Origin: Candidatus Hodarchaeota archaeon
Lineage (GTDB): Archaea; Asgardarchaeota; Lokiarchaeia; Sigyniarchaeales; SOKP01
Assembly: GCA_048886685.1 (NCBI GenBank)
Contig: JBHLKM010000006.1
Location: 32,001-96,000 of the forward strand
Direction: 5' to 3'
Length of the DNA stretch: 64,000 bases
Positions within the stretch are counted from its first letter, which is position 1. Every line of letters starts with the position of its first letter. The notes beneath the pieces were generated by a model, which was not told the origin of the DNA, ran no database searches, and worked only from the letters and a program-made list of their open reading frames with translations. Shown here in pieces: positions 1 to 64,000 of this stretch. Made by a program: the position numbers and the translations under genes.

Positions 1-116
1 AAAATTCTTTTTTCTAAGAAATTTCTTTGATAATGCTCGAATTTCATCCCAGTTGCTTTTTTTAATTCAGTTATTAGGAGATCGATTGAGTTAGGATTGA
101 GAGATGGTAACGCTAT
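1..116 (-). CDS. N-terminus of a probable CheR-type protein-glutamate methyltransferase (runs off the window edge)
   Basis: Manual translation gives IALPSLNPNSIDLLITELKKATGMKFEHYQRNFLEKRI, matching the CheR N-terminal pattern (LL..L...TG..F..Y....L.RRI). An in-frame TAA lies two codons upstream, so the probable start is ATA after a GGTG motif. Not in the ORF track. Confidence 0.55.
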   Translation of the reverse strand, partial: MALPSLNPNSIDLLITELKKATGMKFEHYQRNFLEKRI

Positions 117-270
117 TTTTTACACCATAGAGTTAAATTTTTAGAATTTTTTTCTAATACATTATAAATTAATGCATAATAAAATTTTGGGAAGAAAATT
201 TTGTTATTGTTAGTGTAACAAAATAAACTTGAAAGATGAGTTTCATTTTGTGGTAAAAATTATAATATTT

Positions 271-1020
271 TCATGTAAAAGAAATAAAACCCATTTTAAT
301 TAGATTTTTGCAAACATTATAGACTCTTTTTTGTTCTATATTAAGTTCTTTAGTGATTTGGTTAATGTTTTTCTTTCCATCTATATTTTCGTACACCTTA
401 CATGAGATTTTCCCTGTTAAATAATGTTTTGGATTGATCTTTTTAGTTGTAGTAAAAACTGGAACAAAATCATAATATTCAGGATTAGATTCAACTATTT
501 CAGGCTCATTTTCTAATCTTATACCATTATCAATGTCATCTTCAAAACTTCTCAACCAATCATGCACTTTTTCATTATATTGAGCTTGCTTTACTTTTTC
601 TTCTTTTTCAATATATTGTTCAATTACACTTTCAAATGATTTAAAGCTGTTTAATCTTCCATTCCAATTTAAAATTTGATTGTAATTGAATGTTTTTAGA
701 AAAAGGTTAGAAATTGATTTTAAAAACTTTTGTACATTCGGGAGTTCTGAATTATTATCATATGTAGCTAGAAAAATTAAATCTTCAATGTTAGGATCTT
801 TTAAAAAAGAGAGCTTCAGATTGTTATTTTCTAATTTCAACTCGCTTATGGTTCCTAAATTTTCATAAGAATCGGAAAATGAATTTAGAGCCGAAAAGAA
901 ACCCGATACCATTATTAGATTATCTACTTCTGAAAACATATCTTTAACATCAGAAGAATTAGAGAAACTCTTAGACAGTAGCGGTAATCCATCTTTAATA
1001 ATTAGAACGTCGCAAATCAT
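271..1020 (-). CDS. Longin-like domain protein with a C-terminal winged helix (NPRL2-like architecture)
   Basis: N-terminal VLIIKDGLPLL...MVSGFFSALNSF is typical of Asgard longin/roadblock-like domains. C-terminal IDGKKNINQITKELNIEQKRVYNVCKNLIKMGFI is a winged helix. Confidence 0.65.
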   Translation of the reverse strand: MICDVLIIKDGLPLLSKSFSNSSDVKDMFSEVDNLIMVSGFFSALNSFSDSYENLGTISELKLENNNLKLSFLKDPNIEDLIFLATYDNNSELPNVQKFLKSISNLFLKTFNYNQILNWNGRLNSFKSFESVIEQYIEKEEKVKQAQYNEKVHDWLRSFEDDIDNGIRLENEPEIVESNPEYYDFVPVFTTTKKINPKHYLTGKISCKVYENIDGKKNINQITKELNIEQKRVYNVCKNLIKMGFISFT

Positions 1021-1212
1021 TAAACTCAGTAAAATAGCTCATAAATAATTAAAAATAATAAAATTATACGAAATATACTAATTATATCTAAAAAATGGAA
1101 ACTATTATCTAATTATAATACTTCAGTGATATCAGAATAATACAATCAATCTTAAAAAAATGATTCTACAAAAAACTTTTGCCAGGGTAGGCTTATTTGG
1201 TGAACTCTAAAA

Positions 1213-1956
1213 TTGAAAGCAATTATTTTATGTGCTGGTTTTGGGAAGCGGATGAAGCCTTATACTAACACTTACCAAAAATCCATGATACCAATTCATG
1301 GAAAACCTTTATTAGAATATATAATAAATGGATTAATTCTTGCGGATTTAAAAAAAATAATTATTGTTGTAGGATATCGCAAAGATCAGATCATGGATTA
1401 TTTTCAAGAAGGAGATAAATGGGGGATTAAAATTGAATATATTGAACAGAAAGAAATAAATGGTACGGGAGGTGCCTTACTAATTTGCGAAGACTCAATT
1501 AAAAATACCCATTTTTTCTTAACCTGGGGAGATATATTAGTTTCTTATAACGTATATAAAGAAGTAATTGACATATTTAACAATGAGAAACAAGATTATG
1601 TATTAGTTACCAACTTTAGTGATGATCCTTTTAAGGGAGCAGCGGTTTATTCAGATAATAATTATTGTATAGATATAGTAGAAAAACCTCCTAAAGGTAA
1701 ATCAGACTCAAATCTTAATAATTGTGGTGTCTTTGTTTTTTCTAAAGAAATTTTTCAAGTATTACAAGAGTTAAAACCGTCAGAGAGAGGTGAGATTTGC
1801 CTAACAGATGGAATTAGCATTGGAATTAAAAACAGAAAATGGAAAGTCAGAATATTAAAAATGGAAAGGGAATGGTTTCGAGGTGATTTTGGTGATATTA
1901 AAACATATGAACAATTGAAAAAAGAAATCAAATGGGTAGAAGAGCTCAATCATTAA
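1213..1956 (+). CDS. Sugar-phosphate nucleotidyltransferase (NTP_transferase family)
   Basis: KAIILCAGFGKRMKPYT...K motif, EQKEINGTGGA, VEKP. Confidence 0.9.
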   Translation: MKAIILCAGFGKRMKPYTNTYQKSMIPIHGKPLLEYIINGLILADLKKIIIVVGYRKDQIMDYFQEGDKWGIKIEYIEQKEINGTGGALLICEDSIKNTHFFLTWGDILVSYNVYKEVIDIFNNEKQDYVLVTNFSDDPFKGAAVYSDNNYCIDIVEKPPKGKSDSNLNNCGVFVFSKEIFQVLQELKPSERGEICLTDGISIGIKNRKWKVRILKMEREWFRGDFGDIKTYEQLKKEIKWVEELNH

Positions 1957-2090
1957 AGTTAATATATTATTATTATTCTTAAAACTCTATTATGTACTAT
2001 TATTTTCTTTTATTAAAAAACGGACTATTTAAAAAATTTAAATAGTCAAAAACCTTTTTTCATAGTACTTACCAATTTAAAAATTTATAG

Positions 2091-2666
2091 TTGATGAAAT
2101 TGAGTAGTGATAAATACAAAAACCGATATTATTATAAAGAATCTTATGAAGCTGCAATAGGGACATTTGCGACGGCTATAGTCTTTCTTTTTGTTGCGAT
2201 TTTATCATTATTTTTTAGAGCTTTTGATATAGAATTTATAGGATTAAAAGATTGGGGCTATTGGCTTTTCATCCCCGCTTTTTTCATCTTTATTGGAGGC
2301 TTTCAGCAATTATATCGAAAATACAAATATCAACAAGTAGTCAAAAATGCACTTATTCAAAGAAATTTTCAAGGAACTCACAAACTCGAGCACATTGCAT
2401 TGGAAATCGGGATGAGATCAAAAGATATTTTGCGTGTATTGCTGGACTTACGTGCTAAGGGTATAGTTCGATATAGTTTTAACTCAGAAACAGGGGAAAT
2501 CATTTTAGGAAAATCAATAACATATACCCAGGCAACTGAGTATGTTCCTCCTGCAAAAAAATTAGAGACTCCATTACCTACTGAAGGAAAGAATTTTTGC
2601 GTTTATTGTGGTCATAAAATAGAGACATCAGGGAACTTTTGTCCTAATTGCGGATCAAAGCTCTAA
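2091..2666 (+). CDS. Membrane protein: 2 TM helices, winged-helix/PCI-like segment and zinc ribbon
   Basis: Two hydrophobic helices, LEHIALEIGMRSKDILRVLLDLRAKGIV, and C-terminal CVYCG...FCPNCG. Confidence 0.6.
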   Translation: MMKLSSDKYKNRYYYKESYEAAIGTFATAIVFLFVAILSLFFRAFDIEFIGLKDWGYWLFIPAFFIFIGGFQQLYRKYKYQQVVKNALIQRNFQGTHKLEHIALEIGMRSKDILRVLLDLRAKGIVRYSFNSETGEIILGKSITYTQATEYVPPAKKLETPLPTEGKNFCVYCGHKIETSGNFCPNCGSKL

Positions 2667-2717
2667 ATTATTTTTTTTTATTTTTTTTCTCAATAAAATT
2701 TTTTTACTTACCATTAA

Positions 2718-3080
2718 TTAAACCATATAGGAATTAGAGTTTCTAATTATTGGTGATTTAAAATTACAACATGCGAAGAACGAGATGGAATTATTTCAGA
2801 AAAAGAAGTTAAAGCAGTAAATATCCCGTTTGAAAGAGAAAACATCCCTTTTGAACGATTATTTAATCCTCGCGTTGTAGTTATAATTGGTGTCAGTAAA
2901 GGAAGAGGTTGGGGAGGAGCACATTATTTGGAGACTTTTAAAGAATATGAATATCCCGAGGCGATTTATCCAGTTAATCCAAAATCTAAAACAAGAGAAA
3001 ACGGAATAGTTGTTTATGATTCAGCTGAAGCAGCTGCTAAATGTATTTATAGTCTATGGAATTATGGAAATTATCTCTAA
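2718..3080 (+). pseudogene. Internally deleted remnant of an NDP-forming acyl-CoA synthetase, possibly preceded by a VOC/glyoxalase-like fragment
   Basis: The frame reads LNHIGIRVSNYW*FKITT...FERLFNPRVVVIIGVSKG...IYPVNPK-SKT-RENGIVVYDSAEAAAKCIYSLWNY*. The CoA-binding N-terminus is joined directly to the family C-terminus. There is no ATG start and an internal TGA. Confidence 0.65.
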
Positions 3081-3191
3081 AATCGAGGAATTAATCCTCC
3101 TTTACTTAAGTAAAAAAATTTTTCCATTAAGAATCATTTTTGATTTTTCTTATGATATTTAAATAAGTAAATACGTTATTTTAAATACTTA

Positions 3192-4214
3192 ATGAAATTT
3201 CTAAAAGTACCTAAACCAATTTCTTGTGGCTTGATTCTTTCTTATAAATGCAGTGTTGAATGTAAACACTGTATGTATTTTGGTTCACCAAAATGGAAAG
3301 AATATATAAATGAAAAAACATTGTGTGATGTTTTAACCTATTTATCAGAAATAATTGAGCCATCTCCATATGGTCCTGAAAATGTTAGTCTTAATTATGG
3401 TCTCCATTTTACTGGTGGAGAACCCTTTTTAAACTTTCCAATTTTATTAAAAGCTGTTAAAATCGGTAAGAATTTGAATATTCCTTCCACGTTTGTAGAA
3501 ACAAATTGTTTTTGGTGTAAAAATGATGATATTACGGGGGAAAAGCTCTTTAAATTAAAAAATCAGGGACTTCATGGTATTTTAATCAGTGTAAACCCAT
3601 TTATATTAGAAAATATACCGTTTGAATATACTAAGCGTGCTATTAGAATGAGCATGGAAATATTTAGAGAAAATTTTATGATATATCAAATATACTACTT
3701 TAACCAATTTCAAGAATTAAACATTAAAGAAAAGCTGTCCATTGAGGACTATTTAAAATATGTAAATATTAAAGATCTAAAACGAAATGTAGAGTTATTT
3801 AAAATGGGACGTGCTGCTTATTCACTTCAAAATTTTTATACAAAATTCCCGATTAAACATTTTTTTAATGAAAACTGTAGTAAAGAATTATTAAGAAATT
3901 GGCATTGTCATGTTGATCTTTATGGAAATTATATGCCTGGGTATTGTGGGGGTATTTCATGGGGAAATATTGAAAATATAGACTTACTTGTTAGTAAAGG
4001 CATTAATCTTGAAGATCATCCAGTTTTAAAAATCCTAATATTTGGGAATTTCGAGCAATTCTATAATTTCGCTATGGATAACTATAATTATTTAGAACTA
4101 GAGGAGGGTTATGTTTCAAAATGTCATGTTTGTCTTGATATTAGAAAGAAAATAGCATCAAAAACTGATGACTTCAAGGAACTTAATCCTATTGAATTCT
4201 ATAATCACTTTTAA
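3192..4214 (+). CDS. Radical SAM protein
   Basis: CSVECKHC (CxxxCxxC), FTGGEPFL, ETN, plus C-terminal Cys motifs. Confidence 0.9.
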   Translation: MKFLKVPKPISCGLILSYKCSVECKHCMYFGSPKWKEYINEKTLCDVLTYLSEIIEPSPYGPENVSLNYGLHFTGGEPFLNFPILLKAVKIGKNLNIPSTFVETNCFWCKNDDITGEKLFKLKNQGLHGILISVNPFILENIPFEYTKRAIRMSMEIFRENFMIYQIYYFNQFQELNIKEKLSIEDYLKYVNIKDLKRNVELFKMGRAAYSLQNFYTKFPIKHFFNENCSKELLRNWHCHVDLYGNYMPGYCGGISWGNIENIDLLVSKGINLEDHPVLKILIFGNFEQFYNFAMDNYNYLELEEGYVSKCHVCLDIRKKIASKTDDFKELNPIEFYNHF

Positions 4215-4682
4215 TAAAATATAAATGATAAATTAGATTTAAAATTTAAAAATCGTCAGATTCTCTATATTATGAAGAAAATTTCGCTTTTTTTTCAGAA
4301 TGTAAGTGTTTAGCATCTTTAATTAATTGATCATATATAACATAGACTTTTTTAAAGAATATTCTGATTCGAAACTTAACATTTCTTCAGTAATGATATT
4401 TTACACACATTTTAGTAAATAATTATGTATGGAATTGATATTAATAAATTCTACTTTTTGTCAAACTTGTGCAATTTTCAATTATTTTCATTTAGGTAAA
4501 GAAACTGAAATCAAAATGCATATTTGTCGAATTAACACTAAACTACTAGGGGCTTTCATTTTAAATAGGTAATTGCTGCAATATATATAAAATTGAAATT
4601 TTCTTTGAGATGAAAAACTATTTCAAAAGGCTTTATTAATAAAGAATTTTCTGATATCTATACAGAAAAAAGCCATGAATCT

Positions 4683-5093
4683 ATGATCTCAGAAAATTTC
4701 AATCATGGAGATTTCCAAAATAGAAATGATAACATAATTTCTGAACTTGTCTCAGAATTATTTAATCATATAGAATCAAAGCAATCGTTTGATTTCATAT
4801 CAGATTTGCTACTTAATTCCTTAAATATATATAAAAAAAAGTTCTCAGTTGAAAATTTTCGTTTAAATCTAGAAAATAATCTAAATTTAAATGATACCAT
4901 AGAGATTATTGGTTTTAAACAACAAGTATCCGATACAAAAACAGAATACCTTTCAATTTCAAATGATATTCATTCTATATTATCTAATTGCACCCATTTA
5001 ACTAGCAATCAAAAACTTGATTATTGTAATAGCCAAAGATATTTCATGAAATTGTATATGAAAGAAATTGTCGTGAAATTAAAGGAACAATGA
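4683..5093 (+). CDS. Hypothetical protein
   Basis: 136-aa ORF with no recognised motif. Confidence 0.5.
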   Translation: MISENFNHGDFQNRNDNIISELVSELFNHIESKQSFDFISDLLLNSLNIYKKKFSVENFRLNLENNLNLNDTIEIIGFKQQVSDTKTEYLSISNDIHSILSNCTHLTSNQKLDYCNSQRYFMKLYMKEIVVKLKEQ

Positions 5094-5190
5094 TCATTTT
5101 TATTTTATAATTTATAATAATGTTCCTAATTGATATAATAAAAAGAAAAAAATGATAAAACGTATATTATTCTATTAAATCAATCTCTTT

Positions 5191-5904
5191 CTAGGTTCTA
5201 AGTCCAAGATACATCCATAGAGCGAATGAAGCCATTAAAATCCTTACAATTCCAATAGCAAGCGGAATTGTAATGATAGCATCTAAAGCTCCACTTAATA
5301 CAAAGATTATAAATCCAATAGATAAGTACGTGAATTTTTTTCTTAATATGCCCGTAGATTGCTTTGCTTTAATTGCAAAACCAATTCCTAGAAGTACCAA
5401 AGCTGAAACTAAGAATATTGCTACAAGTAAAAAAGTCGGATGCAATATTTCAAAACTAGCATCAATTATTTTTTCACCTTCAAAGCCGGTTTCAACACCA
5501 AGCTCATCAAAAGAAGCAACAGTATCAAACCAAAGAAAATATTCAAAAAGAATGCCTAGTGCTAGATATACCCCTAAAAGTATCCATTTTCTTTTAGGGA
5601 TTATTAATTCACCCCCAAGATAGATTGCGAAGATTAAGGCTGGGGCGACCCAAAGATAACTTAATCTTACATAGGTTACTGGAGGATCCCCCGGAATATT
5701 TTCCCCTCTAGATAAAATAAAGATAAAATCGACTGTTGGACCAAGCCATAAAAAACCAACGAAAATCATAGTTAAACCTGCGATAGTAAGAAGTCTCGCT
5801 TTTAATTTTAAAGACTTATATAGTGAAAAAAATCCAAATGCCACTGAAGATAGAACTATTAAAGCTGAAGTAGAACCATCTAAGATCCCTTCTATATGAA
5901 CCAT
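5191..5904 (-). CDS. Stand-alone 7-transmembrane protein
   Basis: Seven hydrophobic segments, no soluble output domain, GGTG motif upstream. Confidence 0.7.
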   Translation of the reverse strand: MVHIEGILDGSTSALIVLSSVAFGFFSLYKSLKLKARLLTIAGLTMIFVGFLWLGPTVDFIFILSRGENIPGDPPVTYVRLSYLWVAPALIFAIYLGGELIIPKRKWILLGVYLALGILFEYFLWFDTVASFDELGVETGFEGEKIIDASFEILHPTFLLVAIFLVSALVLLGIGFAIKAKQSTGILRKKFTYLSIGFIIFVLSGALDAIITIPLAIGIVRILMASFALWMYLGLRT

Positions 5905-6074
5905 CTCTTTATTACACCATTTTTTATGAAAATGTCATTCTAATTATATATTTATTTATTTATTTTGCATTTATTTATAATTATATTTTTTGGAGTAATA
6001 AAAAGTAATATAATTTGGTAAAGTGTAAGTCTAATGGTTCTTTGAATATTAATATTTAAGGATTTCTAAGGTTA

Positions 6075-6614
6075 TTAAATTGTTCTATAAAAAAATGTTG
6101 CTATATCTCCAATATCCTTATTATATTCTAACTTGAGTTTAAATTCTAAGTACTGAGTAAAATTTTTTAATGGATACATATGAGAAATTATAATAGCACC
6201 ATTTTTTGTCGTTTGAAATACGTGTTTAAGATATTTTTGCATTGAAGGTAAAGAATAAATATAGATGAAATCATATTCCTTTAAATTATAGGTGTAAAAA
6301 TCTCCATTTATGAATCTGATTTTGGCCAAGGCTTTTCTTTTTCCTTCTTTTAATAATCGAATGGATTCTTTGGCTTCTTCTGTAAGGATTGGATCAATTT
6401 CAATCCCAATCGATCTTATCCCATAATTTATTGCAGAATAAATAATTACTTGTCCATTTCCAGAACCCAAATCTATAAAATTTTGTTTAGAATTTTTCCG
6501 TAGGCCAAATTCTCTCTCAAGCGTTTTAAATATCTTCTTAAGATAGACTCGTTTAGTCTCTTGAAATGGTAAATCTATTTGAGAATAGAATTTATCATAT
6601 TCCTTTTCATACAT
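6075..6614 (-). CDS. Class I SAM-dependent methyltransferase (DOT1/FAM173-like protein methyltransferase type)
   Basis: FIDLGSGNGQVII, IGIEID, GDF, DFIYIY. Confidence 0.75.
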   Translation of the reverse strand: MYEKEYDKFYSQIDLPFQETKRVYLKKIFKTLEREFGLRKNSKQNFIDLGSGNGQVIIYSAINYGIRSIGIEIDPILTEEAKESIRLLKEGKRKALAKIRFINGDFYTYNLKEYDFIYIYSLPSMQKYLKHVFQTTKNGAIIISHMYPLKNFTQYLEFKLKLEYNKDIGDIATFFYRTI

Positions 6615-6695
6615 CTTAAAGTTTCAATCATCTAAAAACTTTAATTGTTTCATAATCATGTATTATTTAAGCGTAATTAAATCTTATGAAATAAT

Positions 6696-8561
6696 TTAGA
6701 AAGTTCCTTCTGTTTGTTTCGACTTGATTTCTTCCATAAACTCATATGATTGATGCCTAAAATATGTATTATATAACCTTGCATAATATCCGTTTTTTTG
6801 TAAAAGAGATTCATGATTGCCCTCCTCTACAATCTTTCCGTGATCTAGTACGATTATCCTATCTACATGTCTAACCGTTGTAAGTCTATGAGCAATCACA
6901 ATAGTGGTTCGTCCTTGCATCACTCTTTCCATTGCTTCTTGAATCTGCAGTTCTGTAAAAGGATCTACAGATGCCGTAGCTTCATCTAATATTAATATAG
7001 AGGGATTCTGCAATAAGACCCTTGCGAATACAATTAATTGTCGTTGTCCCATTGACAAGACTTTTCCTCTTTCTAAGATAAATGTTTCAATCCCATTATC
7101 AAGACGTCGAACCCACTCCATGCCACCTGATTGTTCTAGAGCCCATATTACATCTTCTCTTGTTGCATCTGGTGACCCATATTTAACATTATTCTCAATC
7201 GTGTCTGCCCAAAGGAAAGGGACTTGGGGTATAAATCCAACTGATCTCCTAAATTCTGAAAGTGAAATGTCTCGTATACTATGACTATCTATACGAACGT
7301 CTCCAGACTGAAACTCATATAAACGTAATAAAACTTTAGTTAAACTAGACTTACCCGCTCCAGTATGCCCTACAATAGCTACAGTTTCTCCTGGTTGAAT
7401 TTCTAAATTAAAATCTTCAAAAACAGGCTGTCCTGTTACATATTCAAATTTTAAATCTTCGAACTCTATTTTTCCTTTTATTGAATCTAAAACATGATCT
7501 CCTTGCTTAATATAAGATTGAGAATCTTGAAGAGCAAAGATTCTTTCTGCAGCTGCTAATCCTTCTTGGAATTGAGGCCAAAAACTTGCAATTTGAAGCA
7601 AAGGTTGGAAAAGTATTAAAGAACTCTGAAGAAACAGAAAGATAACTGAACCAGTTAACTCTCCTTGGATAATAAAATTGCCCCCAAAAAAGATGAGCAA
7701 CGCATATAATATAGCTATAAGGAAATCTAAGCTTGGAAAAAGAATAGATAAATATAAAGCCCTACTCATATTCACTCTATATGATTGATTATTGATTGCC
7801 TCAAAATTTTTGAATTGGCTGGATTCTTGACGAAAACTTTTTATTATTTGAATTCCTGCCATTGATTCCTGTACAAATGCATTCACTTGTGCTAGAGAGC
7901 GTTGACCATACATAGATTTCTTTCTTGAAACCTTGCGAAAAGAGAGTGTGAACGCAAATACAATGGGAACCATTATCATAAATATTCCTGTTAATATGGG
8001 ACTTATGAAGATCATAGGGATAATTACAATTATTAACATTAAAAATGAGGCAATTAATTCCGTAAACATGGTAATAGAACCTCCAAACTTCTGCCCATCT
8101 GAATTTATTCTACTTACTATTCTCCCTGTTGGATATTTATCAAAAAAAGAGAGATCCTGTTCGAGAACTCTCAAATTTGTTTGCCTACGTAAATTGTAAC
8201 ATACACCATAAACCATACAATTTGCAGTTCGCCTGTTTACATAGTTAAAAAAGTAACCTAATGAATTTATGATAAAGGTGGAGAAAATAAACATAACTAA
8301 AATGAAGGGATCTGAATGTAATTCAAGGTTACTAATGATCAGAGTCATAAAAAAAGGAGTTAATCCATAAGTAAATGATGAGAGGACTAAGAAGATAATT
8401 ACAATTATCATTGAACGTTTATAAGGTTTAAATAATTTTACAACTCTTGAAACTAATTCTCTATCTGAATAGATTCTATCATACCCTTCTTCATCTAATC
8501 CAAAATATCCCATTCTTCCTCCCCCTCTTCCTCCCATTCCTCCTCCTATTCTTCCAGCCAT
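6696..8561 (-). CDS. ABC exporter, fused permease/ATPase (MdlB-like), heterodimer subunit
   Basis: TM domain, GHTGAGKS, LSMGQRQ, ILDEATASVD, AHRL. Confidence 0.92.
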   Translation of the reverse strand: MAGRIGGGMGGRGGGRMGYFGLDEEGYDRIYSDRELVSRVVKLFKPYKRSMIIVIIFLVLSSFTYGLTPFFMTLIISNLELHSDPFILVMFIFSTFIINSLGYFFNYVNRRTANCMVYGVCYNLRRQTNLRVLEQDLSFFDKYPTGRIVSRINSDGQKFGGSITMFTELIASFLMLIIVIIPMIFISPILTGIFMIMVPIVFAFTLSFRKVSRKKSMYGQRSLAQVNAFVQESMAGIQIIKSFRQESSQFKNFEAINNQSYRVNMSRALYLSILFPSLDFLIAILYALLIFFGGNFIIQGELTGSVIFLFLQSSLILFQPLLQIASFWPQFQEGLAAAERIFALQDSQSYIKQGDHVLDSIKGKIEFEDLKFEYVTGQPVFEDFNLEIQPGETVAIVGHTGAGKSSLTKVLLRLYEFQSGDVRIDSHSIRDISLSEFRRSVGFIPQVPFLWADTIENNVKYGSPDATREDVIWALEQSGGMEWVRRLDNGIETFILERGKVLSMGQRQLIVFARVLLQNPSILILDEATASVDPFTELQIQEAMERVMQGRTTIVIAHRLTTVRHVDRIIVLDHGKIVEEGNHESLLQKNGYYARLYNTYFRHQSYEFMEEIKSKQTEGTF

Positions 8562-8567
8562 TTTTAA

Positions 8568-10400
8568 TTAATCCCCTCCTAAGAGTTCATTTAATGATTT
8601 ATCAAAACGCTTAATGAAGATTTTTTGATATTCTTTTGAATTATGTAGTAAATACTCATGTGATCCTTGATTAACAATTTCTCCTTGGTTTAAAACTAGT
8701 ATTAAGTCCGCCCATCTAATCTGAGAAAGTCTATGTGTTATAATAAAGGTAGTTCTTCCCTTTAAAATCTTGAAAATCGCCTTCTGAATTCTTTCTTCAG
8801 TTTCTGAGTCTATTGCGGAGCTTGAATCATCTAAAATTAAAATTTTTGGTTCTGTAAGAAAAGCACGAGCAATCGCAACTCGTTGACGTTCTCCCCCACT
8901 TAGTTGTACACCTCTTTCTCCTACTTCTGTTTCATACATGTCTGGCAAATCTTTTATAAATTGGTGAGCCTGTGCTTCTCGAGCAACAGCTATTACTTGT
9001 TCCTCGGATGTTTCTCTTCCAAACGAGATGTTGTCAAAAAGTGAATCAGAAAAGATAAAAATATCTTGTTCAATGTAAGCGATTTGGTCGCGAAGAGATT
9101 GCAAAGAATAGTTTCTAATATCAATTCCATCTACTAAAATTCGACCGCTATCAACATCATAAAGGCGAGAAATCAATTTAGTAAGGGTAGTTTTACCGGA
9201 TCCGGTAGTTCCTACTATTGCCACAGTCTGTCCTTCTGAAACTTCAAAATTAATATTTTTTAATACATTATTTTGAGTACCGGGGTAAGAGAATGTAACA
9301 TCTTCAAATTTTATCGTCCCTCCTATTTCTTTAGATATCGCATCATCAGGATCATAAATTTCTGATTTCTTATTCATTATTTCTAATAGTCTGTCTGCAC
9401 CAACCATCGCTTCTTTTGCCATTAGAAATGACCTTATTGAAGCATTAACTGGAAATCGTAATCGTAATAATAATCCTACTAACCCAACAATATTACCAAT
9501 AGGCATTATCTCTCTATCATAAAATATACTTATTGTTAATCCTAGAGTAACGGTAACTGAAAGAAATAAGATTGGAAGATATTTTGCTTGTATATCTCCT
9601 TGTTCAATACCTGCATCTCGATAACTTAGAGCACTATCTTTATATTTTTCAACACTATCTTCTTCCTGAGCCATAGATTTTACCACTTCGATACCACTTA
9701 GAGATTCATTTAAAATAGTATTCATGAAACCAAAGGCAATTCTCCGGGCTATTGTTGGGGGTGCTAACTTCTGAAGAAATTTTCTCAGATAAAGAATGAA
9801 TATAACACTAAATGTGATTGGGATTAACATTAATTCAAGTCTATATTCGATCCCTATTAATAAAGTTGGCATAATTAGATTAATGGCTGCATCCAAAATC
9901 ATAGCTAACGCTGGTGATATTAAAAAATTTAGAAATCTTACATCGTTCGTTGCTCTTGCCATTATGTCTCCTATTCTTTGATTATCATGAAATGATTGGC
10001 TTTTACCTAATAAACTTAAATAAAATTCTCTGCGTACATCTCTCTCTATTCTTTGTGCAACGATTTCCCGAAACGTTCTTGCTAATAATCCCGCAAATGG
10101 AGTTCCCAATCCAATAAATAATACTAGAAATGTATAGCCAACTACTTGGTCAGAGGGGCCACCTGGCTTGAAAGCATCAATCGCCTTTCCGAATACAATA
10201 GAAATGTACGAACCAAAAAACGATGTTAAAATAATTAAAGTGAAAAATAAAGCCATTAAATATTTATTCGACTTATATAAAATATGCTTTATTACCCAAC
10301 GTCTTACTCCCTTGCGTCTAGCTTTTAAAAAGTCATCCTTTTCGAAGATAAACTCTGATCCATTTGTAAAACTTTGAGAATGGAAATTCTGATTTTTCAA
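8568..10400 (-). CDS. ABC exporter, fused permease/ATPase (MdlA-like), heterodimer subunit
   Basis: GTTGSGKT, LSGGERQR, ILDDSSSAID (degenerate Walker B typical of heterodimeric exporters). Confidence 0.92.
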   Translation of the reverse strand: MKNQNFHSQSFTNGSEFIFEKDDFLKARRKGVRRWVIKHILYKSNKYLMALFFTLIILTSFFGSYISIVFGKAIDAFKPGGPSDQVVGYTFLVLFIGLGTPFAGLLARTFREIVAQRIERDVRREFYLSLLGKSQSFHDNQRIGDIMARATNDVRFLNFLISPALAMILDAAINLIMPTLLIGIEYRLELMLIPITFSVIFILYLRKFLQKLAPPTIARRIAFGFMNTILNESLSGIEVVKSMAQEEDSVEKYKDSALSYRDAGIEQGDIQAKYLPILFLSVTVTLGLTISIFYDREIMPIGNIVGLVGLLLRLRFPVNASIRSFLMAKEAMVGADRLLEIMNKKSEIYDPDDAISKEIGGTIKFEDVTFSYPGTQNNVLKNINFEVSEGQTVAIVGTTGSGKTTLTKLISRLYDVDSGRILVDGIDIRNYSLQSLRDQIAYIEQDIFIFSDSLFDNISFGRETSEEQVIAVAREAQAHQFIKDLPDMYETEVGERGVQLSGGERQRVAIARAFLTEPKILILDDSSSAIDSETEERIQKAIFKILKGRTTFIITHRLSQIRWADLILVLNQGEIVNQGSHEYLLHNSKEYQKIFIKRFDKSLNELLGGD

Positions 10401-10593
10401 AAAGTAATATCCTCAGATAAACTAAATTTAAAACAAATTATAATAGGTAAAGAAAAGAAGAAAATAAGTTTTTCGATTAGCCAAAAAAGATTAGTCATTT
10501 GTTGAAGAATTAATATTTCGAATTCCGCAAGATTTAACATTGAATGTAACTCTTACATACATAATTTTTATTCGATATTTTGGAATTTAAATT

Positions 10594-11586
10594 ATGGTTT
10601 CTGTATTAATAACAGGGGGTACCGGCTTCATAGGAACAGCCCTGGTAAAAAGACTTCATGAATTAGGTCATAAGTTGAAATTGCTTGTTAGAGAGACAAG
10701 TGATATTACCCCCTTTGAAGGACTTAATAATGTTGAGTTTGTTATAGGCGATGTTCGAGATAAAGATAGTTTAAACGGTGTTGTAAATGGAGTTGAAACA
10801 ATCTATCATCTCGCAGCGTATACAGGGATATGGGCAAAGAATAAATCAATCTACTATGATATTAATGTCAAAGGAACTGAAAATATGTTAAATATTGCCC
10901 TCGAACAAGAAATTAAAATGTTTTACATAAGTTCTTTTACAGCTTTAGGACCAACTTCTTCAGAACCGGTTGATGAATCTTACGAAAATGAAAATTTTTG
11001 TATGGAATATGAAAGATCCAAATGTGAAGCGAAAAGGTTAGTAAAAGAATATATACCCAAAGGATTAAAAGTAACATCTTTTTATCCAGGAATAGTATAT
11101 GGTCCAGGAGACTTTAATATTTTTGGTCGAATGCTTTATGATATAATGAGGGGAAAAATTCTCCCCTTAGGTCTTTGTCCTGGTAAAGGAGAATCTATAG
11201 CATGTTTCTCATATTTAAATGATGTTGTTGACTGTTTAGTAAACGTAGTTAACAATGAAGAGCTATACGGAGAGGATTTTATTCTTGGGGGAGAAAATGT
11301 AAAATTTGTAGAATATCTTAATCTAATTGCTAAAATTGCTAGAGACAAAAAGGTTAAGAAAATTCCGATGTGGATTGCTAAAGTATACGCTTGGTTATTG
11401 GAAATTAAAGCAAGAATCACTAAAAAAACACCCTTCCTAACTCGGGATGCATTAAATGCGATAAAATATCATCGGTCTTATTCATCAGAAAAAGCTGTTA
11501 AAAAATTAAACTATAAAATCACGCCCTTAAGGGAAGGATTGGAAGAAACTATAAATTGGTATAAGAATTATTCAGAATCCAATTAA
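10594..11586 (+). CDS. Extended SDR, NAD-dependent epimerase/dehydratase (HpnA/3-beta-HSD-like)
   Basis: ITGGTGFIG, HLAA, YERSK (YxxxK), VYGPGD. Confidence 0.88.
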   Translation: MVSVLITGGTGFIGTALVKRLHELGHKLKLLVRETSDITPFEGLNNVEFVIGDVRDKDSLNGVVNGVETIYHLAAYTGIWAKNKSIYYDINVKGTENMLNIALEQEIKMFYISSFTALGPTSSEPVDESYENENFCMEYERSKCEAKRLVKEYIPKGLKVTSFYPGIVYGPGDFNIFGRMLYDIMRGKILPLGLCPGKGESIACFSYLNDVVDCLVNVVNNEELYGEDFILGGENVKFVEYLNLIAKIARDKKVKKIPMWIAKVYAWLLEIKARITKKTPFLTRDALNAIKYHRSYSSEKAVKKLNYKITPLREGLEETINWYKNYSESN

Positions 11587-11598
11587 ATCAAAAAAAAA

Positions 11599-13107
11599 TT
11601 GGTAATAATGAAGTTAGATATTTTAGATAAGTATACTGGAGAATTAATAGATTCTCTTGAAGCAGACACAGAGGAAACAATAAAAGAAAAGATAAAAAGG
11701 ACATCTCAATGGGAATATAAACTCTTAAACACGTCTCTCGATGAAAGGCTTGATACCATAAAAGATATAGCCAATGTTTTACTTAAAGACAAGGAAAAAA
11801 TCAAAGAAATTATAGTTAGAGAAGGAGGTCTTCCCATTAAATATTCTGAATGGGAATTCCAAATGATAACAAAGGCATATAACAATATTGATTGGTTGCT
11901 TGAAAGTGGAGTATTTCCTCTTAATGATGAAATAATTCCAGATCTTGATCGAAATAAAACATCTGTAATAAAAAAGCAACCAATGGGATTAACCATTGGA
12001 ATAACACCTCGGAACACTCCCATGAGTTTACCTATGTACTTTTGGGGAGCAAGTTTTTTAACTGGAAATCCTGCAATAATAAAACCCTCTACAGCATGTC
12101 CTTTAACGATGAAATATTGCATAGACCGAATTAATGAAAGCGATTTTCCTTTTAATGATGCTTATGATCTAGTCATAAGTCCGGGTGATTTTGCTACAAG
12201 AGTATTTATTGAATCAAATTTAGTTAAAAACATCGTTTGTGTAGCAGCTTCACACACAGCAAAGCAAATTTTAATAGATTACTCAGATTTCTTAAAAAAA
12301 AATATTCAAAAATATCTAGGCGTTAATATGATAACTCAACCTTTTAAAAATTTCGTATTCGAATGCGCAGGCAATGATGCTGGAATTGTTATGCCTGGTG
12401 TCAATTTAGAGTTAGTAGCTAAATGGAATATTATCGCTTCCTATACAAATTCAGGACAACAATGCTTTTCTATGAAAAGAATAATAGTTCATGAGGATAT
12501 CTATGATGAGTACATTGAATTACTGCAAAAAGAGATAGAAAAATTGAAGATGGGTGATCCCCGAGACCCTGAAACTGACTTGGGACCTCTCGGATCGCGT
12601 CGAATTTTGATGATGATGGAACTAATGGTTAATGAAGCCCAAGAACATAAAGGAGTAAAAATATTATGTGGGGCTGAAAAGATTGATACAGGAAAAAGTT
12701 ATGGTCTCTTTTACAAACCAACATTGGTTGAAATTCCAAGAGAAAACATCCTTGATTTTAATAAAGCCCCCTTCTTATGGCGTGAAGAAGCTTTTGGGCC
12801 TGTCAGGAGTATTACAAAAGCCAATAGTCTCGAAGATACAATTTTTCTTGCGAATCATTCCAATTATGGTATGAGAGCTGTTGTATATACCCCTCCTGAG
12901 CATATAGAAAAATTTTCTAGAGAATTACAAGCAGGGAGTTTATATATAAATTCAGAACCTATGCAAGCTACTATTAGTACAGCATTAGGAGGGTGGAAAG
13001 ATAGTTCATATCCTCCCGGAATAAAATATTACCCTCAAGAAATGGTTCAAACCAAGATTATATATAATAGTTCAACCAATATGGCAAAGAAACTCTTTAA
13101 TTCTTAG
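11599..13107 (+). CDS. Aldehyde dehydrogenase family protein
   Basis: GITPRNTP, IIKPS, FECAGND (catalytic Glu), NSGQQC (catalytic Cys), EEAFGPV. Confidence 0.88.
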   Translation: MVIMKLDILDKYTGELIDSLEADTEETIKEKIKRTSQWEYKLLNTSLDERLDTIKDIANVLLKDKEKIKEIIVREGGLPIKYSEWEFQMITKAYNNIDWLLESGVFPLNDEIIPDLDRNKTSVIKKQPMGLTIGITPRNTPMSLPMYFWGASFLTGNPAIIKPSTACPLTMKYCIDRINESDFPFNDAYDLVISPGDFATRVFIESNLVKNIVCVAASHTAKQILIDYSDFLKKNIQKYLGVNMITQPFKNFVFECAGNDAGIVMPGVNLELVAKWNIIASYTNSGQQCFSMKRIIVHEDIYDEYIELLQKEIEKLKMGDPRDPETDLGPLGSRRILMMMELMVNEAQEHKGVKILCGAEKIDTGKSYGLFYKPTLVEIPRENILDFNKAPFLWREEAFGPVRSITKANSLEDTIFLANHSNYGMRAVVYTPPEHIEKFSRELQAGSLYINSEPMQATISTALGGWKDSSYPPGIKYYPQEMVQTKIIYNSSTNMAKKLFNS

Positions 13108-13853
13108 ATCAACTTAGTTAACTCCCTTAAATTTTCAATTATTTTAACATTCTTGGAGGCTATATCTAAGATCTTCTCATTTATTAATGATTTCTCAGTG
13201 CTATAATCATACAATAATTCATCTTCAGGATTTATTATACGTCGAATTAAAATAGGATGTATTTTTGCATTCATCGCTGCTGTCATATCATCTTTCGTAT
13301 CTCCAACATAACAAACTTCATAAGGTTTTAAATTAGTTTGTTCGAGAGCAAATGAGAAGATCAATGGATCTGGTTTTTTAATACCAACTTCACTAGAAAT
13401 TATGATGGAATCGAAAAAATGTTTAAGTTTAAGGCTAGATAATATGGAATAAATATGAGGAGGGTGATCAAAATTGGATACTAATGCAAGAGTTTTACTC
13501 TTTTTTAGAGTGTTTAACATAGGGATTGCATCTGGATCTAATGGCACGTATTTTTGCCAAGCATTTACAGCATCATTTGCAATTCTTCTTATTTCTTCAA
13601 GTTCTATTTCTAAATTTAATTCAATACTAAAAGTATAAATTCTTTGTTCAAAAATAGTTAAATTTAGTTTATTATAATTTGGTATAGGTTTTTTCATAAA
13701 ACCATTACATTTCATAGCGAAAGATTTTTTTATTTCATTCAAACCAAACTTCTTGAAGTTTTCATACAGAACTAACAACCAATCTTCCCAGGCTTTCCGG
13801 CTATTAGTGTATATCAATAAAGTGCCAAAAAGATCGAAAAAAATCCCTCGCAT
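13104..13853 (-). CDS. HAD-superfamily hydrolase
   Basis: FFDLFGTL, LVSN, KKPDP, YVGDT..D. Confidence 0.85.
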   Translation of the reverse strand: MRGIFFDLFGTLLIYTNSRKAWEDWLLVLYENFKKFGLNEIKKSFAMKCNGFMKKPIPNYNKLNLTIFEQRIYTFSIELNLEIELEEIRRIANDAVNAWQKYVPLDPDAIPMLNTLKKSKTLALVSNFDHPPHIYSILSSLKLKHFFDSIIISSEVGIKKPDPLIFSFALEQTNLKPYEVCYVGDTKDDMTAAMNAKIHPILIRRIINPEDELLYDYSTEKSLINEKILDIASKNVKIIENLRELTKLI

Positions 13854-13960
13854 GACAAAAGTGTCTTTATTGTGTTAATTAGAATATTTTCATAAACAAA
13901 GCAAGATTTATATTTTTTCTCAACTGATTTAGATCTAATAAAAATAAAGTGTAGAAAACA

Positions 13961-15391
13961 ATGAATAAAGAAGATATTTGCTATATGCCTGCTTATGTAA
14001 TGATAGAAAGAATTAAAACACAAGAATTAACCTCCCTTGAAATCACCGAAACAATAATCGAAAGAATCGAAAAGATTAACCCAATATTGAATGCATATTG
14101 TACAACAACATTCGATCTTGCAAGAGAAATGGCAGAAAAAGCTGATGATTCAGTAAAAAAAGGTAAGAAATTAGGATTACTAAATGGAATCCCTACCTCA
14201 ATTAAAGATTTAATGCAGACTAAGGGCATTCTAACAACATATGGTTCGAAATTATATGAAAATTTCATACCTGAACAAAACGATGTTACAGTCCAAAGGT
14301 TGATAGATTCTGGATGTGTTATGCTTGGTAAGACAAATACACCTGAATTTGGTCATATCGCATTAACTAACAATAAACTCTTTGGAGAAACAAAAAACCC
14401 ATGGAATATAGAGATGAACTCAGGAGGTTCTAGTGGAGGTGCTGCTTCATCTGTTGCTGCTGGCTTAGGACCCCTAGCTTTGGGTTCTGATGGTGGAGGT
14501 TCAATAAGAGTTCCCAGTAGCTGCTGTGGTGTCTACGGGTTAAAACCTACTTTTGGGCGCATTCCAAGTCATCCCCGTATTGGTATAAATTTTCTAACGA
14601 TGGATCACTATGGACCCATTGTCCGTTATGTAAAAGATGCTGCTTTAATGCTGAATGCCATGAAGGGATATCATCCCGGGGATCCTAATTCATTCCCAGA
14701 TGATGATATTGATTATTTTGAAATCTTAAATGAAAAACCTAGAAATTTGAAAATAGGTTATTCAACCACATTAGGATTCGGAAAAATACTAGATGAAGAA
14801 ATCAAAAATAATGTTCTCGATCAAGTTCATATGTTTGAACAATTTGAATGGGAAGTAGAAGAAGCAAACATTAAAATAAGAAATCCTGAATCAGCGTTTA
14901 AAACCCAGGTTAGCGTAGGTTATGCATATGACTTTCAAAAAGACTTTAAGAATAGACTTGAGGATCTCAGCCCAGATTTAATTGCTACTATAAAATTAGG
15001 GTTAGATAATAGCGCTATGAATTTTGGAAAAGCAAGAGAAAAAAGAAAACAACTGAATGATATACTATCCCGATTTTTTATGGAATATGATCTTCTGGTT
15101 ACTCCAACTATTCCATGTCCTGCTTTTAAGCCAGGATGGTTAGATACAGGGACAACTTTTCCAACAATAGGTAAAAAAACTTTGAGTATTATGACTTGGA
15201 TGACATTCACATACCCATTTAACATGGCTGGTCTACCTGCTGCCTCAATCCCATCAGGTTGGACTAAATCTGGATTACCAATTGGAATGCAGATTGTCGG
15301 TAAGCGTTATAACGATAAAACAGTTCTTCAAGCTTCGAATGCTTTTGAAGAAATAGCACCTTGGCAAGATAAAAGACCAAAATTAAATTGA
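13961..15391 (+). CDS. Amidase signature family protein
   Basis: IKD, GKTNTPEF, GGSSGGAA, GSDGGGSIRVP. Confidence 0.92.
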   Translation: MNKEDICYMPAYVMIERIKTQELTSLEITETIIERIEKINPILNAYCTTTFDLAREMAEKADDSVKKGKKLGLLNGIPTSIKDLMQTKGILTTYGSKLYENFIPEQNDVTVQRLIDSGCVMLGKTNTPEFGHIALTNNKLFGETKNPWNIEMNSGGSSGGAASSVAAGLGPLALGSDGGGSIRVPSSCCGVYGLKPTFGRIPSHPRIGINFLTMDHYGPIVRYVKDAALMLNAMKGYHPGDPNSFPDDDIDYFEILNEKPRNLKIGYSTTLGFGKILDEEIKNNVLDQVHMFEQFEWEVEEANIKIRNPESAFKTQVSVGYAYDFQKDFKNRLEDLSPDLIATIKLGLDNSAMNFGKAREKRKQLNDILSRFFMEYDLLVTPTIPCPAFKPGWLDTGTTFPTIGKKTLSIMTWMTFTYPFNMAGLPAASIPSGWTKSGLPIGMQIVGKRYNDKTVLQASNAFEEIAPWQDKRPKLN

Positions 15392-15430
15392 ATTCAAATT
15401 TATTAACTTAATTTCTTTTTTTTAAAGAGC

Positions 15431-16519
15431 TTATAACTTGGAAGTAGTAATAAATGAAGAATCTCCAATGGTAATGCTTTTTTTAATTAAATCTTCTAAA
15501 ATAGAATAATCACCAATAATACTCTCTGAAGAAATAATTTTTCTTAAGTTAGCACCATCACCAATAACACAATCTGATAAGATACATTTTTTCAAAATTA
15601 CATTATCTCCAATTGATACATTGGGACCGATAACTGAATCTGATAATTTTGTGCCTTTTCCAATGAATACAGGAGGGACAATTTTAGTATCAATTATACT
15701 TCCAGATTGTATTAGTTTTTCATATATTGGATCATGTATTTTTATCTCGGAAAGTAAAAGTCTATTTCCTGCTAATAGACTTTCCGGCCTTCCAAAATCT
15801 AATATCTCTCTTTTCATTTCATTGATCTTAAATTTAAATCCCTCTTCAATGAGTTGTTGAATAATTGGTGTAATTGTATGTTCTTGACCATTTTCTAAAG
15901 GAATTTTGCTTTGGGTCTCTAATAATTCAAATAATCGTGGAGTGCAACTTATTCCAAAAAGATAAGCTCCAGATACGGCATAATTAGATTTAGGCTTTTT
16001 GGGTTTTTCAACAATATTTCTAACAATCCCACTTTTATCTGATTCAATAACACCGTAATACTCGGGATTATCCACTTGTCTCACATTTATTATTCCATCA
16101 CATATATCTTGATGAAAATTTAATAAGATTTGAGAATAATCTTCCATAGGTAGCCGATCACTAAGAAATATGAAGCAGTCATCATTTTTTGCGAAATCTC
16201 TTGCTAATAATATTGCATCCCCAAGACCACTAAAGAAGGGTGCATCTGCCTCATATCCAAGAGGTTTTTGTTCAATAAAATGGAGATTGAAATAATCTGA
16301 ATGTATTTTTTTAAGGTATTCTGTTATTAGTCTTTTTTTATATCCAACAATAAAACAAATATCAGTTCCTTCTGGAAAAGAATTCTTCAACTTAATTAGT
16401 ATATGATCAATTAACCGTTTCCCTGCTATTTTAAGAAAAGCCTTAGGTTTAGAATAAGTAAATGGCTGCAATCTTTTTCCTACGCCAGCGATAGGGCAAA
16501 TTAGCCACATATATTTCAA
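15431..16519 (-). CDS. Sugar-phosphate nucleotidyltransferase, long form with C-terminal beta-helix (glucose-1-P thymidylyltransferase-like)
   Basis: AGVGKRLQPFTYSKPK, VEKP, DFGRPE, hexapeptide repeats (VIGPNVSIGDN). Confidence 0.85.
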   Translation of the reverse strand: MKYMWLICPIAGVGKRLQPFTYSKPKAFLKIAGKRLIDHILIKLKNSFPEGTDICFIVGYKKRLITEYLKKIHSDYFNLHFIEQKPLGYEADAPFFSGLGDAILLARDFAKNDDCFIFLSDRLPMEDYSQILLNFHQDICDGIINVRQVDNPEYYGVIESDKSGIVRNIVEKPKKPKSNYAVSGAYLFGISCTPRLFELLETQSKIPLENGQEHTITPIIQQLIEEGFKFKINEMKREILDFGRPESLLAGNRLLLSEIKIHDPIYEKLIQSGSIIDTKIVPPVFIGKGTKLSDSVIGPNVSIGDNVILKKCILSDCVIGDGANLRKIISSESIIGDYSILEDLIKKSITIGDSSFITTSKL

Positions 16520-16592
16520 AAAGGTGTAATTAATAATATAAAAAATATAAAAATGTATGAAATTTAAACTATTTTGAATTTTACTTGAAGGT

Positions 16593-17138
16593 TTAAAATA
16601 AGTTTAATATTTTATCCAAAATCTCATAATATTTTGATTCAATTAACCTCTCTTTGATATTGCCTTTTAATTTTCTTAAATAATAATTGTCTGAATTAGT
16701 TCTTGTTGTTCCATGTATTTTTTTATTAAGGGCAATACGAATTTTTTCATCTAAAAATTTTGGGGGAATTTTTTTGTATTCTTCCATTAAACTCTTCTTA
16801 TCACTAATATTAATAGATTTAGCTCTAAGTTCAGCTTCATATTCAATACTTGAATACAAATTTGTTATCCAAGTTTCAATTTTTTCAATGTCACCTTTTA
16901 AATATGTTCTCTGGTTAAGCCATTCTTTGAATTCAATGACTTTTTGTAAGAATTTATCACTTTCCAATGCTTCTGTTGATTTTTGATCCCCCTTCTCACC
17001 AATACTACGAATTTTTTTTTTCTTAAGTTCTTTAACTTCATCCTCAGAAAGGCTTTTATAAGCTTTTTCTCTTCTCAATTTTTCTTCTTTTGAATCTTTC
17101 GTAGAGAGCCATTTATCAATTGACATTGCTTTTCTCAT
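16593..17138 (-). CDS. Hypothetical basic helical protein
   Basis: 181-aa Lys/Glu-rich ORF filling the gap between neighbours. Confidence 0.6.
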   Translation of the reverse strand: MRKAMSIDKWLSTKDSKEEKLRREKAYKSLSEDEVKELKKKKIRSIGEKGDQKSTEALESDKFLQKVIEFKEWLNQRTYLKGDIEKIETWITNLYSSIEYEAELRAKSINISDKKSLMEEYKKIPPKFLDEKIRIALNKKIHGTTRTNSDNYYLRKLKGNIKERLIESKYYEILDKILNLF

Positions 17139-17265
17139 TACTATTTAATCTCATAGTTAATAATTTGTTTTTTATTAAGTATTTAACAGAAACGAAAGGT
17201 ACAACATTTACAATTTAATTCAGATAAATTAAAATTGAGATTCGATTTTTAATATAATTAACATA

Positions 17266-18036
17266 ATGTCGATTAAAGGAATTATTTTTGACTTTGGTTT
17301 TACATTATTTTATTTTGACAATCCCTCTGTGGAACGATATATTGAATGTTTTAAAAATGGCTTATTGAAATCCATTGAATTGTTGAAAGAAAAGCAAGTT
17401 TGGAATTATAAAATATCAGATGAATTGTTTGTAAAGGAATTTTCTAAGAAACGAGAACAATACTGGAGAGAGAGTAGAAAAACTAAGAAAGAATTTCCAA
17501 CTGCCTTAATTTATAAAGAGGTGCTAGAATCGCTACAAGAAGAGAATTTGGTTAATAAAATTGATCACCTACATGAAGATACATATCATACATTAGCTGA
17601 AATTTATCATTCTTTTGAGCAAGAAGAATGGAAGCCCTTTCCTAATACGAGAGAAACATTAGAAATATTGTCAAAATATGAAGATATTAAGCTAGCAGTT
17701 TTATCTAATCATCCCAGCCATACAATGGTTGAAAATTCATTAAAAGAATATGATCTTTTTACATACTTCGATGCTGTTGTAACTTCTGCTGAATTTGGGA
17801 AAAGAAAACCTGATCCAGAGATCTTTTTTTATACCCTCGAAAAAATGGGGTTGACAGTAAATAATGAATGTCTTGTATGTGGAGATGAATATGCTGATGT
17901 TGTAGGGGCTGATAGAGCAGGTATGCAAACCATTCTCTGCGAAAGAAAATATAAATTTCCTTTTGAAAGAGAGCTAGACATACCAGAATTAATAAGAATT
18001 GGTAATATTTCTGAAATTTTAGATTATTTGGACTGA
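17266..18036 (+). CDS. HAD-superfamily hydrolase
   Basis: IFDFGFTL, LSN, RKPDP, GDEYADV. Confidence 0.85.
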   Translation: MSIKGIIFDFGFTLFYFDNPSVERYIECFKNGLLKSIELLKEKQVWNYKISDELFVKEFSKKREQYWRESRKTKKEFPTALIYKEVLESLQEENLVNKIDHLHEDTYHTLAEIYHSFEQEEWKPFPNTRETLEILSKYEDIKLAVLSNHPSHTMVENSLKEYDLFTYFDAVVTSAEFGKRKPDPEIFFYTLEKMGLTVNNECLVCGDEYADVVGADRAGMQTILCERKYKFPFERELDIPELIRIGNISEILDYLD

Positions 18037-18050
18037 TAAACAAGTTAGAA

Positions 18051-18125
18051 TGGTCCGGGGGGGATTTGAACCCTCGATATCTGGCTCCGCAAGCCAGCGC
18101 CCTATCCAAGCTGGACTACCGGACC
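18051..18125 (-). tRNA. tRNA-Arg(GCG)
   Basis: Reverse complement folds as a cloverleaf: acceptor GGTCCGG/CCGGACC-A, anticodon arm CTGGC-TTGCGGA-GCCAG, T loop GTTCAAATC. Confidence 0.95.
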
Positions 18126-18251
18126 ATATTAAGGATCTATTTATAATTCTTAATTATTAATAATTCTCTATAATACTTATTTAATCGTTCTTTATAGTTA
18201 AATATACAAAAAATTAGAATTAATATTGTTTTTTCTAAAATATAAGTTCTC

Positions 18252-20012
18252 ATGGATGAAAAAGAGATAAGAAAAACCCTTTGGATTATCGGATTAAAAA
18301 ATGCTATAGAATTTGGTGGAATTCCCAATAAGAAAGCAGTTATGGGAAAATTGATGGCTGAAAGACCAGATTTACGTTCTCAAGTTAAAGAAATTATACC
18401 CTTGTTAGATCAAATTCTGGAAAAAATTAAAAACCTACCTATTGAAGAACAAAAAAAGAAACTTATGGAACTTGATCCCAATGCATTAGAAAAAAAAGTA
18501 TCAAAAGCAGAAGAGAAAATTTTGCCCCCTTTACCTGAACTAGAAAAGTATGAAAAAATAGTAATGCGCTTAGCCCCTTACCCTAGTGGTGCATTACATA
18601 TAGGAAATGCAAGAATGATTGTCTTAAATGATGAATATGCAAAAAGATATAATGGAGAACTGATACTTTTTTATGATGATACAATTGGGAGTCCTAAATC
18701 TTTAAGGAATAGTCCTAAAGCTAAGTATGTTTTACCAGAAGCATATGATTTGATAAAAGAAGGATTAGATTGGCTTGGTGTCAAAATTTCTAAAATCCTC
18801 TATAAAAGTGATCGATTAGAAACCTCTTATGAATATTGTGAAAAATTAATTAATGATAATATGGCATATGTATGTTTTTGCACTGCTAATGAATTTCGGG
18901 AAAATTATAAAAAACCAGGTAAAAATTGCCCTCACAGACAACATACAATAGAGAAGAATCTTGGTGAATGGCAGGCTATGCTTAATGGGCAATATCATGA
19001 AGGAGAGGTCGTGGTAAGATTAAAAACTGGGATGGATCAAAAAGATCCTGCTTTGAGAGATCAAATTATTATGAGAATATCAGAAGCAGAACATCCTAAA
19101 GTTGGCACAAAATACATAGTATGGCCAATGCTCGAATTTTCATGGGCGATTGATGATCATTTAATAGGAGCTACCCACATACTTAGAGGGATAGATCTAG
19201 TAAAAGAAGGGATTATTGAAGAATTTATCTGGGATCATTTTGGTTGGAAAAAGGCTCAATTATTATATTATGGCAGATTGAATTTTGCTAATTTGAAGTT
19301 AAGTAAAACTGACGCTCGTAATAATATTCAAAAGGGAATATACCAAGGATGGGATGATCCAAGAACCTGGAGTTTACAATCTCTCAAAAAACGCGGGATA
19401 AAACCAGAGGCTTTAAGAGAAACGTTGTTAAATCTCGGTATGTCCCAAACAGGAATAAATTTTTCAGTTAACTGGTTATATTCAATAAATCAGGATCTCA
19501 TTGATGAAATCTCTGATAGATACTTTTTCGTAGAAGATCCAATATCCGTTGTAGTAAAAGACGTTCCTTCTGGGGAATATATTGCCAAACCTTTACTCCA
19601 CCCTTCAAATCCACAAAGAGGGATAAGAAAAATTAGATGCGATCTAAAAAATAAACAACTGAAATTGTTCATTTCCTCTTCAGATAGTGAAAAACTGAAC
19701 AAAGACCAAATTATACGGTTAAAAGATTTAATAAATATCCAAATTTTATCTATTGATTTGAACAAGAAACTTATTCAAACATCTTTTCATAGTAAGGAAC
19801 TAAATAGGCAATATTCAATAATTCAATGGTTACCTAAGGATGAGAATATTAAAGTTTCTATTGTTAGACCCGATGGTTCTATATCAAACGGTTTAGGAGA
19901 AATTAATCTGTTAAAAATCCCTATGAATAAAACTATACAATTTGAGCGTTTTGGTTTTGTGAATCCAATCGAATTAAAAGAGAATTGCCTTTTTTGTTAT
20001 TTTTCTCATTAA
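18252..20012 (+). CDS. gltX: Glutamate--tRNA ligase, archaeal type
   Basis: RLAPYPSGALHIGNAR (HIGH), THILRG, KLSK, GWDDPR, QFERFGF. Confidence 0.95.
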   Translation: MDEKEIRKTLWIIGLKNAIEFGGIPNKKAVMGKLMAERPDLRSQVKEIIPLLDQILEKIKNLPIEEQKKKLMELDPNALEKKVSKAEEKILPPLPELEKYEKIVMRLAPYPSGALHIGNARMIVLNDEYAKRYNGELILFYDDTIGSPKSLRNSPKAKYVLPEAYDLIKEGLDWLGVKISKILYKSDRLETSYEYCEKLINDNMAYVCFCTANEFRENYKKPGKNCPHRQHTIEKNLGEWQAMLNGQYHEGEVVVRLKTGMDQKDPALRDQIIMRISEAEHPKVGTKYIVWPMLEFSWAIDDHLIGATHILRGIDLVKEGIIEEFIWDHFGWKKAQLLYYGRLNFANLKLSKTDARNNIQKGIYQGWDDPRTWSLQSLKKRGIKPEALRETLLNLGMSQTGINFSVNWLYSINQDLIDEISDRYFFVEDPISVVVKDVPSGEYIAKPLLHPSNPQRGIRKIRCDLKNKQLKLFISSSDSEKLNKDQIIRLKDLINIQILSIDLNKKLIQTSFHSKELNRQYSIIQWLPKDENIKVSIVRPDGSISNGLGEINLLKIPMNKTIQFERFGFVNPIELKENCLFCYFSH

Positions 20013-20158
20013 ATCTTTCAATCTCTAGTTTCCAAATAATATATCAAAATATCATGATATTATGTATTGATGTGATAAAATTTTAATAATCTAGCATAAA
20101 TTTATAATGGTATAAGAATACTTTTCATTAGATCTTAAAATTTGAAAGGACACTTAAA

Positions 20159-22060
20159 TTGATAGCTCATTTACCATGTAAAAAATGTGGCAACAGTTTG
20201 CCAATTTTAAAAGGATCTATTGTTCAGTGTCCTTATTGTGGTGCAAAAAATTTATATATGGAATCTTTTTACACCTTAAAATATTACATGTCAGATATCC
20301 TGAAGATCTCCTCGTTATATAAATCAAAGAAGGTTAATCCTAAAGAGATTTTGAGAAGAAAAATATTAATTGAGTCTTATTTTAGTGAGATTAAGATAAG
20401 TTATGAGGAATATCGGCATTTAATAATAACTAAATTAGACTTAATTAATGTTGATCCTGTAAAATTATTTTATTTAATTCGCGCTTCTGGAAATTTTGAG
20501 ATAATAATAGATAGATTCTTACTTAATTACTTAAATGAGGATTCCTCTAAAAAGAGGTATCTTGAATTCAGAGATAAGGCTTATATAATTAATAAATCAC
20601 TATTAGGATTATACTATAGCTATCTAGCTAAAAATTCTACAGTATATTCTAAATGTTGTAGATTTTACAAACTTGCTGAAAACAATTATCAAAATGTTGT
20701 AGATTACTGCAACATTACTATGTTGGATAATGACGACCCTCACCTCTATAAAACACGTAAGTTCTATTCAATATTAGTAAAATTCACTATTATAATAAAA
20801 AACATTTTAGATAAAAATCCAAAACTCTATTCAAATAAACTCGAAGATTTACTAAAAGAATTAGAAAATATCCCTAAAATAAACATTCATATATACAATT
20901 TACACAAACAAATAGAAGATATCATTCAATTAGAGCGAGATACATGTATGGTCCTAGAAAATATTCGTGTAGATGATCCCTTTTTATCAAAACCACCTTT
21001 TAATGAAGAACAAATAGTAACAACTGATGAAAATCTTAATGAAGTAAATCGTGTAAGGAATTGGATTAATAATCTTTCTGAAAAATACCAAAAGTATCAA
21101 AATGGTCTTTTAAAATTACATTCTGGAAGAATTATTAAATATCTAAGCTCTTATCGTGAAGAATTTATCACATATAAAAATAAAAATGCTGAAATGTTCG
21201 ATCAAGTTTTAGGATCAATGGTTAATAAGGCTTTAGAATCTTATAATTACGAAACTCTTGAAGCGATAGACACTTTAAGTCATCTTATGCAAAAAAATAT
21301 ATATAATGGAAATCTCATTGATAAATTCAAAATAGAACACGATGATTTGATTGAAATGGATGAGGTACTAAAAAATTTCGTCAATAATCTATTTACAAAG
21401 CCACTCCTTAGAAATCTAGAGTCTGAATATTATAGAGAACTAATATCTATTATTTCCGGTAAACACACTGAATTTGATAAGCATATCTTAAAGTATATTA
21501 ATCGAATGCTTAAGGATTTCGAATACATAAGGAACAAAAAAGTCTTATCTCTAGAAGAGCAACGTAATCAGTTTATCTCAGAAATTAAGCCTAACCTACA
21601 AAAACTTATTGATTTAAGTTTCACACTAAATGAAGAAATCTTACCTTATCCACTTTTCATTGATATTAAAATCCCTGATCAAAAATTAAGAGTTAACAAT
21701 CCGGAGACTTTAACTCTAATTATTGAAAATCCTAATATAACTGATATTACTAATATTAAAATTTATTTTTTCATTTCAGATTCATTTCAGAATAAATTAG
21801 AATTTACAAAAATCAAAAGATTAAAAGCAAGTGAGAGAAGAAAAATTAAATTGAAAATCACCGCTAAAGAAAAGGGCACTTTTCCTTCAATGGTAATGAT
21901 CGATTACCAACATTTTAATAAAACCTTCTGGATGCCTTCTATAAAATTTAAATTAGAAGTCGAAGAAAGGAGGAGGTTTAGTTTTTATCCAATAACCTTA
22001 AAAGAATATTATCAAGCTCAAGCTAATAATATTTTAAGATTTGTAAGAAACTATGTATGA
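20159..22060 (+). CDS. Hypothetical protein: N-terminal zinc ribbon, long helical region, C-terminal Ig-like sandwich
   Basis: CKKCG...CPYCG at the N-terminus. C-terminal LIIENP..DITNIKIYF...LKASERRKIKLKITAKEKG..MIDY pattern. Confidence 0.6.
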   Translation: MIAHLPCKKCGNSLPILKGSIVQCPYCGAKNLYMESFYTLKYYMSDILKISSLYKSKKVNPKEILRRKILIESYFSEIKISYEEYRHLIITKLDLINVDPVKLFYLIRASGNFEIIIDRFLLNYLNEDSSKKRYLEFRDKAYIINKSLLGLYYSYLAKNSTVYSKCCRFYKLAENNYQNVVDYCNITMLDNDDPHLYKTRKFYSILVKFTIIIKNILDKNPKLYSNKLEDLLKELENIPKINIHIYNLHKQIEDIIQLERDTCMVLENIRVDDPFLSKPPFNEEQIVTTDENLNEVNRVRNWINNLSEKYQKYQNGLLKLHSGRIIKYLSSYREEFITYKNKNAEMFDQVLGSMVNKALESYNYETLEAIDTLSHLMQKNIYNGNLIDKFKIEHDDLIEMDEVLKNFVNNLFTKPLLRNLESEYYRELISIISGKHTEFDKHILKYINRMLKDFEYIRNKKVLSLEEQRNQFISEIKPNLQKLIDLSFTLNEEILPYPLFIDIKIPDQKLRVNNPETLTLIIENPNITDITNIKIYFFISDSFQNKLEFTKIKRLKASERRKIKLKITAKEKGTFPSMVMIDYQHFNKTFWMPSIKFKLEVEERRRFSFYPITLKEYYQAQANNILRFVRNYV

Positions 22061-22138
22061 TAAATTTTGGAATGAGCCTACTCAATTAACTTGAAATGTA
22101 AATCTTTTAGTATTTAGAAACCTTTTTTTATTTTAGGA

Positions 22139-23236
22139 ATGAATGATAAAGAACTTCACAATATTGATAAAGATCAGGAATCTGTTAAATTAGATTGGGA
22201 GTTTTGTCCCATATGTGGACACAGTCTCCCAAAAATTAAAAATTTTAAATTTTGTACGAAGTGTGGTACAAATATTAAGTATATTAAGGAACATAAAAAG
22301 CTACCAACTAGTCAAAGCCAAAATCCTTATAAATCCCAGGAGTTGTATCCACAATATCAACAACCTCATGTTTATTATGGTCCTCCGAAAATTACTGATG
22401 AAGAATTAATTAACAATAAAGAACATAAATTATGGGGAACATCTATTTCGATAGGATTACCCCTAGGTGCTTTTTTATTAATGAATTTTGTGCTTGGAGG
22501 ATTTTTGGCCTTTATAGCTTTTTTTAACTTTAATCTTGATAGAATTTATGAGTTATTCTCAAATTCATATTTTATTTCCATAATTTCGATATTTGAATTA
22601 ATTTTTATAATTATTCCAGTGATGTATTCACGTAAATATCTCGAGAATCCAACTGTTAAAAACAGTTTAATCCTTTTAGGATTTACTTCAAGAGGTTATG
22701 ATAGAAGCAGAGTCTTAAAAGAAATTTTAATTGGATTAAGTTTTGCTGTGATAGGAGTATTTCTAGTAGTAGCGGTTTCAATTTTTATTGAGGTAATTTT
22801 AGAGATGCTTTTTCAAGTTGAAATAATTCAAGATAACGGGGAATTAATAGGTACTATTTTACCGACGGATATACCAAGTTTAATTGTTTTTTCTATTGTC
22901 CTGATAACTATTATAGGAACCTCAGAAGAGATTTTATTCAGAGGATTTATGCAAAAAGGTTTAGTACGGAGTTTAGGTAATAAATGGGGGATTATCATTA
23001 CTGCTTTTATATTTGCAATGATTCATTTAATTGGAATCTTGTTTTATGCCTTAGAATCACCAATTCTCTTTATAATTTCTTTTCTTTTGTCTTTCCTCCC
23101 TTACTTCGCAATATCATTAATGCTCGGGGTTCTCTATCACTGGAGAAATGAAAATTTGATTGCGGTTGTTGTAACGCACGGGATTTACGATACAGTAACA
23201 ATAATTTTAGCTTATATGTTTTATATTGTATTTTAA
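22139..23236 (+). CDS. Zinc ribbon fused to a CPBP/Abi (type II CAAX-like) intramembrane metalloprotease
   Basis: CPICG..FCTKCG, EEILFRG, FAMIH, HGIYD. Confidence 0.88.
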   Translation: MNDKELHNIDKDQESVKLDWEFCPICGHSLPKIKNFKFCTKCGTNIKYIKEHKKLPTSQSQNPYKSQELYPQYQQPHVYYGPPKITDEELINNKEHKLWGTSISIGLPLGAFLLMNFVLGGFLAFIAFFNFNLDRIYELFSNSYFISIISIFELIFIIIPVMYSRKYLENPTVKNSLILLGFTSRGYDRSRVLKEILIGLSFAVIGVFLVVAVSIFIEVILEMLFQVEIIQDNGELIGTILPTDIPSLIVFSIVLITIIGTSEEILFRGFMQKGLVRSLGNKWGIIITAFIFAMIHLIGILFYALESPILFIISFLLSFLPYFAISLMLGVLYHWRNENLIAVVVTHGIYDTVTIILAYMFYIVF

Positions 23237-23270
23237 AGGAGAATATAAATTTTAAATTCAATTTAATCTT

Positions 23271-24125
23271 ATGACGATTTTGCAGAAATTTGAGTTAATG
23301 GCAAAAGGGAAAAGGGGGAAATTAGGAATCGGTATTGGAACATCTAAATTTCATAACCGGAAAATTTTATTAGCAATTCTTAATTTCTTGGAAAAATACT
23401 CATCAAAGATTTATATTTTTGGCAGTGAAGAATCTTTAAATCATATACGTGAACAAATTACTCCAAAATGTCTGTCTAGTATATTTTTAATCCATTCCGA
23501 AATACCGGAGAAGGAAATTTTTGAATTCCTTAAAAATGAAACAATTAATAGCGTGATTCGAGGTTCCTTAAGCTCAAGTAAATTTCTAGAAAATTTAAAG
23601 AAAATTTTAAAGGTAGATCTAATCAATAGGTTAGCTCTGCTTGAAACGATTGATGGTCATCAGTTTTTTTATGGACCTGTGGGAATAGATGAATGTAATA
23701 ATTATGAAGATAAAATTGAATTTTTAGAAAACGCAAAAGAAGAATTAGAATCACTAAATATCAAACCCATTGTTAGTGTCTTAAGTGGGGGTCGATATGG
23801 GGATATAGGAAGAAATAATAACATTGATTTATCAATCAGGATTGGAGAAAAAACTGTTGAGGTTATGAAAGAGCGATATCCCGATTTAGTTATAAATCAT
23901 GATGAAATTTTGATTGAAAACGCCGTAAAAAATAAATCGAACTTAATTATTGCCCCAGATGGAATTTCAGGGAATTTAATCTATAGAACATTAGTTCATT
24001 TAGGTGGAGGAAAAGCATATGGTGCTATATATATGAATATGGAAAAAACAATCATAGACACATCAAGAGTAGGTGCATTATCTGAAATTCAAGGCGCACT
24101 TCTTTTAGCTCTAGCATTATCTTAA
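23271..24125 (+). CDS. mtxX: Methanogenesis marker protein 4 / MtxX-like (phosphate acyltransferase-like fold)
   Basis: VIRGSLSS, GPVGIDE, LSGGRYGDIGR, APDGISGNLIYRTL, DTSR. Confidence 0.75.
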   Translation: MTILQKFELMAKGKRGKLGIGIGTSKFHNRKILLAILNFLEKYSSKIYIFGSEESLNHIREQITPKCLSSIFLIHSEIPEKEIFEFLKNETINSVIRGSLSSSKFLENLKKILKVDLINRLALLETIDGHQFFYGPVGIDECNNYEDKIEFLENAKEELESLNIKPIVSVLSGGRYGDIGRNNNIDLSIRIGEKTVEVMKERYPDLVINHDEILIENAVKNKSNLIIAPDGISGNLIYRTLVHLGGGKAYGAIYMNMEKTIIDTSRVGALSEIQGALLLALALS

Positions 24126-24165
24126 GTACAACTTTATCATTCAATATAAATTCTTATCTTATTAC

Positions 24166-24732
24166 TTATTTCTTCATCATTTCAAACAAATTGACAGAGG
24201 GATCAATTAACTCTCTACTCGTTTTACATTCTTTTATCATATTTTCAATCCATAATTGGACATCTTTTAAATTTCCTTTAGCAATCGCTTGTAAATTTTT
24301 TACGTTCCTATTTTGATATCTTTTACTTAAAAATTCAAAATATATAGGTGCGGGAGGTGTAAACGATGATTTTTGAGGGACCGGAGGAGCGATGCAAATA
24401 CCTTTTTTTACATCAAAATTCTCACATATAGCGCAAGTTTCAACCTTTTTCTCTTTAGCACATATGTTTATACTACATTGCTCATTCTTATCACATCCTG
24501 GACAAGGCGGGAAACTTCCGAGTTCTTTAAGCATGTTATTGAATATCGTAATATTCTCTTTGGTAAAGCTTGATTTAGGATTCATCATGGATATGATTCC
24601 ACTAAACATAGGATCTCTAAGCACTTTTAAAAAATATTTTGCATTATCTTGAAGTTTCGTCGTATTAGCATCACAAAGATCACAACTTAATCCACAAGTG
24701 GTTATTTTATATTTTTCAACCATTTCACTCAT
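24166..24732 (-). CDS. Cys-rich DUF3795-like protein
   Basis: CGLSCDLC, CPGC, CSINICAKEKKVETCAICENF. Confidence 0.7.
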   Translation of the reverse strand: MSEMVEKYKITTCGLSCDLCDANTTKLQDNAKYFLKVLRDPMFSGIISMMNPKSSFTKENITIFNNMLKELGSFPPCPGCDKNEQCSINICAKEKKVETCAICENFDVKKGICIAPPVPQKSSFTPPAPIYFEFLSKRYQNRNVKNLQAIAKGNLKDVQLWIENMIKECKTSRELIDPSVNLFEMMKK

Positions 24733-24896
24733 TCTAATTTGATTTTATTTGTTTATTATTATTTTATTTCTTAAATATTTCTTTTGGTATTAAAGGAGTA
24801 GGGGGTATAGATCTTGAGATTTCTATTCTAACATTCGCAAAGCTTTGTTTTAAAAAACTAAAAAAAAAAGAATTAATAAGAGTTAATAAATGAGGC

Positions 24897-25196
24897 TTAA
24901 CTTATGGCCCCTATAAAACCTGCAAGTAGTATGATTATTCCCCCAATTAAAATCCCTAAAATCATTAAAGCAATTCCTAAAATAAATAGAAATACGGGAG
25001 TATAATGAATTGGTTTTATTCCTAAAAATATAGCTAAAATTGCAAAAATTAATCCAAGAATTCCAGTTAGTATACCAAATCCATAATCCATTAAACCTTG
25101 TCCTGCTAAATCCAATATAGATTCTATGATAGCTACAAACCCTCCAACTATTGCGATAACTCGCATTGTTTTATCTGTTTCTTGTATCTCACTCAT
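24897..25196 (-). CDS. Small Gly/Ile-rich membrane protein
   Basis: 99 aa, almost entirely hydrophobic. Confidence 0.65.
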   Translation of the reverse strand: MSEIQETDKTMRVIAIVGGFVAIIESILDLAGQGLMDYGFGILTGILGLIFAILAIFLGIKPIHYTPVFLFILGIALMILGILIGGIIILLAGFIGAIS

Positions 25197-25357
25197 TCTA
25201 AATCACAAGTTAATTTTAATTAATTTTTAAATAAAAAGAAGATCAACAATCCTTAAAAACTTATAAGAATTAGGAGATGTTTATTTTAATCAAATTAAAT
25301 AATGATCATCAACACTTCTAGATCAATTATTTCAAAAATTCCCCATTACCTATAACC

Positions 25358-26884
25358 ATGCACTTGTCACAATTTCAAGCCCTTATCCAGACATTAAAAT
25401 CAGGGGATGTCTCTAAATTTATAAAGACAGTTGATCAATTAACAAAAGACGATCCAACTAACATACCAAATTCGAAAAATTACAATAATTTCAGAGTAGA
25501 TCTCGAAAAAGCTTATTATAGCGCAATATCAAGACATCTTAAATCGATGAAAAACAACTTTATTAAGGGGAAAGAGGATGTTGCTCAGCTTATTAATTAT
25601 TCTGATAAATTAGGAATTTTTCTTGATGCTTCTAATATTGATGTTCAGGGAATCATCAGTGAATTACATCTAGATGGTCTTAATAAAGGATTGAGGGGGA
25701 GAATTGTTGAACTTGTTAGATTTTTTAACAAATTCAACTTATTTGAGAGAAATTTTACAGCAGATGAGTTAAAAATAATACAAAATATAAAAGAAAATGA
25801 TAAACTGCTTGCTGTTAATTTAAAAGATTTATTTGGGACTGTATCGGATTCATTAATTTTTTACGTCTGTAAAGTAATGTCTTATGATTATGTGAAATGG
25901 ATAAAGGATATGTTGAAAAATCCTCGTGCTCACAGATTTATAATGGAACCAAATTCTTTAAGAAACTGGACGGATGGGTATGTAATTTATGATTTAGTTG
26001 TTCGGAATTTAGGAAATGTAGAAGATTTTATAGAAAAAGTTGAAATTAAACAAAAATTAGGTGGATCAAATGAGGACATGATATTTTTAGAATTTAATCC
26101 TCGTTATATATATAGTCCTAATGAAAACAATATTTTACGAATATATCATGAAAAACATCTTGTGTACCCACAAAATATCATAAAAAATAAAGAAAAGATC
26201 TTGGATAAAGATAATTATAATTTCTACAGTCTATCAATGGTAATTTTTGGGGGATTAGGCCCAGAAGGTTTTGGATTTACCTATTCTACTCCTAAAGGTG
26301 AAGTAATCGAAATATGTTCGGATCAAAAGGAAACTGAAGCAATCGTTATAAAATTCAAGCAGTACTTAATGAGAAAGTTTTTAGATAAACTTGAAAAAGA
26401 AATGACTAGTTTAGGTATAAATCGTGATATTAGAGATAAGATTGTCAAATACTTATCAAAGGTTATAAATCCTAAAGATTTTATTAGTTATTATAACAAG
26501 AACTCGCTTTTAAGAAAAATTAAAGCCTTTCTACTTCAAATAGATGAACTTCAGCTTGTAGACCATTCTAAGATAGAGATAATCATGGAAAAAGTTTCGT
26601 TAGCAATTTCAATAATTCTGAAAAGGATTAAACTTAAAGACCAATTCATTACACGTATGGAATTAGTGGCTAACGGAAAATTAAAATCTGAAGATGTAGC
26701 AAAACTCACGAGTCTAAGAGGAAAATCCCATTATGACGTCTTAAGGGAAAGGATATTTCTCCAAAACAAACCTAAATGGTTTTTCAAAAACTATCCAAAA
26801 GAAATAGCTGAACTTGAAAGACAATTCCGAGAACTTATGGATAAGTATTATACAAGAGAAAGGGGAATAAATTTTGATTACTGA
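25358..26884 (+). CDS. Hypothetical protein
   Basis: 508-aa ORF with a Gly-rich motif GGLGPEGFGFTYSTPKGEVIEICSD; family not recognised. Confidence 0.7.
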   Translation: MHLSQFQALIQTLKSGDVSKFIKTVDQLTKDDPTNIPNSKNYNNFRVDLEKAYYSAISRHLKSMKNNFIKGKEDVAQLINYSDKLGIFLDASNIDVQGIISELHLDGLNKGLRGRIVELVRFFNKFNLFERNFTADELKIIQNIKENDKLLAVNLKDLFGTVSDSLIFYVCKVMSYDYVKWIKDMLKNPRAHRFIMEPNSLRNWTDGYVIYDLVVRNLGNVEDFIEKVEIKQKLGGSNEDMIFLEFNPRYIYSPNENNILRIYHEKHLVYPQNIIKNKEKILDKDNYNFYSLSMVIFGGLGPEGFGFTYSTPKGEVIEICSDQKETEAIVIKFKQYLMRKFLDKLEKEMTSLGINRDIRDKIVKYLSKVINPKDFISYYNKNSLLRKIKAFLLQIDELQLVDHSKIEIIMEKVSLAISIILKRIKLKDQFITRMELVANGKLKSEDVAKLTSLRGKSHYDVLRERIFLQNKPKWFFKNYPKEIAELERQFRELMDKYYTRERGINFDY

Positions 26885-26906
26885 TAAATTGTCAAAAACA
26901 AAAGAG

Positions 26907-27010
26907 TGGGAGAGGGGGGATTTGAACCCCCGACCACTTGGCCCCCAGCCAAGTTTTAAGCTGTAGAACGTAAAATTTTACAGTATCATACCAATCTAGA
27001 CTACCCTCCC
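26907..27010 (-). tRNA. tRNA-Pro(GGG) with a 30-nt intron at non-canonical position 25/26 (intron 26955..26984)
   Basis: Reverse complement: GGGAGGG TA GTCTAGATTGGTATGAT [ACTGTAAAATTTTACGTTCTACAGCTTAAA] A CTTGG CTGGGGG CCAAG TGGTC GGGGG TTCAAAT CCCCC CTCTCCC A. Removing the bracketed 30 nt gives a 74-nt cloverleaf. Confidence 0.9.
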
Positions 27011-27107
27011 GTGGAAAGAGATAAAATTTTATAGATTTTGGTACCTAATTTCTGTACTATAAAAAATAGTAAATCCCTTTTATTTTTACCCTTGATTTTA
27101 AAAAAGA

Positions 27108-28658
27108 TTAAGAGTTAAAAATTTTACCCGTCTTTGCTTCCTCCTCTTCGCGTAGAGGTTGTTTCATTATTTTTCCTGTAGGCGTCGTTTGTAAGTTGGC
27201 TCTAAATTCCACATATTTAGGGATTTTAAAATCTGCTAAATTCATTTTGCAGTAATCAACTATTTCTTCAGCAGTAATCGATTCACCTTCTTTTAATACA
27301 ATAAAAGCTTTAGGAAGTTCTCCATATATCTCATCGCGTACACCAATAACAGTAGCTAAGGAGACTGCTGGGTGCGAATAGAGTACTTCTTCGATTTCCC
27401 TTGGATAAATATTTTCACCACCTCGAATTATCATATCTTTTTTGCGATCTGTTATAAAGAAAAAGCCATCCTCATCCATGTGACCAATATCTCCTGTATA
27501 TAGCCATCCATCTTTAAGTGTTTCAGCATTTGCCTCTGGATTTTTAAAATATTCTTTCATTACGTTATCTCCTTTAACAACAATCTCACCTTTGGTGTTT
27601 GGAGGGACATCTCTACCATTTTCATCGACAATTTTCATTTTGTTGCCAGGTAAGGGTATACCAATACTTCCCACCTTACGTCTATCTTCTGTTTCTGTGG
27701 GCAATGGATTTACCGAAGAGGCACAGGTTCCTTCTGTGAGACCATAACCTTCAACAATTTTACAGTTAAAAGTCTTTTCAAATTCCCTAAATACCTCTAC
27801 AGGTAAGGGAGCTGCTCCGCAAATTACAAATTTTAAGGAAGAAAGATCCAGATTTTCATGTGGCATTCGAAGCAAGATTGAAAGTACCGTTGGGACAGCA
27901 CTGAAGGTTGAGGCTTTATATTTTGCTACTGTTTCCCAATGAGTTTGAGCTGAAAATCCAGGTGTAAGAATACAACTAGCACCTATCGAAAGAGGTGCCA
28001 TAACAGTTACAATTTGTGCATTGACATGGAATAATGGTAAAATAAGCATAAATCGAAAATCTTCTCTTGCTTGTAAGAATTCTTGTATCATTTCTGCATT
28101 CCGACGTATATTAAAATGAGTCTGTAATACGCCCTTTGGGAAACCTGTTGTACCTGAAGTGTAAAGTATTGCGGCAACATCTGACTTTTCTTTAATTTCT
28201 ACCTTAGGGGGTTCTTCAGCTGAAGTCTTGTCCATTAATTCCCAGAAATTAAGTGTATTTTCTACCGGTTCTCCAACAACTATCACATATTTTAAATTGG
28301 GAAGATCGCCTTTTATTTCACTAACTATATCCATGAATTGTGGTACTGTGATTATAGCTTTGGCTTCTGAATGACCAACAACAAATTTAACTTCTCGAGT
28401 TTTAAACAGAGCATTTACAGGACCGGTAACCGCCCCTAATTTAGGAATCCCTAAATATAAATATACATATTCAGGCATATTAGGTAGATAAACACTGACC
28501 TTTTCTCCCTTTCTTATTCCCAATTCGTAAAGCATATTTGCTACTTTGTTAGTAAGTTCATTTAGTTCTTGATAAGAAACTGTAATATCCTTCCAATACA
28601 AAAATATTCTATCTTTATATTTTTCAGCTTGTTTTTCCACTAATTCTCTTAAATTCAT
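27108..28658 (-). CDS. Long-chain fatty-acid--CoA ligase (AMP-forming)
   Basis: YTSGTTGFPKG, EGYGLTE, TGDIG, DRKKDMI, PTGKI. Confidence 0.93.
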   Translation of the reverse strand: MNLRELVEKQAEKYKDRIFLYWKDITVSYQELNELTNKVANMLYELGIRKGEKVSVYLPNMPEYVYLYLGIPKLGAVTGPVNALFKTREVKFVVGHSEAKAIITVPQFMDIVSEIKGDLPNLKYVIVVGEPVENTLNFWELMDKTSAEEPPKVEIKEKSDVAAILYTSGTTGFPKGVLQTHFNIRRNAEMIQEFLQAREDFRFMLILPLFHVNAQIVTVMAPLSIGASCILTPGFSAQTHWETVAKYKASTFSAVPTVLSILLRMPHENLDLSSLKFVICGAAPLPVEVFREFEKTFNCKIVEGYGLTEGTCASSVNPLPTETEDRRKVGSIGIPLPGNKMKIVDENGRDVPPNTKGEIVVKGDNVMKEYFKNPEANAETLKDGWLYTGDIGHMDEDGFFFITDRKKDMIIRGGENIYPREIEEVLYSHPAVSLATVIGVRDEIYGELPKAFIVLKEGESITAEEIVDYCKMNLADFKIPKYVEFRANLQTTPTGKIMKQPLREEEEAKTGKIFNS

Positions 28659-28801
28659 TTAGATTTCCTCTTATATTATACAATAAAAATAGATATCCTC
28701 CTAATTAAAATTTATTTCAAAGGAATTCTATAATCTAAACCAATAATTTTTATATTGGTTAAAGAGTTTTTATTCTTATCTTTTTTTCAAAACTCAATTA
28801 A

Positions 28802-29128
28802 ATGATTGAAAAAATAATAAGTGGGATAATTTTGAGAGCACGGAAGCCGTTCTTAATTTTTTGGCCACAATATTTTGATGCAAAGAGAAGCCGTTCAAAA
28901 GGGAGAAGGTTACCCCTTAAATTTGCTATAGATAGAGTTTCTCTAAACGATATCGCTAAAGCAGCAGGTAATCTGGGGTATCAAGCTGAAATTGAAAGGC
29001 ATTATAAGTATTCTAGAACATGGTGGGATGATCCTGGAAGAGTAGTAATTGATGCTAAAGGAAAAAAGAAATCCAAAGTAATGCTTGAAGTTGCAAAGGA
29101 AATAAGAAAATTACATTCAAAAAATTAG
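28802..29128 (+). CDS. srp19: Signal recognition particle protein SRP19 (true start may be the TTG at ~28832)
   Basis: IFWPQYFDAKRSRSKGRRLP...YSRTWW..PGRV. Confidence 0.9.
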   Translation: MIEKIISGIILRARKPFLIFWPQYFDAKRSRSKGRRLPLKFAIDRVSLNDIAKAAGNLGYQAEIERHYKYSRTWWDDPGRVVIDAKGKKKSKVMLEVAKEIRKLHSKN

Positions 29129-29138
29129 ACGATAAAAC

Positions 29139-29510
29139 ATGCATGAATTTTCATTTGCGTATAATATTTTTAAGGTGGCCGAAGCTACTGCTCTAAAATA
29201 TAACGCTAAAAAAATAACAGAAGTAATTCTTGAAATTGGAGAATTAACTCTTATTGTACCAGAACTTCTCCAACGCTCCTTTGATATGGCCACAGCTGGT
29301 TCAATTGCAGAAGGTGCAAAACTTATAATTAAAATGCTTCCTGGAAAAATAAAATGTCGAGATTGTAATAAAAATTCAGAGGTTACCTTAACCAAGGACG
29401 CACAATTAACCGGACTACAATTATTTCAATGTTCCCATTGCCATAGTAATAATACTGAGATTATCGAAGGGAAAAAAGCAAACGTGAAAAACATTAAAAT
29501 TCAAGAATAA
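29139..29510 (+). CDS. hypA: Hydrogenase maturation nickel metallochaperone HypA
   Basis: MHEFS N-terminus, GEL, CRDC...CSHC, IIEG. Confidence 0.92.
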   Translation: MHEFSFAYNIFKVAEATALKYNAKKITEVILEIGELTLIVPELLQRSFDMATAGSIAEGAKLIIKMLPGKIKCRDCNKNSEVTLTKDAQLTGLQLFQCSHCHSNNTEIIEGKKANVKNIKIQE

Positions 29511-29539
29511 GTCTTAGTGGGTTTATCACTCACTTGGAA

Positions 29540-29923
29540 TTAGCTTGCAATCAAAATCCCGTTAAGTGTTCCATGCTGCCCTGGACGAGATGTGATTTTT
29601 GCATTGCCTAACTCTGTCTCAACAATCGCTCCTTTCGTCAAAATGTGTCTTCTATTTAAATCTTTTGAGGCGGCATTACTTTCAAATCCTATAATCCTAA
29701 CCTTTGAGGTTTTATTTGTACTAGGGTCAGTTACATTAATAAACATAGTAGAAAATAACTTGAGTTTAGTGTTTCCACCTAAAACACGTTGTTTTTTAAT
29801 TTTATAATTACCAATTTCTGTATCTATCGTAGGGCGAGCAAGTTCTCTTTTCCTTTTCTTTCTAAAATGTTTATATTTTTTACCTGTGTATTTTCTTCTG
29901 CTACGAGCTTGACTTCTTGCCAT
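29540..29923 (-). CDS. rps8e: 30S ribosomal protein S8e
   Basis: RSRRKYTGKK..RKKRKRELAR, RVLGGN, ILTKGAIVETELG..TSRPGQHG. Confidence 0.96.
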   Translation of the reverse strand: MARSQARSRRKYTGKKYKHFRKKRKRELARPTIDTEIGNYKIKKQRVLGGNTKLKLFSTMFINVTDPSTNKTSKVRIIGFESNAASKDLNRRHILTKGAIVETELGNAKITSRPGQHGTLNGILIAS

Positions 29924-30104
29924 TTTATATTAACCAAAGAGAATATTAGAGTATATTATTGATAAGAAAGGATATCTTTAAAATTTTTTTAAAAAGCGAA
30001 CTAAATTATGTTTTATTAAAGAAAAATAAATATAGAAATAATTTTTATTTAACATAATATATCAATCAAAAGTTATTGATTATAAAGAGGTAATTTACAG
30101 TAAA

Positions 30105-30746
30105 ATGATGAAAGATAATTTAAACCAACGCATTTACGATGAGAAAGCACTTGAAAAAGCTATAAAATCAGGTACTACCACTGTTGGATTAATTGTTAAG
30201 GATGGTGTAGTAATTGGGACCGAATCACAAGCAAGTGCTGGGACTTTTGTGGCATCTAAACAAGCTCAGAAGCTATTTCAAATTAATGATTTCACAGCAG
30301 CAACCATCGCCGGGGGAGTAGCCGATTGTGTTTACGTAATTAACCAATTAAAAGCTTTATCTCGTTTGAAAGAAGTAGAAGAAGGTATCGTTCCAGAACC
30401 TAAATACATTGCAAGTATTACTCGAAATATTCTCTTCTCAGGAAGGGGTTTTTTCATTAGTATGATGATCGTAGGGGGTTATTCAGAGGTAGAAAAATCT
30501 GGTAAACTTTATGGTATTGATATGTTAGGAACTTTGTATGAAGAGGAAAGCTTCCTTTCGTTTGGTTCAGGTTCACCATTCTCATTAGGTGTTTTAGAAG
30601 CAGATTGGACACCAAATATGACAAAATCAGCAGGACTAGATTTGATAAAAACGGCAATCTCAAGCGCTCGAGAAAGAGATGCTGGTTCAGGATTTAGCTT
30701 ACAAATTTGCACGATTGATAAAGATGGTTTCAAACGAATTGAATAA
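30105..30746 (+). CDS. psmB: 20S proteasome beta subunit
   Basis: Propeptide followed by G-TTTVG (N-terminal Thr nucleophile), AGGVAD, GSGS, RDAGSG. Confidence 0.94.
   Translation: MMKDNLNQRIYDEKALEKAIKSGTTTVGLIVKDGVVIGTESQASAGTFVASKQAQKLFQINDFTAATIAGGVADCVYVINQLKALSRLKEVEEGIVPEPKYIASITRNILFSGRGFFISMMIVGGYSEVEKSGKLYGIDMLGTLYEEESFLSFGSGSPFSLGVLEADWTPNMTKSAGLDLIKTAISSARERDAGSGFSLQICTIDKDGFKRIE
30551..30746 (+). repeat. Direct repeat, copy 1 (3' end of the intact psmB)
   Basis: Colinear without indels with 32524..32719 (offset 1973); about 82% identity by manual count over 185 nt. Confidence 0.9.
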
Positions 30747-30784
30747 ATTCTACTCCATTCTTTTTCTCTGAATTGTATTTAAAA

Positions 30785-32185
30785 TTAGGATACTTTATTA
30801 TGCTTTTTCTTAATTATTAGAGATATAAACAAGATAATAAATATCGTCAGTAAGCACACAGGATATCCTGGAATAAAACCACCTCCGTTTCCTTCTTCTG
30901 GGATTGCAAGACCCCCATCTAGAATAGTCCAAGAAAAGTTAGTAATGATAAATTGTCTTGCATCCACAGCTGCGCTACTGTACTGGGAATTACCTGCATG
31001 AAAGGTTACACCGGTTTGCAAGGTTAATTGCGACCAGCCTAATAATAAATTATCATAATTAGGCGTTGATAATGTAACACCATCGAACATATCATTCATG
31101 TTTCCGACGCTCGAGACATCCCAACTACCAATGGGCTGGTTGAATGAAGAAGTCCTATTGAACATAAACCTCATGTCTATAACGCTCGAGACATCCCAAC
31201 TACCGATGGGCTGGTTGAATAAAGATGCCCTCTCGAACATACCACCCATGTATGTCACGCTCGAGACATCCCAGCTGCCGATGGGCTGGTTGAATGAAGA
31301 CGCCCTGCAGAACATATAACCCATGTCTGTGACGCTTGAGACATCCCAACTGCCGATGGGCTGGTTGAATGAAGACGCCCCACTGAACATATATTTCATG
31401 TCTGTGACACTCGAGACATTCCAGCTACCGATGGGCTGGTTGAATGAAGACGCCTCGAAGAACATACCACCCATGTTTGTGACGCTCGAGACATCCCAGC
31501 TGTCGATGGGCTGGTTGAATGAAGACACCCCCCCGAACATACTATACATGTTTGTCACGCTCGAGACATCCCATCCGTCCATGTTACCGCTATTACCAAG
31601 ATTATAGCAATTTCTAAAAGCCCCATATAAATTGCTCGTTCCCGTTAAATTCAAATTATCGGTAGCCGTGAGTTCTAAATTGGAGCACCCAGAAAAATAA
31701 CTCCAAAATTCTCCTAATCGTAAGCACCCCCATTGTTGGATTTCAAGGATCTTCAATCGATCTCCCCAATCATCAAAACACCAACCAATAATCTTTCCTG
31801 TGATCTTAATTGCGTACACTCCCTCGGAAAGATAATTGTGTGTAACCTCAACTTGATTCCAAATTGTGATCGTGTCATTGCTCTCGTCGCCCCAATCCAC
31901 AATGAAATTATAATCTCCACCCGATAGCAGTGGCAAGGTCACTTGATTATTAAGACTAGAACCAGAGCTTGTCTTGGTTGTATCCCAAACTGAGATAAAA
32001 TCGTCTGGGCTATGTGCATTACGTACAGTAAATTTTAAGTTGGTGGGCGTTTGCTTTTGCTCATGAAGTGGAGGTATAAAGCTTGAAATGTTTAGCAACA
32101 CCAAAGAAAATAATAATACAAGTGTTATACTTACCTTTATTAATTTATGTTTCATCAATCTAATCGCATTGAAATTTTTAATCAA
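30785..32185 (-). CDS. DUF285/BspA-type repeat surface protein with signal anchor, PKD-like segment and IPGY-TM-basic C-terminal sorting tail
   Basis: N-terminal hydrophobic helix, VDWGD, repeats FNQPIGSWDVSSVTxMxxMFxxA, C-terminal IPGYPVCLLTIFIILFISLIIKKK. Confidence 0.9.
   Translation of the reverse strand: MIKNFNAIRLMKHKLIKVSITLVLLFSLVLLNISSFIPPLHEQKQTPTNLKFTVRNAHSPDDFISVWDTTKTSSGSSLNNQVTLPLLSGGDYNFIVDWGDESNDTITIWNQVEVTHNYLSEGVYAIKITGKIIGWCFDDWGDRLKILEIQQWGCLRLGEFWSYFSGCSNLELTATDNLNLTGTSNLYGAFRNCYNLGNSGNMDGWDVSSVTNMYSMFGGVSSFNQPIDSWDVSSVTNMGGMFFEASSFNQPIGSWNVSSVTDMKYMFSGASSFNQPIGSWDVSSVTDMGYMFCRASSFNQPIGSWDVSSVTYMGGMFERASLFNQPIGSWDVSSVIDMRFMFNRTSSFNQPIGSWDVSSVGNMNDMFDGVTLSTPNYDNLLLGWSQLTLQTGVTFHAGNSQYSSAAVDARQFIITNFSWTILDGGLAIPEEGNGGGFIPGYPVCLLTIFIILFISLIIKKKHNKVS
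31096..31575 (-). repeat. Coding tandem repeat, 75-bp unit, about 6.4 copies
   Basis: Recurring acgctcgagacatccca...atgggctggttgaatgaaga at 75-bp spacing. Confidence 0.95.
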
Positions 32186-32523
32186 AGAACCTCAATAATT
32201 GTACCTCTTAAAAGGTTTTCTATTTTTTGGTTTCAAAATTTCTAAATCCTGTAAAAAATTAGTTCATAAGTGAAGTTCAACATACTATCCTTTTTCCTTA
32301 TACTTTTAAAAGATTTTAAAATAGTAAATCCAAATAGAACTTCTAATCCTGTTCCACTACAACGAAGAACTATAATGATATTACTCTATTAATATATTTT
32401 AATTCTCTGGTAAGATCATGAAGCTCTTATTAATTCTTGCTATACCTACTTTTACAATCTGAACTGTTCTTATTTTATAGTCTATAACGTGGAGGAACGA
32501 GAATTCTTTTTTAAAATTATGTT

Positions 32524-32719
32524 CTTCAATTCAATTGGTTCAGGTTCACCATTTTCATCAGGTGTTTTAGAAGTCGATTGGAGACCTAATTTGACAAGAG
32601 AACAGGGGATTAAGTTAATAAAAACAGCAATCTCAAGCTCTCGGGAAAGAGATGCTGGTTCAGGATTTGGCTTACAAATTTGCACAAATGATAAAGATGG
32701 TTTCAGCTAGGTTCAATAG
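32524..32719 (+). pseudogene. psmB: Displaced 3' fragment of psmB (direct repeat, copy 2)
   Basis: FNSIGSGSPFSSGVLEVDWRPNLTREQGIKLIKTAISSSRERDAGSGFGLQICTNDKDGFS*VQ*. The 5' part is absent and there is a premature TAG three codons before the aligned stop. Confidence 0.88.
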
Positions 32720-32736
32720 GTTAGTTAATCACTAAA

Positions 32737-33234
32737 CTACTTATTCTCAATTAGCAAATTGATTTGTAACAATTCTTTATTGTAATAAATAAAACCATTT
32801 ATCTCTTCAGTGTTCATATCCATAATCGTCCAAATTTGATTTTTAAATGGATTTCTCTTTTTTCCTATATCTTCATCAAGATATATCATATTTTCTATAT
32901 CAATTGAACTAGGGAAAGGAGGAACAGGATGTGAATGAAATATACTTATCATTCTTAACTTCCTATTATAAACAGCATCCTGATGTATTTCAAAATACTT
33001 ATCAGAATCTTGAATTAAAGCAAATGAGCCATAAGATTCAATGTTAGATTTAAGGCAATAGAAACGCTTTCCAATATAATGAATTTGAAAATCATCCTTA
33101 ACGGTCTCAATCTTTTTTATATCTCCAAAAATAAGTCCGCAAGCTTCAGTTGGAGCTGCATTTCTGTTACATTCTTTTAATTCTGCCTCAATTTTTTCAG
33201 TTAATACTAAAATTATATCTTTTTCAACTTTCAT
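32737..33234 (-). CDS. JAB1/MPN+ (JAMM) metalloprotease
   Basis: EACGLIFG ... FHSHPVPPFPSSID (E-x-HxH-x7-S-x2-D type motif). Confidence 0.9.
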   Translation of the reverse strand: MKVEKDIILVLTEKIEAELKECNRNAAPTEACGLIFGDIKKIETVKDDFQIHYIGKRFYCLKSNIESYGSFALIQDSDKYFEIHQDAVYNRKLRMISIFHSHPVPPFPSSIDIENMIYLDEDIGKKRNPFKNQIWTIMDMNTEEINGFIYYNKELLQINLLIENK

Positions 33235-33250
33235 TATCTAATCTCATTAA

Positions 33251-33934
33251 TTATATTAATGTTAATGCTGCATTCAGCGTTGCTAACCTTGCTTTTTGAA
33301 GACTATCACCAGATCCGATTACGATAACATCGTTCTTTTCTAATTTAATATTTTCTTTAGATATATCTGTTTCAAAATAAGTCTGAAGGGATTTATTAAT
33401 AACCATATCATTATTAATCGGTTCTGAATGAGATTTTGAAGGAAAAATTAGATTCTCACCATTAAATACTAAACAAGTTGCTCCAGAACCACTTATTTTA
33501 ATAGCAGCATCTCTTTGAGAAACACCATTTGATATTTTACGAGATCCGTTTTTTACTAAACAAAAATAAGAATATGTTTTATCAGTTTCTATAATAATGT
33601 CTTTTAGTATGGAAGATTTACCTTCTTTAATAATGGGTATTATTTTTTTAATTTTGTTTAAATAATCTATGCCTTTTTCTGTTAAGAAATGTCCCCTGCG
33701 TTTCCTTTCATCTGTTACATTAACAAATTTGATGTTCTTATTCAGCTTCTTAATCATCGATTTAGCGGTTCCCTCACCTATTAATAATTCTTTTTGTAAA
33801 CGGTATCTTCCGATACCCTCGCGATTTTCATCAAATATGAATAAAGCCAATATGATATGAACTTTCTCAAATGTTGGTTTAATTGTGGAGCTTTGAAATA
33901 GACTATCTAATTCTTCAAACATCACTAGATTCAA
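33251..33934 (-). CDS. Winged-helix protein, DUF4443-like
   Basis: IGRYRLQKELLIGEGTAKS...GHFLTEKG; QRDAAIKISGSGATCLVF. Confidence 0.7.
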   Translation of the reverse strand: MNLVMFEELDSLFQSSTIKPTFEKVHIILALFIFDENREGIGRYRLQKELLIGEGTAKSMIKKLNKNIKFVNVTDERKRRGHFLTEKGIDYLNKIKKIIPIIKEGKSSILKDIIIETDKTYSYFCLVKNGSRKISNGVSQRDAAIKISGSGATCLVFNGENLIFPSKSHSEPINNDMVINKSLQTYFETDISKENIKLEKNDVIVIGSGDSLQKARLATLNAALTLI

Positions 33935-34052
33935 TATGAATAATATATTAAAGTAAAAAAATTAATATAAAAATGCAGTTGACAGATATTGGTACTCAAA
34001 TTAATTCTCATCTCTTTATTTAAATATTATTGCTAATATAACTTTAATAGAA

Positions 34053-35042
34053 ATGTCAAAAAAAAGTGGATCTGAAAAAGATATACAAAACCTCTTACTA
34101 TTTAAACAGAAAGAAGGTCCTAAGAAAAAAGAGGCTGACAATTTTTTAGTTGAAAAAACGAATAAAGAAGACAAGATTAAAATCACAAATAGCCTAATAA
34201 CACAAGGATCCCATTATAGATATACAATCTTATTAAATAATGAAAATTCAACAGCGATTTCAGATATTAATATTCTCGTTTTATATCCGGAATTCTTAAA
34301 ATTCTCAAGATTTTATCCTTCGACATTAAATGTGTCCTGTTCAATCGAAGAAGATCAAGGTAAAAAAACCAATTTAAATCTAAATATTAAAGGATTAAAA
34401 GGTGGAAGTTCAGAAAAAATATTTCTACATTTTACTCCTTCTACTCAATTAGCCATTGGAGAATTTAAAACTTCCTTAAAATATACAAACAATGAAGGGG
34501 AGGAAAGAGAGATCAATTCTGATTCTATTAAAATTCAAATTGATAAACTGAATATAACTCCTAAGATTATGTCCCATTCACGGATCAGAGAATTTTCCCA
34601 AATACCTGGTATGAAGAGAGCTTTAATAAGCTTAGGAATAGGAACAAAAAAAAAATTGAATTTAGAAAAACTATTCGATGTTTTCGAAAAATTAGTTCTA
34701 TCATATAATTTTCAATTTATCACTAAAGATAGAGAAAAGGGAATTGTATGGTTTTTTGGTTCTGAATTAAATTCCAACAATGACATATTAGCCCTTAGTA
34801 AAATAAATTCATACATTATCGAAATAATAGCATACGTTAAAAATCCCGTTATACTTGGTTTATTTCTTTCTTCATTCATAAATAACCTTAAGGAACAATT
34901 GTTAATGAATAAAATTATAAAATCAAATATGAAGATATTTGAATTAGAATGTGTTAATTGTGGTGAGAATTTGCCTTATTTTCCGAAAAAAGGTGAATTT
35001 ATCACCTGCATTAAATGTTCGTACGAACAACTCGTTTGGTAG
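34053..35042 (+). CDS. Coat/adaptor appendage-like protein (Ig-like plus platform) with C-terminal zinc ribbon, paralog A
   Basis: Full-length paralog of 35213..36202 (both 329 aa), sharing LHFTP, ITPKI, EFSQIPGMKRA, CxxCG..LPYFPKKGE..CxxCxYEQ.VW. Confidence 0.6.
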   Translation: MSKKSGSEKDIQNLLLFKQKEGPKKKEADNFLVEKTNKEDKIKITNSLITQGSHYRYTILLNNENSTAISDINILVLYPEFLKFSRFYPSTLNVSCSIEEDQGKKTNLNLNIKGLKGGSSEKIFLHFTPSTQLAIGEFKTSLKYTNNEGEEREINSDSIKIQIDKLNITPKIMSHSRIREFSQIPGMKRALISLGIGTKKKLNLEKLFDVFEKLVLSYNFQFITKDREKGIVWFFGSELNSNNDILALSKINSYIIEIIAYVKNPVILGLFLSSFINNLKEQLLMNKIIKSNMKIFELECVNCGENLPYFPKKGEFITCIKCSYEQLVW

Positions 35043-35212
35043 GTTGTTTATATTTTTTTTTTGACCAAAAATTCAATTCTTCAAGAGAATCTTATATATA
35101 ATTAAAAAAAAGGAATATTAAAAAAAATATAAATCAAATTGTCATATTATTATTTATCAAAAATTAAGAAATTCAATATCTATCTTTTAAAGTTAAATTC
35201 TTTTAAACAAAA

Positions 35213-36202
35213 ATGTCTGGTAAAAAGGAAAAAAGCGGTGTAGATCTAGCACAAAACTTAGTTATTTTTAAAAGTAAAGAATCAACTAAGATTAAAAAGC
35301 CTGATAAACTCACATTTGAAAGAATTGACCAAGAAGATAAAATAAAGTTTATAAGTGATTTCAAAACTCACGGAAGTCATTATGTTCTTTCAATTCAACT
35401 ATTAAATGAAAGTTTAGCTCCTATTTCTGAAGTGAGAATTAAAATTAGCTTTCCCCCCTTTTTTATGCTTACCAGAAGCTATCCTCCCACAATATATATA
35501 CCTGCATCCTATGAAGAAGAGGGTTTAACAAAATTAAATCTTGAACTTGATGAATTAAATGAAAGAAGTTCAAAACAAATAAATCTGCATTTTACTCCTT
35601 TATCCTTAGGTAACGAAGGAGAAATAAGATCTATTGTCACTTATGTTAATAATAAAGATTTTGTTAGGGTCATAGCTTCAGACCCATTATCAATCACGCT
35701 AGATAATATAACCATTACTCCGAAAATAATTCCTAGTTCCTATATCGGAGAATTTTCTCAAATTCCCGGCATGAAGAGAGCAATTAAAAGCCTTGGAGTT
35801 GGAATAGTAGGTAAAGGAGACCCTGATCTATACTTCAATATTTTAGAACAAGTATTTCTAAGAAACAACCTTCAATTAATAACAAAAGATCCAGATAAGA
35901 GAATTCTTTGGTATTTTGGAGCTGAATTAGAATCGAGAGATGACGTTCTAGTAATTGGTCAGATAGTGTCTGATAAGGTAGAGATTATCGCAATTTCTAA
36001 GAATCATCATATACTTATTTCATTTTTAACATTATTCGCTAATGAGTTTAAAGAGCAGATTCTCATAAGAGAATTTGTATCCTCCCCAGATCAGATCTAC
36101 GATTTAGAATGCAAGTATTGTGGAGCTATTCTTCCATATTTTCCTAAAAAGGGAGAAGAAATTGCATGTAGTAAATGTAATTACGAACAAGTTGTCTGGT
36201 AA
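35213..36202 (+). CDS. Coat/adaptor appendage-like protein (Ig-like plus platform) with C-terminal zinc ribbon, paralog B
   Basis: Sequence pattern parallels the recalled beta-COP appendage (see findings). Confidence 0.6.
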   Translation: MSGKKEKSGVDLAQNLVIFKSKESTKIKKPDKLTFERIDQEDKIKFISDFKTHGSHYVLSIQLLNESLAPISEVRIKISFPPFFMLTRSYPPTIYIPASYEEEGLTKLNLELDELNERSSKQINLHFTPLSLGNEGEIRSIVTYVNNKDFVRVIASDPLSITLDNITITPKIIPSSYIGEFSQIPGMKRAIKSLGVGIVGKGDPDLYFNILEQVFLRNNLQLITKDPDKRILWYFGAELESRDDVLVIGQIVSDKVEIIAISKNHHILISFLTLFANEFKEQILIREFVSSPDQIYDLECKYCGAILPYFPKKGEEIACSKCNYEQVVW

Positions 36203-36615
36203 AAATGATCTTTATCTTTTATTAGATTTAATTTTAAGCAGTTCTTTTCTACCTTTTATATGATAATCAATAATAATTTCCATAAATTTAGCCTATTAAT
36301 CCTATTCTTTCAATAATTTTACTTATTTGGCATATTGGACATCATTTTCTTTAGTCTTATTATCTTTTACATGTAGTAAAAATTACAAATCTAGCATTTC
36401 AAATTTTGACCCAATTTTTCATTTCTTTAAAATTATCTTTTTAGTCCTCTAATTTAAAGAATTGAGAATCTTAATTAGGTGTAAAAATACTAAATTTTAA
36501 TGAAAAATGACTTTGTATGAAAAAAATCAAACTTGCACGAGATTGATCATCTTCATAATTCCGAATTTTGTCGTTAAACTTTTTTTATTTTTTTCTTAAT
36601 TAAATCAAGTTTGTA

Positions 36616-36632
36616 TCAAAATCTTTAAATAT
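36616..36632 (+). promoter_or_regulatory. Candidate BRE/TATA box upstream of the histone gene
   Basis: caaaatcTTTAAATA about 95 nt upstream of the ATG; the AT-rich background makes this weak. Confidence 0.3.
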
Positions 36633-36725
36633 CTGAAAGATTAATATCTATATAATAAACTCTGTAATAATAACAAAAATCAATAAAAATTATCATTAAA
36701 TTATAAAAAAGTGGAGGAATTTAAA

Positions 36726-36935
36726 ATGTCTGAATATATTAGTTGGAGTCCTATTCGAAGATTAATGAAACACAATGGGGCCATTATCGTTGCACGTGAT
36801 GCCGTCGATGAATTAGTCGATTGGATGGGTGAATCAGCCACCAAGATCACTAAAACTGCATTAAGCTTAACGAAACATGCCAAAAGGAAAAAAGTTACTC
36901 GGGACGACATCCTTTTAGCAATTAAATACTTCTAG
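36726..36935 (+). CDS. Archaeal histone (HMf-like), 69 aa, tail-less
   Basis: ISWSPIRRLMKHNGA..VARDA...HAKRKKVTRDDILLA histone fold. GGAGG SD at 36713 favours ATG 36726 over GTG 36711. Confidence 0.93.
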   Translation: MSEYISWSPIRRLMKHNGAIIVARDAVDELVDWMGESATKITKTALSLTKHAKRKKVTRDDILLAIKYF

Positions 36936-36986
36936 ATTCTGCCTAGAGGGACGAGAAGCTTTATTTATTATTTATTTTTTTTTTTA
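36931..36986 (+). terminator. Short hairpin followed by an oligo-T tract after the histone gene
   Basis: tctag-attctgc-ctaga, then tttatttattatttattttttttttt. Confidence 0.45.
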
Positions 36987-37191
36987 ATATTATCTGAAAA
37001 ATCTAAATTGTTAGCTAGTCATCTTAACATTAAAAATCTTCCCAATATGTAATATATATCGTTATTTGATGACTTTATTTATAGAGAATTTTAAAAAAAT
37101 TTAAAAACATCTATATTGTAATGAATATAGAAAAAATCATAAATTCCAATTGTTTTAAAAGTGAAAAATATCTTTTAAACCGATTTGGGGA

Positions 37192-37920
37192 ATGACTAAT
37201 ATGGAATATGCCATTGTAACAGAAAATTTAACGAAACGATATGGTCATATCTTGGCTGTTGATAATTTAAATTTGAAAGTGCAGCACGGAGATATTTGTG
37301 GTCTTCTTGGACCAAATGGAGCTGGAAAAACTACGCTTATTGAAATGTTAATCGGGGCATTGAAACCTAGTTCAGGAAGGGCGGAGATCTTAGGGTATGA
37401 TATCCATACAAACTCATTGAAAGTTCGAAAAATGATTGGATTTTTGCCTGAAAACTGTGGTTTCTATAAAAATATGACTGGTTTCCGCTTTTTACGGTAT
37501 ATGGCAAAACTTGGAGGGATTACAAAACAAGATGTATCAAAAAAAGCAAATGAGCTCCTAACAAAAGTAGGGTTGTTAGAACGGGGAGCCTCCAAGATAT
37601 CAACATATTCAGGTGGAATGAAGCAACGGCTGGCAATCGCCCAAGCATTTATTACAGAACCTGCAATCGTGTTTTTAGATGAGCCAACTTCTGATCTTGA
37701 TCCCCTAGTACGAGAAGAAATTCTGGAAATGATAGCTGAATATGCAAAAAAAGGCAAAACTGTAGTCATAGCCTCTCATATACTCTCAGAAATCAAAAAA
37801 ATAGGCGATGTTGTAACAATAATCGATAATGGAAAAATTAAAAAGATTGCGCGTTTGGAAACGATCCAAGGAAAATTGGTAGATTTCTACAAAAAAGCTA
37901 TTAAAGGTGAGATTGACTAA
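37192..37920 (+). CDS. ABC-2 type transporter ATP-binding protein
   Basis: GPNGAGKTT, YSGGMKQR, FLDEPT, SH. Confidence 0.92.
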   Translation: MTNMEYAIVTENLTKRYGHILAVDNLNLKVQHGDICGLLGPNGAGKTTLIEMLIGALKPSSGRAEILGYDIHTNSLKVRKMIGFLPENCGFYKNMTGFRFLRYMAKLGGITKQDVSKKANELLTKVGLLERGASKISTYSGGMKQRLAIAQAFITEPAIVFLDEPTSDLDPLVREEILEMIAEYAKKGKTVVIASHILSEIKKIGDVVTIIDNGKIKKIARLETIQGKLVDFYKKAIKGEID

Positions 37921-38770
37921 GATGGCGTTAAAAGAGATATTCATACGAGAAACAAGAGACACTATATTATCGAAGCGATTTCTGTTATACCTTACTTTAT
38001 TATTCTTACCATTGATAATGAATGTGTGGTTTTCATGGATGATGTACAAGGATCCCTCTATCATACAAGAAATGACGTCTTTTCTTCCTGATCCCATCCT
38101 TATTGTTAATCCAATGATTTGTATGATGTCATATCTAGATATGGCGACTTTCTCAATAGCTCTGATAGCGGTGCTCCATTCCAGTGATTTCATTGCAGGA
38201 GAACAATCAAGAGGTATGCTCACTCTGCTGGTTTCAAAACCACTTCACCGTTGGGAACTCATTGTAGGCAAATATTTTTCTTTTATGATTGTGTTCTTAC
38301 CACTTCTAACTCTTAATATCCTCTTGATGGCAGTTTCAATCAATATTATTGGGATTGGGACGGTTGAGGGGGATCTAGTAGGAGGTTATACCTTTGCTGT
38401 GCTTTTTTACGGCATTGTTTTTACTTCAATCGGAACACTTTTTTCTGTGTTAAGCAAACGACCTTCTGTTGCGAGCCTTGGGACAATGATCTTTTTAATC
38501 CTGTGGATGATCTTCGACTTTATGAATATTTATCTTCCTCAAACTACTGCAGATCTCCTAAATACATTCTCTTTGTCCCACTATATTAACAAAGTTCTCG
38601 GCTTCATTTCAAACGGAAAGGCAGGAATCTTCGTAACAGGCGGCATTTTAGAAGACCCCAGTATTGAAATATTCATAACTTCACTTTTCGCAATCCTAGT
38701 CATACTTACTCTCATACCCGTACTCCTCTCCGTTATTATACTCCAAAAGAAAGACATAAAAAATAGATAA
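37907..38770 (+). CDS. ABC-2 type transporter permease
   Basis: IAGEQSRGMLTLLVSKPLHRWELIVGKY, six TM helices, overlaps the ATPase gene. Confidence 0.88.
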   Translation: MRLTKMALKEIFIRETRDTILSKRFLLYLTLLFLPLIMNVWFSWMMYKDPSIIQEMTSFLPDPILIVNPMICMMSYLDMATFSIALIAVLHSSDFIAGEQSRGMLTLLVSKPLHRWELIVGKYFSFMIVFLPLLTLNILLMAVSINIIGIGTVEGDLVGGYTFAVLFYGIVFTSIGTLFSVLSKRPSVASLGTMIFLILWMIFDFMNIYLPQTTADLLNTFSLSHYINKVLGFISNGKAGIFVTGGILEDPSIEIFITSLFAILVILTLIPVLLSVIILQKKDIKNR

Positions 38771-38805
38771 CCTTATAGGCACTATACGTTAAGATTCTTC
38801 AACTT

Positions 38806-39993
38806 TCAAATTAGAAAATAGAGCCAATAAAAACCAATTAATAATATAAAAGAAATTAATATCGGTTTTCCTAAGATCTTTACAACTTTTTTGAAATCAG
38901 TTTCAAAATAATCTGTGCTATATGCAACACATGGATGAATTGGTGTGATAAGATATCCTAAAGAAATTGAAACATAAATAAAAATGAAATCTAAGAGGGG
39001 CATGATAAGAACAGCGTGTTGTACAAGGTATATGGGAATTAAGATCGAAATTGGCAATTGAATCCTGCCTGTTGCAAACCCAAGAAAAAATCCAATTAAT
39101 ATTAAAAAAAAGACAGATAAATTTAAGTTAGCTATTTCGTTAGGAGCTCCAGAAATAATAAATACCTCTAAAAATATAAACATGGCAAAAATTATCAATG
39201 GAAAACGCCAAATCTTCATTCTTTTCGATATTCTTTTAATACTAGAGAACTTCATATTTCCAAACCTTAAAGCTAACCAAATACTAAAACTCAGGGCAAC
39301 AAGAAGAAATATTTCAGGAACACGCAAATCGAAAATAGTTCTCCCAATAAAATCGATTATGGGGGCAATAATAATTGGAAGCATGTTATGAAATGCTCTG
39401 TTAAGATCTCTCTCTCCCTGTTCTGAAAAAGGTGTAATATCTTTAATCAACGTGAAATATCCAACTAACCACATTATTATCAAACAAGGCAATAATCCAA
39501 GTACTATTATATAAAGATTAAGATCAGTAAGAATGCTTGCTAAAATTAATGATGAAGATAAAGGATAAATCAGGATGAGCATATGCCGATACCAAACATT
39601 AATTGATACTTTTTTACTTGATTCTTCTTCAGAATCAATCTGTTCTACAATAGGAGCTGACATCAATGCTCCTCCTGGTACAGGTAATAACCCAAATAAT
39701 GCAGGGATGACCATAAGAGAAGCTTTCCTTGAAACTCGCATTTTTTGAATCATCTCCATCATTAAACCAGATTCTTCCATGATTCCTCCTAAAATTGGTA
39801 TAAGAGTTACGATAATTATCAATAAAAGAATAGTTGGATCTGTAACTACATTGATCAAAGATTGCATGATATTTGCACCTGCCAAAATAGCAAAACCAAC
39901 AGCTCCTAAGGAAAGTGTAACACCTAACTCATACTTAGAAAGAACCATAACTAAGCTTATAATGATGATAAAACTTAGCCACGCAGGTAACAT
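38806..39993 (-). CDS. DUF401-like membrane transporter (IT superfamily)
   Basis: PALFGLLPVPGGALMSAP, NVWYRH, GYLITPIHPC. Confidence 0.8.
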   Translation of the reverse strand: MLPAWLSFIIIISLVMVLSKYELGVTLSLGAVGFAILAGANIMQSLINVVTDPTILLLIIIVTLIPILGGIMEESGLMMEMIQKMRVSRKASLMVIPALFGLLPVPGGALMSAPIVEQIDSEEESSKKVSINVWYRHMLILIYPLSSSLILASILTDLNLYIIVLGLLPCLIIMWLVGYFTLIKDITPFSEQGERDLNRAFHNMLPIIIAPIIDFIGRTIFDLRVPEIFLLVALSFSIWLALRFGNMKFSSIKRISKRMKIWRFPLIIFAMFIFLEVFIISGAPNEIANLNLSVFFLILIGFFLGFATGRIQLPISILIPIYLVQHAVLIMPLLDFIFIYVSISLGYLITPIHPCVAYSTDYFETDFKKVVKILGKPILISFILLIGFYWLYFLI

Positions 39994-40091
39994 ATCTTTA
40001 AAAATAAATGGTTTTTAGATAATGTTTCGAATTTCTTTCTTGATTTGAATTATCACAAAATTTTTTTTATTCGTAATTTTATCAAAGTTGA

Positions 40092-41096
40092 ATGAAAGAA
40101 ATTTATCCTGGAATATTTTTAATTGAGGAAAAAGGGAGATTTCGACCAAAAGATAACATATTTGTGTTAGCTGGCACTGATGGTTTGATTTTTGATGCTG
40201 GTTATGGCAATAAAGGTTCAGTTAAACAATTCTTAAAAAAATATAAAGAGATTGAGGAATATTATAAAGAGCACAAGAGAGAATTTAGAATTACACGGAT
40301 TATTGTATCACATGCCCATTCTGATCATTTCAGTGGTCTTAATGAAATTAGTAATGCTTTAGGATTAAAAATTATTCTAACAAAAAATATTGCGGCAAAA
40401 ATAAAAGATAGAGTTAGCTTCAACAGAAGCTATCAAGTTGATGACTATGAAGATAATTTGAGAATCAGGAAAAATATCGTGCGCAAAATATGGGGATATC
40501 TCAGAAACTTGGGTGAAAATACTGTCTATAAAAGGATATTCGGACTTTCTTATTTAAATAGACCAGATGGAATAATAGAAGAAAATTCAGAAATTGTCAT
40601 TAATGGGGAGAATTGGAATATTTTTAATTCTCCGGGACATTCTCCTGATCATATCTCACTTTATAATGAAGCAAAAGGAATTTTGTTTTCTGGGGACAAT
40701 GTTTTAAAACAAAGATCAACTTGGCTTGGACCTCCAGAGTCCATTATTACAGATTACATTAAAACTATAAAAAAATATCAGAATTTACCTAATATAAAAC
40801 TAATCCTTCCAGCACATGGTGAAATCATCGAAAACCCAAAAGAAACTCTTAACGCAATTTTAACACGTATGAAAGAAAGGGAAGAACAATTATTAGCAGC
40901 TATTAAAAAACATTCAGAGAATGGTCTTTCACCAGAAAAACTCACTAAAATAATATATAATAGAAATAGAAAGTTTATTCAAATAATTGCACGAGATTGG
41001 ATTGTGTTGACATTAAAAAAGTTGGAAAAAGAGAGTCTTATAAAGCGCAGAATTATAAAAAGGAAGATATTATTTTTTCCCGTTGATAAGGGGTAA
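40092..41096 (+). CDS. Metallo-beta-lactamase fold hydrolase with C-terminal winged helix
   Basis: SHAHSDHFSG, PGHSPDH, FSGD, LPAHG. Confidence 0.9.
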   Translation: MKEIYPGIFLIEEKGRFRPKDNIFVLAGTDGLIFDAGYGNKGSVKQFLKKYKEIEEYYKEHKREFRITRIIVSHAHSDHFSGLNEISNALGLKIILTKNIAAKIKDRVSFNRSYQVDDYEDNLRIRKNIVRKIWGYLRNLGENTVYKRIFGLSYLNRPDGIIEENSEIVINGENWNIFNSPGHSPDHISLYNEAKGILFSGDNVLKQRSTWLGPPESIITDYIKTIKKYQNLPNIKLILPAHGEIIENPKETLNAILTRMKEREEQLLAAIKKHSENGLSPEKLTKIIYNRNRKFIQIIARDWIVLTLKKLEKESLIKRRIIKRKILFFPVDKG

Positions 41097-41158
41097 ATGA
41101 AAAAAATTTCTACAATTAAACTTGCCCAATATTTTTGAGATAATAATTTCCTATAAAT

Positions 41159-41647
41159 TTATGCAACATCAACTTTAGAAAGGTTTTTTTTCCATTTAAG
41201 AGATTTAACTTTAATCATTCTAATATAGACTATCAAATAACCCGCAGGAACTGCAATAACAAACCCCCATAATGGAGATTTAAAAATGAATATGATACTT
41301 CCAATTGGATAAAGCAATCGAATAAAAAATTTTATCATTCGATTCTTAAATGGTTTTTTTCTAATTATTTGAATTGAATATTGGAGAATTGAGGGAATCC
41401 AGCATATAAAAAAAATCGTGAGAATTATGGGTAGACTGAGGAAATTTGTGATATAATAATAAAATAGGTTACCCATTATTAATGCAATAGTAACGCCCAA
41501 AGCAAAAGCAAAACATCCTATACAAACAGCATAGTTAAAAATATAAAATACATGATCATCGAAATCATTACGTTCTGGATTATGATGTGCTAACCAAGAA
41601 ATTATTATTTTATTATCCTTATGAAGATCTTCCTTTTGACTTTGCAT
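41159..41647 (-). CDS. Membrane protein, DUF2085-like
   Basis: AHH...H...VCIGC followed by about four TM helices. Confidence 0.55.
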   Translation of the reverse strand: MQSQKEDLHKDNKIIISWLAHHNPERNDFDDHVFYIFNYAVCIGCFAFALGVTIALIMGNLFYYYITNFLSLPIILTIFFICWIPSILQYSIQIIRKKPFKNRMIKFFIRLLYPIGSIIFIFKSPLWGFVIAVPAGYLIVYIRMIKVKSLKWKKNLSKVDVA

Positions 41648-41719
41648 ACTTCTGTTTTATCTAATTCATTTAATATTCTAAGTCTAATTATTTCTTAAAC
41701 TCAATATATTCGATTTCTA

Positions 41720-42493
41720 TCAATCACAATCACAGTCACAATCATCACAAGCGCACGCAAAGGGTAGAATACAGCATTGTCCTTTAGTTCCTATAGTAAT
41801 TAATATGAAACCTATAACTATCACTGTTATTCCTGCATTAAATGGCATTCCTCCCCTAAAAAATGAGGTTATACCCCAAATCATTAAGATTATTCCTACT
41901 AAAGCTATGACAATAAGCACGGCTAATGCTTGATTTACTGCTACTGGTGGTTTTGATCTGGGTGTTGGGATTGTAGAGTATTCAGCGGTTGTTATTGGTA
42001 CTTTTGATTCTTTATCAGGTGTTTCTAGTAATTTTAAGTCTTTAGCAGTCTTAACTCTAATTTCAACGGGGAATGCAAATGAATGGCCAAGATTAGATTC
42101 TAATTCAGCAGTTAACGTAAAAGAACCTAGATATTTAGGTAAAATAATTACTGGAGCGCTTACTTTTTGTCCACTTAGAATTGTGCCGTAATAATTGTAT
42201 CCCGATATTACTTCAACTAGGTCTGTACCAAAAAGCTGAACTTTTACACCCTGTATCGAATATGGAGTAGTGTTATGAACGGTTATATTAAACTCATTTG
42301 ACACTTTTGTAATTACATACACAACATTAGCATCCCCTTCAAGGGAAACTTTAAAATCTGATTCTGCAATTGAAATATCACTTGCACTGGGGCTCTCCTT
42401 GAGAATATCAATCACTTCTGTTAAATCTTCGCCGCAATTAGGACAGAATTTCGCATCATCAGATATGTTTGCACCACAATTAGTACAAAACAT
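41720..42493 (-). CDS. Zinc ribbon, Ig-like domain, 2 TM helices and a Cys/Asp C-terminal tail
   Basis: MFCTNCG...FCPNCG, FNITVHNTT..IQGVKV, ends GQCCILPFACACDDCDCDCD. Confidence 0.75.
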   Translation of the reverse strand: MFCTNCGANISDDAKFCPNCGEDLTEVIDILKESPSASDISIAESDFKVSLEGDANVVYVITKVSNEFNITVHNTTPYSIQGVKVQLFGTDLVEVISGYNYYGTILSGQKVSAPVIILPKYLGSFTLTAELESNLGHSFAFPVEIRVKTAKDLKLLETPDKESKVPITTAEYSTIPTPRSKPPVAVNQALAVLIVIALVGIILMIWGITSFFRGGMPFNAGITVIVIGFILITIGTKGQCCILPFACACDDCDCDCD

Positions 42494-42710
42494 TTTAATT
42501 CATACCTTATCTAGTTGGTTTCTTTTTTTATTAGTGATAAAAAATATGAAGTAACTTTACAATTTAAACGTGAGTTTTTAATTATTGAATGAAATATATT
42601 AACTTTTTTCTAAATTAATAAATACATTCAATTAAGTACTCAATCTGATTTTACAAAAATCCCACACCGATATTGTTTTTAAAAGGAAAAAATATCTTTC
42701 TCTCTTTAAT

Positions 42711-44858
42711 ATGCAAATTGAATCAAAGAAGTATTTTAATAGACCATATCTTAAAAACAATATCATTCATTATCGACATTATCAAAATAATATAATAAAT
42801 AGTTGTAAAAATAAAAATTCTTTAGTAGTTTTACCAACTGGGTTAGGAAAAACAATAATTGGGATTTTACTTGTTGCTTATTCTCTAAAAAAATATCCAA
42901 AGGCAAAAATAATAATCCTTGCCCCAACTAGACCCTTAGTTTCTCAGCATAGGGCTTCTTGTGAGAAATTTCTTAACATTAAATCTGAAAGAATAATATC
43001 ATTTACAGGTAAGATTTCTCCAGAAAAGAGAATCCTTTTATATAAAAAAGCAAAGATTATTATCTCTACACCTCAAGTAATAAATAATGACCTAGTAAGA
43101 GGGCGTTATGATTTAAGACATGTTTCATTAATTATCTTCGATGAAGCTCATAAAACGAAGGGAAATTACTCTTATAATTTAATCTCAAAAGAATATATTA
43201 ACACTTGTAATGATCCATTGATTCTAGCACTAACAGCATCCCCAGGAAAAGATTATGACCGTATTCAATTAATATGTAATAACTTGCATATCGAAAATAT
43301 TGTTTTTAGAAATTACGAGGATGAGGATGTTAAAGATTATATCTATAACATTGACACTTACATAAATTTGGTAGCCCTACCGATAAAAGCGTTAGAATTA
43401 AGCCATGTATGGCAAAACTTGTTTAGCAAATTCTTAAAATTCTTTATAGATAGAGAGTTGATTAACCCATACAAGAAATATTACTCAAAATTAGATTTTC
43501 TGAGAATTACCCATGATTTATCTCTTTCATTCAGATATGAAAGGGATAATATCACGGAGGAAAAGTATTTAGCTTACCTATTTTATACTGATCCAAAAAT
43601 AATCGATATAATTAAAGAAAATGATATTGATGTGAATTCAGTATATTCCTACTGCTCAAGTTGTATTTCATTACTACATGCTAAAGACCTAATTGAAACT
43701 CAAAATATTACACTTTTTATTTCTTTTTTAGAGAAAATTAAACGTAGAGCTGAACAAGGGATATCATCTGCCAAGAGAATAGTGAATTCGAAACAATTTA
43801 AGTATATTAACTCTGCGATAGAAGAAGAAAGTTTGTTGGATTTAACTCATCCAAAAATAAACAAGATTATTTCGATCATACATGAAGAAATAGAGGAATT
43901 TGATAATAAAAAAATCATAATTTTTGCACAATTTAGAGAGATGGCAGAATTCTTAAAGAACAAACTAAGTGAGGAATTTCAAAATCAATTGATAATTGAG
44001 AAGTTTATTGGCCAATCTTCAAAAATTAATGATATTGGATTTTCTCAAAAAATACAAATAGAGACTTTAGAAAAATTTAAAGAAAATAAAATCAATGTGT
44101 TAATCGCCACTAGTGTCGCTGAAGAAGGAATAGATATACCAAATGTAGACGCTATAATTTTTTATGAACCAATTCCTTCTGAAATCAGATTAATTCAAAG
44201 ACGGGGAAGAACTGGTAGATATGCCCCTGGAAGATGCTATATACTTGTAACTGAAGATACCGTTGATATTCCATTCTACATTGTTGCTAGAAGAAAAGAA
44301 GGTACTATGAAATCAGTTCTAGCAGATTATGAGGGAATTAAGTTATGTGAGAATTTCGAACGCAAATCAATGATATTCCCAATACCTGGAATAAAAAAAT
44401 GTTCTGATTTAGAAGTTGTTCAAAATTTCAAAGAAAGAAAGGAGAGAGAAAGAGAAATTTTAGCGAACCATTCCATTGAGGATATTCTTAATCAATTAGA
44501 TGAATTCTGTAATAGTAAGGAATATGAAAAATTAAAGGAATGTGGTGTGACTTTTTATTCAGATTTAATAAAAATGGATCTTCCCGCTATGAAAAAAAAG
44601 GTATTAAGATTGAAGGGAAAAACAACTACTCCTCAAAATAAGAAAAAGAAGTATCTGAATAAAAATGTAAAATTGTTAATAAATATGGTAAAAATTTATG
44701 GGGATAATGATAAAATCGATATTAAGAAATTACTGGAGCTTGCTCAGGAGGAAGAAATTGTAAATCGAAAGTTCTATGTATGTTTTAATCAAGCTTGTTT
44801 TCAAGGTTATCTTAGAAAGCAAGAGAATTGTGTTCAATTTATTAAGGATTATGAATAA
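42711..44858 (+). CDS. hef: Hef/FANCM/Mph1-family SF2 helicase without an XPF nuclease domain
   Basis: LPTGLGKT, APTRPLV, DEAH, LTASPG, ATSVAEEGIDIP, IQRRGRTGR. Confidence 0.88.
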   Translation: MQIESKKYFNRPYLKNNIIHYRHYQNNIINSCKNKNSLVVLPTGLGKTIIGILLVAYSLKKYPKAKIIILAPTRPLVSQHRASCEKFLNIKSERIISFTGKISPEKRILLYKKAKIIISTPQVINNDLVRGRYDLRHVSLIIFDEAHKTKGNYSYNLISKEYINTCNDPLILALTASPGKDYDRIQLICNNLHIENIVFRNYEDEDVKDYIYNIDTYINLVALPIKALELSHVWQNLFSKFLKFFIDRELINPYKKYYSKLDFLRITHDLSLSFRYERDNITEEKYLAYLFYTDPKIIDIIKENDIDVNSVYSYCSSCISLLHAKDLIETQNITLFISFLEKIKRRAEQGISSAKRIVNSKQFKYINSAIEEESLLDLTHPKINKIISIIHEEIEEFDNKKIIIFAQFREMAEFLKNKLSEEFQNQLIIEKFIGQSSKINDIGFSQKIQIETLEKFKENKINVLIATSVAEEGIDIPNVDAIIFYEPIPSEIRLIQRRGRTGRYAPGRCYILVTEDTVDIPFYIVARRKEGTMKSVLADYEGIKLCENFERKSMIFPIPGIKKCSDLEVVQNFKERKEREREILANHSIEDILNQLDEFCNSKEYEKLKECGVTFYSDLIKMDLPAMKKKVLRLKGKTTTPQNKKKKYLNKNVKLLINMVKIYGDNDKIDIKKLLELAQEEEIVNRKFYVCFNQACFQGYLRKQENCVQFIKDYE

Positions 44859-44921
44859 CCTAATTCTGACTCTAACTCATTTTATAGTTTCATAAGAGTA
44901 AAACAGGAATAAATTCAATTA

Positions 44922-47900
44922 TCAACTAATTTTTTCCTCCTTTTTCCTTATTGAATAATAAACTATTAATAATATTGTGATGATTATGGGGAGAGCAATA
45001 GCAGCAGGATTATTTCCACTAAATAGGAATAGATACCATGAAATAGTTATAATTGAACCAAAAAATGCAATTATGGGACCATATTGGACAGCAAAATTTC
45101 TAATATTATGTCTTAGCATCTGAAATTTATAATTTGTGCTTTTTATTACTTCTAATTCAGATTCATCAATTTCATCTAATATTTCTGGATTTTCAAAATA
45201 TATTAAAAATCGGGGATCATACTTCCCTTGTAGTTCTCCTGTGCTTATTAGATAGAGTAAATGATCTTGTATGTTCTTTTTCCTAATTTTCAATTCATTA
45301 TTTAAAAAACTTATTGTTAAATATTCATTAGCAACAGCCTTAATTGTCATTTCAATATAGGATTTCAATATTAATCTTTCAAGCGATTTTACTTTTTCAT
45401 CTAAGATCTCATTATATTCACTGATAAATTTATTAAAATCTTCTAAAACAAATCTAGATATTTGGTTAAAGTTTTTTGACTGTCTATTGTATTCTCTAAT
45501 TTGTGTAGTAGCTGTTTTACTAATCTCTTTAATCTCTGTTTCAATACTTTTCGCTCTCTTTTGAATTATCACATTTACCTTTTTAAATTCTTTAATTTCT
45601 ATGTTATCCTCTACCTTTCTTTCAAGATTTCCAAGCAACTGGCTCAATTTAATTTTACTGTTATTTATAAAATCTATTAGTTTCCCACGGAAAGTTTCAT
45701 TTTTCATAATCTCTAATTGGTCGTTAACTTTTTCTATCCTAGTACTGAATTCCTCTAAAAATTCGTTCTTCTCCCCTACAAACATTTCTCTTATCTCTGG
45801 TATGAATTTATTCGTACCTTCTGTTTTATTTGCAATATTCCTAAATTCATTTTCTATATTATCTTCTACTTGCCTCGATTTTTCTCTAAAATCCTGTTTC
45901 TTATTTTCAAAATCTTCTTGAATATTAATATAGGAATCTTTATTTTCAGACTCTTTCAAAAATCTATTATAATATTCTTTTAACTCTATTTTAAGTGAAT
46001 TATATTGTTGTACAATGAATTTTTGCATGGAATTAAAGAGACCTAAATTAAAACTTATTTTACTCATAGCATTTTTATCATTTTCTATTATTGATTCGAA
46101 ATATTCTTTAGTTTTAAGGAATTCTTCCCTTTCTTGATTTATTTGAAGCTCCTCTACTTTATTATAAAAATTCTTTGGGATCACTTCCTCAAAAACTCTT
46201 AGATCACTTATTCTATTTTGAAGTTCTAACATATTTGTGCTTAAGGTCAAGTTTCTAATACTTGAGTCATAAAGAGCTAATATCTTACCAACCCTTTCTC
46301 TGTTTGATTTTAATAATTGATTTTCAACGTAATTTCTTAATTCTTTGTTTAAATAATAAAAATCTGTATATAATAGAATAGTTTTATCGTTCTCATTCAA
46401 TTCAGCATTTATTTTTGATATATCTATCATATCTTTTAATCTATTTATTAAAACCTTGCATGAGAGTTTTACTTCATCTTTTAAGTCTATGAGTTTAATA
46501 TTATTGGTTTTTTTCTCTATTGCCATTACATTTATTTTATTAGATATTATGTCATTAATATATTCATTTCTTAAATCAGAAATTTCATTATGAAAGAAAC
46601 CCGTGAATTTTTCCCACTGAAGAATTGTTAATTTGGATTTCTCATTAAAATCTTCAATATTTTTGTTACAATTAGTAAATTTTTTAGAGAATAGTTTATT
46701 TGTCTTGTCGAAACTAGAACCAAGAAGGTCAAATTCGTTCTTTATAACTGCAATTGTTAAATTACTTGATTGATTAAATTTATTCTTGATATTCGTTAAC
46801 TCTGTTTTTAATTTAATAACCTCTTGTGAAACAAATTCATCAAAATCTTTTATTTCAGTTTTATTCCTTTCTTCTATGACCTTATCTTTTAAAGATTGTG
46901 AATGTTTAGCTACGGAATCAATAATAGTCGATTCTAAATTTTCAAGATTATTCAGTAAATGCTTATAAAGCAAATAGAGTTTTTGCTTTTCTTTAATTTT
47001 ATCCTTAACAATAGATTGAATATTTTTAATTTCAGTAAGTTTTTCACTCAATATTACATCAGATTCTTTCTTAATGAATTCGAAAGCCTCCTGAAATTGA
47101 TTTTCTCTTATTTTATTTCTAATAATTTCACCGATTTTTGAAATATCATTATTTAATTTTTCATTTATAGCATTTATCTTTTTTAAATTCGTCTTAAAAA
47201 ATTGAAAACCCTCATGATAATATTTATATTCATTTTCGTATTTTTCTTTTATTTCTACCCATTTTTTAATTGTTTCTCTATGGTTTTCGACAATTTCATT
47301 TTCTTTTGTAGTAATTTGTTGAGATATCTTAAATATTGCTTTATCATACTTGTTAATATCCTCGAAAATTTGATTCAATTGAGGAATTACTAGATTAAAT
47401 TTGTTTTCAATATATTCTCTCTCGAGCGTTTCACTAAAAAGCTTCTTAAAAGCATCTAGTTTCTTCTTCAGATCTTCTTCTACTACAATAAGTTTTTCAT
47501 TCAGGTTTTCCAGTAATTTGTTTAAATTTCTTATCGTTTCCTTTTCTTGAATCTTACTTTTAAGATAAGAGTCAACTTCTACTAGCTTTTTTTGTAGAGT
47601 GGAATATACTTTATTCCATTGAGCTATTTCAGTCTCTAATATAGTCCGGATATTACAATAATATAAAATTTCATTAAATGAATTTTCAATGTTCTCATTT
47701 AGAAAGTCAGCTTCCATTACGACATCTCTTATTATAAATTTCAATCTTTCCTTAGCATAATCAATTTCATCAATTAGAAGATAACTATCTATTTCTTCTT
47801 TAATTTGATTTCCTATATTTTTAAGTTTTAAAGTCATATTATATATATCATTCTTAATATCCTCTACTTTCTCCTTTTCTTCCGTAATTCTTTCTGTATT

Positions 47901-49328
47901 TATTTCTGTGTCCGATACAAGTATTTTTTCTAAGAAATTATTTAAATAAAAGTTATATTTAGTCTTTGCTAAGAAAACTTTTTTAGGTCTAATATTTCCC
48001 TTAAAGAAATTTTTTGAGATCATATCTTTTATAATGGGAAAGATATCCTCTTTTAGCTTGAGATGTTCTAAATTTGAAGTCTTAAATTTCTTAAACATAT
48101 CTGAAAGAGAAACAATACTTTTAGCACTAATTTGTGAATAAAAATTTTGAATGAAATCTTGTTTCCCTTTACTAAGATTTCGGATATAATTCTTAAATTC
48201 AATATTATTATTTAAAACTCTAATATTGAAATTATAATTGAGATTAACATATGAGATAAGGTCTTCTATATCATTGGATAATCCAAACGTCGTTTTTAAC
48301 TGGTTTATATCAATATAACCTTGCTTTTCTAATTCTTTAAACAAGACTCTTTCTATTTCGTCAATAAATTTCTTCCAAATTAAGGATAAAAGAATAATAA
48401 GTTTTGAAGTTTCAATCAATTGAATTTTAGTCCAATTAATTTCACTATTTAATACTTCATTTAATTTAGTGTTTATATAAAAATATACACCTGAAGGATT
48501 GTAATCTAATATCCATGAATATACATTAAGCGTATAAACTATCCAAAAGGTTTCATTGAGATTTTCTGTTTGATTGAATCCAAATCCACCAGTCTCTTTT
48601 TGAAATTGAAGAAGATATTGGAGTTCCTTATCCTTAACTTCTGATTCTAAATCCAAATATTTTAAACATAAAAATTTATAAATTAAGGCTCGAGTCTTTT
48701 TTTTACTATCCCCAATATATGAGCGGAATTGTTCCCTACTATTTCGAATGTCTATTCCTAAAAGTGTGAATATTTCTAATACATAAAATAGAATTCTTGC
48801 AGGGGAGATTTCTTTACAGATATCACATTCTTTATCATGACAATGTAAAAATGAATTTCCCTTTCTCAATGACAAAATAAAGCTTTTAATCTCTTCTTTA
48901 TTATGACTCTGGCCCTCTGAGGAAAAATACTCTTTTAAAAGACCTAGACTTTTCAAGCTTCCTAATGCTAAATAAGTAGAATAAATATCGGGCTGTTTTT
49001 GAGGATCATGTGAAATTTTGAAACCTATTTGTTCATATTGCCTAATTTCACAGCTTTTTATATATTTGAAGATTTTATCTATGCCGTCTTTCTTTTCTAC
49101 TTTGATATATTTCCTAAGTAAGCTAAACCAGAAGATAACTTCTAGCGTTAAGTCTTTTTCTTTTAATAAATTTTTTTTGAAATGTTTATAAAAAGAAACT
49201 AATTTATTAAAATCCTTTACATAATAATTCCCTATCCTTCTTTTTTCAGCATTCACAAATGATTTAAATGGTTCTTTTTTAAATTTGGTAATATAAGGAT
49301 AAGCCGACTTCTGTTCCACGTTAAACAA
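44922..49328 (-). CDS. Giant protein: prenyltransferase/squalene-cyclase-type repeats, coiled coils, PCI-like winged helices and 2 C-terminal TM helices
   Basis: PDIYSTYLALGSLKSLG and YLLQFQKETGGFG...ETFWIVYTL repeats; PCI-like segments ending MISKNFFKGNI, MIDISKINAEL and LISTGELQGKYD; hydrophobic hairpin at the C-terminus. Confidence 0.7.
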   Translation of the reverse strand: MFNVEQKSAYPYITKFKKEPFKSFVNAEKRRIGNYYVKDFNKLVSFYKHFKKNLLKEKDLTLEVIFWFSLLRKYIKVEKKDGIDKIFKYIKSCEIRQYEQIGFKISHDPQKQPDIYSTYLALGSLKSLGLLKEYFSSEGQSHNKEEIKSFILSLRKGNSFLHCHDKECDICKEISPARILFYVLEIFTLLGIDIRNSREQFRSYIGDSKKKTRALIYKFLCLKYLDLESEVKDKELQYLLQFQKETGGFGFNQTENLNETFWIVYTLNVYSWILDYNPSGVYFYINTKLNEVLNSEINWTKIQLIETSKLIILLSLIWKKFIDEIERVLFKELEKQGYIDINQLKTTFGLSNDIEDLISYVNLNYNFNIRVLNNNIEFKNYIRNLSKGKQDFIQNFYSQISAKSIVSLSDMFKKFKTSNLEHLKLKEDIFPIIKDMISKNFFKGNIRPKKVFLAKTKYNFYLNNFLEKILVSDTEINTERITEEKEKVEDIKNDIYNMTLKLKNIGNQIKEEIDSYLLIDEIDYAKERLKFIIRDVVMEADFLNENIENSFNEILYYCNIRTILETEIAQWNKVYSTLQKKLVEVDSYLKSKIQEKETIRNLNKLLENLNEKLIVVEEDLKKKLDAFKKLFSETLEREYIENKFNLVIPQLNQIFEDINKYDKAIFKISQQITTKENEIVENHRETIKKWVEIKEKYENEYKYYHEGFQFFKTNLKKINAINEKLNNDISKIGEIIRNKIRENQFQEAFEFIKKESDVILSEKLTEIKNIQSIVKDKIKEKQKLYLLYKHLLNNLENLESTIIDSVAKHSQSLKDKVIEERNKTEIKDFDEFVSQEVIKLKTELTNIKNKFNQSSNLTIAVIKNEFDLLGSSFDKTNKLFSKKFTNCNKNIEDFNEKSKLTILQWEKFTGFFHNEISDLRNEYINDIISNKINVMAIEKKTNNIKLIDLKDEVKLSCKVLINRLKDMIDISKINAELNENDKTILLYTDFYYLNKELRNYVENQLLKSNRERVGKILALYDSSIRNLTLSTNMLELQNRISDLRVFEEVIPKNFYNKVEELQINQEREEFLKTKEYFESIIENDKNAMSKISFNLGLFNSMQKFIVQQYNSLKIELKEYYNRFLKESENKDSYINIQEDFENKKQDFREKSRQVEDNIENEFRNIANKTEGTNKFIPEIREMFVGEKNEFLEEFSTRIEKVNDQLEIMKNETFRGKLIDFINNSKIKLSQLLGNLERKVEDNIEIKEFKKVNVIIQKRAKSIETEIKEISKTATTQIREYNRQSKNFNQISRFVLEDFNKFISEYNEILDEKVKSLERLILKSYIEMTIKAVANEYLTISFLNNELKIRKKNIQDHLLYLISTGELQGKYDPRFLIYFENPEILDEIDESELEVIKSTNYKFQMLRHNIRNFAVQYGPIIAFFGSIITISWYLFLFSGNNPAAIALPIIITILLIVYYSIRKKEEKIS

Positions 49329-49518
49329 ATTAAAATAAACCCGAAAAACTAAATATTATTATTTTGTAATTAATGAAAATCTTGACATATATTTTTTTTG
49401 AAATTAAAAATTAATTTTCTTTTTATTAATTCTAATGCCATGAGAGTGCTTACAACAACCAAAACTAATCGGAAGATTATTATTAAAAATTTTCAGGGCA
49501 TCATAGAGGGAGAAAATA

Positions 49519-50139
49519 TTATTTACTGTTATCTTCACGAGATATTAGGTGTCTATGTTTCTTATTAATGTAAACTGAGATACCTGCAATTAACAAAGAA
49601 GCTGCAACAATATAAAATATGATACTTAGTATTCCTGGAGACTTTGATATTTCCACATAAACATTTATTACTGGAGAAATACCTATATTTTCATTTACAG
49701 AAGAATCTTTTGCTTTAACCTTGAAGGAATATACTTCTCTGTTGGGATATGATGATATGTTATCCCATGTGAAAAACCATTCATCTTCACCAAATAAAGT
49801 CATTGAACTATTAAAAAGTGAAGTGGATGCATTTGAAATTTCTAATGAAACATTACCGGGTAAGGGAGGATTTGAATCTGTAATATTAACGATAATATCA
49901 TAAGATTTACTCTTAATAGTTAGATTGTTTGTCTCAGGTTGAATAAAAATGATAACTGGGGGAGTAGTATCATTATTAGCAGATTTAATCATATTAGGGA
50001 ACTCAAATTCATCCATTATACCGTTATTATCAATAGAATTTAGAGAGATCTGTTGAATAAAAAGAACAGTAAGATTGATAAAAAAAATAACACCCAGAAG
50101 CAAAATCTTGATAGTTCTCTTTGAAAACTTAGTATTCAT
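49519..50139 (-). CDS. Surface protein: signal anchor, Ig-like domain and C-terminal TM-basic tail
   Basis: DTTPPVI...VNITD...VKAKD..N; SPGILSIIFYIVAASLLIAGISVYINKKHR. Confidence 0.75.
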   Translation of the reverse strand: MNTKFSKRTIKILLLGVIFFINLTVLFIQQISLNSIDNNGIMDEFEFPNMIKSANNDTTPPVIIFIQPETNNLTIKSKSYDIIVNITDSNPPLPGNVSLEISNASTSLFNSSMTLFGEDEWFFTWDNISSYPNREVYSFKVKAKDSSVNENIGISPVINVYVEISKSPGILSIIFYIVAASLLIAGISVYINKKHRHLISREDNSK

Positions 50140-50298
50140 ATGTGGTACTATTCAAATTTCATACAAATATTATATTAAGTAAGAATAAATTCTAAGTTTC
50201 ATATAAAGTTAAGTTAGAAAAATATCAGATGTTAGAATTTAAAAGAATATATCATAACTATGTTCTTTATTTAAATAGATGTAAAAAAAAGAATTGAG

Positions 50299-51831
50299 TT
50301 ATAATTGAGGAGTATTATTAAAACTCCAAGTGTTTTTTATTCCTAAGTTGTCTTGCATTAAAGGTGATTGAATATCGTTTACTGTTAACACTTTTCCTGA
50401 AGGTATCTTATCTTTGGCGAAATTAAAGGCGATTTCTATAGTCTGATTTTGATTTAGTTGATCCCAAAAATGATGGAAGAACCAAGATCCTGCAAAACCA
50501 TCGGCATTATTGTTATCTCGCCAATACCATGAAAAAACATCTGATGATGAACTGATTAAAATAGCTTTAGGTAAGTCGTACCAACTGTATAGGTTTTGAT
50601 GAAGAAAATTACCACTAAAACACGCATCGATATTTATCAAGATTCTCTTGCAATTTATCTGTTTTATAAGATTAAAAAATTCCAATTCAGTAATATAACT
50701 ATCATCTGCTTCAAAATGAAATGTTGCATTACCATCACCGAGTATTTTATTTGAACCATGATCTACCATATAAATGATTAATTGATCGTTTTGCGTTATA
50801 TTAGAGCCAAAAGAATTAGGAACAGAAACATTTAATTCGTTTTTAAATCTACTTGCATTCACAGAATCATTTGCTACATCAATAACAGCACCATCTAGAA
50901 CATTGGTAGGACCATCAATAAATATTTTTCCGTCAAAATCATCCTTATAATAGAGCATTAGAAAAATATTATCATCAGTGTATCCATGATTCCTTAAAAT
51001 CCAGTAAACTTGGAGTGCTTGAGCAGAAAAACCATCTGAATTTAATTTACTTGGTGGTGGAATCGGATTTATTGGGTTTGTTACATTAACTGAAATCCAA
51101 CGTTCTATTCTCACATCGTCAAAAAGCACCATTTCCCCTCCAGTCATATTACCCTCAACTGCTAAAACTAAATGTAACTGAGTTATCTCATTTGGAGTCA
51201 AACTATGGGCAATTCCTGTTACATTTAGAAATTTCCATCCTGCAAAAGGTCCATGTATACCATTAGACCAATCCGTTCTTACTACATCATTGCTAGAATT
51301 TAACCATCGTAAACCTATTCTTGCTCCAGCCCCTGGAGGTATTATCATAGTAGGATTAACAGGTGGATTGTATATATTCGTTGTGATATTAACCCATGCA
51401 GATAGATTATATTCCGCATATTTAATTAATTCATAATAATTTGTCCAATTATATACTAATTCCATATTAACATATTTAGGAACTGCTGGAGTTTTAACAT
51501 TAAATTGTATAAATCCTGGAGTGTCATGACCAGGTAAATTACTCTCTTGAGATACATATCCATTGGGAAAATCTACATATGAGGGCCAGTTGTTGGTTTC
51601 AGTACTAAAGTTCGCATCTCCTCCATCATTAAATTCATCCTCTCCTTCACTCTTATGAAAATCATTCGCGCTACTTAGAATAATGGCTTTTTTATCTCCT
51701 GGAATAGGTTCTTTTCGCGTTGTAGGGAGATAAAACGGCAACAAAGAAAAAATTAAGACCATTATTAAAATAAATACAACCAGAGGATAATATTTCTTTA
51801 TTTTTAACTTCAAATGTATAAAACACCACAC
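50299..51831 (-). CDS. Membrane-anchored C13 (legumain/GPI8, clan CD) peptidase with an inserted CBM-like jelly-roll domain
   Basis: KKAIILS first strand, YWILRNHGYTDDNIFLM, IIYMVDHG (His), IDACFSG (Cys), GSWFFHHF; insert ends LFDDVRI. Confidence 0.8.
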   Translation of the reverse strand: MWCFIHLKLKIKKYYPLVVFILIMVLIFSLLPFYLPTTRKEPIPGDKKAIILSSANDFHKSEGEDEFNDGGDANFSTETNNWPSYVDFPNGYVSQESNLPGHDTPGFIQFNVKTPAVPKYVNMELVYNWTNYYELIKYAEYNLSAWVNITTNIYNPPVNPTMIIPPGAGARIGLRWLNSSNDVVRTDWSNGIHGPFAGWKFLNVTGIAHSLTPNEITQLHLVLAVEGNMTGGEMVLFDDVRIERWISVNVTNPINPIPPPSKLNSDGFSAQALQVYWILRNHGYTDDNIFLMLYYKDDFDGKIFIDGPTNVLDGAVIDVANDSVNASRFKNELNVSVPNSFGSNITQNDQLIIYMVDHGSNKILGDGNATFHFEADDSYITELEFFNLIKQINCKRILINIDACFSGNFLHQNLYSWYDLPKAILISSSSDVFSWYWRDNNNADGFAGSWFFHHFWDQLNQNQTIEIAFNFAKDKIPSGKVLTVNDIQSPLMQDNLGIKNTWSFNNTPQL

Positions 51832-52000
51832 AACTTTATTTTGATTTCAGTAATAAAATAATAATAAAACAATTTGTATCTAAAATAGAATTATATGAAA
51901 TGTTAATTTAAATCTTCCTTCTTTCTTTAATACAAATCAATTAACTATGATAAATAAACTCAAAATAATAGAAATTAAAAAAACAAAATGAGTTATTTAC

Positions 52001-53422
52001 TCATTTTTTAGGTTTTCCTTGCATTTCTTCTCTAATAGATGGGATCAGAAAATCTTTTTCATCTGGCTTTTCTAAAATATCTAAAAGATTATATTCTGTA
52101 ATCATTTGAAGTATTCCCAAAACTTGCATGCCATGATTGAACATCTCATTAGCATCGCTTAAATTTCTCCAACAGAAAGGGCATTCTGTGGTTAAAATAT
52201 CAGCTCCAACAGCATTCGCTTCATCACATCTAAGACTTGCAGTTCTGAGAGAAAATTCAGGATATCCCGCCCGTACTCCCCCACCTGCACCACAACACAT
52301 ACTATCAAGCTTTATACGATACATCTCTTTAAACTCTATACCCACATCTTCTTCAAGTTTCCTAAGAATAATACGTGGAACTTCATACCATTCTGCAATT
52401 GCTTCTTTGATTTTTCGACTGTCCATCATAAGATTTTTTGAATTCTCAATCATCTCTTGTTCCATATCAACTGCGAAATGTCTTCCTGTATGACAGGGAT
52501 CATGATAAGTAACAACTTTCCCTTTTAATTCTTTATTTGGTTTGAATTTGATTTTTTCTTGCTGAATCAATCTTGCCACAAGCTCAAATGCATGTTCTGT
52601 TTTGAAAGGAAGTTTTTCCCCTTCAGTCATCCATTTTGGGTAATCAATAGTGAATGTTCGATAACATCCAGCGCAACTGAAATACACCATTTCTACATTC
52701 TTAAATGCTTCAAGGTTTTTCTTCATCAATTCTTGTGCTGTACCAACAGCTCCAATCCTGAAGAATGGGCTTCCACAACATACTTCGTCATCAACTAATG
52801 TGAAATTCATACCTAGTTGCTCAAATAGTTTTGCAGTTGCTATTGCAACCTCTACTTGACGATAACTCGCGGTACATCCTACATAATAAGCAATTTTAGC
52901 ATCTTTATTATTGATAAACTTTTCTAAGCCAGCATCCTTAGCCCATTTTAATCTTTCGTCAGCAGCTCCGCCATATGGATTATTTCGCTCTTTTACTAAT
53001 TTATCTACTAATTCATGTTTATCGATCATAGGTACTCCAGATTCCATACATGCAGCTCTTAAAGACTCAATAATATCAACTGTTCGGACCTTGTTTTCAC
53101 ATTGAGCGGAACATTGACCGCAAGTAATACATGGTAAAATTACATCTCGAACTTCTTCAGTAAATTCCAAATCTCCACTTAATATAGATCGTGCAATCCA
53201 AATTTTGCCTGCATTCCAGAAAGCTTCCCATCCATATTCAATGCCTGCTGGACAAGCATCAACCATCCCTTCATAAAGTACAGTGCCTTGTTTTCCAGTA
53301 AATTCCCCTATCCCTTCTCGATCAGGTTCCCCAGAATAGGCAAATCTGCATGCTTTACAATGTATACATTTAAAAATATCTTTTCTTAATTCTTCTAATC
53401 TTTCCATTCCTGTTTTAGCCAT
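52001..53422 (-). CDS. HdrD/GlcF-like Fe-S oxidoreductase (2x[4Fe-4S] plus two CCG domains)
   Basis: CIHCKAC, CITCGQCSAQC, YVGC, CCGSP, CAGC, YHDPCH, CCGAGGG, ECPFC. Confidence 0.9.
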   Translation of the reverse strand: MAKTGMERLEELRKDIFKCIHCKACRFAYSGEPDREGIGEFTGKQGTVLYEGMVDACPAGIEYGWEAFWNAGKIWIARSILSGDLEFTEEVRDVILPCITCGQCSAQCENKVRTVDIIESLRAACMESGVPMIDKHELVDKLVKERNNPYGGAADERLKWAKDAGLEKFINNKDAKIAYYVGCTASYRQVEVAIATAKLFEQLGMNFTLVDDEVCCGSPFFRIGAVGTAQELMKKNLEAFKNVEMVYFSCAGCYRTFTIDYPKWMTEGEKLPFKTEHAFELVARLIQQEKIKFKPNKELKGKVVTYHDPCHTGRHFAVDMEQEMIENSKNLMMDSRKIKEAIAEWYEVPRIILRKLEEDVGIEFKEMYRIKLDSMCCGAGGGVRAGYPEFSLRTASLRCDEANAVGADILTTECPFCWRNLSDANEMFNHGMQVLGILQMITEYNLLDILEKPDEKDFLIPSIREEMQGKPKK

Positions 53423-53443
53423 TTTTTTATCAACCTCCTTGAT

Positions 53444-54934
53444 TTATGGAAGAGCAAGTCTTCCAGGATGCATTATAAAATTAGGATCTACAAGCTTCTT
53501 AAAAGCCCGTAAATATTTCCAGTACATTCCTGCTTGATAATAAGCTTGAATATGAATATACGGATCAGGCCTATAATTCAACCATCCTTGTTTCAAAGCA
53601 TATTCTGTTGTGTCTCTATTGAGTTCTTGAACCTTTTCAAAGTCAGACTGTTTTGTACTGTCGAAACAAACAATAGGCATACAAATTGCTTGTCTGCATC
53701 GTTCAATGCTCGCAATCCACATTACTGGAGGAAATCCATATTCTTCCATTTTTTTAGTGTACATCTCAGCAAAATGAGCACATTCTGGCCAAGGTGTATA
53801 CCACGTGATAAATAGAAATCCTGCTTCCCAGAAACTATATGGGATAGCAATTTTATTAGGTTTTTTCATTCTACTAGCGATTTGTTTTGGATGAAGTTGT
53901 TGTTTTATAATTGCGTCAGGGCTTTTTGCTCTTTTCTTAAAATCCTCTGCCATTTTATCAATTCTATTAGTAGCATAATCTAATTCTTCTTGAGTTTGCG
54001 CCCATGTTTCCCAATTCATCCACCATTGAGAGATTCCTATTTCTTTATAGAAATCATAATCATGTGGAACTTTATCCTTAGGCCACCTTGCCATAACGAG
54101 AGGATAATTACCTCCTTGGACCATTACAGTATTATGAGAGATACCAAATTCTTGTTTTGCAACTTCGAGAGTTAAATCTTGCATATCATAAGGATTATCC
54201 ATGCCCCAGACAACAACCGTTTTAAATTTAGGGTGTGGGTATATCTTAACAGCTGCTTTTGTAATAACTCCAAAAGAACCTTGACTTCCCATCAGGAAAC
54301 TCCACATATCTGGACCTAATCCATATTTATAGAAAGGTTTCGCAAATGGTAGCGCCCAAGAACCGGTACGTACGACATCACCATTAGGAAATACTATTTC
54401 CCCACACATAAAGTTATCTCCCTGTGGACCGACACTAGAAGTATAAAGTGAGAAACCTCTATCTATTGCATCACCCATAACAGTTGCTGCCGGAGGTGCA
54501 CCATCAGGTATAGGAGGAGCCCAATCTGGATGGTATTTGTGCATATAAGCCCAAAGTTCACCATTGGTAACCCCTGGTTCTATGATGCAAAAGCGATTCT
54601 CTTCATCAATTTCAATGATACGGTTCATTCTACCTAAATCGAGCAGAACTCCTCCAGGTTTAATTGTCGGACATGCAAATCCACCCGATAATCCGCCAGA
54701 AACGGGGCTAACCGCAATTTTTTCTTGAGTGCAATATACTAATATTTTACGTATCTCTTCTACATACTTTGGACGGATTACAATATCAGGAATTTGTGAT
54801 TCTAATCCCATAACCGATTTTGATAAGTAAGATGCAGTAATCGCTTTATTGTTTGTAGCATATTCCTTGCCGACAATACCAACCATAGCTTCTAAATCTT
54901 TTTCATCTGGTAATTTATAGCTCATAATTTCCAA
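53444..54934 (-). CDS. FAD-linked oxidoreductase (VAO/GlcD family)
   Basis: PDIVIRP, LDLGRMNRI..EPGVT, GSQGSFGVITKA, DPNFIMHPG. Confidence 0.9.
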   Translation of the reverse strand: MEIMSYKLPDEKDLEAMVGIVGKEYATNNKAITASYLSKSVMGLESQIPDIVIRPKYVEEIRKILVYCTQEKIAVSPVSGGLSGGFACPTIKPGGVLLDLGRMNRIIEIDEENRFCIIEPGVTNGELWAYMHKYHPDWAPPIPDGAPPAATVMGDAIDRGFSLYTSSVGPQGDNFMCGEIVFPNGDVVRTGSWALPFAKPFYKYGLGPDMWSFLMGSQGSFGVITKAAVKIYPHPKFKTVVVWGMDNPYDMQDLTLEVAKQEFGISHNTVMVQGGNYPLVMARWPKDKVPHDYDFYKEIGISQWWMNWETWAQTQEELDYATNRIDKMAEDFKKRAKSPDAIIKQQLHPKQIASRMKKPNKIAIPYSFWEAGFLFITWYTPWPECAHFAEMYTKKMEEYGFPPVMWIASIERCRQAICMPIVCFDSTKQSDFEKVQELNRDTTEYALKQGWLNYRPDPYIHIQAYYQAGMYWKYLRAFKKLVDPNFIMHPGRLALP

Positions 54935-55123
54935 CCTTTTAATATTTCTTCAGTTTATTGTTTTTTTATATATAAATTTAATATTTTGGAAAATTAAGTA
55001 CTGAATTTTAAATTTTCTTATATCTTTTTCATACTAAAGATGATTTCTTTTTATAAAGAATACATATAACTTTTTTAAATGAATATATCAACTAAAATAA
55101 GGATATTTTATTGAAAATCTCAA

Positions 55124-55695
55124 TCAAATTTCTTGATCTAATACGATTTGATTATATATTTCACTTACATTTGAATTGGTTGAAGAACTTTTACGTCTTT
55201 TATCATAGATGATAAATTCGCGAAAAGCTTCATTATTTCCATCGATAAATTTCCAGAATTCTTCATAAATATCTTTTAAAGACATCTTTTTATTTGTTTC
55301 TACAATTTCTTTTATTAAATTCTTATTTTCTTTAGTTTTGCCATAAGTTTTAGATTGATATTCGAAAGATTTATCCTCATTCCTGACGATAAATTTTAAA
55401 TTTCAAAAGCCTCTTTACACTCCTTTTAGCTTTGATTAAAAACTCTAACGCCATTCCTTAATTTTTTTGAATTTTCTTGGTTTAATTCAAAATCTACCTT
55501 CTGATATCCTCGAATTTGTGAATTCTTATCTACAAAAACCTGAAAATGATGGGCACATATTAACCCCTTATGGATTGAAATTGTGGTCAAATGCGAGCCA
55601 TTTTTTATTTTTTTTTCAGAGATATCAATAAGATCCCTAGTTTTACAACTTGGGCCTACAACCTCAACTTTTTTGGTGGTTAGTGGAACCAACAT
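55124..55695 (-). pseudogene. Disrupted hypothetical zinc-finger-like gene (nonsense codon plus frameshift)
   Basis: The track ORF stops at TAA 55426. Coding-like sequence continues KECKEAFE and then, after a 1-nt shift, NLKFIVRNEDKSFEY...KMSLKDIYEEFWKFIDGNNEAFREFIIYDKRRK...QEI*. The N-terminal CPxC appears degraded to GPSC. Confidence 0.65.
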
Positions 55696-55996
55696 TATTA
55701 AAATAGATTGAATAAATTTTTCAAGGTTTTGAAATAATTCTTAATCTAATTATTTAAACACCTGCTTTTGTTGTTTCTTTAAATCGTGGTTTTTCTCATT
55801 TGTTTCAAATATAACTCAGAATTGAAATTTAAAATACCATCAAATTAACCAAGAAATAGAAAATACTACTTAATAATTACGTCGAAGATAATAAGGTATA
55901 AATACTCACTCTTCATAAATTTTAACCATTAGCAAATAAAATGTTATCCATTCATGAATAATAACAGGAAAATAACATAGAAGAGTGTTATGAAAA

Positions 55997-57004
55997 ATGA
56001 CTACTAATTTTGCTGAAACGCTTTCAAAAGTTCCCTTAACTGTTGATCCAGCAAAGATGTTAAAATGGTTTAATGAAGAAGCAGGTCCAGTATATTATTT
56101 GATGTTTGGTATAACTTATGAATGTCAGTGTAACTGCAGACATTGTTGTACCGGTAATTATATCAAAGAAAAACACAGAGATCTTACAACAGAAGAGATA
56201 AAAAGTGTGCTAGATCAAGCTGCTAAACCTATGGTTGTAAACTTTTTTGGAGGTGAACCAACATTAAGACCAGATTTAATTGAATTAATAAAGTATGCTG
56301 CAGAGAGATCGATGTTTGTCTTTACAGATACCAATGGTATAGTTGTTACGAAGGAATATGCTCAACAATTGAAAGACAATGGTCTGGAGTTGCTCTATGT
56401 TAGTATCGATAGTCCAGTTCCAAAATTACATGATCAATACCGTGGATATAAAGGCTGTTATGAAAAAGCTGTTGGAGCAATAAAAAATGCATTAGAGGTA
56501 GGATTAAAATGTGTAATTTCTACTTATATGACTAAAGATAGTTTAGCAAATGGTGATTTTGAAAGGGTAATTCAATTATCAAAAGATTTGGGCACTCATG
56601 GTGTAAGATATTTATTACCGACACCTGCAGGTAAATGGTTACGTGAAACCGATGTATTGTTAACTCCTGAAGAAAAAGAAAAAGTTTGGGCGCTAACAGA
56701 TTTTCCTTATGTCTGTAGAGATTTTTATTTTCAAACCCAATTTTCAAGTCAATGTGCAGGAGTAGCAGGTAAGGCTTATATCTATATTTCACCTTATGGT
56801 GACGTCCAACCTTGCTGTTTCATGCCCCTCTCTTTTGGAAATATCAGAGAAGAACCTTTAAAAACAGTTCTTAAGAGAATGTTTAATCATCCAATGTATA
56901 GTCATGAATGCATGCAGAATCAATGTCCAATGATAGATCCAGGCTTTAGAAAGAAGTATATTGATACTGTCCCAGACGACGCGAAACTGCCCTTTAGAAT
57001 GTAA
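55997..57004 (+). CDS. Radical SAM protein with SPASM/twitch domain
   Basis: CQCNCRHC, FFGGEP, TNG, CAG...ISPYGDVQPC...GNI, C-terminal Cys residues. Confidence 0.9.
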   Translation: MTTNFAETLSKVPLTVDPAKMLKWFNEEAGPVYYLMFGITYECQCNCRHCCTGNYIKEKHRDLTTEEIKSVLDQAAKPMVVNFFGGEPTLRPDLIELIKYAAERSMFVFTDTNGIVVTKEYAQQLKDNGLELLYVSIDSPVPKLHDQYRGYKGCYEKAVGAIKNALEVGLKCVISTYMTKDSLANGDFERVIQLSKDLGTHGVRYLLPTPAGKWLRETDVLLTPEEKEKVWALTDFPYVCRDFYFQTQFSSQCAGVAGKAYIYISPYGDVQPCCFMPLSFGNIREEPLKTVLKRMFNHPMYSHECMQNQCPMIDPGFRKKYIDTVPDDAKLPFRM

Positions 57005-57052
57005 TGTTTAAATCCAATTCAATTTTTTAATTTAAACAATTAAATTATTTAC

Positions 57053-57084
57053 TTTGAAAGCTAAAACGCTCTCCTGCTTTCAAA
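57053..57084 (+). terminator. Intergenic inverted repeat
   Basis: tttgaaagc-N14-gctttcaaa, about 50 nt after the radical SAM stop codon. Confidence 0.4.
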
Positions 57085-57167
57085 AGGTAATCTGACCCTA
57101 AGCCAATCTTTAAGTGAAAATAATAATTTTTTCTATCATTGTGATTAAATTTTTTTGATTTTAAGAA

Positions 57168-58583
57168 ATGTTGAAAAACACCTCAGAAATGGATATTTTT
57201 TTTAACCCTAAGACAGTAGCAATAATAGGAGCATCAGAAAAACCAAAGTTTGGTGTAGGAACAACAACCTATCTTCTAAATTCTAAGTTTAAGACTTATC
57301 CAGTTAATATAACCAGCGATACTATTTTTGGTCATAAAGCTTATAAAAGTGTTAAGGATATACCAGATCACATTGATTTAGCTATAATAATCGTTAGTAA
57401 TGAATTCGTACTTCAATCCGTAAAAGACTGTGTTGAAAAAAGAGTAAAAGGAATAATTATAGAATCAGCTGGATTTGCGGAAACAGGTACAGCAAAATAT
57501 GCAAAAATACAAAATGAAATCGAATCGATAGCAAAAGTATCAAAAATCCGTATTATCGGACCAAATTGTATAGGGCTAACAAATTTTCATAATGAATTTA
57601 CAACATCAGACATGGATTTTGAACAAGCAATAAAAGGTGATATTGCTGTTATAGCCCAATCGGGTGTATTAGGAAATGTATTTATTGATTGGGCTAACAG
57701 TCAAGGGATTGGTTTTTCAAAAGCAATAACGATTGGGAATAAAGTTGATGTTGACGAAGTTGATCTTTTAGAATATTTAAATGAAGATCCTGAAACAAAA
57801 GTAATAGCTCTTTACTTGGAAGGAACAAAAAGAGGTAAACTACTAAAACAAGCACTAGGAAAGATGACAAAACCAGTATTAATTCTTAAAAACGGGAGAA
57901 GTGATATTGGGTCTAGAGCGGTTAATAGTCATACAGGTTCAATAGCGGGGAATGACCGGATTTACGATGCTCTATTCAACCAATACTCAAATGTATTTAG
58001 AGTTGATAACTTTTATGAATTGTTTAATATTGCCCAAGTTTTTGCCACACAGCCTTTATTGAAAGGAAAAAACGTAGCAATTGTTACTGGTTCAGGAAGT
58101 TTAGGCGCTTTAGCCTGCGATGAAATCGAAAAGCAAGAGTTGAAGCTTGCTAATTTAGAAAAAACTACTATTGAAAAAATAAAATCTGTTATCCCAAATT
58201 GGGTATCAATCGGAGGAACCATTGATTTAGGACCCTCGATGTTTCAGACATTTATACCTTCTATTAAGGCAATTTTTCAAGATAATAATGCGGACTGTAT
58301 ATTATATATTTTTTCTGTACCAAGAGTACCCCTCCAAAGAATGGCTACATTTGCATTAGAGGGAATCAGAGAACAATTTACTGTTTTGAAACAAACTGCT
58401 GAGAAATTTAAAAAACCTTGTATTATTGTTTGTTTTGGTTCAAGATGGGTATTTGACTTTGTACGTGAAGCAGCAGCTCATTCTGGATCAAAACTAATTA
58501 TTCCCATCATGACTAGAATAAATCAAGCAATAAAAGCTTTCAAAATGATGTATAACTACAACTTTTCGCTCCAAAGTGAATAA
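57168..58583 (+). CDS. ADP-forming acetate/acyl-CoA ligase alpha subunit
   Basis: FFNPKTVAIIGAS, YPVN, IIGPNCIG, AQSG, GNKVD, SHTGSIAG (phospho-His). Confidence 0.9.
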   Translation: MLKNTSEMDIFFNPKTVAIIGASEKPKFGVGTTTYLLNSKFKTYPVNITSDTIFGHKAYKSVKDIPDHIDLAIIIVSNEFVLQSVKDCVEKRVKGIIIESAGFAETGTAKYAKIQNEIESIAKVSKIRIIGPNCIGLTNFHNEFTTSDMDFEQAIKGDIAVIAQSGVLGNVFIDWANSQGIGFSKAITIGNKVDVDEVDLLEYLNEDPETKVIALYLEGTKRGKLLKQALGKMTKPVLILKNGRSDIGSRAVNSHTGSIAGNDRIYDALFNQYSNVFRVDNFYELFNIAQVFATQPLLKGKNVAIVTGSGSLGALACDEIEKQELKLANLEKTTIEKIKSVIPNWVSIGGTIDLGPSMFQTFIPSIKAIFQDNNADCILYIFSVPRVPLQRMATFALEGIREQFTVLKQTAEKFKKPCIIVCFGSRWVFDFVREAAAHSGSKLIIPIMTRINQAIKAFKMMYNYNFSLQSE

Positions 58584-58722
58584 AGTAATTATTTTAAGGA
58601 ATTTCACTTAAAATTTTTCCTTTTTTTTCTTTAAATCCTTAAACTACAAGTTTTAAAAATTGGACTCCAAATTTTTTTAATTTGAGTAAGATCACATTTT
58701 AATTAAAAAAAAATAATAAAAA

Positions 58723-59244
58723 TTGAGTGATAGAGAAATGAATGAAGTAAGTATTTTTGGTGTACCATGGGAAGAAATTGTGAATTGGTATATAGCTCAA
58801 CCTTTATATGGACAAATCCTGGTATTAATAGGTGTATTCGCAGTATTAGCATTAGCAGTTGTTATTGTTTATTATGTCCTAAAGGGAGTAGCTTATTTAG
58901 TATATTACGTTATTAAGGGAATTTATTACCTTTTGAAAGGAATTGGATTGCTATTCTACAAGATATTTGAAGGTTTATATTATGCCATTTCAGGGAAACC
59001 AAAACCTCAACCAGCACCAACCCAAGATCAACAGTCGCTGCCTCAAATTGAAAAGGAACCAGAACCAATAGTTCCTGTTCAGAGAACATATCAAACAGTA
59101 CTCTCTGATGTGGCCTTTTGTAGTGAATGTGGTAGTAAATTCTCAGATTCAATGGTTCAAACCTTATCTAGTAAAGGATTTGTTTATTGTATCCATTGTG
59201 GGAAAGGTTTTCAAGCCAATTCAATGAAAATTGAATCCCAATAA
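58723..59244 (+). CDS. Membrane protein with a periodic aromatic helix, Pro/Gln linker and zinc ribbon
   Basis: TM helix, then YYVLKG..YYVIKG.YYLLKG repeats; FCSECG...YCIHCG. Confidence 0.7.
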   Translation: MSDREMNEVSIFGVPWEEIVNWYIAQPLYGQILVLIGVFAVLALAVVIVYYVLKGVAYLVYYVIKGIYYLLKGIGLLFYKIFEGLYYAISGKPKPQPAPTQDQQSLPQIEKEPEPIVPVQRTYQTVLSDVAFCSECGSKFSDSMVQTLSSKGFVYCIHCGKGFQANSMKIESQ

Positions 59245-59363
59245 TTTCTTAATTTTCTTTTTTTTGATTTTTTTATAATTAGGAACAAAAATAAATAATA
59301 AACTTATAGTTGAATTTCTTCTTTTCTTGATTAAATCTTTTCTTTAAAAAATTTATGATTTAA

Positions 59364-60695
59364 ATGAACCCCAACATAAGAATTGTTTTAATTGGAGCAG
59401 GGAGTGCAGCTTTTGGTCCTCCAACTTTAATGGATTTAACTTCGAGTAAAGTGTTATCTGGATCTACAATAGTGCTCCATGATATCGACAAAGTAAAATT
59501 AGAAAGAGTCTATGATATTGTTTTCAAAGAAAATGAAATAATGGGGAATAGATTTTTTATTGAAAAGACGATACACAGAAAAACAGCAATAAAAGATGCT
59601 GATTTCGTTATAGTGGCAATAGAAAATGGTGATAGATTTCCATTACGAAGACAAGATAACGCAATTCCACGGAAACATGGCTCAACTGAAATGATGGCTG
59701 AAAATGGGGGTCCAGGGGGTTTTTTTCATTCAGCTCGTCAAATACCTGAACATGTAAGAATTGGACAAGATATGATGAAATATTGTCCTGATGCTTTTCT
59801 GATAGTCTATTCTAACCCTATATCAAGAATTTGCTTAGCTCTTAAAAGAACTGTTCCAGATTTAAAATTAGTGGGATTATGCCATCAAATTGAACTTTTA
59901 ACAAAACATCATTTATCAGATATGTTAGATAAAAGGAAAAGTGAAATAAAAGTAATCACAGGTGGTTTAAATCATTTTGGATTTTTATTAGGACTAGAAG
60001 ATTTATCAACTGGAAGAGATCTATTACCTGAATTTAACATGAAATGCATGGAATATTTTAAAGATAAATGGCATAGATTTCATTTTGCTGACCTTACATT
60101 TGAATTATATAAAAGGACTGGATACTTCTGCTATGCCGGAGATAATCATGTTTGTGAATATTTACAAATTGGTTCTCAGCATACTAAAATTGAAGATATA
60201 CTTGATTGGTTGGATTTAATGGAATCAGGCAAAATTGCTGTAAATAAATGGTTAAAGGGATATTTTAACCGACTAAAGAAAGGAAGATATCCTGAAAAAG
60301 GGATATTGTTATCTGCTCATTCTGAGGAACGAGGTATTCCTATCATTGAGGCAATTCTTACAAATCGTAATCCATATGAGATGGCAATAAATATTCCAAA
60401 TGACGGAATAATTGATAATCTTCCTCAGGATCTTATTGTAGAATGTTCTGCATATGTTAATAAAGATGGTTTTCAAGGAGTGAAACTTGGAACAATTCCA
60501 AAAACTATTGCTGCTTTATTACAGATTGAAGCATCCATACAAGATGTCTGTGTAGAAGCTATTTTAAAGGAATCAAAGGAACTTGCTATAGCGTGCCTTG
60601 CTATGGATGTTAATTGCGGGAGTTTTGAGATGGCTGAAGCGATATTCAATGAGATGAATAGGATTCAAAAAAAGCTTCTGCCCAAATTTAAGTAA
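59364..60695 (+). CDS. Glycoside hydrolase family 4 (NAD+/Mn-dependent alpha-galactosidase/glucosidase)
   Basis: IGAGSAAF, ENGGPGG, YSNP, GLCH, GLNH. Confidence 0.9.
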   Translation: MNPNIRIVLIGAGSAAFGPPTLMDLTSSKVLSGSTIVLHDIDKVKLERVYDIVFKENEIMGNRFFIEKTIHRKTAIKDADFVIVAIENGDRFPLRRQDNAIPRKHGSTEMMAENGGPGGFFHSARQIPEHVRIGQDMMKYCPDAFLIVYSNPISRICLALKRTVPDLKLVGLCHQIELLTKHHLSDMLDKRKSEIKVITGGLNHFGFLLGLEDLSTGRDLLPEFNMKCMEYFKDKWHRFHFADLTFELYKRTGYFCYAGDNHVCEYLQIGSQHTKIEDILDWLDLMESGKIAVNKWLKGYFNRLKKGRYPEKGILLSAHSEERGIPIIEAILTNRNPYEMAINIPNDGIIDNLPQDLIVECSAYVNKDGFQGVKLGTIPKTIAALLQIEASIQDVCVEAILKESKELAIACLAMDVNCGSFEMAEAIFNEMNRIQKKLLPKFK

Positions 60696-60762
60696 AACCT
60701 TCATAAATTTTTACCTCTGGTTATTTTCAAAGTATTTTATCCAAAAAGATTAAAATATAAAA

Positions 60763-62145
60763 GTGATAATTTTTATCTCATTACTATTTACAAAAAAGGT
60801 TAAGGATATGAGAAGTAAAAATTTGAAATCAATATTAGTGTTTTCAGTCATTATTAATCTTGCTCTTTTAGGAATATTTTTAATTCCAAGAAGCTTTGGC
60901 GCTCCTTTGCCAAAAACTTCAAGTATTGGAATTGATGGGATTATAACTGAAGAGGAATGGTCGAATGCGGATTGGAATATATCTTTTTATCTAGATGTTA
61001 ATAATACAGCAGATTGGAACGGAAAAATTAATGTTGATGGGAATAACACTATGTACCTTGGACAAGATAGAAGTAATCTTTATATTGCACTTGATCTTTG
61101 GTGTGATAGATCTGATAACTCAACTGAAGAATGGGTTGGTGTATGGTTAAATACGATAAATAGAACTTTCAGTGACCCTATAGAATGGATGGGTTATCTA
61201 AATGACGGTGCAGAATCATTAATCCACAATGTAGAAACAGACCAACCTTGGGATCCGTTTAAAGATTATGATACAGGTTATACTCAGTATTTGGAAGATG
61301 ATAATGCATATACATCCATATATGGAGAAACTGAAGGAACTTGGAGTAACTTCCAATATTTTTTCCAACCTGACTTCAATATTACTTCCGAATTAGTAAA
61401 TTCAGATCACTTATATAGATTAGATTTTTCAATTGATATAGATGACTGGTTTCCCTATTTTGAAGTGTATGATGTGATTCAAGGAATGGAAGTTGATATA
61501 CGTACTAAATCAAATATTACTATAGATAATCATGACATTATTTTTTGGTATAATGATGGATCAATGCCCCCAATGACAGATAGTGATCAAGTTAAGCCTT
61601 TAAATAAAGGAACTTCTTACCAAACGGAAGGGATTTCCTATGGTATGGGAAATTTGACGGCTGATCACATATTCAAGTTTAGTCTGTTCGGAAATCATTC
61701 AAATCCTTTCACGATTAACTTGGATATTTTGACCTTTGCATTCTTCTTAAATGCGAGTAATTGGCCAGGCCTCGTTGGGTGGCCACTTTCCTCAATAAAA
61801 AATTATCAAATAGAGTGGGGATTCGGACCAAGTCCCGGGAATACAACAGACCATCGCATGTTTGAAATATCAATACCTAAAAGCGAACTTGAGCGTTATA
61901 AATCTAACACAGAATTGGGTATTGTTGTTGGGGGGTATGGTACTATGGCAATTGTGGGAACAAACTGGTGGGTTTTTTCAAAAGTAAACCATTACGTTCC
62001 ATATATGGATAGCTCTCAATATAATTATTACAAAATGGTAGGCATCCCTTCCAAAGCGATTCCAGGATTCAATATTCTCTTAATATTAGCAACTATGGGC
62101 TTAATTTCGATAGTTATCTTTAAAAAAGAGTCAAAAAAGTTTTAA
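60763..62145 (+). CDS. Surface protein with split DOMON/CBM9-like domain and IPGF-TM-basic sorting tail (start probably the ATG at ~60808)
   Basis: Signal anchor, IDGIITEEEW..A, NLYIAL, HRMFEISIP, IPGFNILLILATMGLISIVIFKK. Confidence 0.72.
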   Translation: MIIFISLLFTKKVKDMRSKNLKSILVFSVIINLALLGIFLIPRSFGAPLPKTSSIGIDGIITEEEWSNADWNISFYLDVNNTADWNGKINVDGNNTMYLGQDRSNLYIALDLWCDRSDNSTEEWVGVWLNTINRTFSDPIEWMGYLNDGAESLIHNVETDQPWDPFKDYDTGYTQYLEDDNAYTSIYGETEGTWSNFQYFFQPDFNITSELVNSDHLYRLDFSIDIDDWFPYFEVYDVIQGMEVDIRTKSNITIDNHDIIFWYNDGSMPPMTDSDQVKPLNKGTSYQTEGISYGMGNLTADHIFKFSLFGNHSNPFTINLDILTFAFFLNASNWPGLVGWPLSSIKNYQIEWGFGPSPGNTTDHRMFEISIPKSELERYKSNTELGIVVGGYGTMAIVGTNWWVFSKVNHYVPYMDSSQYNYYKMVGIPSKAIPGFNILLILATMGLISIVIFKKESKKF

Positions 62146-62482
62146 TTTTTAATTCTCCATTTTTTTGCAATTTAAGAATTCAATTTGATGATATTGGGAA
62201 TTATATTTTAAATGAAATTGATTTAAATACCAATTTTGTGTTTTAATAAAATATAGAATAAGGTTAGGAAAATTCCTTCTTACCTGAAAACAATCTCCTT
62301 ACATCAACCACATTTTTGGGATTTTCTACCTTTTCTTTCTTATTTCTTACCTTTCTACTCATACAAAATTATAGAACTCTCTCTAAATTTAAAAATAATT
62401 ACTATTAAATATCCTAGTATCTTACATTATAATTATCGAATTTTTTAAACTAGAAAAATATTCTTAACGAAAATGATCAAAA

Positions 62483-64000
62483 ATGACTCAAGAAATTACT
62501 GAAAAAAGCCCATATGCTTCAAAAATATGGCTAAAATCATATGATGATCATGTTAAGCCCGAGTTTGACTTTGAATTAATCTCTTTAGCTGAGATGATGA
62601 AAAACTCCGTTAAAGAATTCCCAGATAGTCTGTGTTATGATTTTCAAACGGAAAAAGTTACATTTCAAGAAGCAGAAAGGCAAGTTATTAGTTTTGCTAA
62701 CTTTCTTGTAGAGAATGATTTGAAAAAGGGAGATAGAGTAGCTATTATGTTACCTAATCTTCCCCAATATTTCATTGGGTTGTGGGGGACCTTCTATGCT
62801 GGATGCACTTCAACAGGTATGAATTTTCTTTTACAAGTACCTGAAATTATATATCAATTAAAAGATAGTGGTGCCGTAGCATTATTAACACTTGATTCTT
62901 TTTATGAGGAAAAAGTGAGAACAGCTCTAGAAACGGGGAAAACTGATGTTAAAATTGTAATAACCACGAATGTAGCAGATGTTTTAAGTATTGATGAAAC
63001 TATGAAAGAGCAATTAATTAAAATAGGAAGAGTACCTTTCGGGGAAGTAATACCAATTGATAATATTAGATTTTTTAATTTTAAAGAAATATTGAATAAC
63101 TACCCAAATGATAAAGCTCCTTTAGTTGAAAGTGATCCCAAAAATGATATTGCTTTCTTACAATACACAGGTGGAACTACGGGTCCACCAAAAGGTGCTA
63201 TTCTCACCCACGAGAATATTTTATATAATATTAAACATACATTTAATTGGTTTGAACCAGGTGCACATATAGGTCAAGATATGTATATGTCTGGCTTTCC
63301 ATTTTTCCATTTAGCAGGGATGTCGCTAAATTATGCGGCAGTACACTCAGCCGCCGCACAAATATTTATACCTGATCCAAGAGATACTACTTATTTTATC
63401 AATAAATCAAAGCAATATCAAGATAAAATCAATTTGTTAGCTAATGTTCCTACTCTATATTTAATGCTCATGGCTGACCGTAAATTTAAAAGGGTAAAGT
63501 TTCGAGATGACGTAGGATTTATATCGGGTGCTGCTCCTTTCCCTTCAGAAAGCATAATGGAGTTCGAAGAGATTATGGGCAAAGAAAAGGTCATAGAATG
63601 CTACGGCATGACTGAGGCTTCTCCAATTGTCACTTTTAATCCTTATCTTGGGCCTAAGAAAATTGGAACCGTAGGGATACCTGTATCAAATACCGATGTT
63701 AAAATAGTTAGTATTGAGGATGGGATAACTGAGGTTCCCTTGGGTGAACCTGGTGAGATTGTTATTAAGGGACCTCAAATTTTTAAAGGGTATTGGAATA
63801 AACCAGAAGAAACAAAGCACGCTCTTAGAGATGGATGGTTTTATTCAGGAGATGTTGGTGTGATGGATGAGGATGGTTATATCACAATTATTGACCGTAC
63901 AAAAGACATGATAAATGTTAGTGGCTATAAAGTTTTTAGTGTAGAAGTTGATGATAAAATGAATAAACATCCGGCAATCGAATTATGCGCTAGTATAGGT
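62483..64000 (+). CDS. Long-chain fatty-acid--CoA ligase (truncated by the window end)
   Basis: Manual translation MTQEITEKSPYASKIWLKSYD..., LQYTGGTTGPPKGA, ECYGMTEASP, SGDVG, IDRTKDMI. Absent from the ORF track because it has no stop in the window. Confidence 0.92.
   Translation, partial: MTQEITEKSPYASKIWLKSYDDHVKPEFDFELISLAEMMKNSVKEFPDSLCYDFQTEKVTFQEAERQVISFANFLVENDLKKGDRVAIMLPNLPQYFIGLWGTFYAGCTSTGMNFLLQVPEIIYQLKDSGAVALLTLDSFYEEKVRTALETGKTDVKIVITTNVADVLSIDETMKEQLIKIGRVPFGEVIPIDNIRFFNFKEILNNYPNDKAPLVESDPKNDIAFLQYTGGTTGPPKGAILTHENILYNIKHTFNWFEPGAHIGQDMYMSGFPFFHLAGMSLNYAAVHSAAAQIFIPDPRDTTYFINKSKQYQDKINLLANVPTLYLMLMADRKFKRVKFRDDVGFISGAAPFPSESIMEFEEIMGKEKVIECYGMTEASPIVTFNPYLGPKKIGTVGIPVSNTDVKIVSIEDGITEVPLGEPGEIVIKGPQIFKGYWNKPEETKHALRDGWFYSGDVGVMDEDGYITIIDRTKDMINVSGYKVFSVEVDDKMNKHPAIELCASIG

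Follow-up and report, generated by a model that had tools for sequence, protein, structure and literature searches.

Ears (appendages) in which a β-sandwich is directly followed by a platform occur in AP-2 α and β2, in AP-4 β, in β- and γ-COP and, as the GAE-platform unit, in the BBSome. In eukaryotes they are attached, in AP complexes through a hinge, to solenoid or propeller trunks, and those of AP-2 bind peptide motifs through aromatic residues at sites on both the platform and the sandwich. Asgard homologues of such trafficking parts bear on the origin of the eukaryotic endomembrane system.

Archaeal relatives have been described previously. Eme et al. 2023 (PMC10307638, supplementary file 5) catalogued stand-alone Alpha_adaptinC2 (PF02883) proteins of Lokiarchaeales, annotating the sandwich alone and describing the AP domains as “not fused to each other”. 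Archaeal appendage regions, with fusions to Vps28 and UFL1, were reported by Liu et al. 2020/21. Makarova et al. 2024 (10.1101/2024.02.06.579148) described Asgard appendage regions fused to Vps28-C, longin, TPR or PCI domains, as well as methanogen ESCRT loci (Meth_adaptin) with stand-alone or zinc-ribbon ears, and with SPFH too.

The window analysed here, a 64,000-nucleotide stretch on contig C6 of a Lokiarchaeial (Asgard) archaeon, encodes two proteins of this kind, whose features are the following:

34053..35042, plus strand: ORF for ear protein A (329 aa), a derived paralog, with the same architecture as B
34086..34106, plus strand: tail motif QNLLLFK of A (residues 12-18), the same motif as in B
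35213..36202, plus strand: ORF for ear protein B (329 aa), the ancestral copy, in the conserved slot by DUF4443; AF2 model and ear matches
35252..35272, plus strand: tail motif QNLVIFK of B (residues 14-20), conserved, inside the N-terminal tail
35324..35707, plus strand: Ig-like β-sandwich subdomain of B (residues 38-165), with a sub-threshold PF02883 match here and PF02883 matches in relatives
35708..36073, plus strand: TBP-like platform subdomain of B (residues 166-287), with structure matches to adaptin platforms
36095..36199, plus strand: C-terminal zinc ribbon of B (residues 295-329; C300, C303, C319 and C322), with invariant cysteines and weak ribbon profile matches

The first-pass annotation had described a co-oriented pair of 329-aa paralogs with CxxC..CxxC and YEQ.VW ends, a β-rich N-terminal half and an α/β C-terminal half, and this description held throughout. 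A and B are 46% identical across 328 residues (pairwise alignment, E 1e-94), and both end with CxxC...CxxC, followed by YEQLVW and YEQVVW, respectively. Predicted secondary structure was β-rich at 44-163 and α/β at 177-285, with a small ribbon at 295-329. In B the order is tail (1-37), sandwich (38-165), platform (166-287) and ribbon (295-329); the tail, about 37 residues long and charged, is disordered in the AF2 model (pLDDT ~30), while the ribbon is modelled at pLDDT >90. Among 47 relatives, all four ribbon cysteines are invariant, as is N65 in the sandwich; Q326 and W329 are at least 90% conserved. In the platform, W233 is an invariant Trp and the block F...P..K.AIKS.G is conserved; the tail motif, short and hydrophobic, with the pattern (Q/H)xL(V/I)(I/V/L)F(K/E), is kept in stand-alone forms, its Phe being at least 90% conserved.

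In the AF2 model of B (pLDDT 87.5, pTM 0.79), structure comparison revealed the TBP-like platform, and both Foldseek and VIA-align showed the sandwich running directly into it in a single chain. The best Foldseek matches were the β-COP appendage 9qpq_H (E 2.5e-9) and the β2 ear 1e42 (E 1.2e-8), with γ-COP, the α ear and BBS7 further among the top matches; ears accounted for almost every one of the first 12 matches, and 256-277 columns were aligned to whole ears. VIA-align against 48,161 chains gave as best match the AP-4 β platform 2mj7 (Z 12.8, rmsd 2.5 Å, 114/141 residues), next to the β2 ear (Z 12.8) and the α ear (Z 12.6), the alignments on the last two covering model residues 39-281. Overall, the platform of B superposes on eukaryotic ear platforms at rmsd 2.5-2.6 Å over 109-115 residues (Z 11-13). 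Folded alone (pLDDT 94.5), it retrieved 2mj7 (AP-4 β), 3h1z (β2) and 1w80 (α) as its top three matches, at Z 11.2-11.3, while the nearest unrelated fold scored Z 9.1. By Foldseek and VIA-align, the likeness of B to ears at the fold level is far above chance.

These structure matches support the first-pass reading of the pair as trunk-less ears of the adaptin/COPI type, made of sandwich, TBP-like platform and zinc ribbon. Neither of the results named in advance as refuting it was obtained: a platform does exist, and the leading matches are ears, not just generic Ig domains. Both proteins are cytosolic, lack a trunk and have the zinc ribbon packed at the end of the ear.

At the sequence level, PF02883 scored 16.1 bits against A and 15.6 bits against B, below the cut-off of 27.6; it matched 25 of the 47 relatives at E<0.1 (best E 2.9e-5), and two relatives carry precomputed PF02883 matches. 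Sequence-only searches of solved structures (with B, the family profile and the platform profile) returned no adaptin or COPI chain, only weak zinc-ribbon matches. NCBIfam profiles gave nothing useful, PF09066 had no match in the genome and none in the controls either, and an ESM Atlas feature search yielded high scores only for the family's own clusters. As to the block-by-block parallel with β-COP drawn earlier, the five strings quoted from B are all present in it, and the five β-COP strings occur in the same order in the solved chains 9qpq_H and 5a1u_G (residues 743-940). A preferential tie of B to β-COP is nonetheless not demonstrable over the β2, α, AP-4 β and γ-COP ears, to which identities are 6-14%.

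A and B also depart from eukaryotic ears, both in having the extra C-terminal ribbon and in the angle between subdomains. In place of a trunk or long hinge they have just the 37-residue tail, and at 329 aa they hold no Adaptin_N trunk joined through a hinge within a heterotetramer. The packing of the two subdomains differs from that of solved ears (global rmsd 13-15 Å, TM ~0.26, from predicted models only); the geometry of the model recurs in models of other archaeal ears (TM 0.61, rmsd 2.8-2.9 Å). The same geometry is seen in a 243-aa methanogen ear and in an Asgard family fused to UFL1/DDRGK/PCI.

Judged by sequence, A and B belong to the exact family already catalogued by Eme et al. 2023, whose entries are ~330 aa long and have the same tail motif, IPSS...K.AIKS.G block and C..C...C.KC...Q.VW end. 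P0127, which is 43% identical to B over B residues 18-329 (E 5.3e-75), has the N-terminal residues of the Lokiarchaeales_BC2 entry of that catalogue. The existence of the family was therefore known and is not itself new. What our analysis adds to that annotation is the platform and the zinc ribbon; new are the fusion of sandwich and platform in one protein, the tail motif, the synteny and the duplication history of A and B. A widespread Lokiarchaeial protein is confirmed, by structure models and controls, to carry a complete ear with both subdomains. The proteins of Makarova 2024 and Liu resemble A and B in combining IG and TBP appendage parts in archaea, sometimes with a zinc ribbon, and relatives of A and B likewise have N-terminal PCI or TPR domains, one of these relatives being encoded by SPFH. 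A and B differ in having neither an ESCRT-type module nor an ESCRT locus around them; DUF4443, JAB and proteasome β genes are their conserved neighbours.

That neighbourhood comprises the following features:

30105..30746, plus strand: proteasome β subunit (Pfam PF00227; synteny), the outer member of the block, set apart in this locus by a DUF285 insertion
32737..33234, minus strand: Prok-JAB (JAMM/MPN+) peptidase (Pfam PF14464; HSH...S.D motif in the translation), co-directional with DUF4443
33251..33934, minus strand: DUF4443/PH0730-like winged-helix protein (Pfam PF14544 and PF22167; PDB 2p8t), a conserved divergent neighbour
33935..34052, no strand: divergent intergenic region of 118 bp from DUF4443 to A (ORF map, spacer comparison)
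35043..35212, plus strand: A-B spacer, with a T-run after the A stop and then B's ancestral upstream (promoter) region

B stands beside DUF4443 in every sampled genus of the window's family, oriented divergently from a DUF4443-JAB operon next to the proteasome β gene. In f1, f2, L034, L054 and L051 as well, DUF4443 lies next to the ear gene or close to it. Of 14 loci sampled in the window's family (6 genera), 12 have the block of proteasome β, JAB, DUF4443 and ear. The block recurs in L034 and L054, with an ear of just 26-29% identity and with other outer flanks. A histone gene near the ear locus is a conserved neighbour within the window's family alone; L034 and L054 do not share it. Of 150 genomes of the phylum, 110 encode DUF4443, some of them in families that yielded no ear gene. 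One genus of the family retains the proteasome-JAB-DUF4443 block while a gene of another kind takes the place of the ear, which means that the block does not require the ear. The N-terminus of DUF4443 is of the winged-helix type, and the protein may simply be a transcription factor.

In distant orthologues occupying the same slot a PCI domain, absent from the window's A and B, replaces the tail; the PCI match of P0155 is above the Pfam cut-off. No ESCRT-I/II module is fused to A or B, as far as Pfam domains can tell.

The history of the pair emerges from a tree in which A forms one clade (SH-aLRT 98, stem 0.40) nested within the same-genus B radiation, and this nesting marks A as a recent tandem duplicate. 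At the 14 loci sampled in the window's family the slot contains one B-type gene, and most genomes of the family hold a single copy. A has orthologues of its own: the tandem A-B arrangement also occurs in L037 and recurs in several assemblies, while in G191 an A-type copy is unlinked. In alignments to the intergenic region between DUF4443 and B in genomes of the same genus, the A-B spacer matches (z 4.0-6.8), whereas the DUF4443-A spacer fails to (z 0.8-2.5). The A-B spacer thus corresponds to the ancestral upstream region, and the duplication left the ancestral promoter with B. By tree and spacers, B is the ancestral gene and A a fast-diverging tandem duplicate of genus level, on a long branch. 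A probably became sub- or neo-functionalised toward other partners. A 13-nt likeness of the A-B spacer to the reverse complement of the first DUF4443 codons was set aside as too short in AT-rich DNA.

Could the ear-like architecture have arisen by convergence, through the chance succession of a generic Ig-like and a generic helix-grip domain rather than by descent shared with eukaryotic ears? VIA-align with the sandwich by itself also gives many matches among Ig domains of pilins, complement and cohesin (Z 10-12), Foldseek with the platform alone found nothing at E<=0.001 (best E 2.3e-3, with Bet v 1 and BamC folds mixed in), and the geometry is unlike that of solved ears. Yet PF02883 recurs in over half of the relatives, ears make up nearly all of the leading Foldseek matches, the three best platform matches are all adaptins and the collinear β-COP blocks are real, so that we regard convergence as highly improbable. 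A TBP-like fold with a zinc ribbon might also bind DNA or RNA, in which case the ear protein would serve in nucleic-acid binding or regulation together with the winged-helix DUF4443, near the histone gene. Ribbon profile matches are of the eS27/eS31/LysW/RPB9 and TFIIB types, the nearest being eS27/eS31 and RNA-polymerase/TFIIB-type ribbons, and the aIF2-α C-terminal domain and KA1/METTL16 are among the helix-grip/TBP-like matches (Z ~7); a wHTH protein and a histone are neighbours. However, the ribbon matches are weak (E at least 0.007), the histone neighbour is limited to the window's family, adaptin platforms score 3-4 Z units above the nucleic-acid-binder folds and the order of sandwich and platform is ear-like, which leaves this a very unlikely reading.

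The first-pass annotation had gone further and proposed a proto-vesicle-coat module, in which A and B would perhaps join in a heterodimer like the two large subunits paired in eukaryotic coats, as a trunk-less forerunner of the AP/COPI pairs. Duplicated homomers often turn into heteromers, the ear fold is common to the coat large subunits and the tandem recurs in several assemblies. Nevertheless, A is a recent, genus-level duplicate nested in B, most genomes have one copy and the A-type copy of G191 is unlinked, all of which speaks against paired subunits. Neither the locus nor any sampled neighbourhood has trunk, mu, sigma, coat or ESCRT genes, and the genome's Adaptin_N (PF01602) matches are HEAT-repeat proteins encoded on other contigs, unlinked to the locus and of a kind that also scored in bacterial controls. 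The synteny survey proposed as a check on the coat module turned up proteasome-β, JAB/MPN+ peptidase and DUF4443 genes as the context, and the proposal is now extremely improbable. Rather than echoing paired coat subunits, the tandem reflects a recent duplication, and genes for a JAB peptidase and a proteasome subunit accompany it in place of coat parts. A cargo adaptor linked to ESCRT, the “ESCRT-0 analogue” of Makarova et al. 2024, in which the ear brings cargo or accessory proteins to Asgard ESCRT, is unlikely, though less so. It draws on the Asgard appendages fused to Vps28-C/longin and the methanogen ESCRT-locus ears (10.1101/2024.02.06.579148), on the 243-aa methanogen ear of the same geometry, and on P0188, a TPR-ear-ribbon relative encoded directly downstream of an SPFH/Band_7 gene. 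The genome's Snf7 and Vps4 genes, though, are carried by C10 and C3, off the window's contig, and not one ESCRT gene turned up across ~20 neighbourhoods sampled for the family.

We infer the functional link of the ear from its gene neighbourhood and from the domain fusions of its relatives. PCI domains are the usual partners of MPN/JAB subunits. Taken together, the PCI orthologues, the fusions to UFL1/DDRGK/PCI or (in the literature) Vps28 and the lack of linked coat genes make a role in turnover or sorting likelier than one in coating. The most likely role of A and B would be that of a non-enzymatic protein-interaction hub in ubiquitin-like or JAMM/proteasome-linked sorting or turnover, an assignment in which our confidence is slightly less than even. 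Against it count the DUF4443 genes of families that yielded no ear, the genus that retains the block with no ear, the lack of PCI in A and B themselves and the unrelated contexts of remoter paralogs; against the ear identity count the deviating packing of the subdomains and the sub-threshold PF02883 scores. The surfaces of platform and sandwich would bind short motifs of partner proteins, as eukaryotic ears do, and the tail motif, the zinc ribbon or both may tether the hub to something else. To the whole explanation, namely trunk-less ears, with B ancestral, serving as an interaction hub by a proteasome/JAB locus, we give an even chance. Asgard ears as hubs in ubiquitin-like or proteasome-linked sorting are a testable idea. 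Ubiquitin-family proteins are encoded in the genome, by genes on contigs other than the window's.

A more specific version is that proteasome β, the JAMM/MPN+ peptidase, DUF4443 and the ear-ribbon protein, whose older form would carry PCI, make up a primitive PCI+MPN receptor system resembling the lid or CSN, with the ear as receptor for substrates or ubiquitin-like proteins. We consider this distinctly unlikely; if true, the ear fold would have served ubiquitin-linked sorting or degradation before eukaryotic coats took it up.

Remoter paralogs of the ear proteins occur in unrelated contexts, by SPFH, by peptidase M28 or with no conserved neighbour. A 613-aa protein of another Asgard family, which has zinc ribbons and no informative domain, matches the platform and ribbon part only.

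Two co-oriented genes for 329-aa proteins, A and B, lie side by side in the AT-rich archaeal DNA of the window (GC ~30%). The first-pass annotation had described them as adjacent paralogs with CxxC..CxxC-YEQ.VW ends, which was borne out as written by the ORF calls and by the similarity of the two proteins (46% identity, E = 1e-94). In both, the C-terminal end reads CxxC...CxxC, then YEQ(L/V)VW. The four zinc-ligand cysteines and one asparagine of the sandwich (N65) were invariant across an alignment of 47 relatives, and a tail motif, (Q/H)xL(V/I)(I/V/L)F(K/E), is conserved, its Phe being nearly invariant. The source assembly is from an Asgard archaeon (4.4 Mb, 47 contigs); close homologues are labelled Promethearchaeota or Lokiarchaeia by source name, and the window DNA is represented in sediment metagenomes.

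Features of the locus (window positions)
29139-29510: HypA, outer flank of the conserved gene block
29540-29923: ribosomal protein S8e, outer flank of the block
Beyond the DUF4443 and JAB genes: proteasome beta gene
30785-32185, minus strand: DUF285 surface-protein gene of higher GC, between the proteasome beta and JAB genes
32489-32710: 73-aa ORF after the DUF285 gene, with a repeat of the proteasome beta C-terminal region
Left of the A-B pair, opposite strand to it: Prok-JAB (JAMM/MPN+) peptidase gene, with an H-x-H...S-x-D motif
Left of the A-B pair, opposite strand to it: DUF4443 / PH0730-like winged-helix gene
34053-35042, plus strand: A (329 aa)
35213-36202, plus strand: B (329 aa)

A confident AlphaFold2 model of B, based on the alignment of 47 relatives (pLDDT 87.5, pTM 0.79), predicts that residues 1-37 are disordered, that 44-163 form a beta-sandwich and 177-285 an alpha/beta domain, and that the chain ends in a small ribbon (295-329). 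Nearly all of the best twelve Foldseek matches of this model in the PDB were ears, led by the beta-COP appendage (9qpq_H, E = 2.5e-9) and the beta2-adaptin ear (1e42, E = 1.2e-8), with gamma-COP, the alpha-adaptin ear, and BBS7 as further leaders. The ear alignments extended over ~260 columns and thus covered both subdomains; the global TM-score of the model against ears was ~0.26 (rmsd 13–15 Å), because the subdomains are set at another angle in the model. With a Foldseek-independent aligner, run against 48,161 chains, the platform-only AP-4 beta ear ranked first (2mj7, Z = 12.8, rmsd 2.5 Å, 114/141 residues), followed by the whole beta2 ear (Z = 12.8) and the alpha ear (Z = 12.6).

Folded alone, the C-terminal half of B (pLDDT 94.5) had adaptin platforms as its three best matches (Z = 11.2–11.3, rmsd 2.5–2.6 Å); gamma-COP (Z = 9.0) and BBS9 (Z = 8.0) were also among the matches, the nearest unrelated fold being Roco COR (Z = 9.1). 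Foldseek with this half alone gave weak results with generic helix-grip folds mixed in, and the sandwich alone matched many Ig-like domains. The sandwich profile PF02883 (Alpha_adaptinC2) gave sub-threshold matches to A and B themselves and was matched individually by 25/47 relatives (best E = 2.9e-5); A and B are the only PF02883-like genes in the genome. Structure and profile evidence combined uphold the proposed ear fold, with its platform and with matches beyond generic Ig domains. A particular likeness to beta-COP had also been suggested, from beta-COP sequence strings set against B. These are present, in the order given, at residues 743–940 of solved beta-COP chains, one of which is the best Foldseek match of the model. 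Identity to ears of every kind is nevertheless 6–14%, and no preference for beta-COP over other ears can be claimed. Sequence-only searches never reached any ear.

The identification as an adaptin-ear family is already known from reports of Asgard fusions with C-terminal domains of adaptin/COPI subunits (Liu et al., 10.1101/2020.10.19.343400), of stand-alone Alpha_adaptinC2 and B2-adapt-app_C domains in Asgard archaea (Eme et al. 2023, PMC10307638), and of archaeal IG+TBP appendage regions, some bearing a Zn ribbon (Makarova et al. 2024, 10.1101/2024.02.06.579148). Supplementary file 5 of Eme et al. holds several ~330-aa Lokiarchaeales proteins of the A/B family, one of them corresponding to our relative P0127. 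Whereas the AP domains were reported there as not fused to each other, sandwich and platform occur here in one protein, and the Lokiarchaeial proteins listed have the platform besides the sandwich. Also added here are two further parts of the protein, zinc ribbon and tail motif, along with the conservation of the four-gene block, the orthologues that bear a PCI domain, and the history of the A/B duplication.

Exhaustive and word-based searches found several hundred relatives, all Asgard-labelled, nearly all annotated as hypothetical, and most 327–335 aa long. Among 300 sampled genomes of the phylum, B as query matched 59 of 67 in its own taxonomic family and 7 of 7 in the sister family, where the protein has ~420 aa; outside these two families it matched almost nothing. 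In longer relatives, an N-terminal domain takes the place of the tail: a PCI domain (above the Pfam cut-off) in P0155, a TPR solenoid in P0188. The latter (537 aa) joins its solenoid to an ear and a zinc ribbon in a "trunk plus ear" layout. By shape, an ESM Atlas search recovered a 788-aa Asgard family (UFL1/DDRGK/PCI domains) and a 243-aa stand-alone Methanobacteriota protein, both sharing this ear geometry, and, with a lower score, a eukaryotic AP-3 beta cluster. A 407-aa Thorarchaeota cluster, with HEAT_2 repeats in 80% of its members, partially matched the ear model (TM 0.38, 151 residues) and might represent a HEAT-plus-ear protein, although the match is weak.

Of 14 sampled loci of the family, 12 have the gene order proteasome beta / JAB / DUF4443 / ear, which recurs around two distant orthologues, the PCI-bearing P0155 (L034) and P0154 (L054), although their identity to B is only 26–29% and their outer flanks differ. 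The HypA and S8e flank is conserved within the family but not in more distant lineages. In the sister family the gene order is shuffled, yet DUF4443 lies 0.3–7 kb from the ear gene. One genus of the family keeps the block, but its ear slot beside DUF4443 is occupied by a 434-aa gene of no relation (L049, 7727-9031; L050, 5026-6330), and DUF4443 occurs in 110/150 genomes of the phylum, some in families without a detectable ear gene. More remote paralogs lie elsewhere: the P0188 gene directly follows an SPFH/Band_7 gene at a distance of 5 nt (L035, 6799-9614; L036, 1353-4168), an adjacency that Makarova et al. describe for Meth_adaptin loci, and others lie in unrelated places. The wide spread of DUF4443, the block with the 434-aa gene, and the remote paralogs together disfavor a strict dependence.

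In the genus with the 434-aa gene, DUF4443 is unusually divergent (~26 bits versus ~70 for PF14544); this divergence and the unrelated gene in the slot may be a case of co-variation, seen in a single event. In every other genome sampled, nothing separates the proteasome beta gene from JAB, so the DUF285 stretch (30785-32710) is a lineage-specific insertion. In one assembly (L051, 1025-3566), a phage-type integrase gene immediately precedes that of P0144, the 398-aa long form, and DUF4443 is at a distance of 4.4 kb, which suggests a local rearrangement. A 104-nt tRNA match (26907-27010; Rfam RF00005, 40.8 bits) exceeds standard tRNA length and probably contains an intron.

Most genomes have a single copy of the ear gene, and in the family, where 14 neighbourhoods in six genera were sampled, one B-type gene alone occupies the slot. 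A-type orthologues exist (50–79% identity): the tandem order DUF4443 / A / B / histone is seen again in a second assembly (L037) and among NCBI locus tags that run consecutively, and one further genome (G191) has an A-type copy at an unrelated locus. In a maximum-likelihood phylogeny (82 proteins, with the long forms as root), A-type proteins form one clade (SH-aLRT 98) nested among same-genus B lineages, on a stem ~3x longer than neighbouring branches. The 170-bp A-B spacer, which opens with a T-run, can be aligned to the ancestral stretch between DUF4443 and B in related genomes (z 4–6.8); the sequence upstream of A shows no such match (z 0.8–2.5). Judging from these comparisons, A is a rapidly diverged, genus-level tandem duplicate, and the old promoter stayed with B.

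Eukaryotic ears are interaction hubs that bind short peptide motifs. By analogy, the window ear protein could be a non-enzymatic adaptor, in which platform and sandwich would bind partners while the tail motif (in older forms, the PCI or TPR domain) and the ribbon would link it to something else. Ubiquitin-like or proteasome-linked sorting is suggested by the PCI domain of an orthologue whose slot adjoins MPN/JAB and proteasome genes, and by relatives fused to UFL1/DDRGK or Vps28; we propose this role tentatively, at slightly under even chances. An ESCRT-linked role ranks next and seems unlikely: the TPR form behind SPFH/Band_7, as in Meth_adaptin loci, would fit it, but the ESCRT-III and Vps4 genes, like those of the ubiquitin family, are on contigs other than that of the window.

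We regard nucleic-acid binding as improbable, and likewise give little credence to convergence as the origin of the resemblance to eukaryotic ears. The first-pass annotation had read the pair as a proto-vesicle-coat module echoing the paired large subunits of eukaryotic coats. Such an A-B proto-coat heterodimer is very unlikely, because A arose as a genus-level duplicate and the locus holds no coat-like gene, the Adaptin_N matches in the genome being unlinked HEAT proteins. Mutual binding of A and B in this lineage would be compatible with the duplication history.

What the first reader, a model, noticed from the sequence alone, without database searches (positions are those of the whole stretch)
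44922..49328. 1468-aa membrane-tethered scaffold: prenyltransferase-type barrel, coiled coils and three PCI/DDRGK-like winged helices
Seen: the first ~320 aa carry alpha/alpha-barrel repeats (PDIYSTYLAL, QKETGGFG...ETFWIV) and a HCHDKECDIC cluster. The remainder is long heptad-rich helices punctuated by PCI-like motifs (SIVSLSDM...MISKNFFKGNI; NIKLIDLKDEVKLSCKVLINRLKDMIDISKINAEL; YLTISFLNNELKI...LISTGELQGKYD), ending in a TM hairpin. There is no signal peptide, so the bulk is probably cytoplasmic. Established: PCI domains scaffold the proteasome lid, COP9 and eIF3, and related winged helices occur in the membrane-tethered DDRGK1/UFL1. I do not recognise this domain combination. The DxC zinc motif of catalytic prenyltransferase beta subunits is not evident, so the barrel may bind lipid or isoprenoid rather than catalyse.
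Basis: partly seen in the sequence, partly recalled or inferred. Interest (0 to 1): 0.72.

Follow-up and report, generated by a model that had tools for sequence, protein, structure and literature searches.

The report
Tail-anchored toroid-headed rod protein, Lokiarchaeia
This is a real, uncharacterised 1,468-residue protein found once per genome in nearly all Lokiarchaeia (Asgard archaea) and not found in other classes; its head resembles the eukaryotic protein-prenylating enzyme but lacks that enzyme's conserved zinc ligands, and it is carried on a long jointed helical rod pinned to the inside of the cell membrane.

Summary
Window 44922-49328 (-) is one 1,468-aa ORF with a conserved TTG start.

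**Architecture**
- A conserved N-terminal peptide.
- An alpha/alpha toroid (aa 35-321), above the Pfam PF00432 cut-off. The AF2 model has pLDDT 89.5. The closest solved folds are protein prenyltransferase beta subunits (Z 19.7-22.1); terpene cyclases score about 15.
- Four winged helices, not three. The two C-terminal ones are PCI/DDRGK1-like.
- About 800 aa of long helices, which the model folds as spectrin-like three-helix bundles rather than plain coiled coils.
- A C-terminal two-helix membrane hairpin.

**Distribution.** The family is single-copy and near-universal in the window's class: 130/132 genomes of its own family and 12/14 of the sister family, which includes the cultured 'Ca. L. 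ossiferum'. It was not found in other Asgard classes. Every source annotation is 'hypothetical' or a generic repeat name.

**Catalysis.** The canonical prenyltransferase zinc ligands are not conserved and no alpha subunit was found. A different motif, H-C-x4-C-x2-[CDE], is conserved instead.

**Best reading (about 50%).** A non-catalytic, membrane-anchored scaffold or tether that holds a ligand-binding head and PCI docking modules tens of nanometres below the membrane.

The scan has met this family before in other genomes, and one earlier follow-up reached the same view.

The parts
44922..49328 (-). Whole gene, 1,468 aa plus stop codon; single copy in its genome
49329..49373 (-). Leader with a conserved G-rich motif (TTCGGGG-like) 12-15 nt upstream of the conserved TTG start codon
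   Evidence: TTG start in 11/11 close homologues; the motif is conserved in the genus-level loci
49257..49316 (-). Conserved N-terminal peptide (aa 5-24; invariant P11 Y12 T14 F16 K17 K18 P20 F21 within the family). The model shows it disordered up to aa 16, then packed on the toroid. Distant members keep an F-K-x-P-x-W-x-P-F-like version
48366..49226 (-). Alpha/alpha toroid (aa 35-321), closest to protein prenyltransferase beta subunits
   Evidence: PF00432 32.2 bits > 26.5; pLDDT 89.5; Foldseek; Z 19.7-22.1 for six prenyltransferase beta chains, <=15.7 for terpene cyclases
48816..48845 (-). H-C-x4-C-x2-[C/D/E] motif (aa 162-171) in an outer-to-inner helix loop of toroid repeat 3; candidate zinc knuckle. 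H162 is invariant and C163/C168 are >=90% conserved. The motif is lost in a few divergent members
48183..48365 (-).
   Evidence: DSSP topology S-H-H-S following the long helix 301-336
47913..48170 (-). Winged helix WH1 (aa 387-472), H-S-H-H-S-S-S with a long beta wing. WH0+WH1 give a sub-threshold UFL1 (PF09743) match
46515..47897 (-). Helical rod 1 (aa 478-938): nine helices that alternate between about 60-70 and 30-40 residues. Its first hairpin (aa 481-560) is the most conserved stretch of the protein
46371..46502 (-). PCI/DDRGK1-like winged helix WH2 (aa 943-986)
   Evidence: PF01399 up to 37.7 bits at this site in homologues; 8c0d_E Z 8.7; DDRGK1 chains, E 0.03; 9e8o_X, proteasome chain aligned over its residues 240-388, 119 residues aligned, Z 8.1
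45345..46364 (-). Helical rod 2 (aa 989-1328), modelled as about three spectrin-like three-helix bundles
   Evidence: desmoplakin, plectin and spectrin 2-4-repeat fragments, 200-330 residues aligned, Z 10-11.3
45195..45323 (-). PCI/DDRGK1-like winged helix WH3 (aa 1336-1378)
   Evidence: PF01399, E 0.021 here; above cut-off in homologues; DDRGK1 Z 9.3 rmsd 2.8 A; CSN4 Z 8.5 rmsd 1.7 A; WH2 vs WH3 hhalign E 4e-4
44943..45080 (-). C-terminal transmembrane hairpin (aa 1417-1436 and 1441-1462) with a conserved G-x-N-P turn (G1438 invariant, N1440 and P1441 nearly invariant) and basic residues on both flanks. The first helix is strongly conserved

Best explanation
**Shown.**
- The gene encodes a conserved, single-copy, class-specific protein of Lokiarchaeia.
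- Its roughly 1,410 N-terminal residues have no signal peptide.
- The protein ends in a two-helix membrane hairpin.
- The membrane-distal end carries an alpha/alpha toroid whose nearest solved folds are protein prenyltransferase beta subunits, followed by two winged helices.
- The rest is two helical rods, each ending in a PCI/DDRGK1-type winged helix. The second of these lies next to the membrane anchor.

**Inferred.**
- The protein faces the cytoplasm. Basic residues flank both ends of the hairpin.
- It acts as a non-catalytic, membrane-anchored scaffold or tether.
- The rods are modelled as about seven spectrin-like bundles, so they would be tens of nanometres long. They would hold the toroid head at a set distance under the membrane.
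- The aromatic-rich toroid would bind a hydrophobic ligand, such as an isoprenoid, or a peptide.
- The PCI-type winged helices and the strongly conserved first rod hairpin (aa 481-560) would serve as docking or self-association sites, as PCI winged helices do in the proteasome lid, CSN and eIF3.
- A soluble paralogue keeps the same head, rod and PCI module but replaces the hairpin with a longin-like domain. This suggests that head-rod-PCI is the working unit and that the way it is localised is interchangeable.
For: - **Architecture and models:**
- **Head fold:**. Six prenyltransferase beta chains score Z 19.7-22.1 with 246-278 residues aligned; terpene cyclases score <=15.7. (Foldseek) agrees.
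- **PCI-type winged helices:**
- **Rod as spectrin-like bundles:**. Four of six indel hot spots fall in predicted loops, which make up 24% of positions.
- **Loss of the canonical catalytic site:** no Cys or His is conserved between aa 200 and 335 across the class.
- **No alpha subunit:** no PPTA match above the cut-off in the genome.
- **Conservation and distribution:**. These show constant length, single copy, 130/132 and 12/14 genomes, and none outside the class.
- **Hairpin conserved in all lineages:**
- **Paralogue with toroid, rod and PCI but no hairpin:**
Against: - No direct functional evidence exists. There is no conserved operon partner; the only conserved neighbour is a convergent Hef-like helicase. 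No RNA or proteome data were obtained.
- A conserved set of potential metal ligands (D114, H162, C163, C168) lies on the same face of the barrel as the active-site funnel of prenyltransferases. That placement is my inference from helix order. Catalysis is therefore not excluded.
- The spectrin-like reading rests on a monomer AF2 model (pTM 0.33). Z values of 10-11 are below the tool's caution line of about 13 for helical repeats. No sequence-level repeat was detectable between the seven putative units.
- The rods could instead be inter-chain coiled coils.
- Topology and oligomeric state are inferred, not shown.
Confidence: 0.5

Rival explanations
1. The toroid is an active enzyme: an alpha-subunit-independent prenyl or isoprenoid transferase, or a lipid-modifying enzyme. 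It would use a relocated zinc site (D114, H162, C163, C168) in repeats 2-3 instead of repeats 5-6. The rod and anchor would merely position it near its membrane-bound isoprenoid or protein substrate.
For: - The closest folds are the catalytic beta subunits of protein prenyltransferases, clearly ahead of other toroids.
- D114 and H162 are invariant, and C163 and C168 are >=90% conserved, across the whole class.
- Many invariant aromatic residues lie in the toroid (W67, F103, F261, W262). My own knowledge is that prenyltransferase pockets are aromatic-lined.
- Archaeal membranes supply isoprenoid substrates (established knowledge).
Against: - No Cys or His is conserved where the canonical Asp/Cys/His ligands lie (aa 200-335).
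- No PPTA alpha subunit scores above the cut-off in the genome.
- The H-C...C..C motif offers four ligands, which is typical of structural zinc. It is deleted or degenerate in several lineages that keep the rest of the protein (L013, P0150, P0155, P0156).
- An 800-aa rod is hard to explain for a simple enzyme.
Confidence: 0.15
2. It is a UFL1/DDRGK1-like or PCI-complex-like membrane platform. It would recruit ribosomes, proteasomes or a ubiquitin-like conjugation machinery to the membrane through its winged-helix array.
For: - WH2 and WH3 give their best winged-helix-sized matches to DDRGK1 and to PCI subunits of CSN and the proteasome lid.
- WH0-WH1 gives a sub-threshold match to the UFL1 winged-helix array (19.9 bits).
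- Membrane anchoring parallels DDRGK1.
- Picchianti et al. [quoted passage not shown]
Against: - The protein does not reach the Pfam DDRGK or UFL1 cut-offs. The UFL1 signal appears in only 2 of 11 members.
- The same genome encodes a much better UFL1/DDRGK1-like protein elsewhere (788 aa; PF09743 54.7 bits, PF09756 55.4 bits).
- PCI-type winged helices are generic protein-protein modules.
- There is no neighbourhood link to the JAB protein at 32737-33234, 12 kb away, or to the proteasome beta gene that an earlier first-reader note places near 30.5-32.7 kb (not checked here).
Confidence: 0.15
3. It is a membrane-skeleton or cytoskeleton linker comparable to spectrin, plakin or nesprin proteins. 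Rods anchored in the membrane would form a sub-membrane lattice, or couple the membrane to Lokiactin filaments, and so support the protrusions of Lokiarchaeia.
For: - Multi-repeat structural alignments to spectrin, plectin and desmoplakin (200-330 residues, Z 10-11.3).
- A C-terminal anchor as in nesprins (my own knowledge).
- Near-universal, single-copy distribution in a class whose cultured members have an elaborate actin cytoskeleton and protrusions (PMC9834061, title and abstract).
- The first transmembrane helix is strongly conserved, which suggests specific contacts within the membrane.
Against: - No actin-binding (CH, gelsolin or profilin-like) domain was detected.
- There is no Pfam spectrin hit and no sequence periodicity.
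- The Z values lie in the range the tool warns may reflect a common helical arrangement.
- This reading overlaps with the best explanation rather than excluding it.
Confidence: 0.2

Closest known systems
Beta subunits of eukaryotic protein prenyltransferases (FTase, GGTase-I, RabGGTase/GGTase-III; Pfam PF00432)
   Same: - Alpha/alpha toroid of about 280 residues.
- Best structural matches are 3dra_B, 2zir_B, 1n4p_B, 4ydo_B, 6j6x_B and 4l9p_B, at Z 19.7-22.1, rmsd 2.8-3.5 A and 13-18% identity.
- Shared repeat signatures: G-G-F loops and P-D-x-x-S-T at the starts of inner helices.
   Different: - No conserved Cys or His where the Asp/Cys/His zinc ligands lie.
- No alpha subunit in the genome.
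- Fused to 1,150 further residues and membrane-anchored.
- A different H-C-x4-C-x2-C motif in repeat 3.
- phmmer with the head against 1.84 billion proteins finds only the family itself.
PCI-domain subunits (proteasome lid Rpn, COP9 signalosome CSN, eIF3) and the PCI-like winged helix of DDRGK1
   Same: - WH2 and WH3 match PF01399 in most family members.
- They superpose on the CSN4 and DDRGK1 winged helices at rmsd 1.7-2.8 A over 61-66 residues (Z 8.5-9.3).
- The preceding helices plus the winged helix align with the C-terminal halves of Rpn and CSN PCI domains (119-130 residues, Z 8.1-8.8).
   Different: - Several winged helices sit in one chain.
- Each is preceded by long three-helix bundles instead of a TPR-like solenoid.
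- No MPN partner is evident.
- Membrane-anchored at the C-terminus, whereas DDRGK1 is anchored at the N-terminus (my own knowledge).
Spectrin-repeat rod proteins with a C-terminal membrane anchor (nesprins) and plakins (eukaryotes)
   Same: The predicted rod consists of three-helix bundles joined by continuous helices, units of about 108-122 aa, and a C-terminal membrane anchor with a functional head at the far end.
   Different: - No sequence homology (no PF00435 hit, no detectable internal repeat).
- A hairpin anchor instead of a single TM plus KASH domain.
- The head is a toroid, not CH domains.
- The resemblance rests on a predicted model only.
Soluble paralogue family in some Lokiarchaeia (about 1,240-1,260 aa; e.g. 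L035:1881-5618)
   Same: The same toroid (PF00432 50-60 bits; profile E 1e-35 to 1e-45), a helical rod and a PCI winged helix (27-29 bits).
   Different: - No membrane hairpin.
- Ends in a conserved domain of about 130 aa that looks longin/roadblock-like (Atlas score 0.86-0.88; Fuz_longin_1 E 0.007 in 1 of 4). This is a lead only.
- Absent from the window's own genome.

Membership tests
Protein prenyltransferase beta subunit | Alpha/alpha toroid fold of the PF00432 type | tested here: met
   PF00432 32.2 bits against a cut-off of 26.5. AF2 pLDDT 89.5. VIA Z 19.7-22.1 to six beta-subunit chains; the next class scores <=15.7.
Protein prenyltransferase beta subunit | Catalytic zinc bound by Asp, Cys and His at the starts of the inner helices of repeats 5 and 6 (residue identities from my own knowledge) | tested here: not met
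   Across 16-40 family members no Cys or His is conserved between aa 200 and 335. The conserved residues there are K210, L220, Q243, G247, F261, W262 and E326. Positional equivalence is inferred from the linear structural alignment ranges, not from a residue-level superposition.
Protein prenyltransferase beta subunit | Obligate heterodimer with a PPTA-repeat alpha subunit | tested here: inconclusive
   In the window's own genome PF01239 gives one hit of 23.4 bits, below the 29.5 cut-off. Control genomes give hits at the same level. A divergent TPR-like partner cannot be excluded.
Protein prenyltransferase beta subunit | Cys-containing C-terminal (CaaX/CC) protein substrates in the same organism | not tested
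   The proteome was not scanned. Surkont & Pereira-Leal 2016 (PMC4915359) report no C-terminal Cys in archaeal Rab-like GTPases.
PCI domain (PF01399) | PCI-type winged helix | tested here: met
   This holds for WH2 and WH3. 21 of 33 members match at E <= 0.01 (best 1.8e-10). Hits above cut-off fall at both sites. CSN4 Z 8.5 at rmsd 1.7 A and DDRGK1 Z 9.3 at rmsd 2.8 A. In the window protein itself only WH3 matches, at E 0.021, below the cut-off.
PCI domain (PF01399) | Helical-repeat (TPR/HAM-like) extension N-terminal to the winged helix | tested here: inconclusive
   The helices before WH2 and WH3 align with Rpn and CSN helical-plus-winged-helix halves (119-130 residues, rmsd 4.6-7.5 A, Z 8.1-8.8). 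They are modelled as three-helix bundles.
PCI domain (PF01399) | Assembly with other PCI and MPN subunits through winged-helix sheets and a C-terminal helical bundle | not testable with these tools
   No complex prediction was available. A JAB-domain gene lies 12 kb away without conserved linkage.
DDRGK1 / UFL1 (PF09756 / PF09743) | Match to the family models above their cut-offs | tested here: not met
   PF09756 has no hit in this protein. PF09743 scores 17.3-19.9 bits against a cut-off of 23.2, on aa ~302-450, and appears in 2 of 11 members. Another protein of the genome does pass both cut-offs.
Spectrin repeat (PF00435) | Three-helix bundles of about 106 aa joined by continuous helices | tested here: inconclusive
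   In the model, helices alternate between about 60-70 and 30-40 residues. 200-330 residues align to 2-4-repeat spectrin and plakin fragments at Z 10-11.3, which is below the tool's caution line for helical repeats.
Spectrin repeat (PF00435) | Sequence match to the family, or detectable internal repeats | tested here: not met
   No PF00435 hit in 33 members. hhalign between the seven putative units gives E >= 0.003. Only a weak two-unit shift signal was seen (E 1e-3).
C-terminally anchored (tail-anchored) membrane proteins | Hydrophobic anchor at the extreme C-terminus, no signal peptide, bulk in the cytoplasm | tested here: inconclusive
   The anchor and the lack of an N-terminal hydrophobic segment are shown. 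The anchor is a two-helix hairpin rather than a single helix. Orientation is inferred from flanking basic residues.

The most novel reading that the evidence does not exclude
The head is a working, alpha-subunit-independent relative of protein prenyltransferase. Its zinc site would have moved to repeats 2-3 (D114, H162, C163, C168). That would make this family an Asgard-lineage enzyme that attaches or handles isoprenoids on proteins or lipids at the membrane. It would also be a candidate relative of the ancestor of eukaryotic protein prenylation, mounted on an archaeal spectrin-like membrane skeleton.
Probability: 0.1. Interest if true: 0.9.

Novelty: new variant of a known kind. Interest (0 to 1): 0.6.

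Why it matters
- Lokiarchaeia are among the cultured archaea closest to eukaryotes, and their cells have protrusions and an actin cytoskeleton. A near-universal, single-copy protein of about 1,470 aa that combines a prenyltransferase-beta-like head, PCI/DDRGK1-type winged helices, a spectrin-like rod and a membrane anchor is a strong candidate for an unrecognised part of their membrane architecture.
- It bears on the origin of protein prenylation. Dey, Thattai & Baum 2016 (PMC4917890) list prenyltransferases as absent from Lokiarchaeum and argue for a bacterial origin of the beta subunit. Here an Asgard toroid is structurally closer to the eukaryotic beta subunits than to terpene cyclases, although it lacks their catalytic residues.
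- The question is testable. An orthologue lies on a 6,035,313-bp single contig, the same size as the published 'Ca. L. ossiferum' genome (PMC9834061). Localisation, partners and ligand binding can therefore be studied in a cultured organism.

Tried and rejected
- **RNA evidence.** No RNA holder was listed for the gene. This says nothing about expression.
- **ESM Atlas on WH0-WH1.** Only a 0.76 chance-level hit.
- **Profile of WH0-WH1 against PDB sequences.** Only chance-level hits such as CFAP20 and ribosomal protein L20.
- **Whole-length profiles against PDB sequences.** Mostly coiled-coil noise. Prenyltransferase beta (E 0.014) and DDRGK1 (E 0.03) matches were marginal, and the prenyltransferase alignments were off-register because of the internal repeats. 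They could not be used to map catalytic residues.
- **UFL1 model on the WH0-WH1 region of ten homologues.** One further sub-threshold hit only.
- **hhalign among seven putative spectrin-like units.** No significant similarity.
- **Gene neighbourhood.**
  - The upstream genes (a 206-aa protein and a C13 peptidase) are conserved only within the genus.
  - The only wider neighbour is a convergent Hef-like helicase, present in 15 of 22 loci. I regard it as synteny without an evident functional link.
  - The Cys-rich-tail membrane protein at 41720-42493 is not syntenic in any other locus. I therefore dropped it as a candidate substrate.
- **PPTA alpha subunit.** Nothing above the cut-off.
- **Literature.** Five full-text searches found no description of this family. 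Source annotations are 'hypothetical protein', 'conserved membrane protein of unknown function' or 'prenyltransferase/squalene oxidase repeat-containing protein'.
- **Cavity inspection and the position of the Cys/His motif relative to the cavity.** Not possible, because model coordinates are not exposed.
- **Taxon labels.** Some close homologues (58-78% identity) carry submitter labels of Thor-, Heimdall-, Hod- or Hermodarchaeota. The genome search finds the family in only one class. I treat those labels as unverified.

Full report
**1. The observation.**
The stretch 44922-49328 on the minus strand is one open reading frame of 1,468 codons that starts with TTG.

A hydropathy scan finds only three hydrophobic segments. 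One is an inner helix of the N-terminal domain (aa 174-192). The other two lie at the extreme C-terminus, at about aa 1417-1438 and 1437-1462 in the scan and at aa 1417-1436 and 1441-1462 as helices of the model. There is no N-terminal signal-like segment.

The TTG start is conserved in 11 of 11 close homologues. In two of them no alternative start codon is nearby. A G-rich motif sits 12-15 nt upstream. The 1,468-aa reading is therefore preferable to the 1,465-aa version on record.

**2. It is a real, conserved family.**
- A search of 5.8 billion proteins gave 209 relatives. The 120 listed are 47-83% identical over the full length and almost all are 1,460-1,500 aa long.
- Reading all 1.84 billion cluster representatives with the first 480 residues gave only 44 hits. 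All were full-length members or fragments of them, with no canonical prenyltransferases and no other architecture.
- In species-representative genomes the protein is single-copy in its own genome.
- It is present in 130/132 genomes of its own family and in 12/14 of a sister family of the same order, at only about 25% identity but the same length. It is present at 22-23% identity in three further families of the class. With this query it is absent from all other families of the phylum.
- A profile of the toroid alone separates cleanly. Class members score E <= 3e-47; everything outside scores E >= 1.6e-8.
- One sister-family hit lies on a single contig of 6,035,313 bp. That is exactly the published size of the closed genome of cultured 'Ca. 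Lokiarchaeum ossiferum' (PMC9834061).
- All source annotations are 'hypothetical' or generic. Five literature searches found no description.

**3. The head.**
Pfam PF00432 (prenyltransferase alpha-alpha toroid) scores 32.2 bits against a cut-off of 26.5. It is found in 26 of 33 members.

An AlphaFold2 model of aa 1-480, built on a 40-sequence alignment reaching down to 21% identity, has mean pLDDT 89.5 and pTM 0.86. It shows a toroid of about 11-12 helices (aa 35-321), a long connector helix and two winged helices.

Against 48,161 representative PDB chains, the six best matches are all beta subunits of protein farnesyl- or geranylgeranyltransferases:
- Z 19.7-22.1
- 246-278 residues aligned
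- rmsd 2.8-3.5 A
- 13-18% identity

Terpene cyclases follow at Z <= 15.7. Thioester domains, epimerases and glycosidases follow at Z <= 14.7. Foldseek agrees. The head is therefore a toroid of the prenyltransferase/terpene-cyclase class, and within that class it is nearest to the eukaryotic protein prenyltransferases.

**4. Is it catalytic?**
From my own knowledge, the beta subunits bind their catalytic zinc through an Asp and a Cys at the start of one inner helix and a His at the start of the next, in the last two repeats.

In alignments spanning the whole class, no Cys or His is conserved between aa 200 and 335. The conserved residues there are K210, L220, Q243, G247, F261, W262 and E326. 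The linear structural alignment ranges place the canonical ligands in that region. A residue-level superposition was not possible, because coordinates are not exposed.

No PPTA alpha subunit scores above the cut-off in the genome.

Instead, D114 and H162 are invariant, and C163 and C168 are at least 90% conserved. They form an H-C-x4-C-x2-[C/D/E] motif in the outer-to-inner loop of repeat 3. With four potential ligands this looks like a structural zinc knuckle. It is deleted or degenerate in a few lineages that keep everything else.

I conclude that classical prenyltransferase chemistry is unlikely. A relocated metal site is not excluded.

The genome's two other PF00432 hits are different things. 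One is a 363-aa protein with hydrophobic segments at both ends, so probably secreted and anchored. The other lies in an 883-aa frame that I did not examine.

**5. The winged helices.**
The models show four winged-helix modules:
- WH1, aa 387-472
- WH2, aa 943-986
- WH3, aa 1336-1378

*WH2 and WH3.*
- In the window protein only WH3 touches the Pfam PCI model (E 0.021).
- In the family, PCI matches 21 of 33 members at E <= 0.01 (best 1.8e-10). Hits above cut-off fall at both the WH2 and the WH3 sites.
- The two are weakly similar to each other (hhalign E 4e-4 over 87 columns).
- WH3 superposes on the winged helices of DDRGK1 (8c0d_B: Z 9.3, rmsd 2.8 A, 66 residues) and CSN4 (9qo0_D: Z 8.5, rmsd 1.7 A, 61 residues).
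- For both WH2 and WH3, the preceding helices plus the winged helix align with the C-terminal halves of proteasome-lid and CSN PCI domains (119-130 residues, Z 8.1-8.8).
- WH2 also matches DDRGK1 in structure (8c0d_E, Z 8.7) and marginally in sequence (E about 0.03).

*WH0 and WH1.*
- They have winged-helix topology but no firm family.
- They gave a sub-threshold match to the UFL1 winged-helix array (17.3-19.9 bits against a cut-off of 23.2), seen in 2 of 11 members.
- Profile and language-model searches gave nothing.

**6. The rods.**
The second model (aa 340-1468) has mean pLDDT 80.4. Its pTM of 0.33 is as expected for an elongated chain. It shows helices that alternate between about 60-70 and 30-40 residues. 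That is the pattern of three-helix bundles joined by continuous helices.

The segment between WH2 and WH3 aligns over 200-330 residues with two- to four-repeat fragments of spectrin, plectin and desmoplakin (Z 10-11.3).

Caveats:
- These Z values are below the level (about 13) that the tool flags as possibly generic for helical repeats.
- There is no Pfam spectrin hit.
- The seven putative units show no significant mutual sequence similarity. Only a weak two-unit shift signal was seen.

As mild independent support, four of six indel hot spots in the family fall in predicted loops, which make up 24% of positions.

I therefore call the rods 'spectrin-like in the model' and no more than that. The most conserved part of the whole protein is the first helical hairpin after WH1 (aa 481-560). 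Next come WH3, the linker and the first membrane helix. These are likely interaction surfaces.

**7. The anchor.**
All lineages examined keep a hydrophobic C-terminal anchor, with basic residues on both flanks. My hydropathy scan picked up both helices in nine of the eleven divergent orthologues and only one in the other two. Within the window's own family the turn between the helices is a conserved G-x-N-P (G1438 invariant, N1440 and P1441 nearly invariant). This fits a hairpin with both ends in the cytoplasm, which is an inference.

**8. Context.**
- The gene appears to stand alone. There are 190 bp to the upstream gene, and the downstream neighbour is convergent.
- Only the convergent Hef-like helicase (42711-44858) is syntenic beyond the genus. 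It is present in 15 of 22 loci, including two from the sister family.
- Nothing links the gene to the JAB-domain gene 12 kb away.

**9. A paralogue as a clue.**
Some Lokiarchaeia, but not this genome, have a second family of about 1,240-1,260 aa. It has the same toroid, a rod and a PCI winged helix but no hairpin. It ends in a conserved domain of about 130 aa whose nearest language-model clusters are Asgard roadblock/longin proteins (0.86-0.88). One of four copies gives a sub-threshold Fuz_longin_1 hit. This is a lead, not a finding. If it holds, head-rod-PCI is a reusable module that is localised either by a hairpin or by a domain that binds small GTPases.

**10. Interpretation.**
The best-supported reading is a non-catalytic, membrane-anchored scaffold or tether. 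It would present a ligand-binding toroid and winged-helix docking sites tens of nanometres beneath the membrane (confidence about 0.5).

Three rivals remain:
- an active enzyme with a relocated zinc site (0.15);
- a UFL1/DDRGK1- or PCI-complex-like recruitment platform (0.15);
- a spectrin/nesprin-like membrane-skeleton linker (0.2), which overlaps with the main reading.

**11. Comparison with the literature.**
- Dey, Thattai & Baum 2016 (PMC4917890) list prenyltransferases as absent from Lokiarchaeum and favour a bacterial origin of the beta subunit.
- Surkont & Pereira-Leal 2016 (PMC4915359) note Pfam-level alpha and beta homologues in archaea, without evidence for a heterodimer.
- Picchianti et al. 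2023 (PMC10183829) trace UFL1 and DDRGK1 to Asgard archaea. The window's genome indeed has a clear UFL1/DDRGK1-like protein elsewhere, and it is not this gene.

**12. Earlier notes of this scan.**
First readers flagged the same family in several other genomes. One follow-up (e1-5577605) reached essentially the same verdict, which my independent tests reproduce. New here are:
- the fourth winged helix;
- the structural PCI/DDRGK1 matches for WH2 and WH3;
- the spectrin-like reading of the rods, with its limits;
- the conserved TTG start;
- the soluble paralogue;
- the link to the L. ossiferum-sized genome.

Noticed in passing
own genome G000:C5, about 154,522-156,885 (-) (L033:445-2808:-): A 788-aa protein with N-terminal zinc ribbons, three PCI-type winged helices (82.6 bits), DDRGK (55.4 bits) and UFL1 E3_UFM1_ligase (54.7 bits) matches. 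It also has a weak Vps28 C-terminal match (21.5 bits) and a GAE/ear-like match. This is a clear Asgard UFL1/DDRGK1-like protein, in line with Picchianti et al. 2023 (PMC10183829).
   Followed up: partly
L035:1881-5618 (+), L038:2250-5957 (-), L036:1833-5627 (+), L037:2166-5873 (+); other Lokiarchaeia genomes: A paralogue family of about 1,240-1,260 aa with the same prenyltransferase-like toroid, a rod and a PCI winged helix but no membrane hairpin. It ends in a conserved domain of about 130 aa that looks longin/roadblock-like (Atlas 0.86-0.88; Fuz_longin_1 E 0.007 in 1 of 4). In L036 a neighbouring 708-aa protein carries the same C-terminal domain.
   Followed up: partly
window 42711-44858 (+): A Hef-like helicase: NF010337 scores 552.6 bits, below the 610 cut-off, and the best stretch covers the N-terminal helicase part of that model. 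It is convergent with the finding's gene. This tail-to-tail pairing is kept in 15 of 22 loci, including two loci of the sister family that share only about 25% identity in the large protein.
   Followed up: partly
window 49329-49373 and the start codon at 49326-49328 (-): The large gene uses a TTG start codon in all 11 close homologues checked. A conserved TTCGGGG-like motif lies 12-15 nt upstream. This may be a weak, conserved translation-initiation signal.
   Followed up: partly
own genome G000:C5:49261-50352 (L024:1249-2340 +): A 363-aa PF00432 toroid protein (58 bits) with hydrophobic segments at both the N- and C-termini, so probably a secreted, surface-anchored toroid. It is unrelated in architecture to the finding. 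It lies just downstream of a frame that looked actin-like with zinc ribbons by eye; I did not test that frame.
   Followed up: no
window 32737-33234 (-) and 33251-33934 (-): A prokaryotic JAB-domain protein (PF14464, 33.4 bits) lies next to a DUF4443/PH0730-like protein, 12 kb from the finding. No conserved linkage to the finding was seen.
   Followed up: no
NCBI names of close homologues: Several proteins 58-78% identical to this Lokiarchaeial protein are labelled by their submitters as Thor-, Heimdall-, Hod- or Hermodarchaeota. The genome-based search finds the family in only one class, so these labels are probably unreliable.
   Followed up: no
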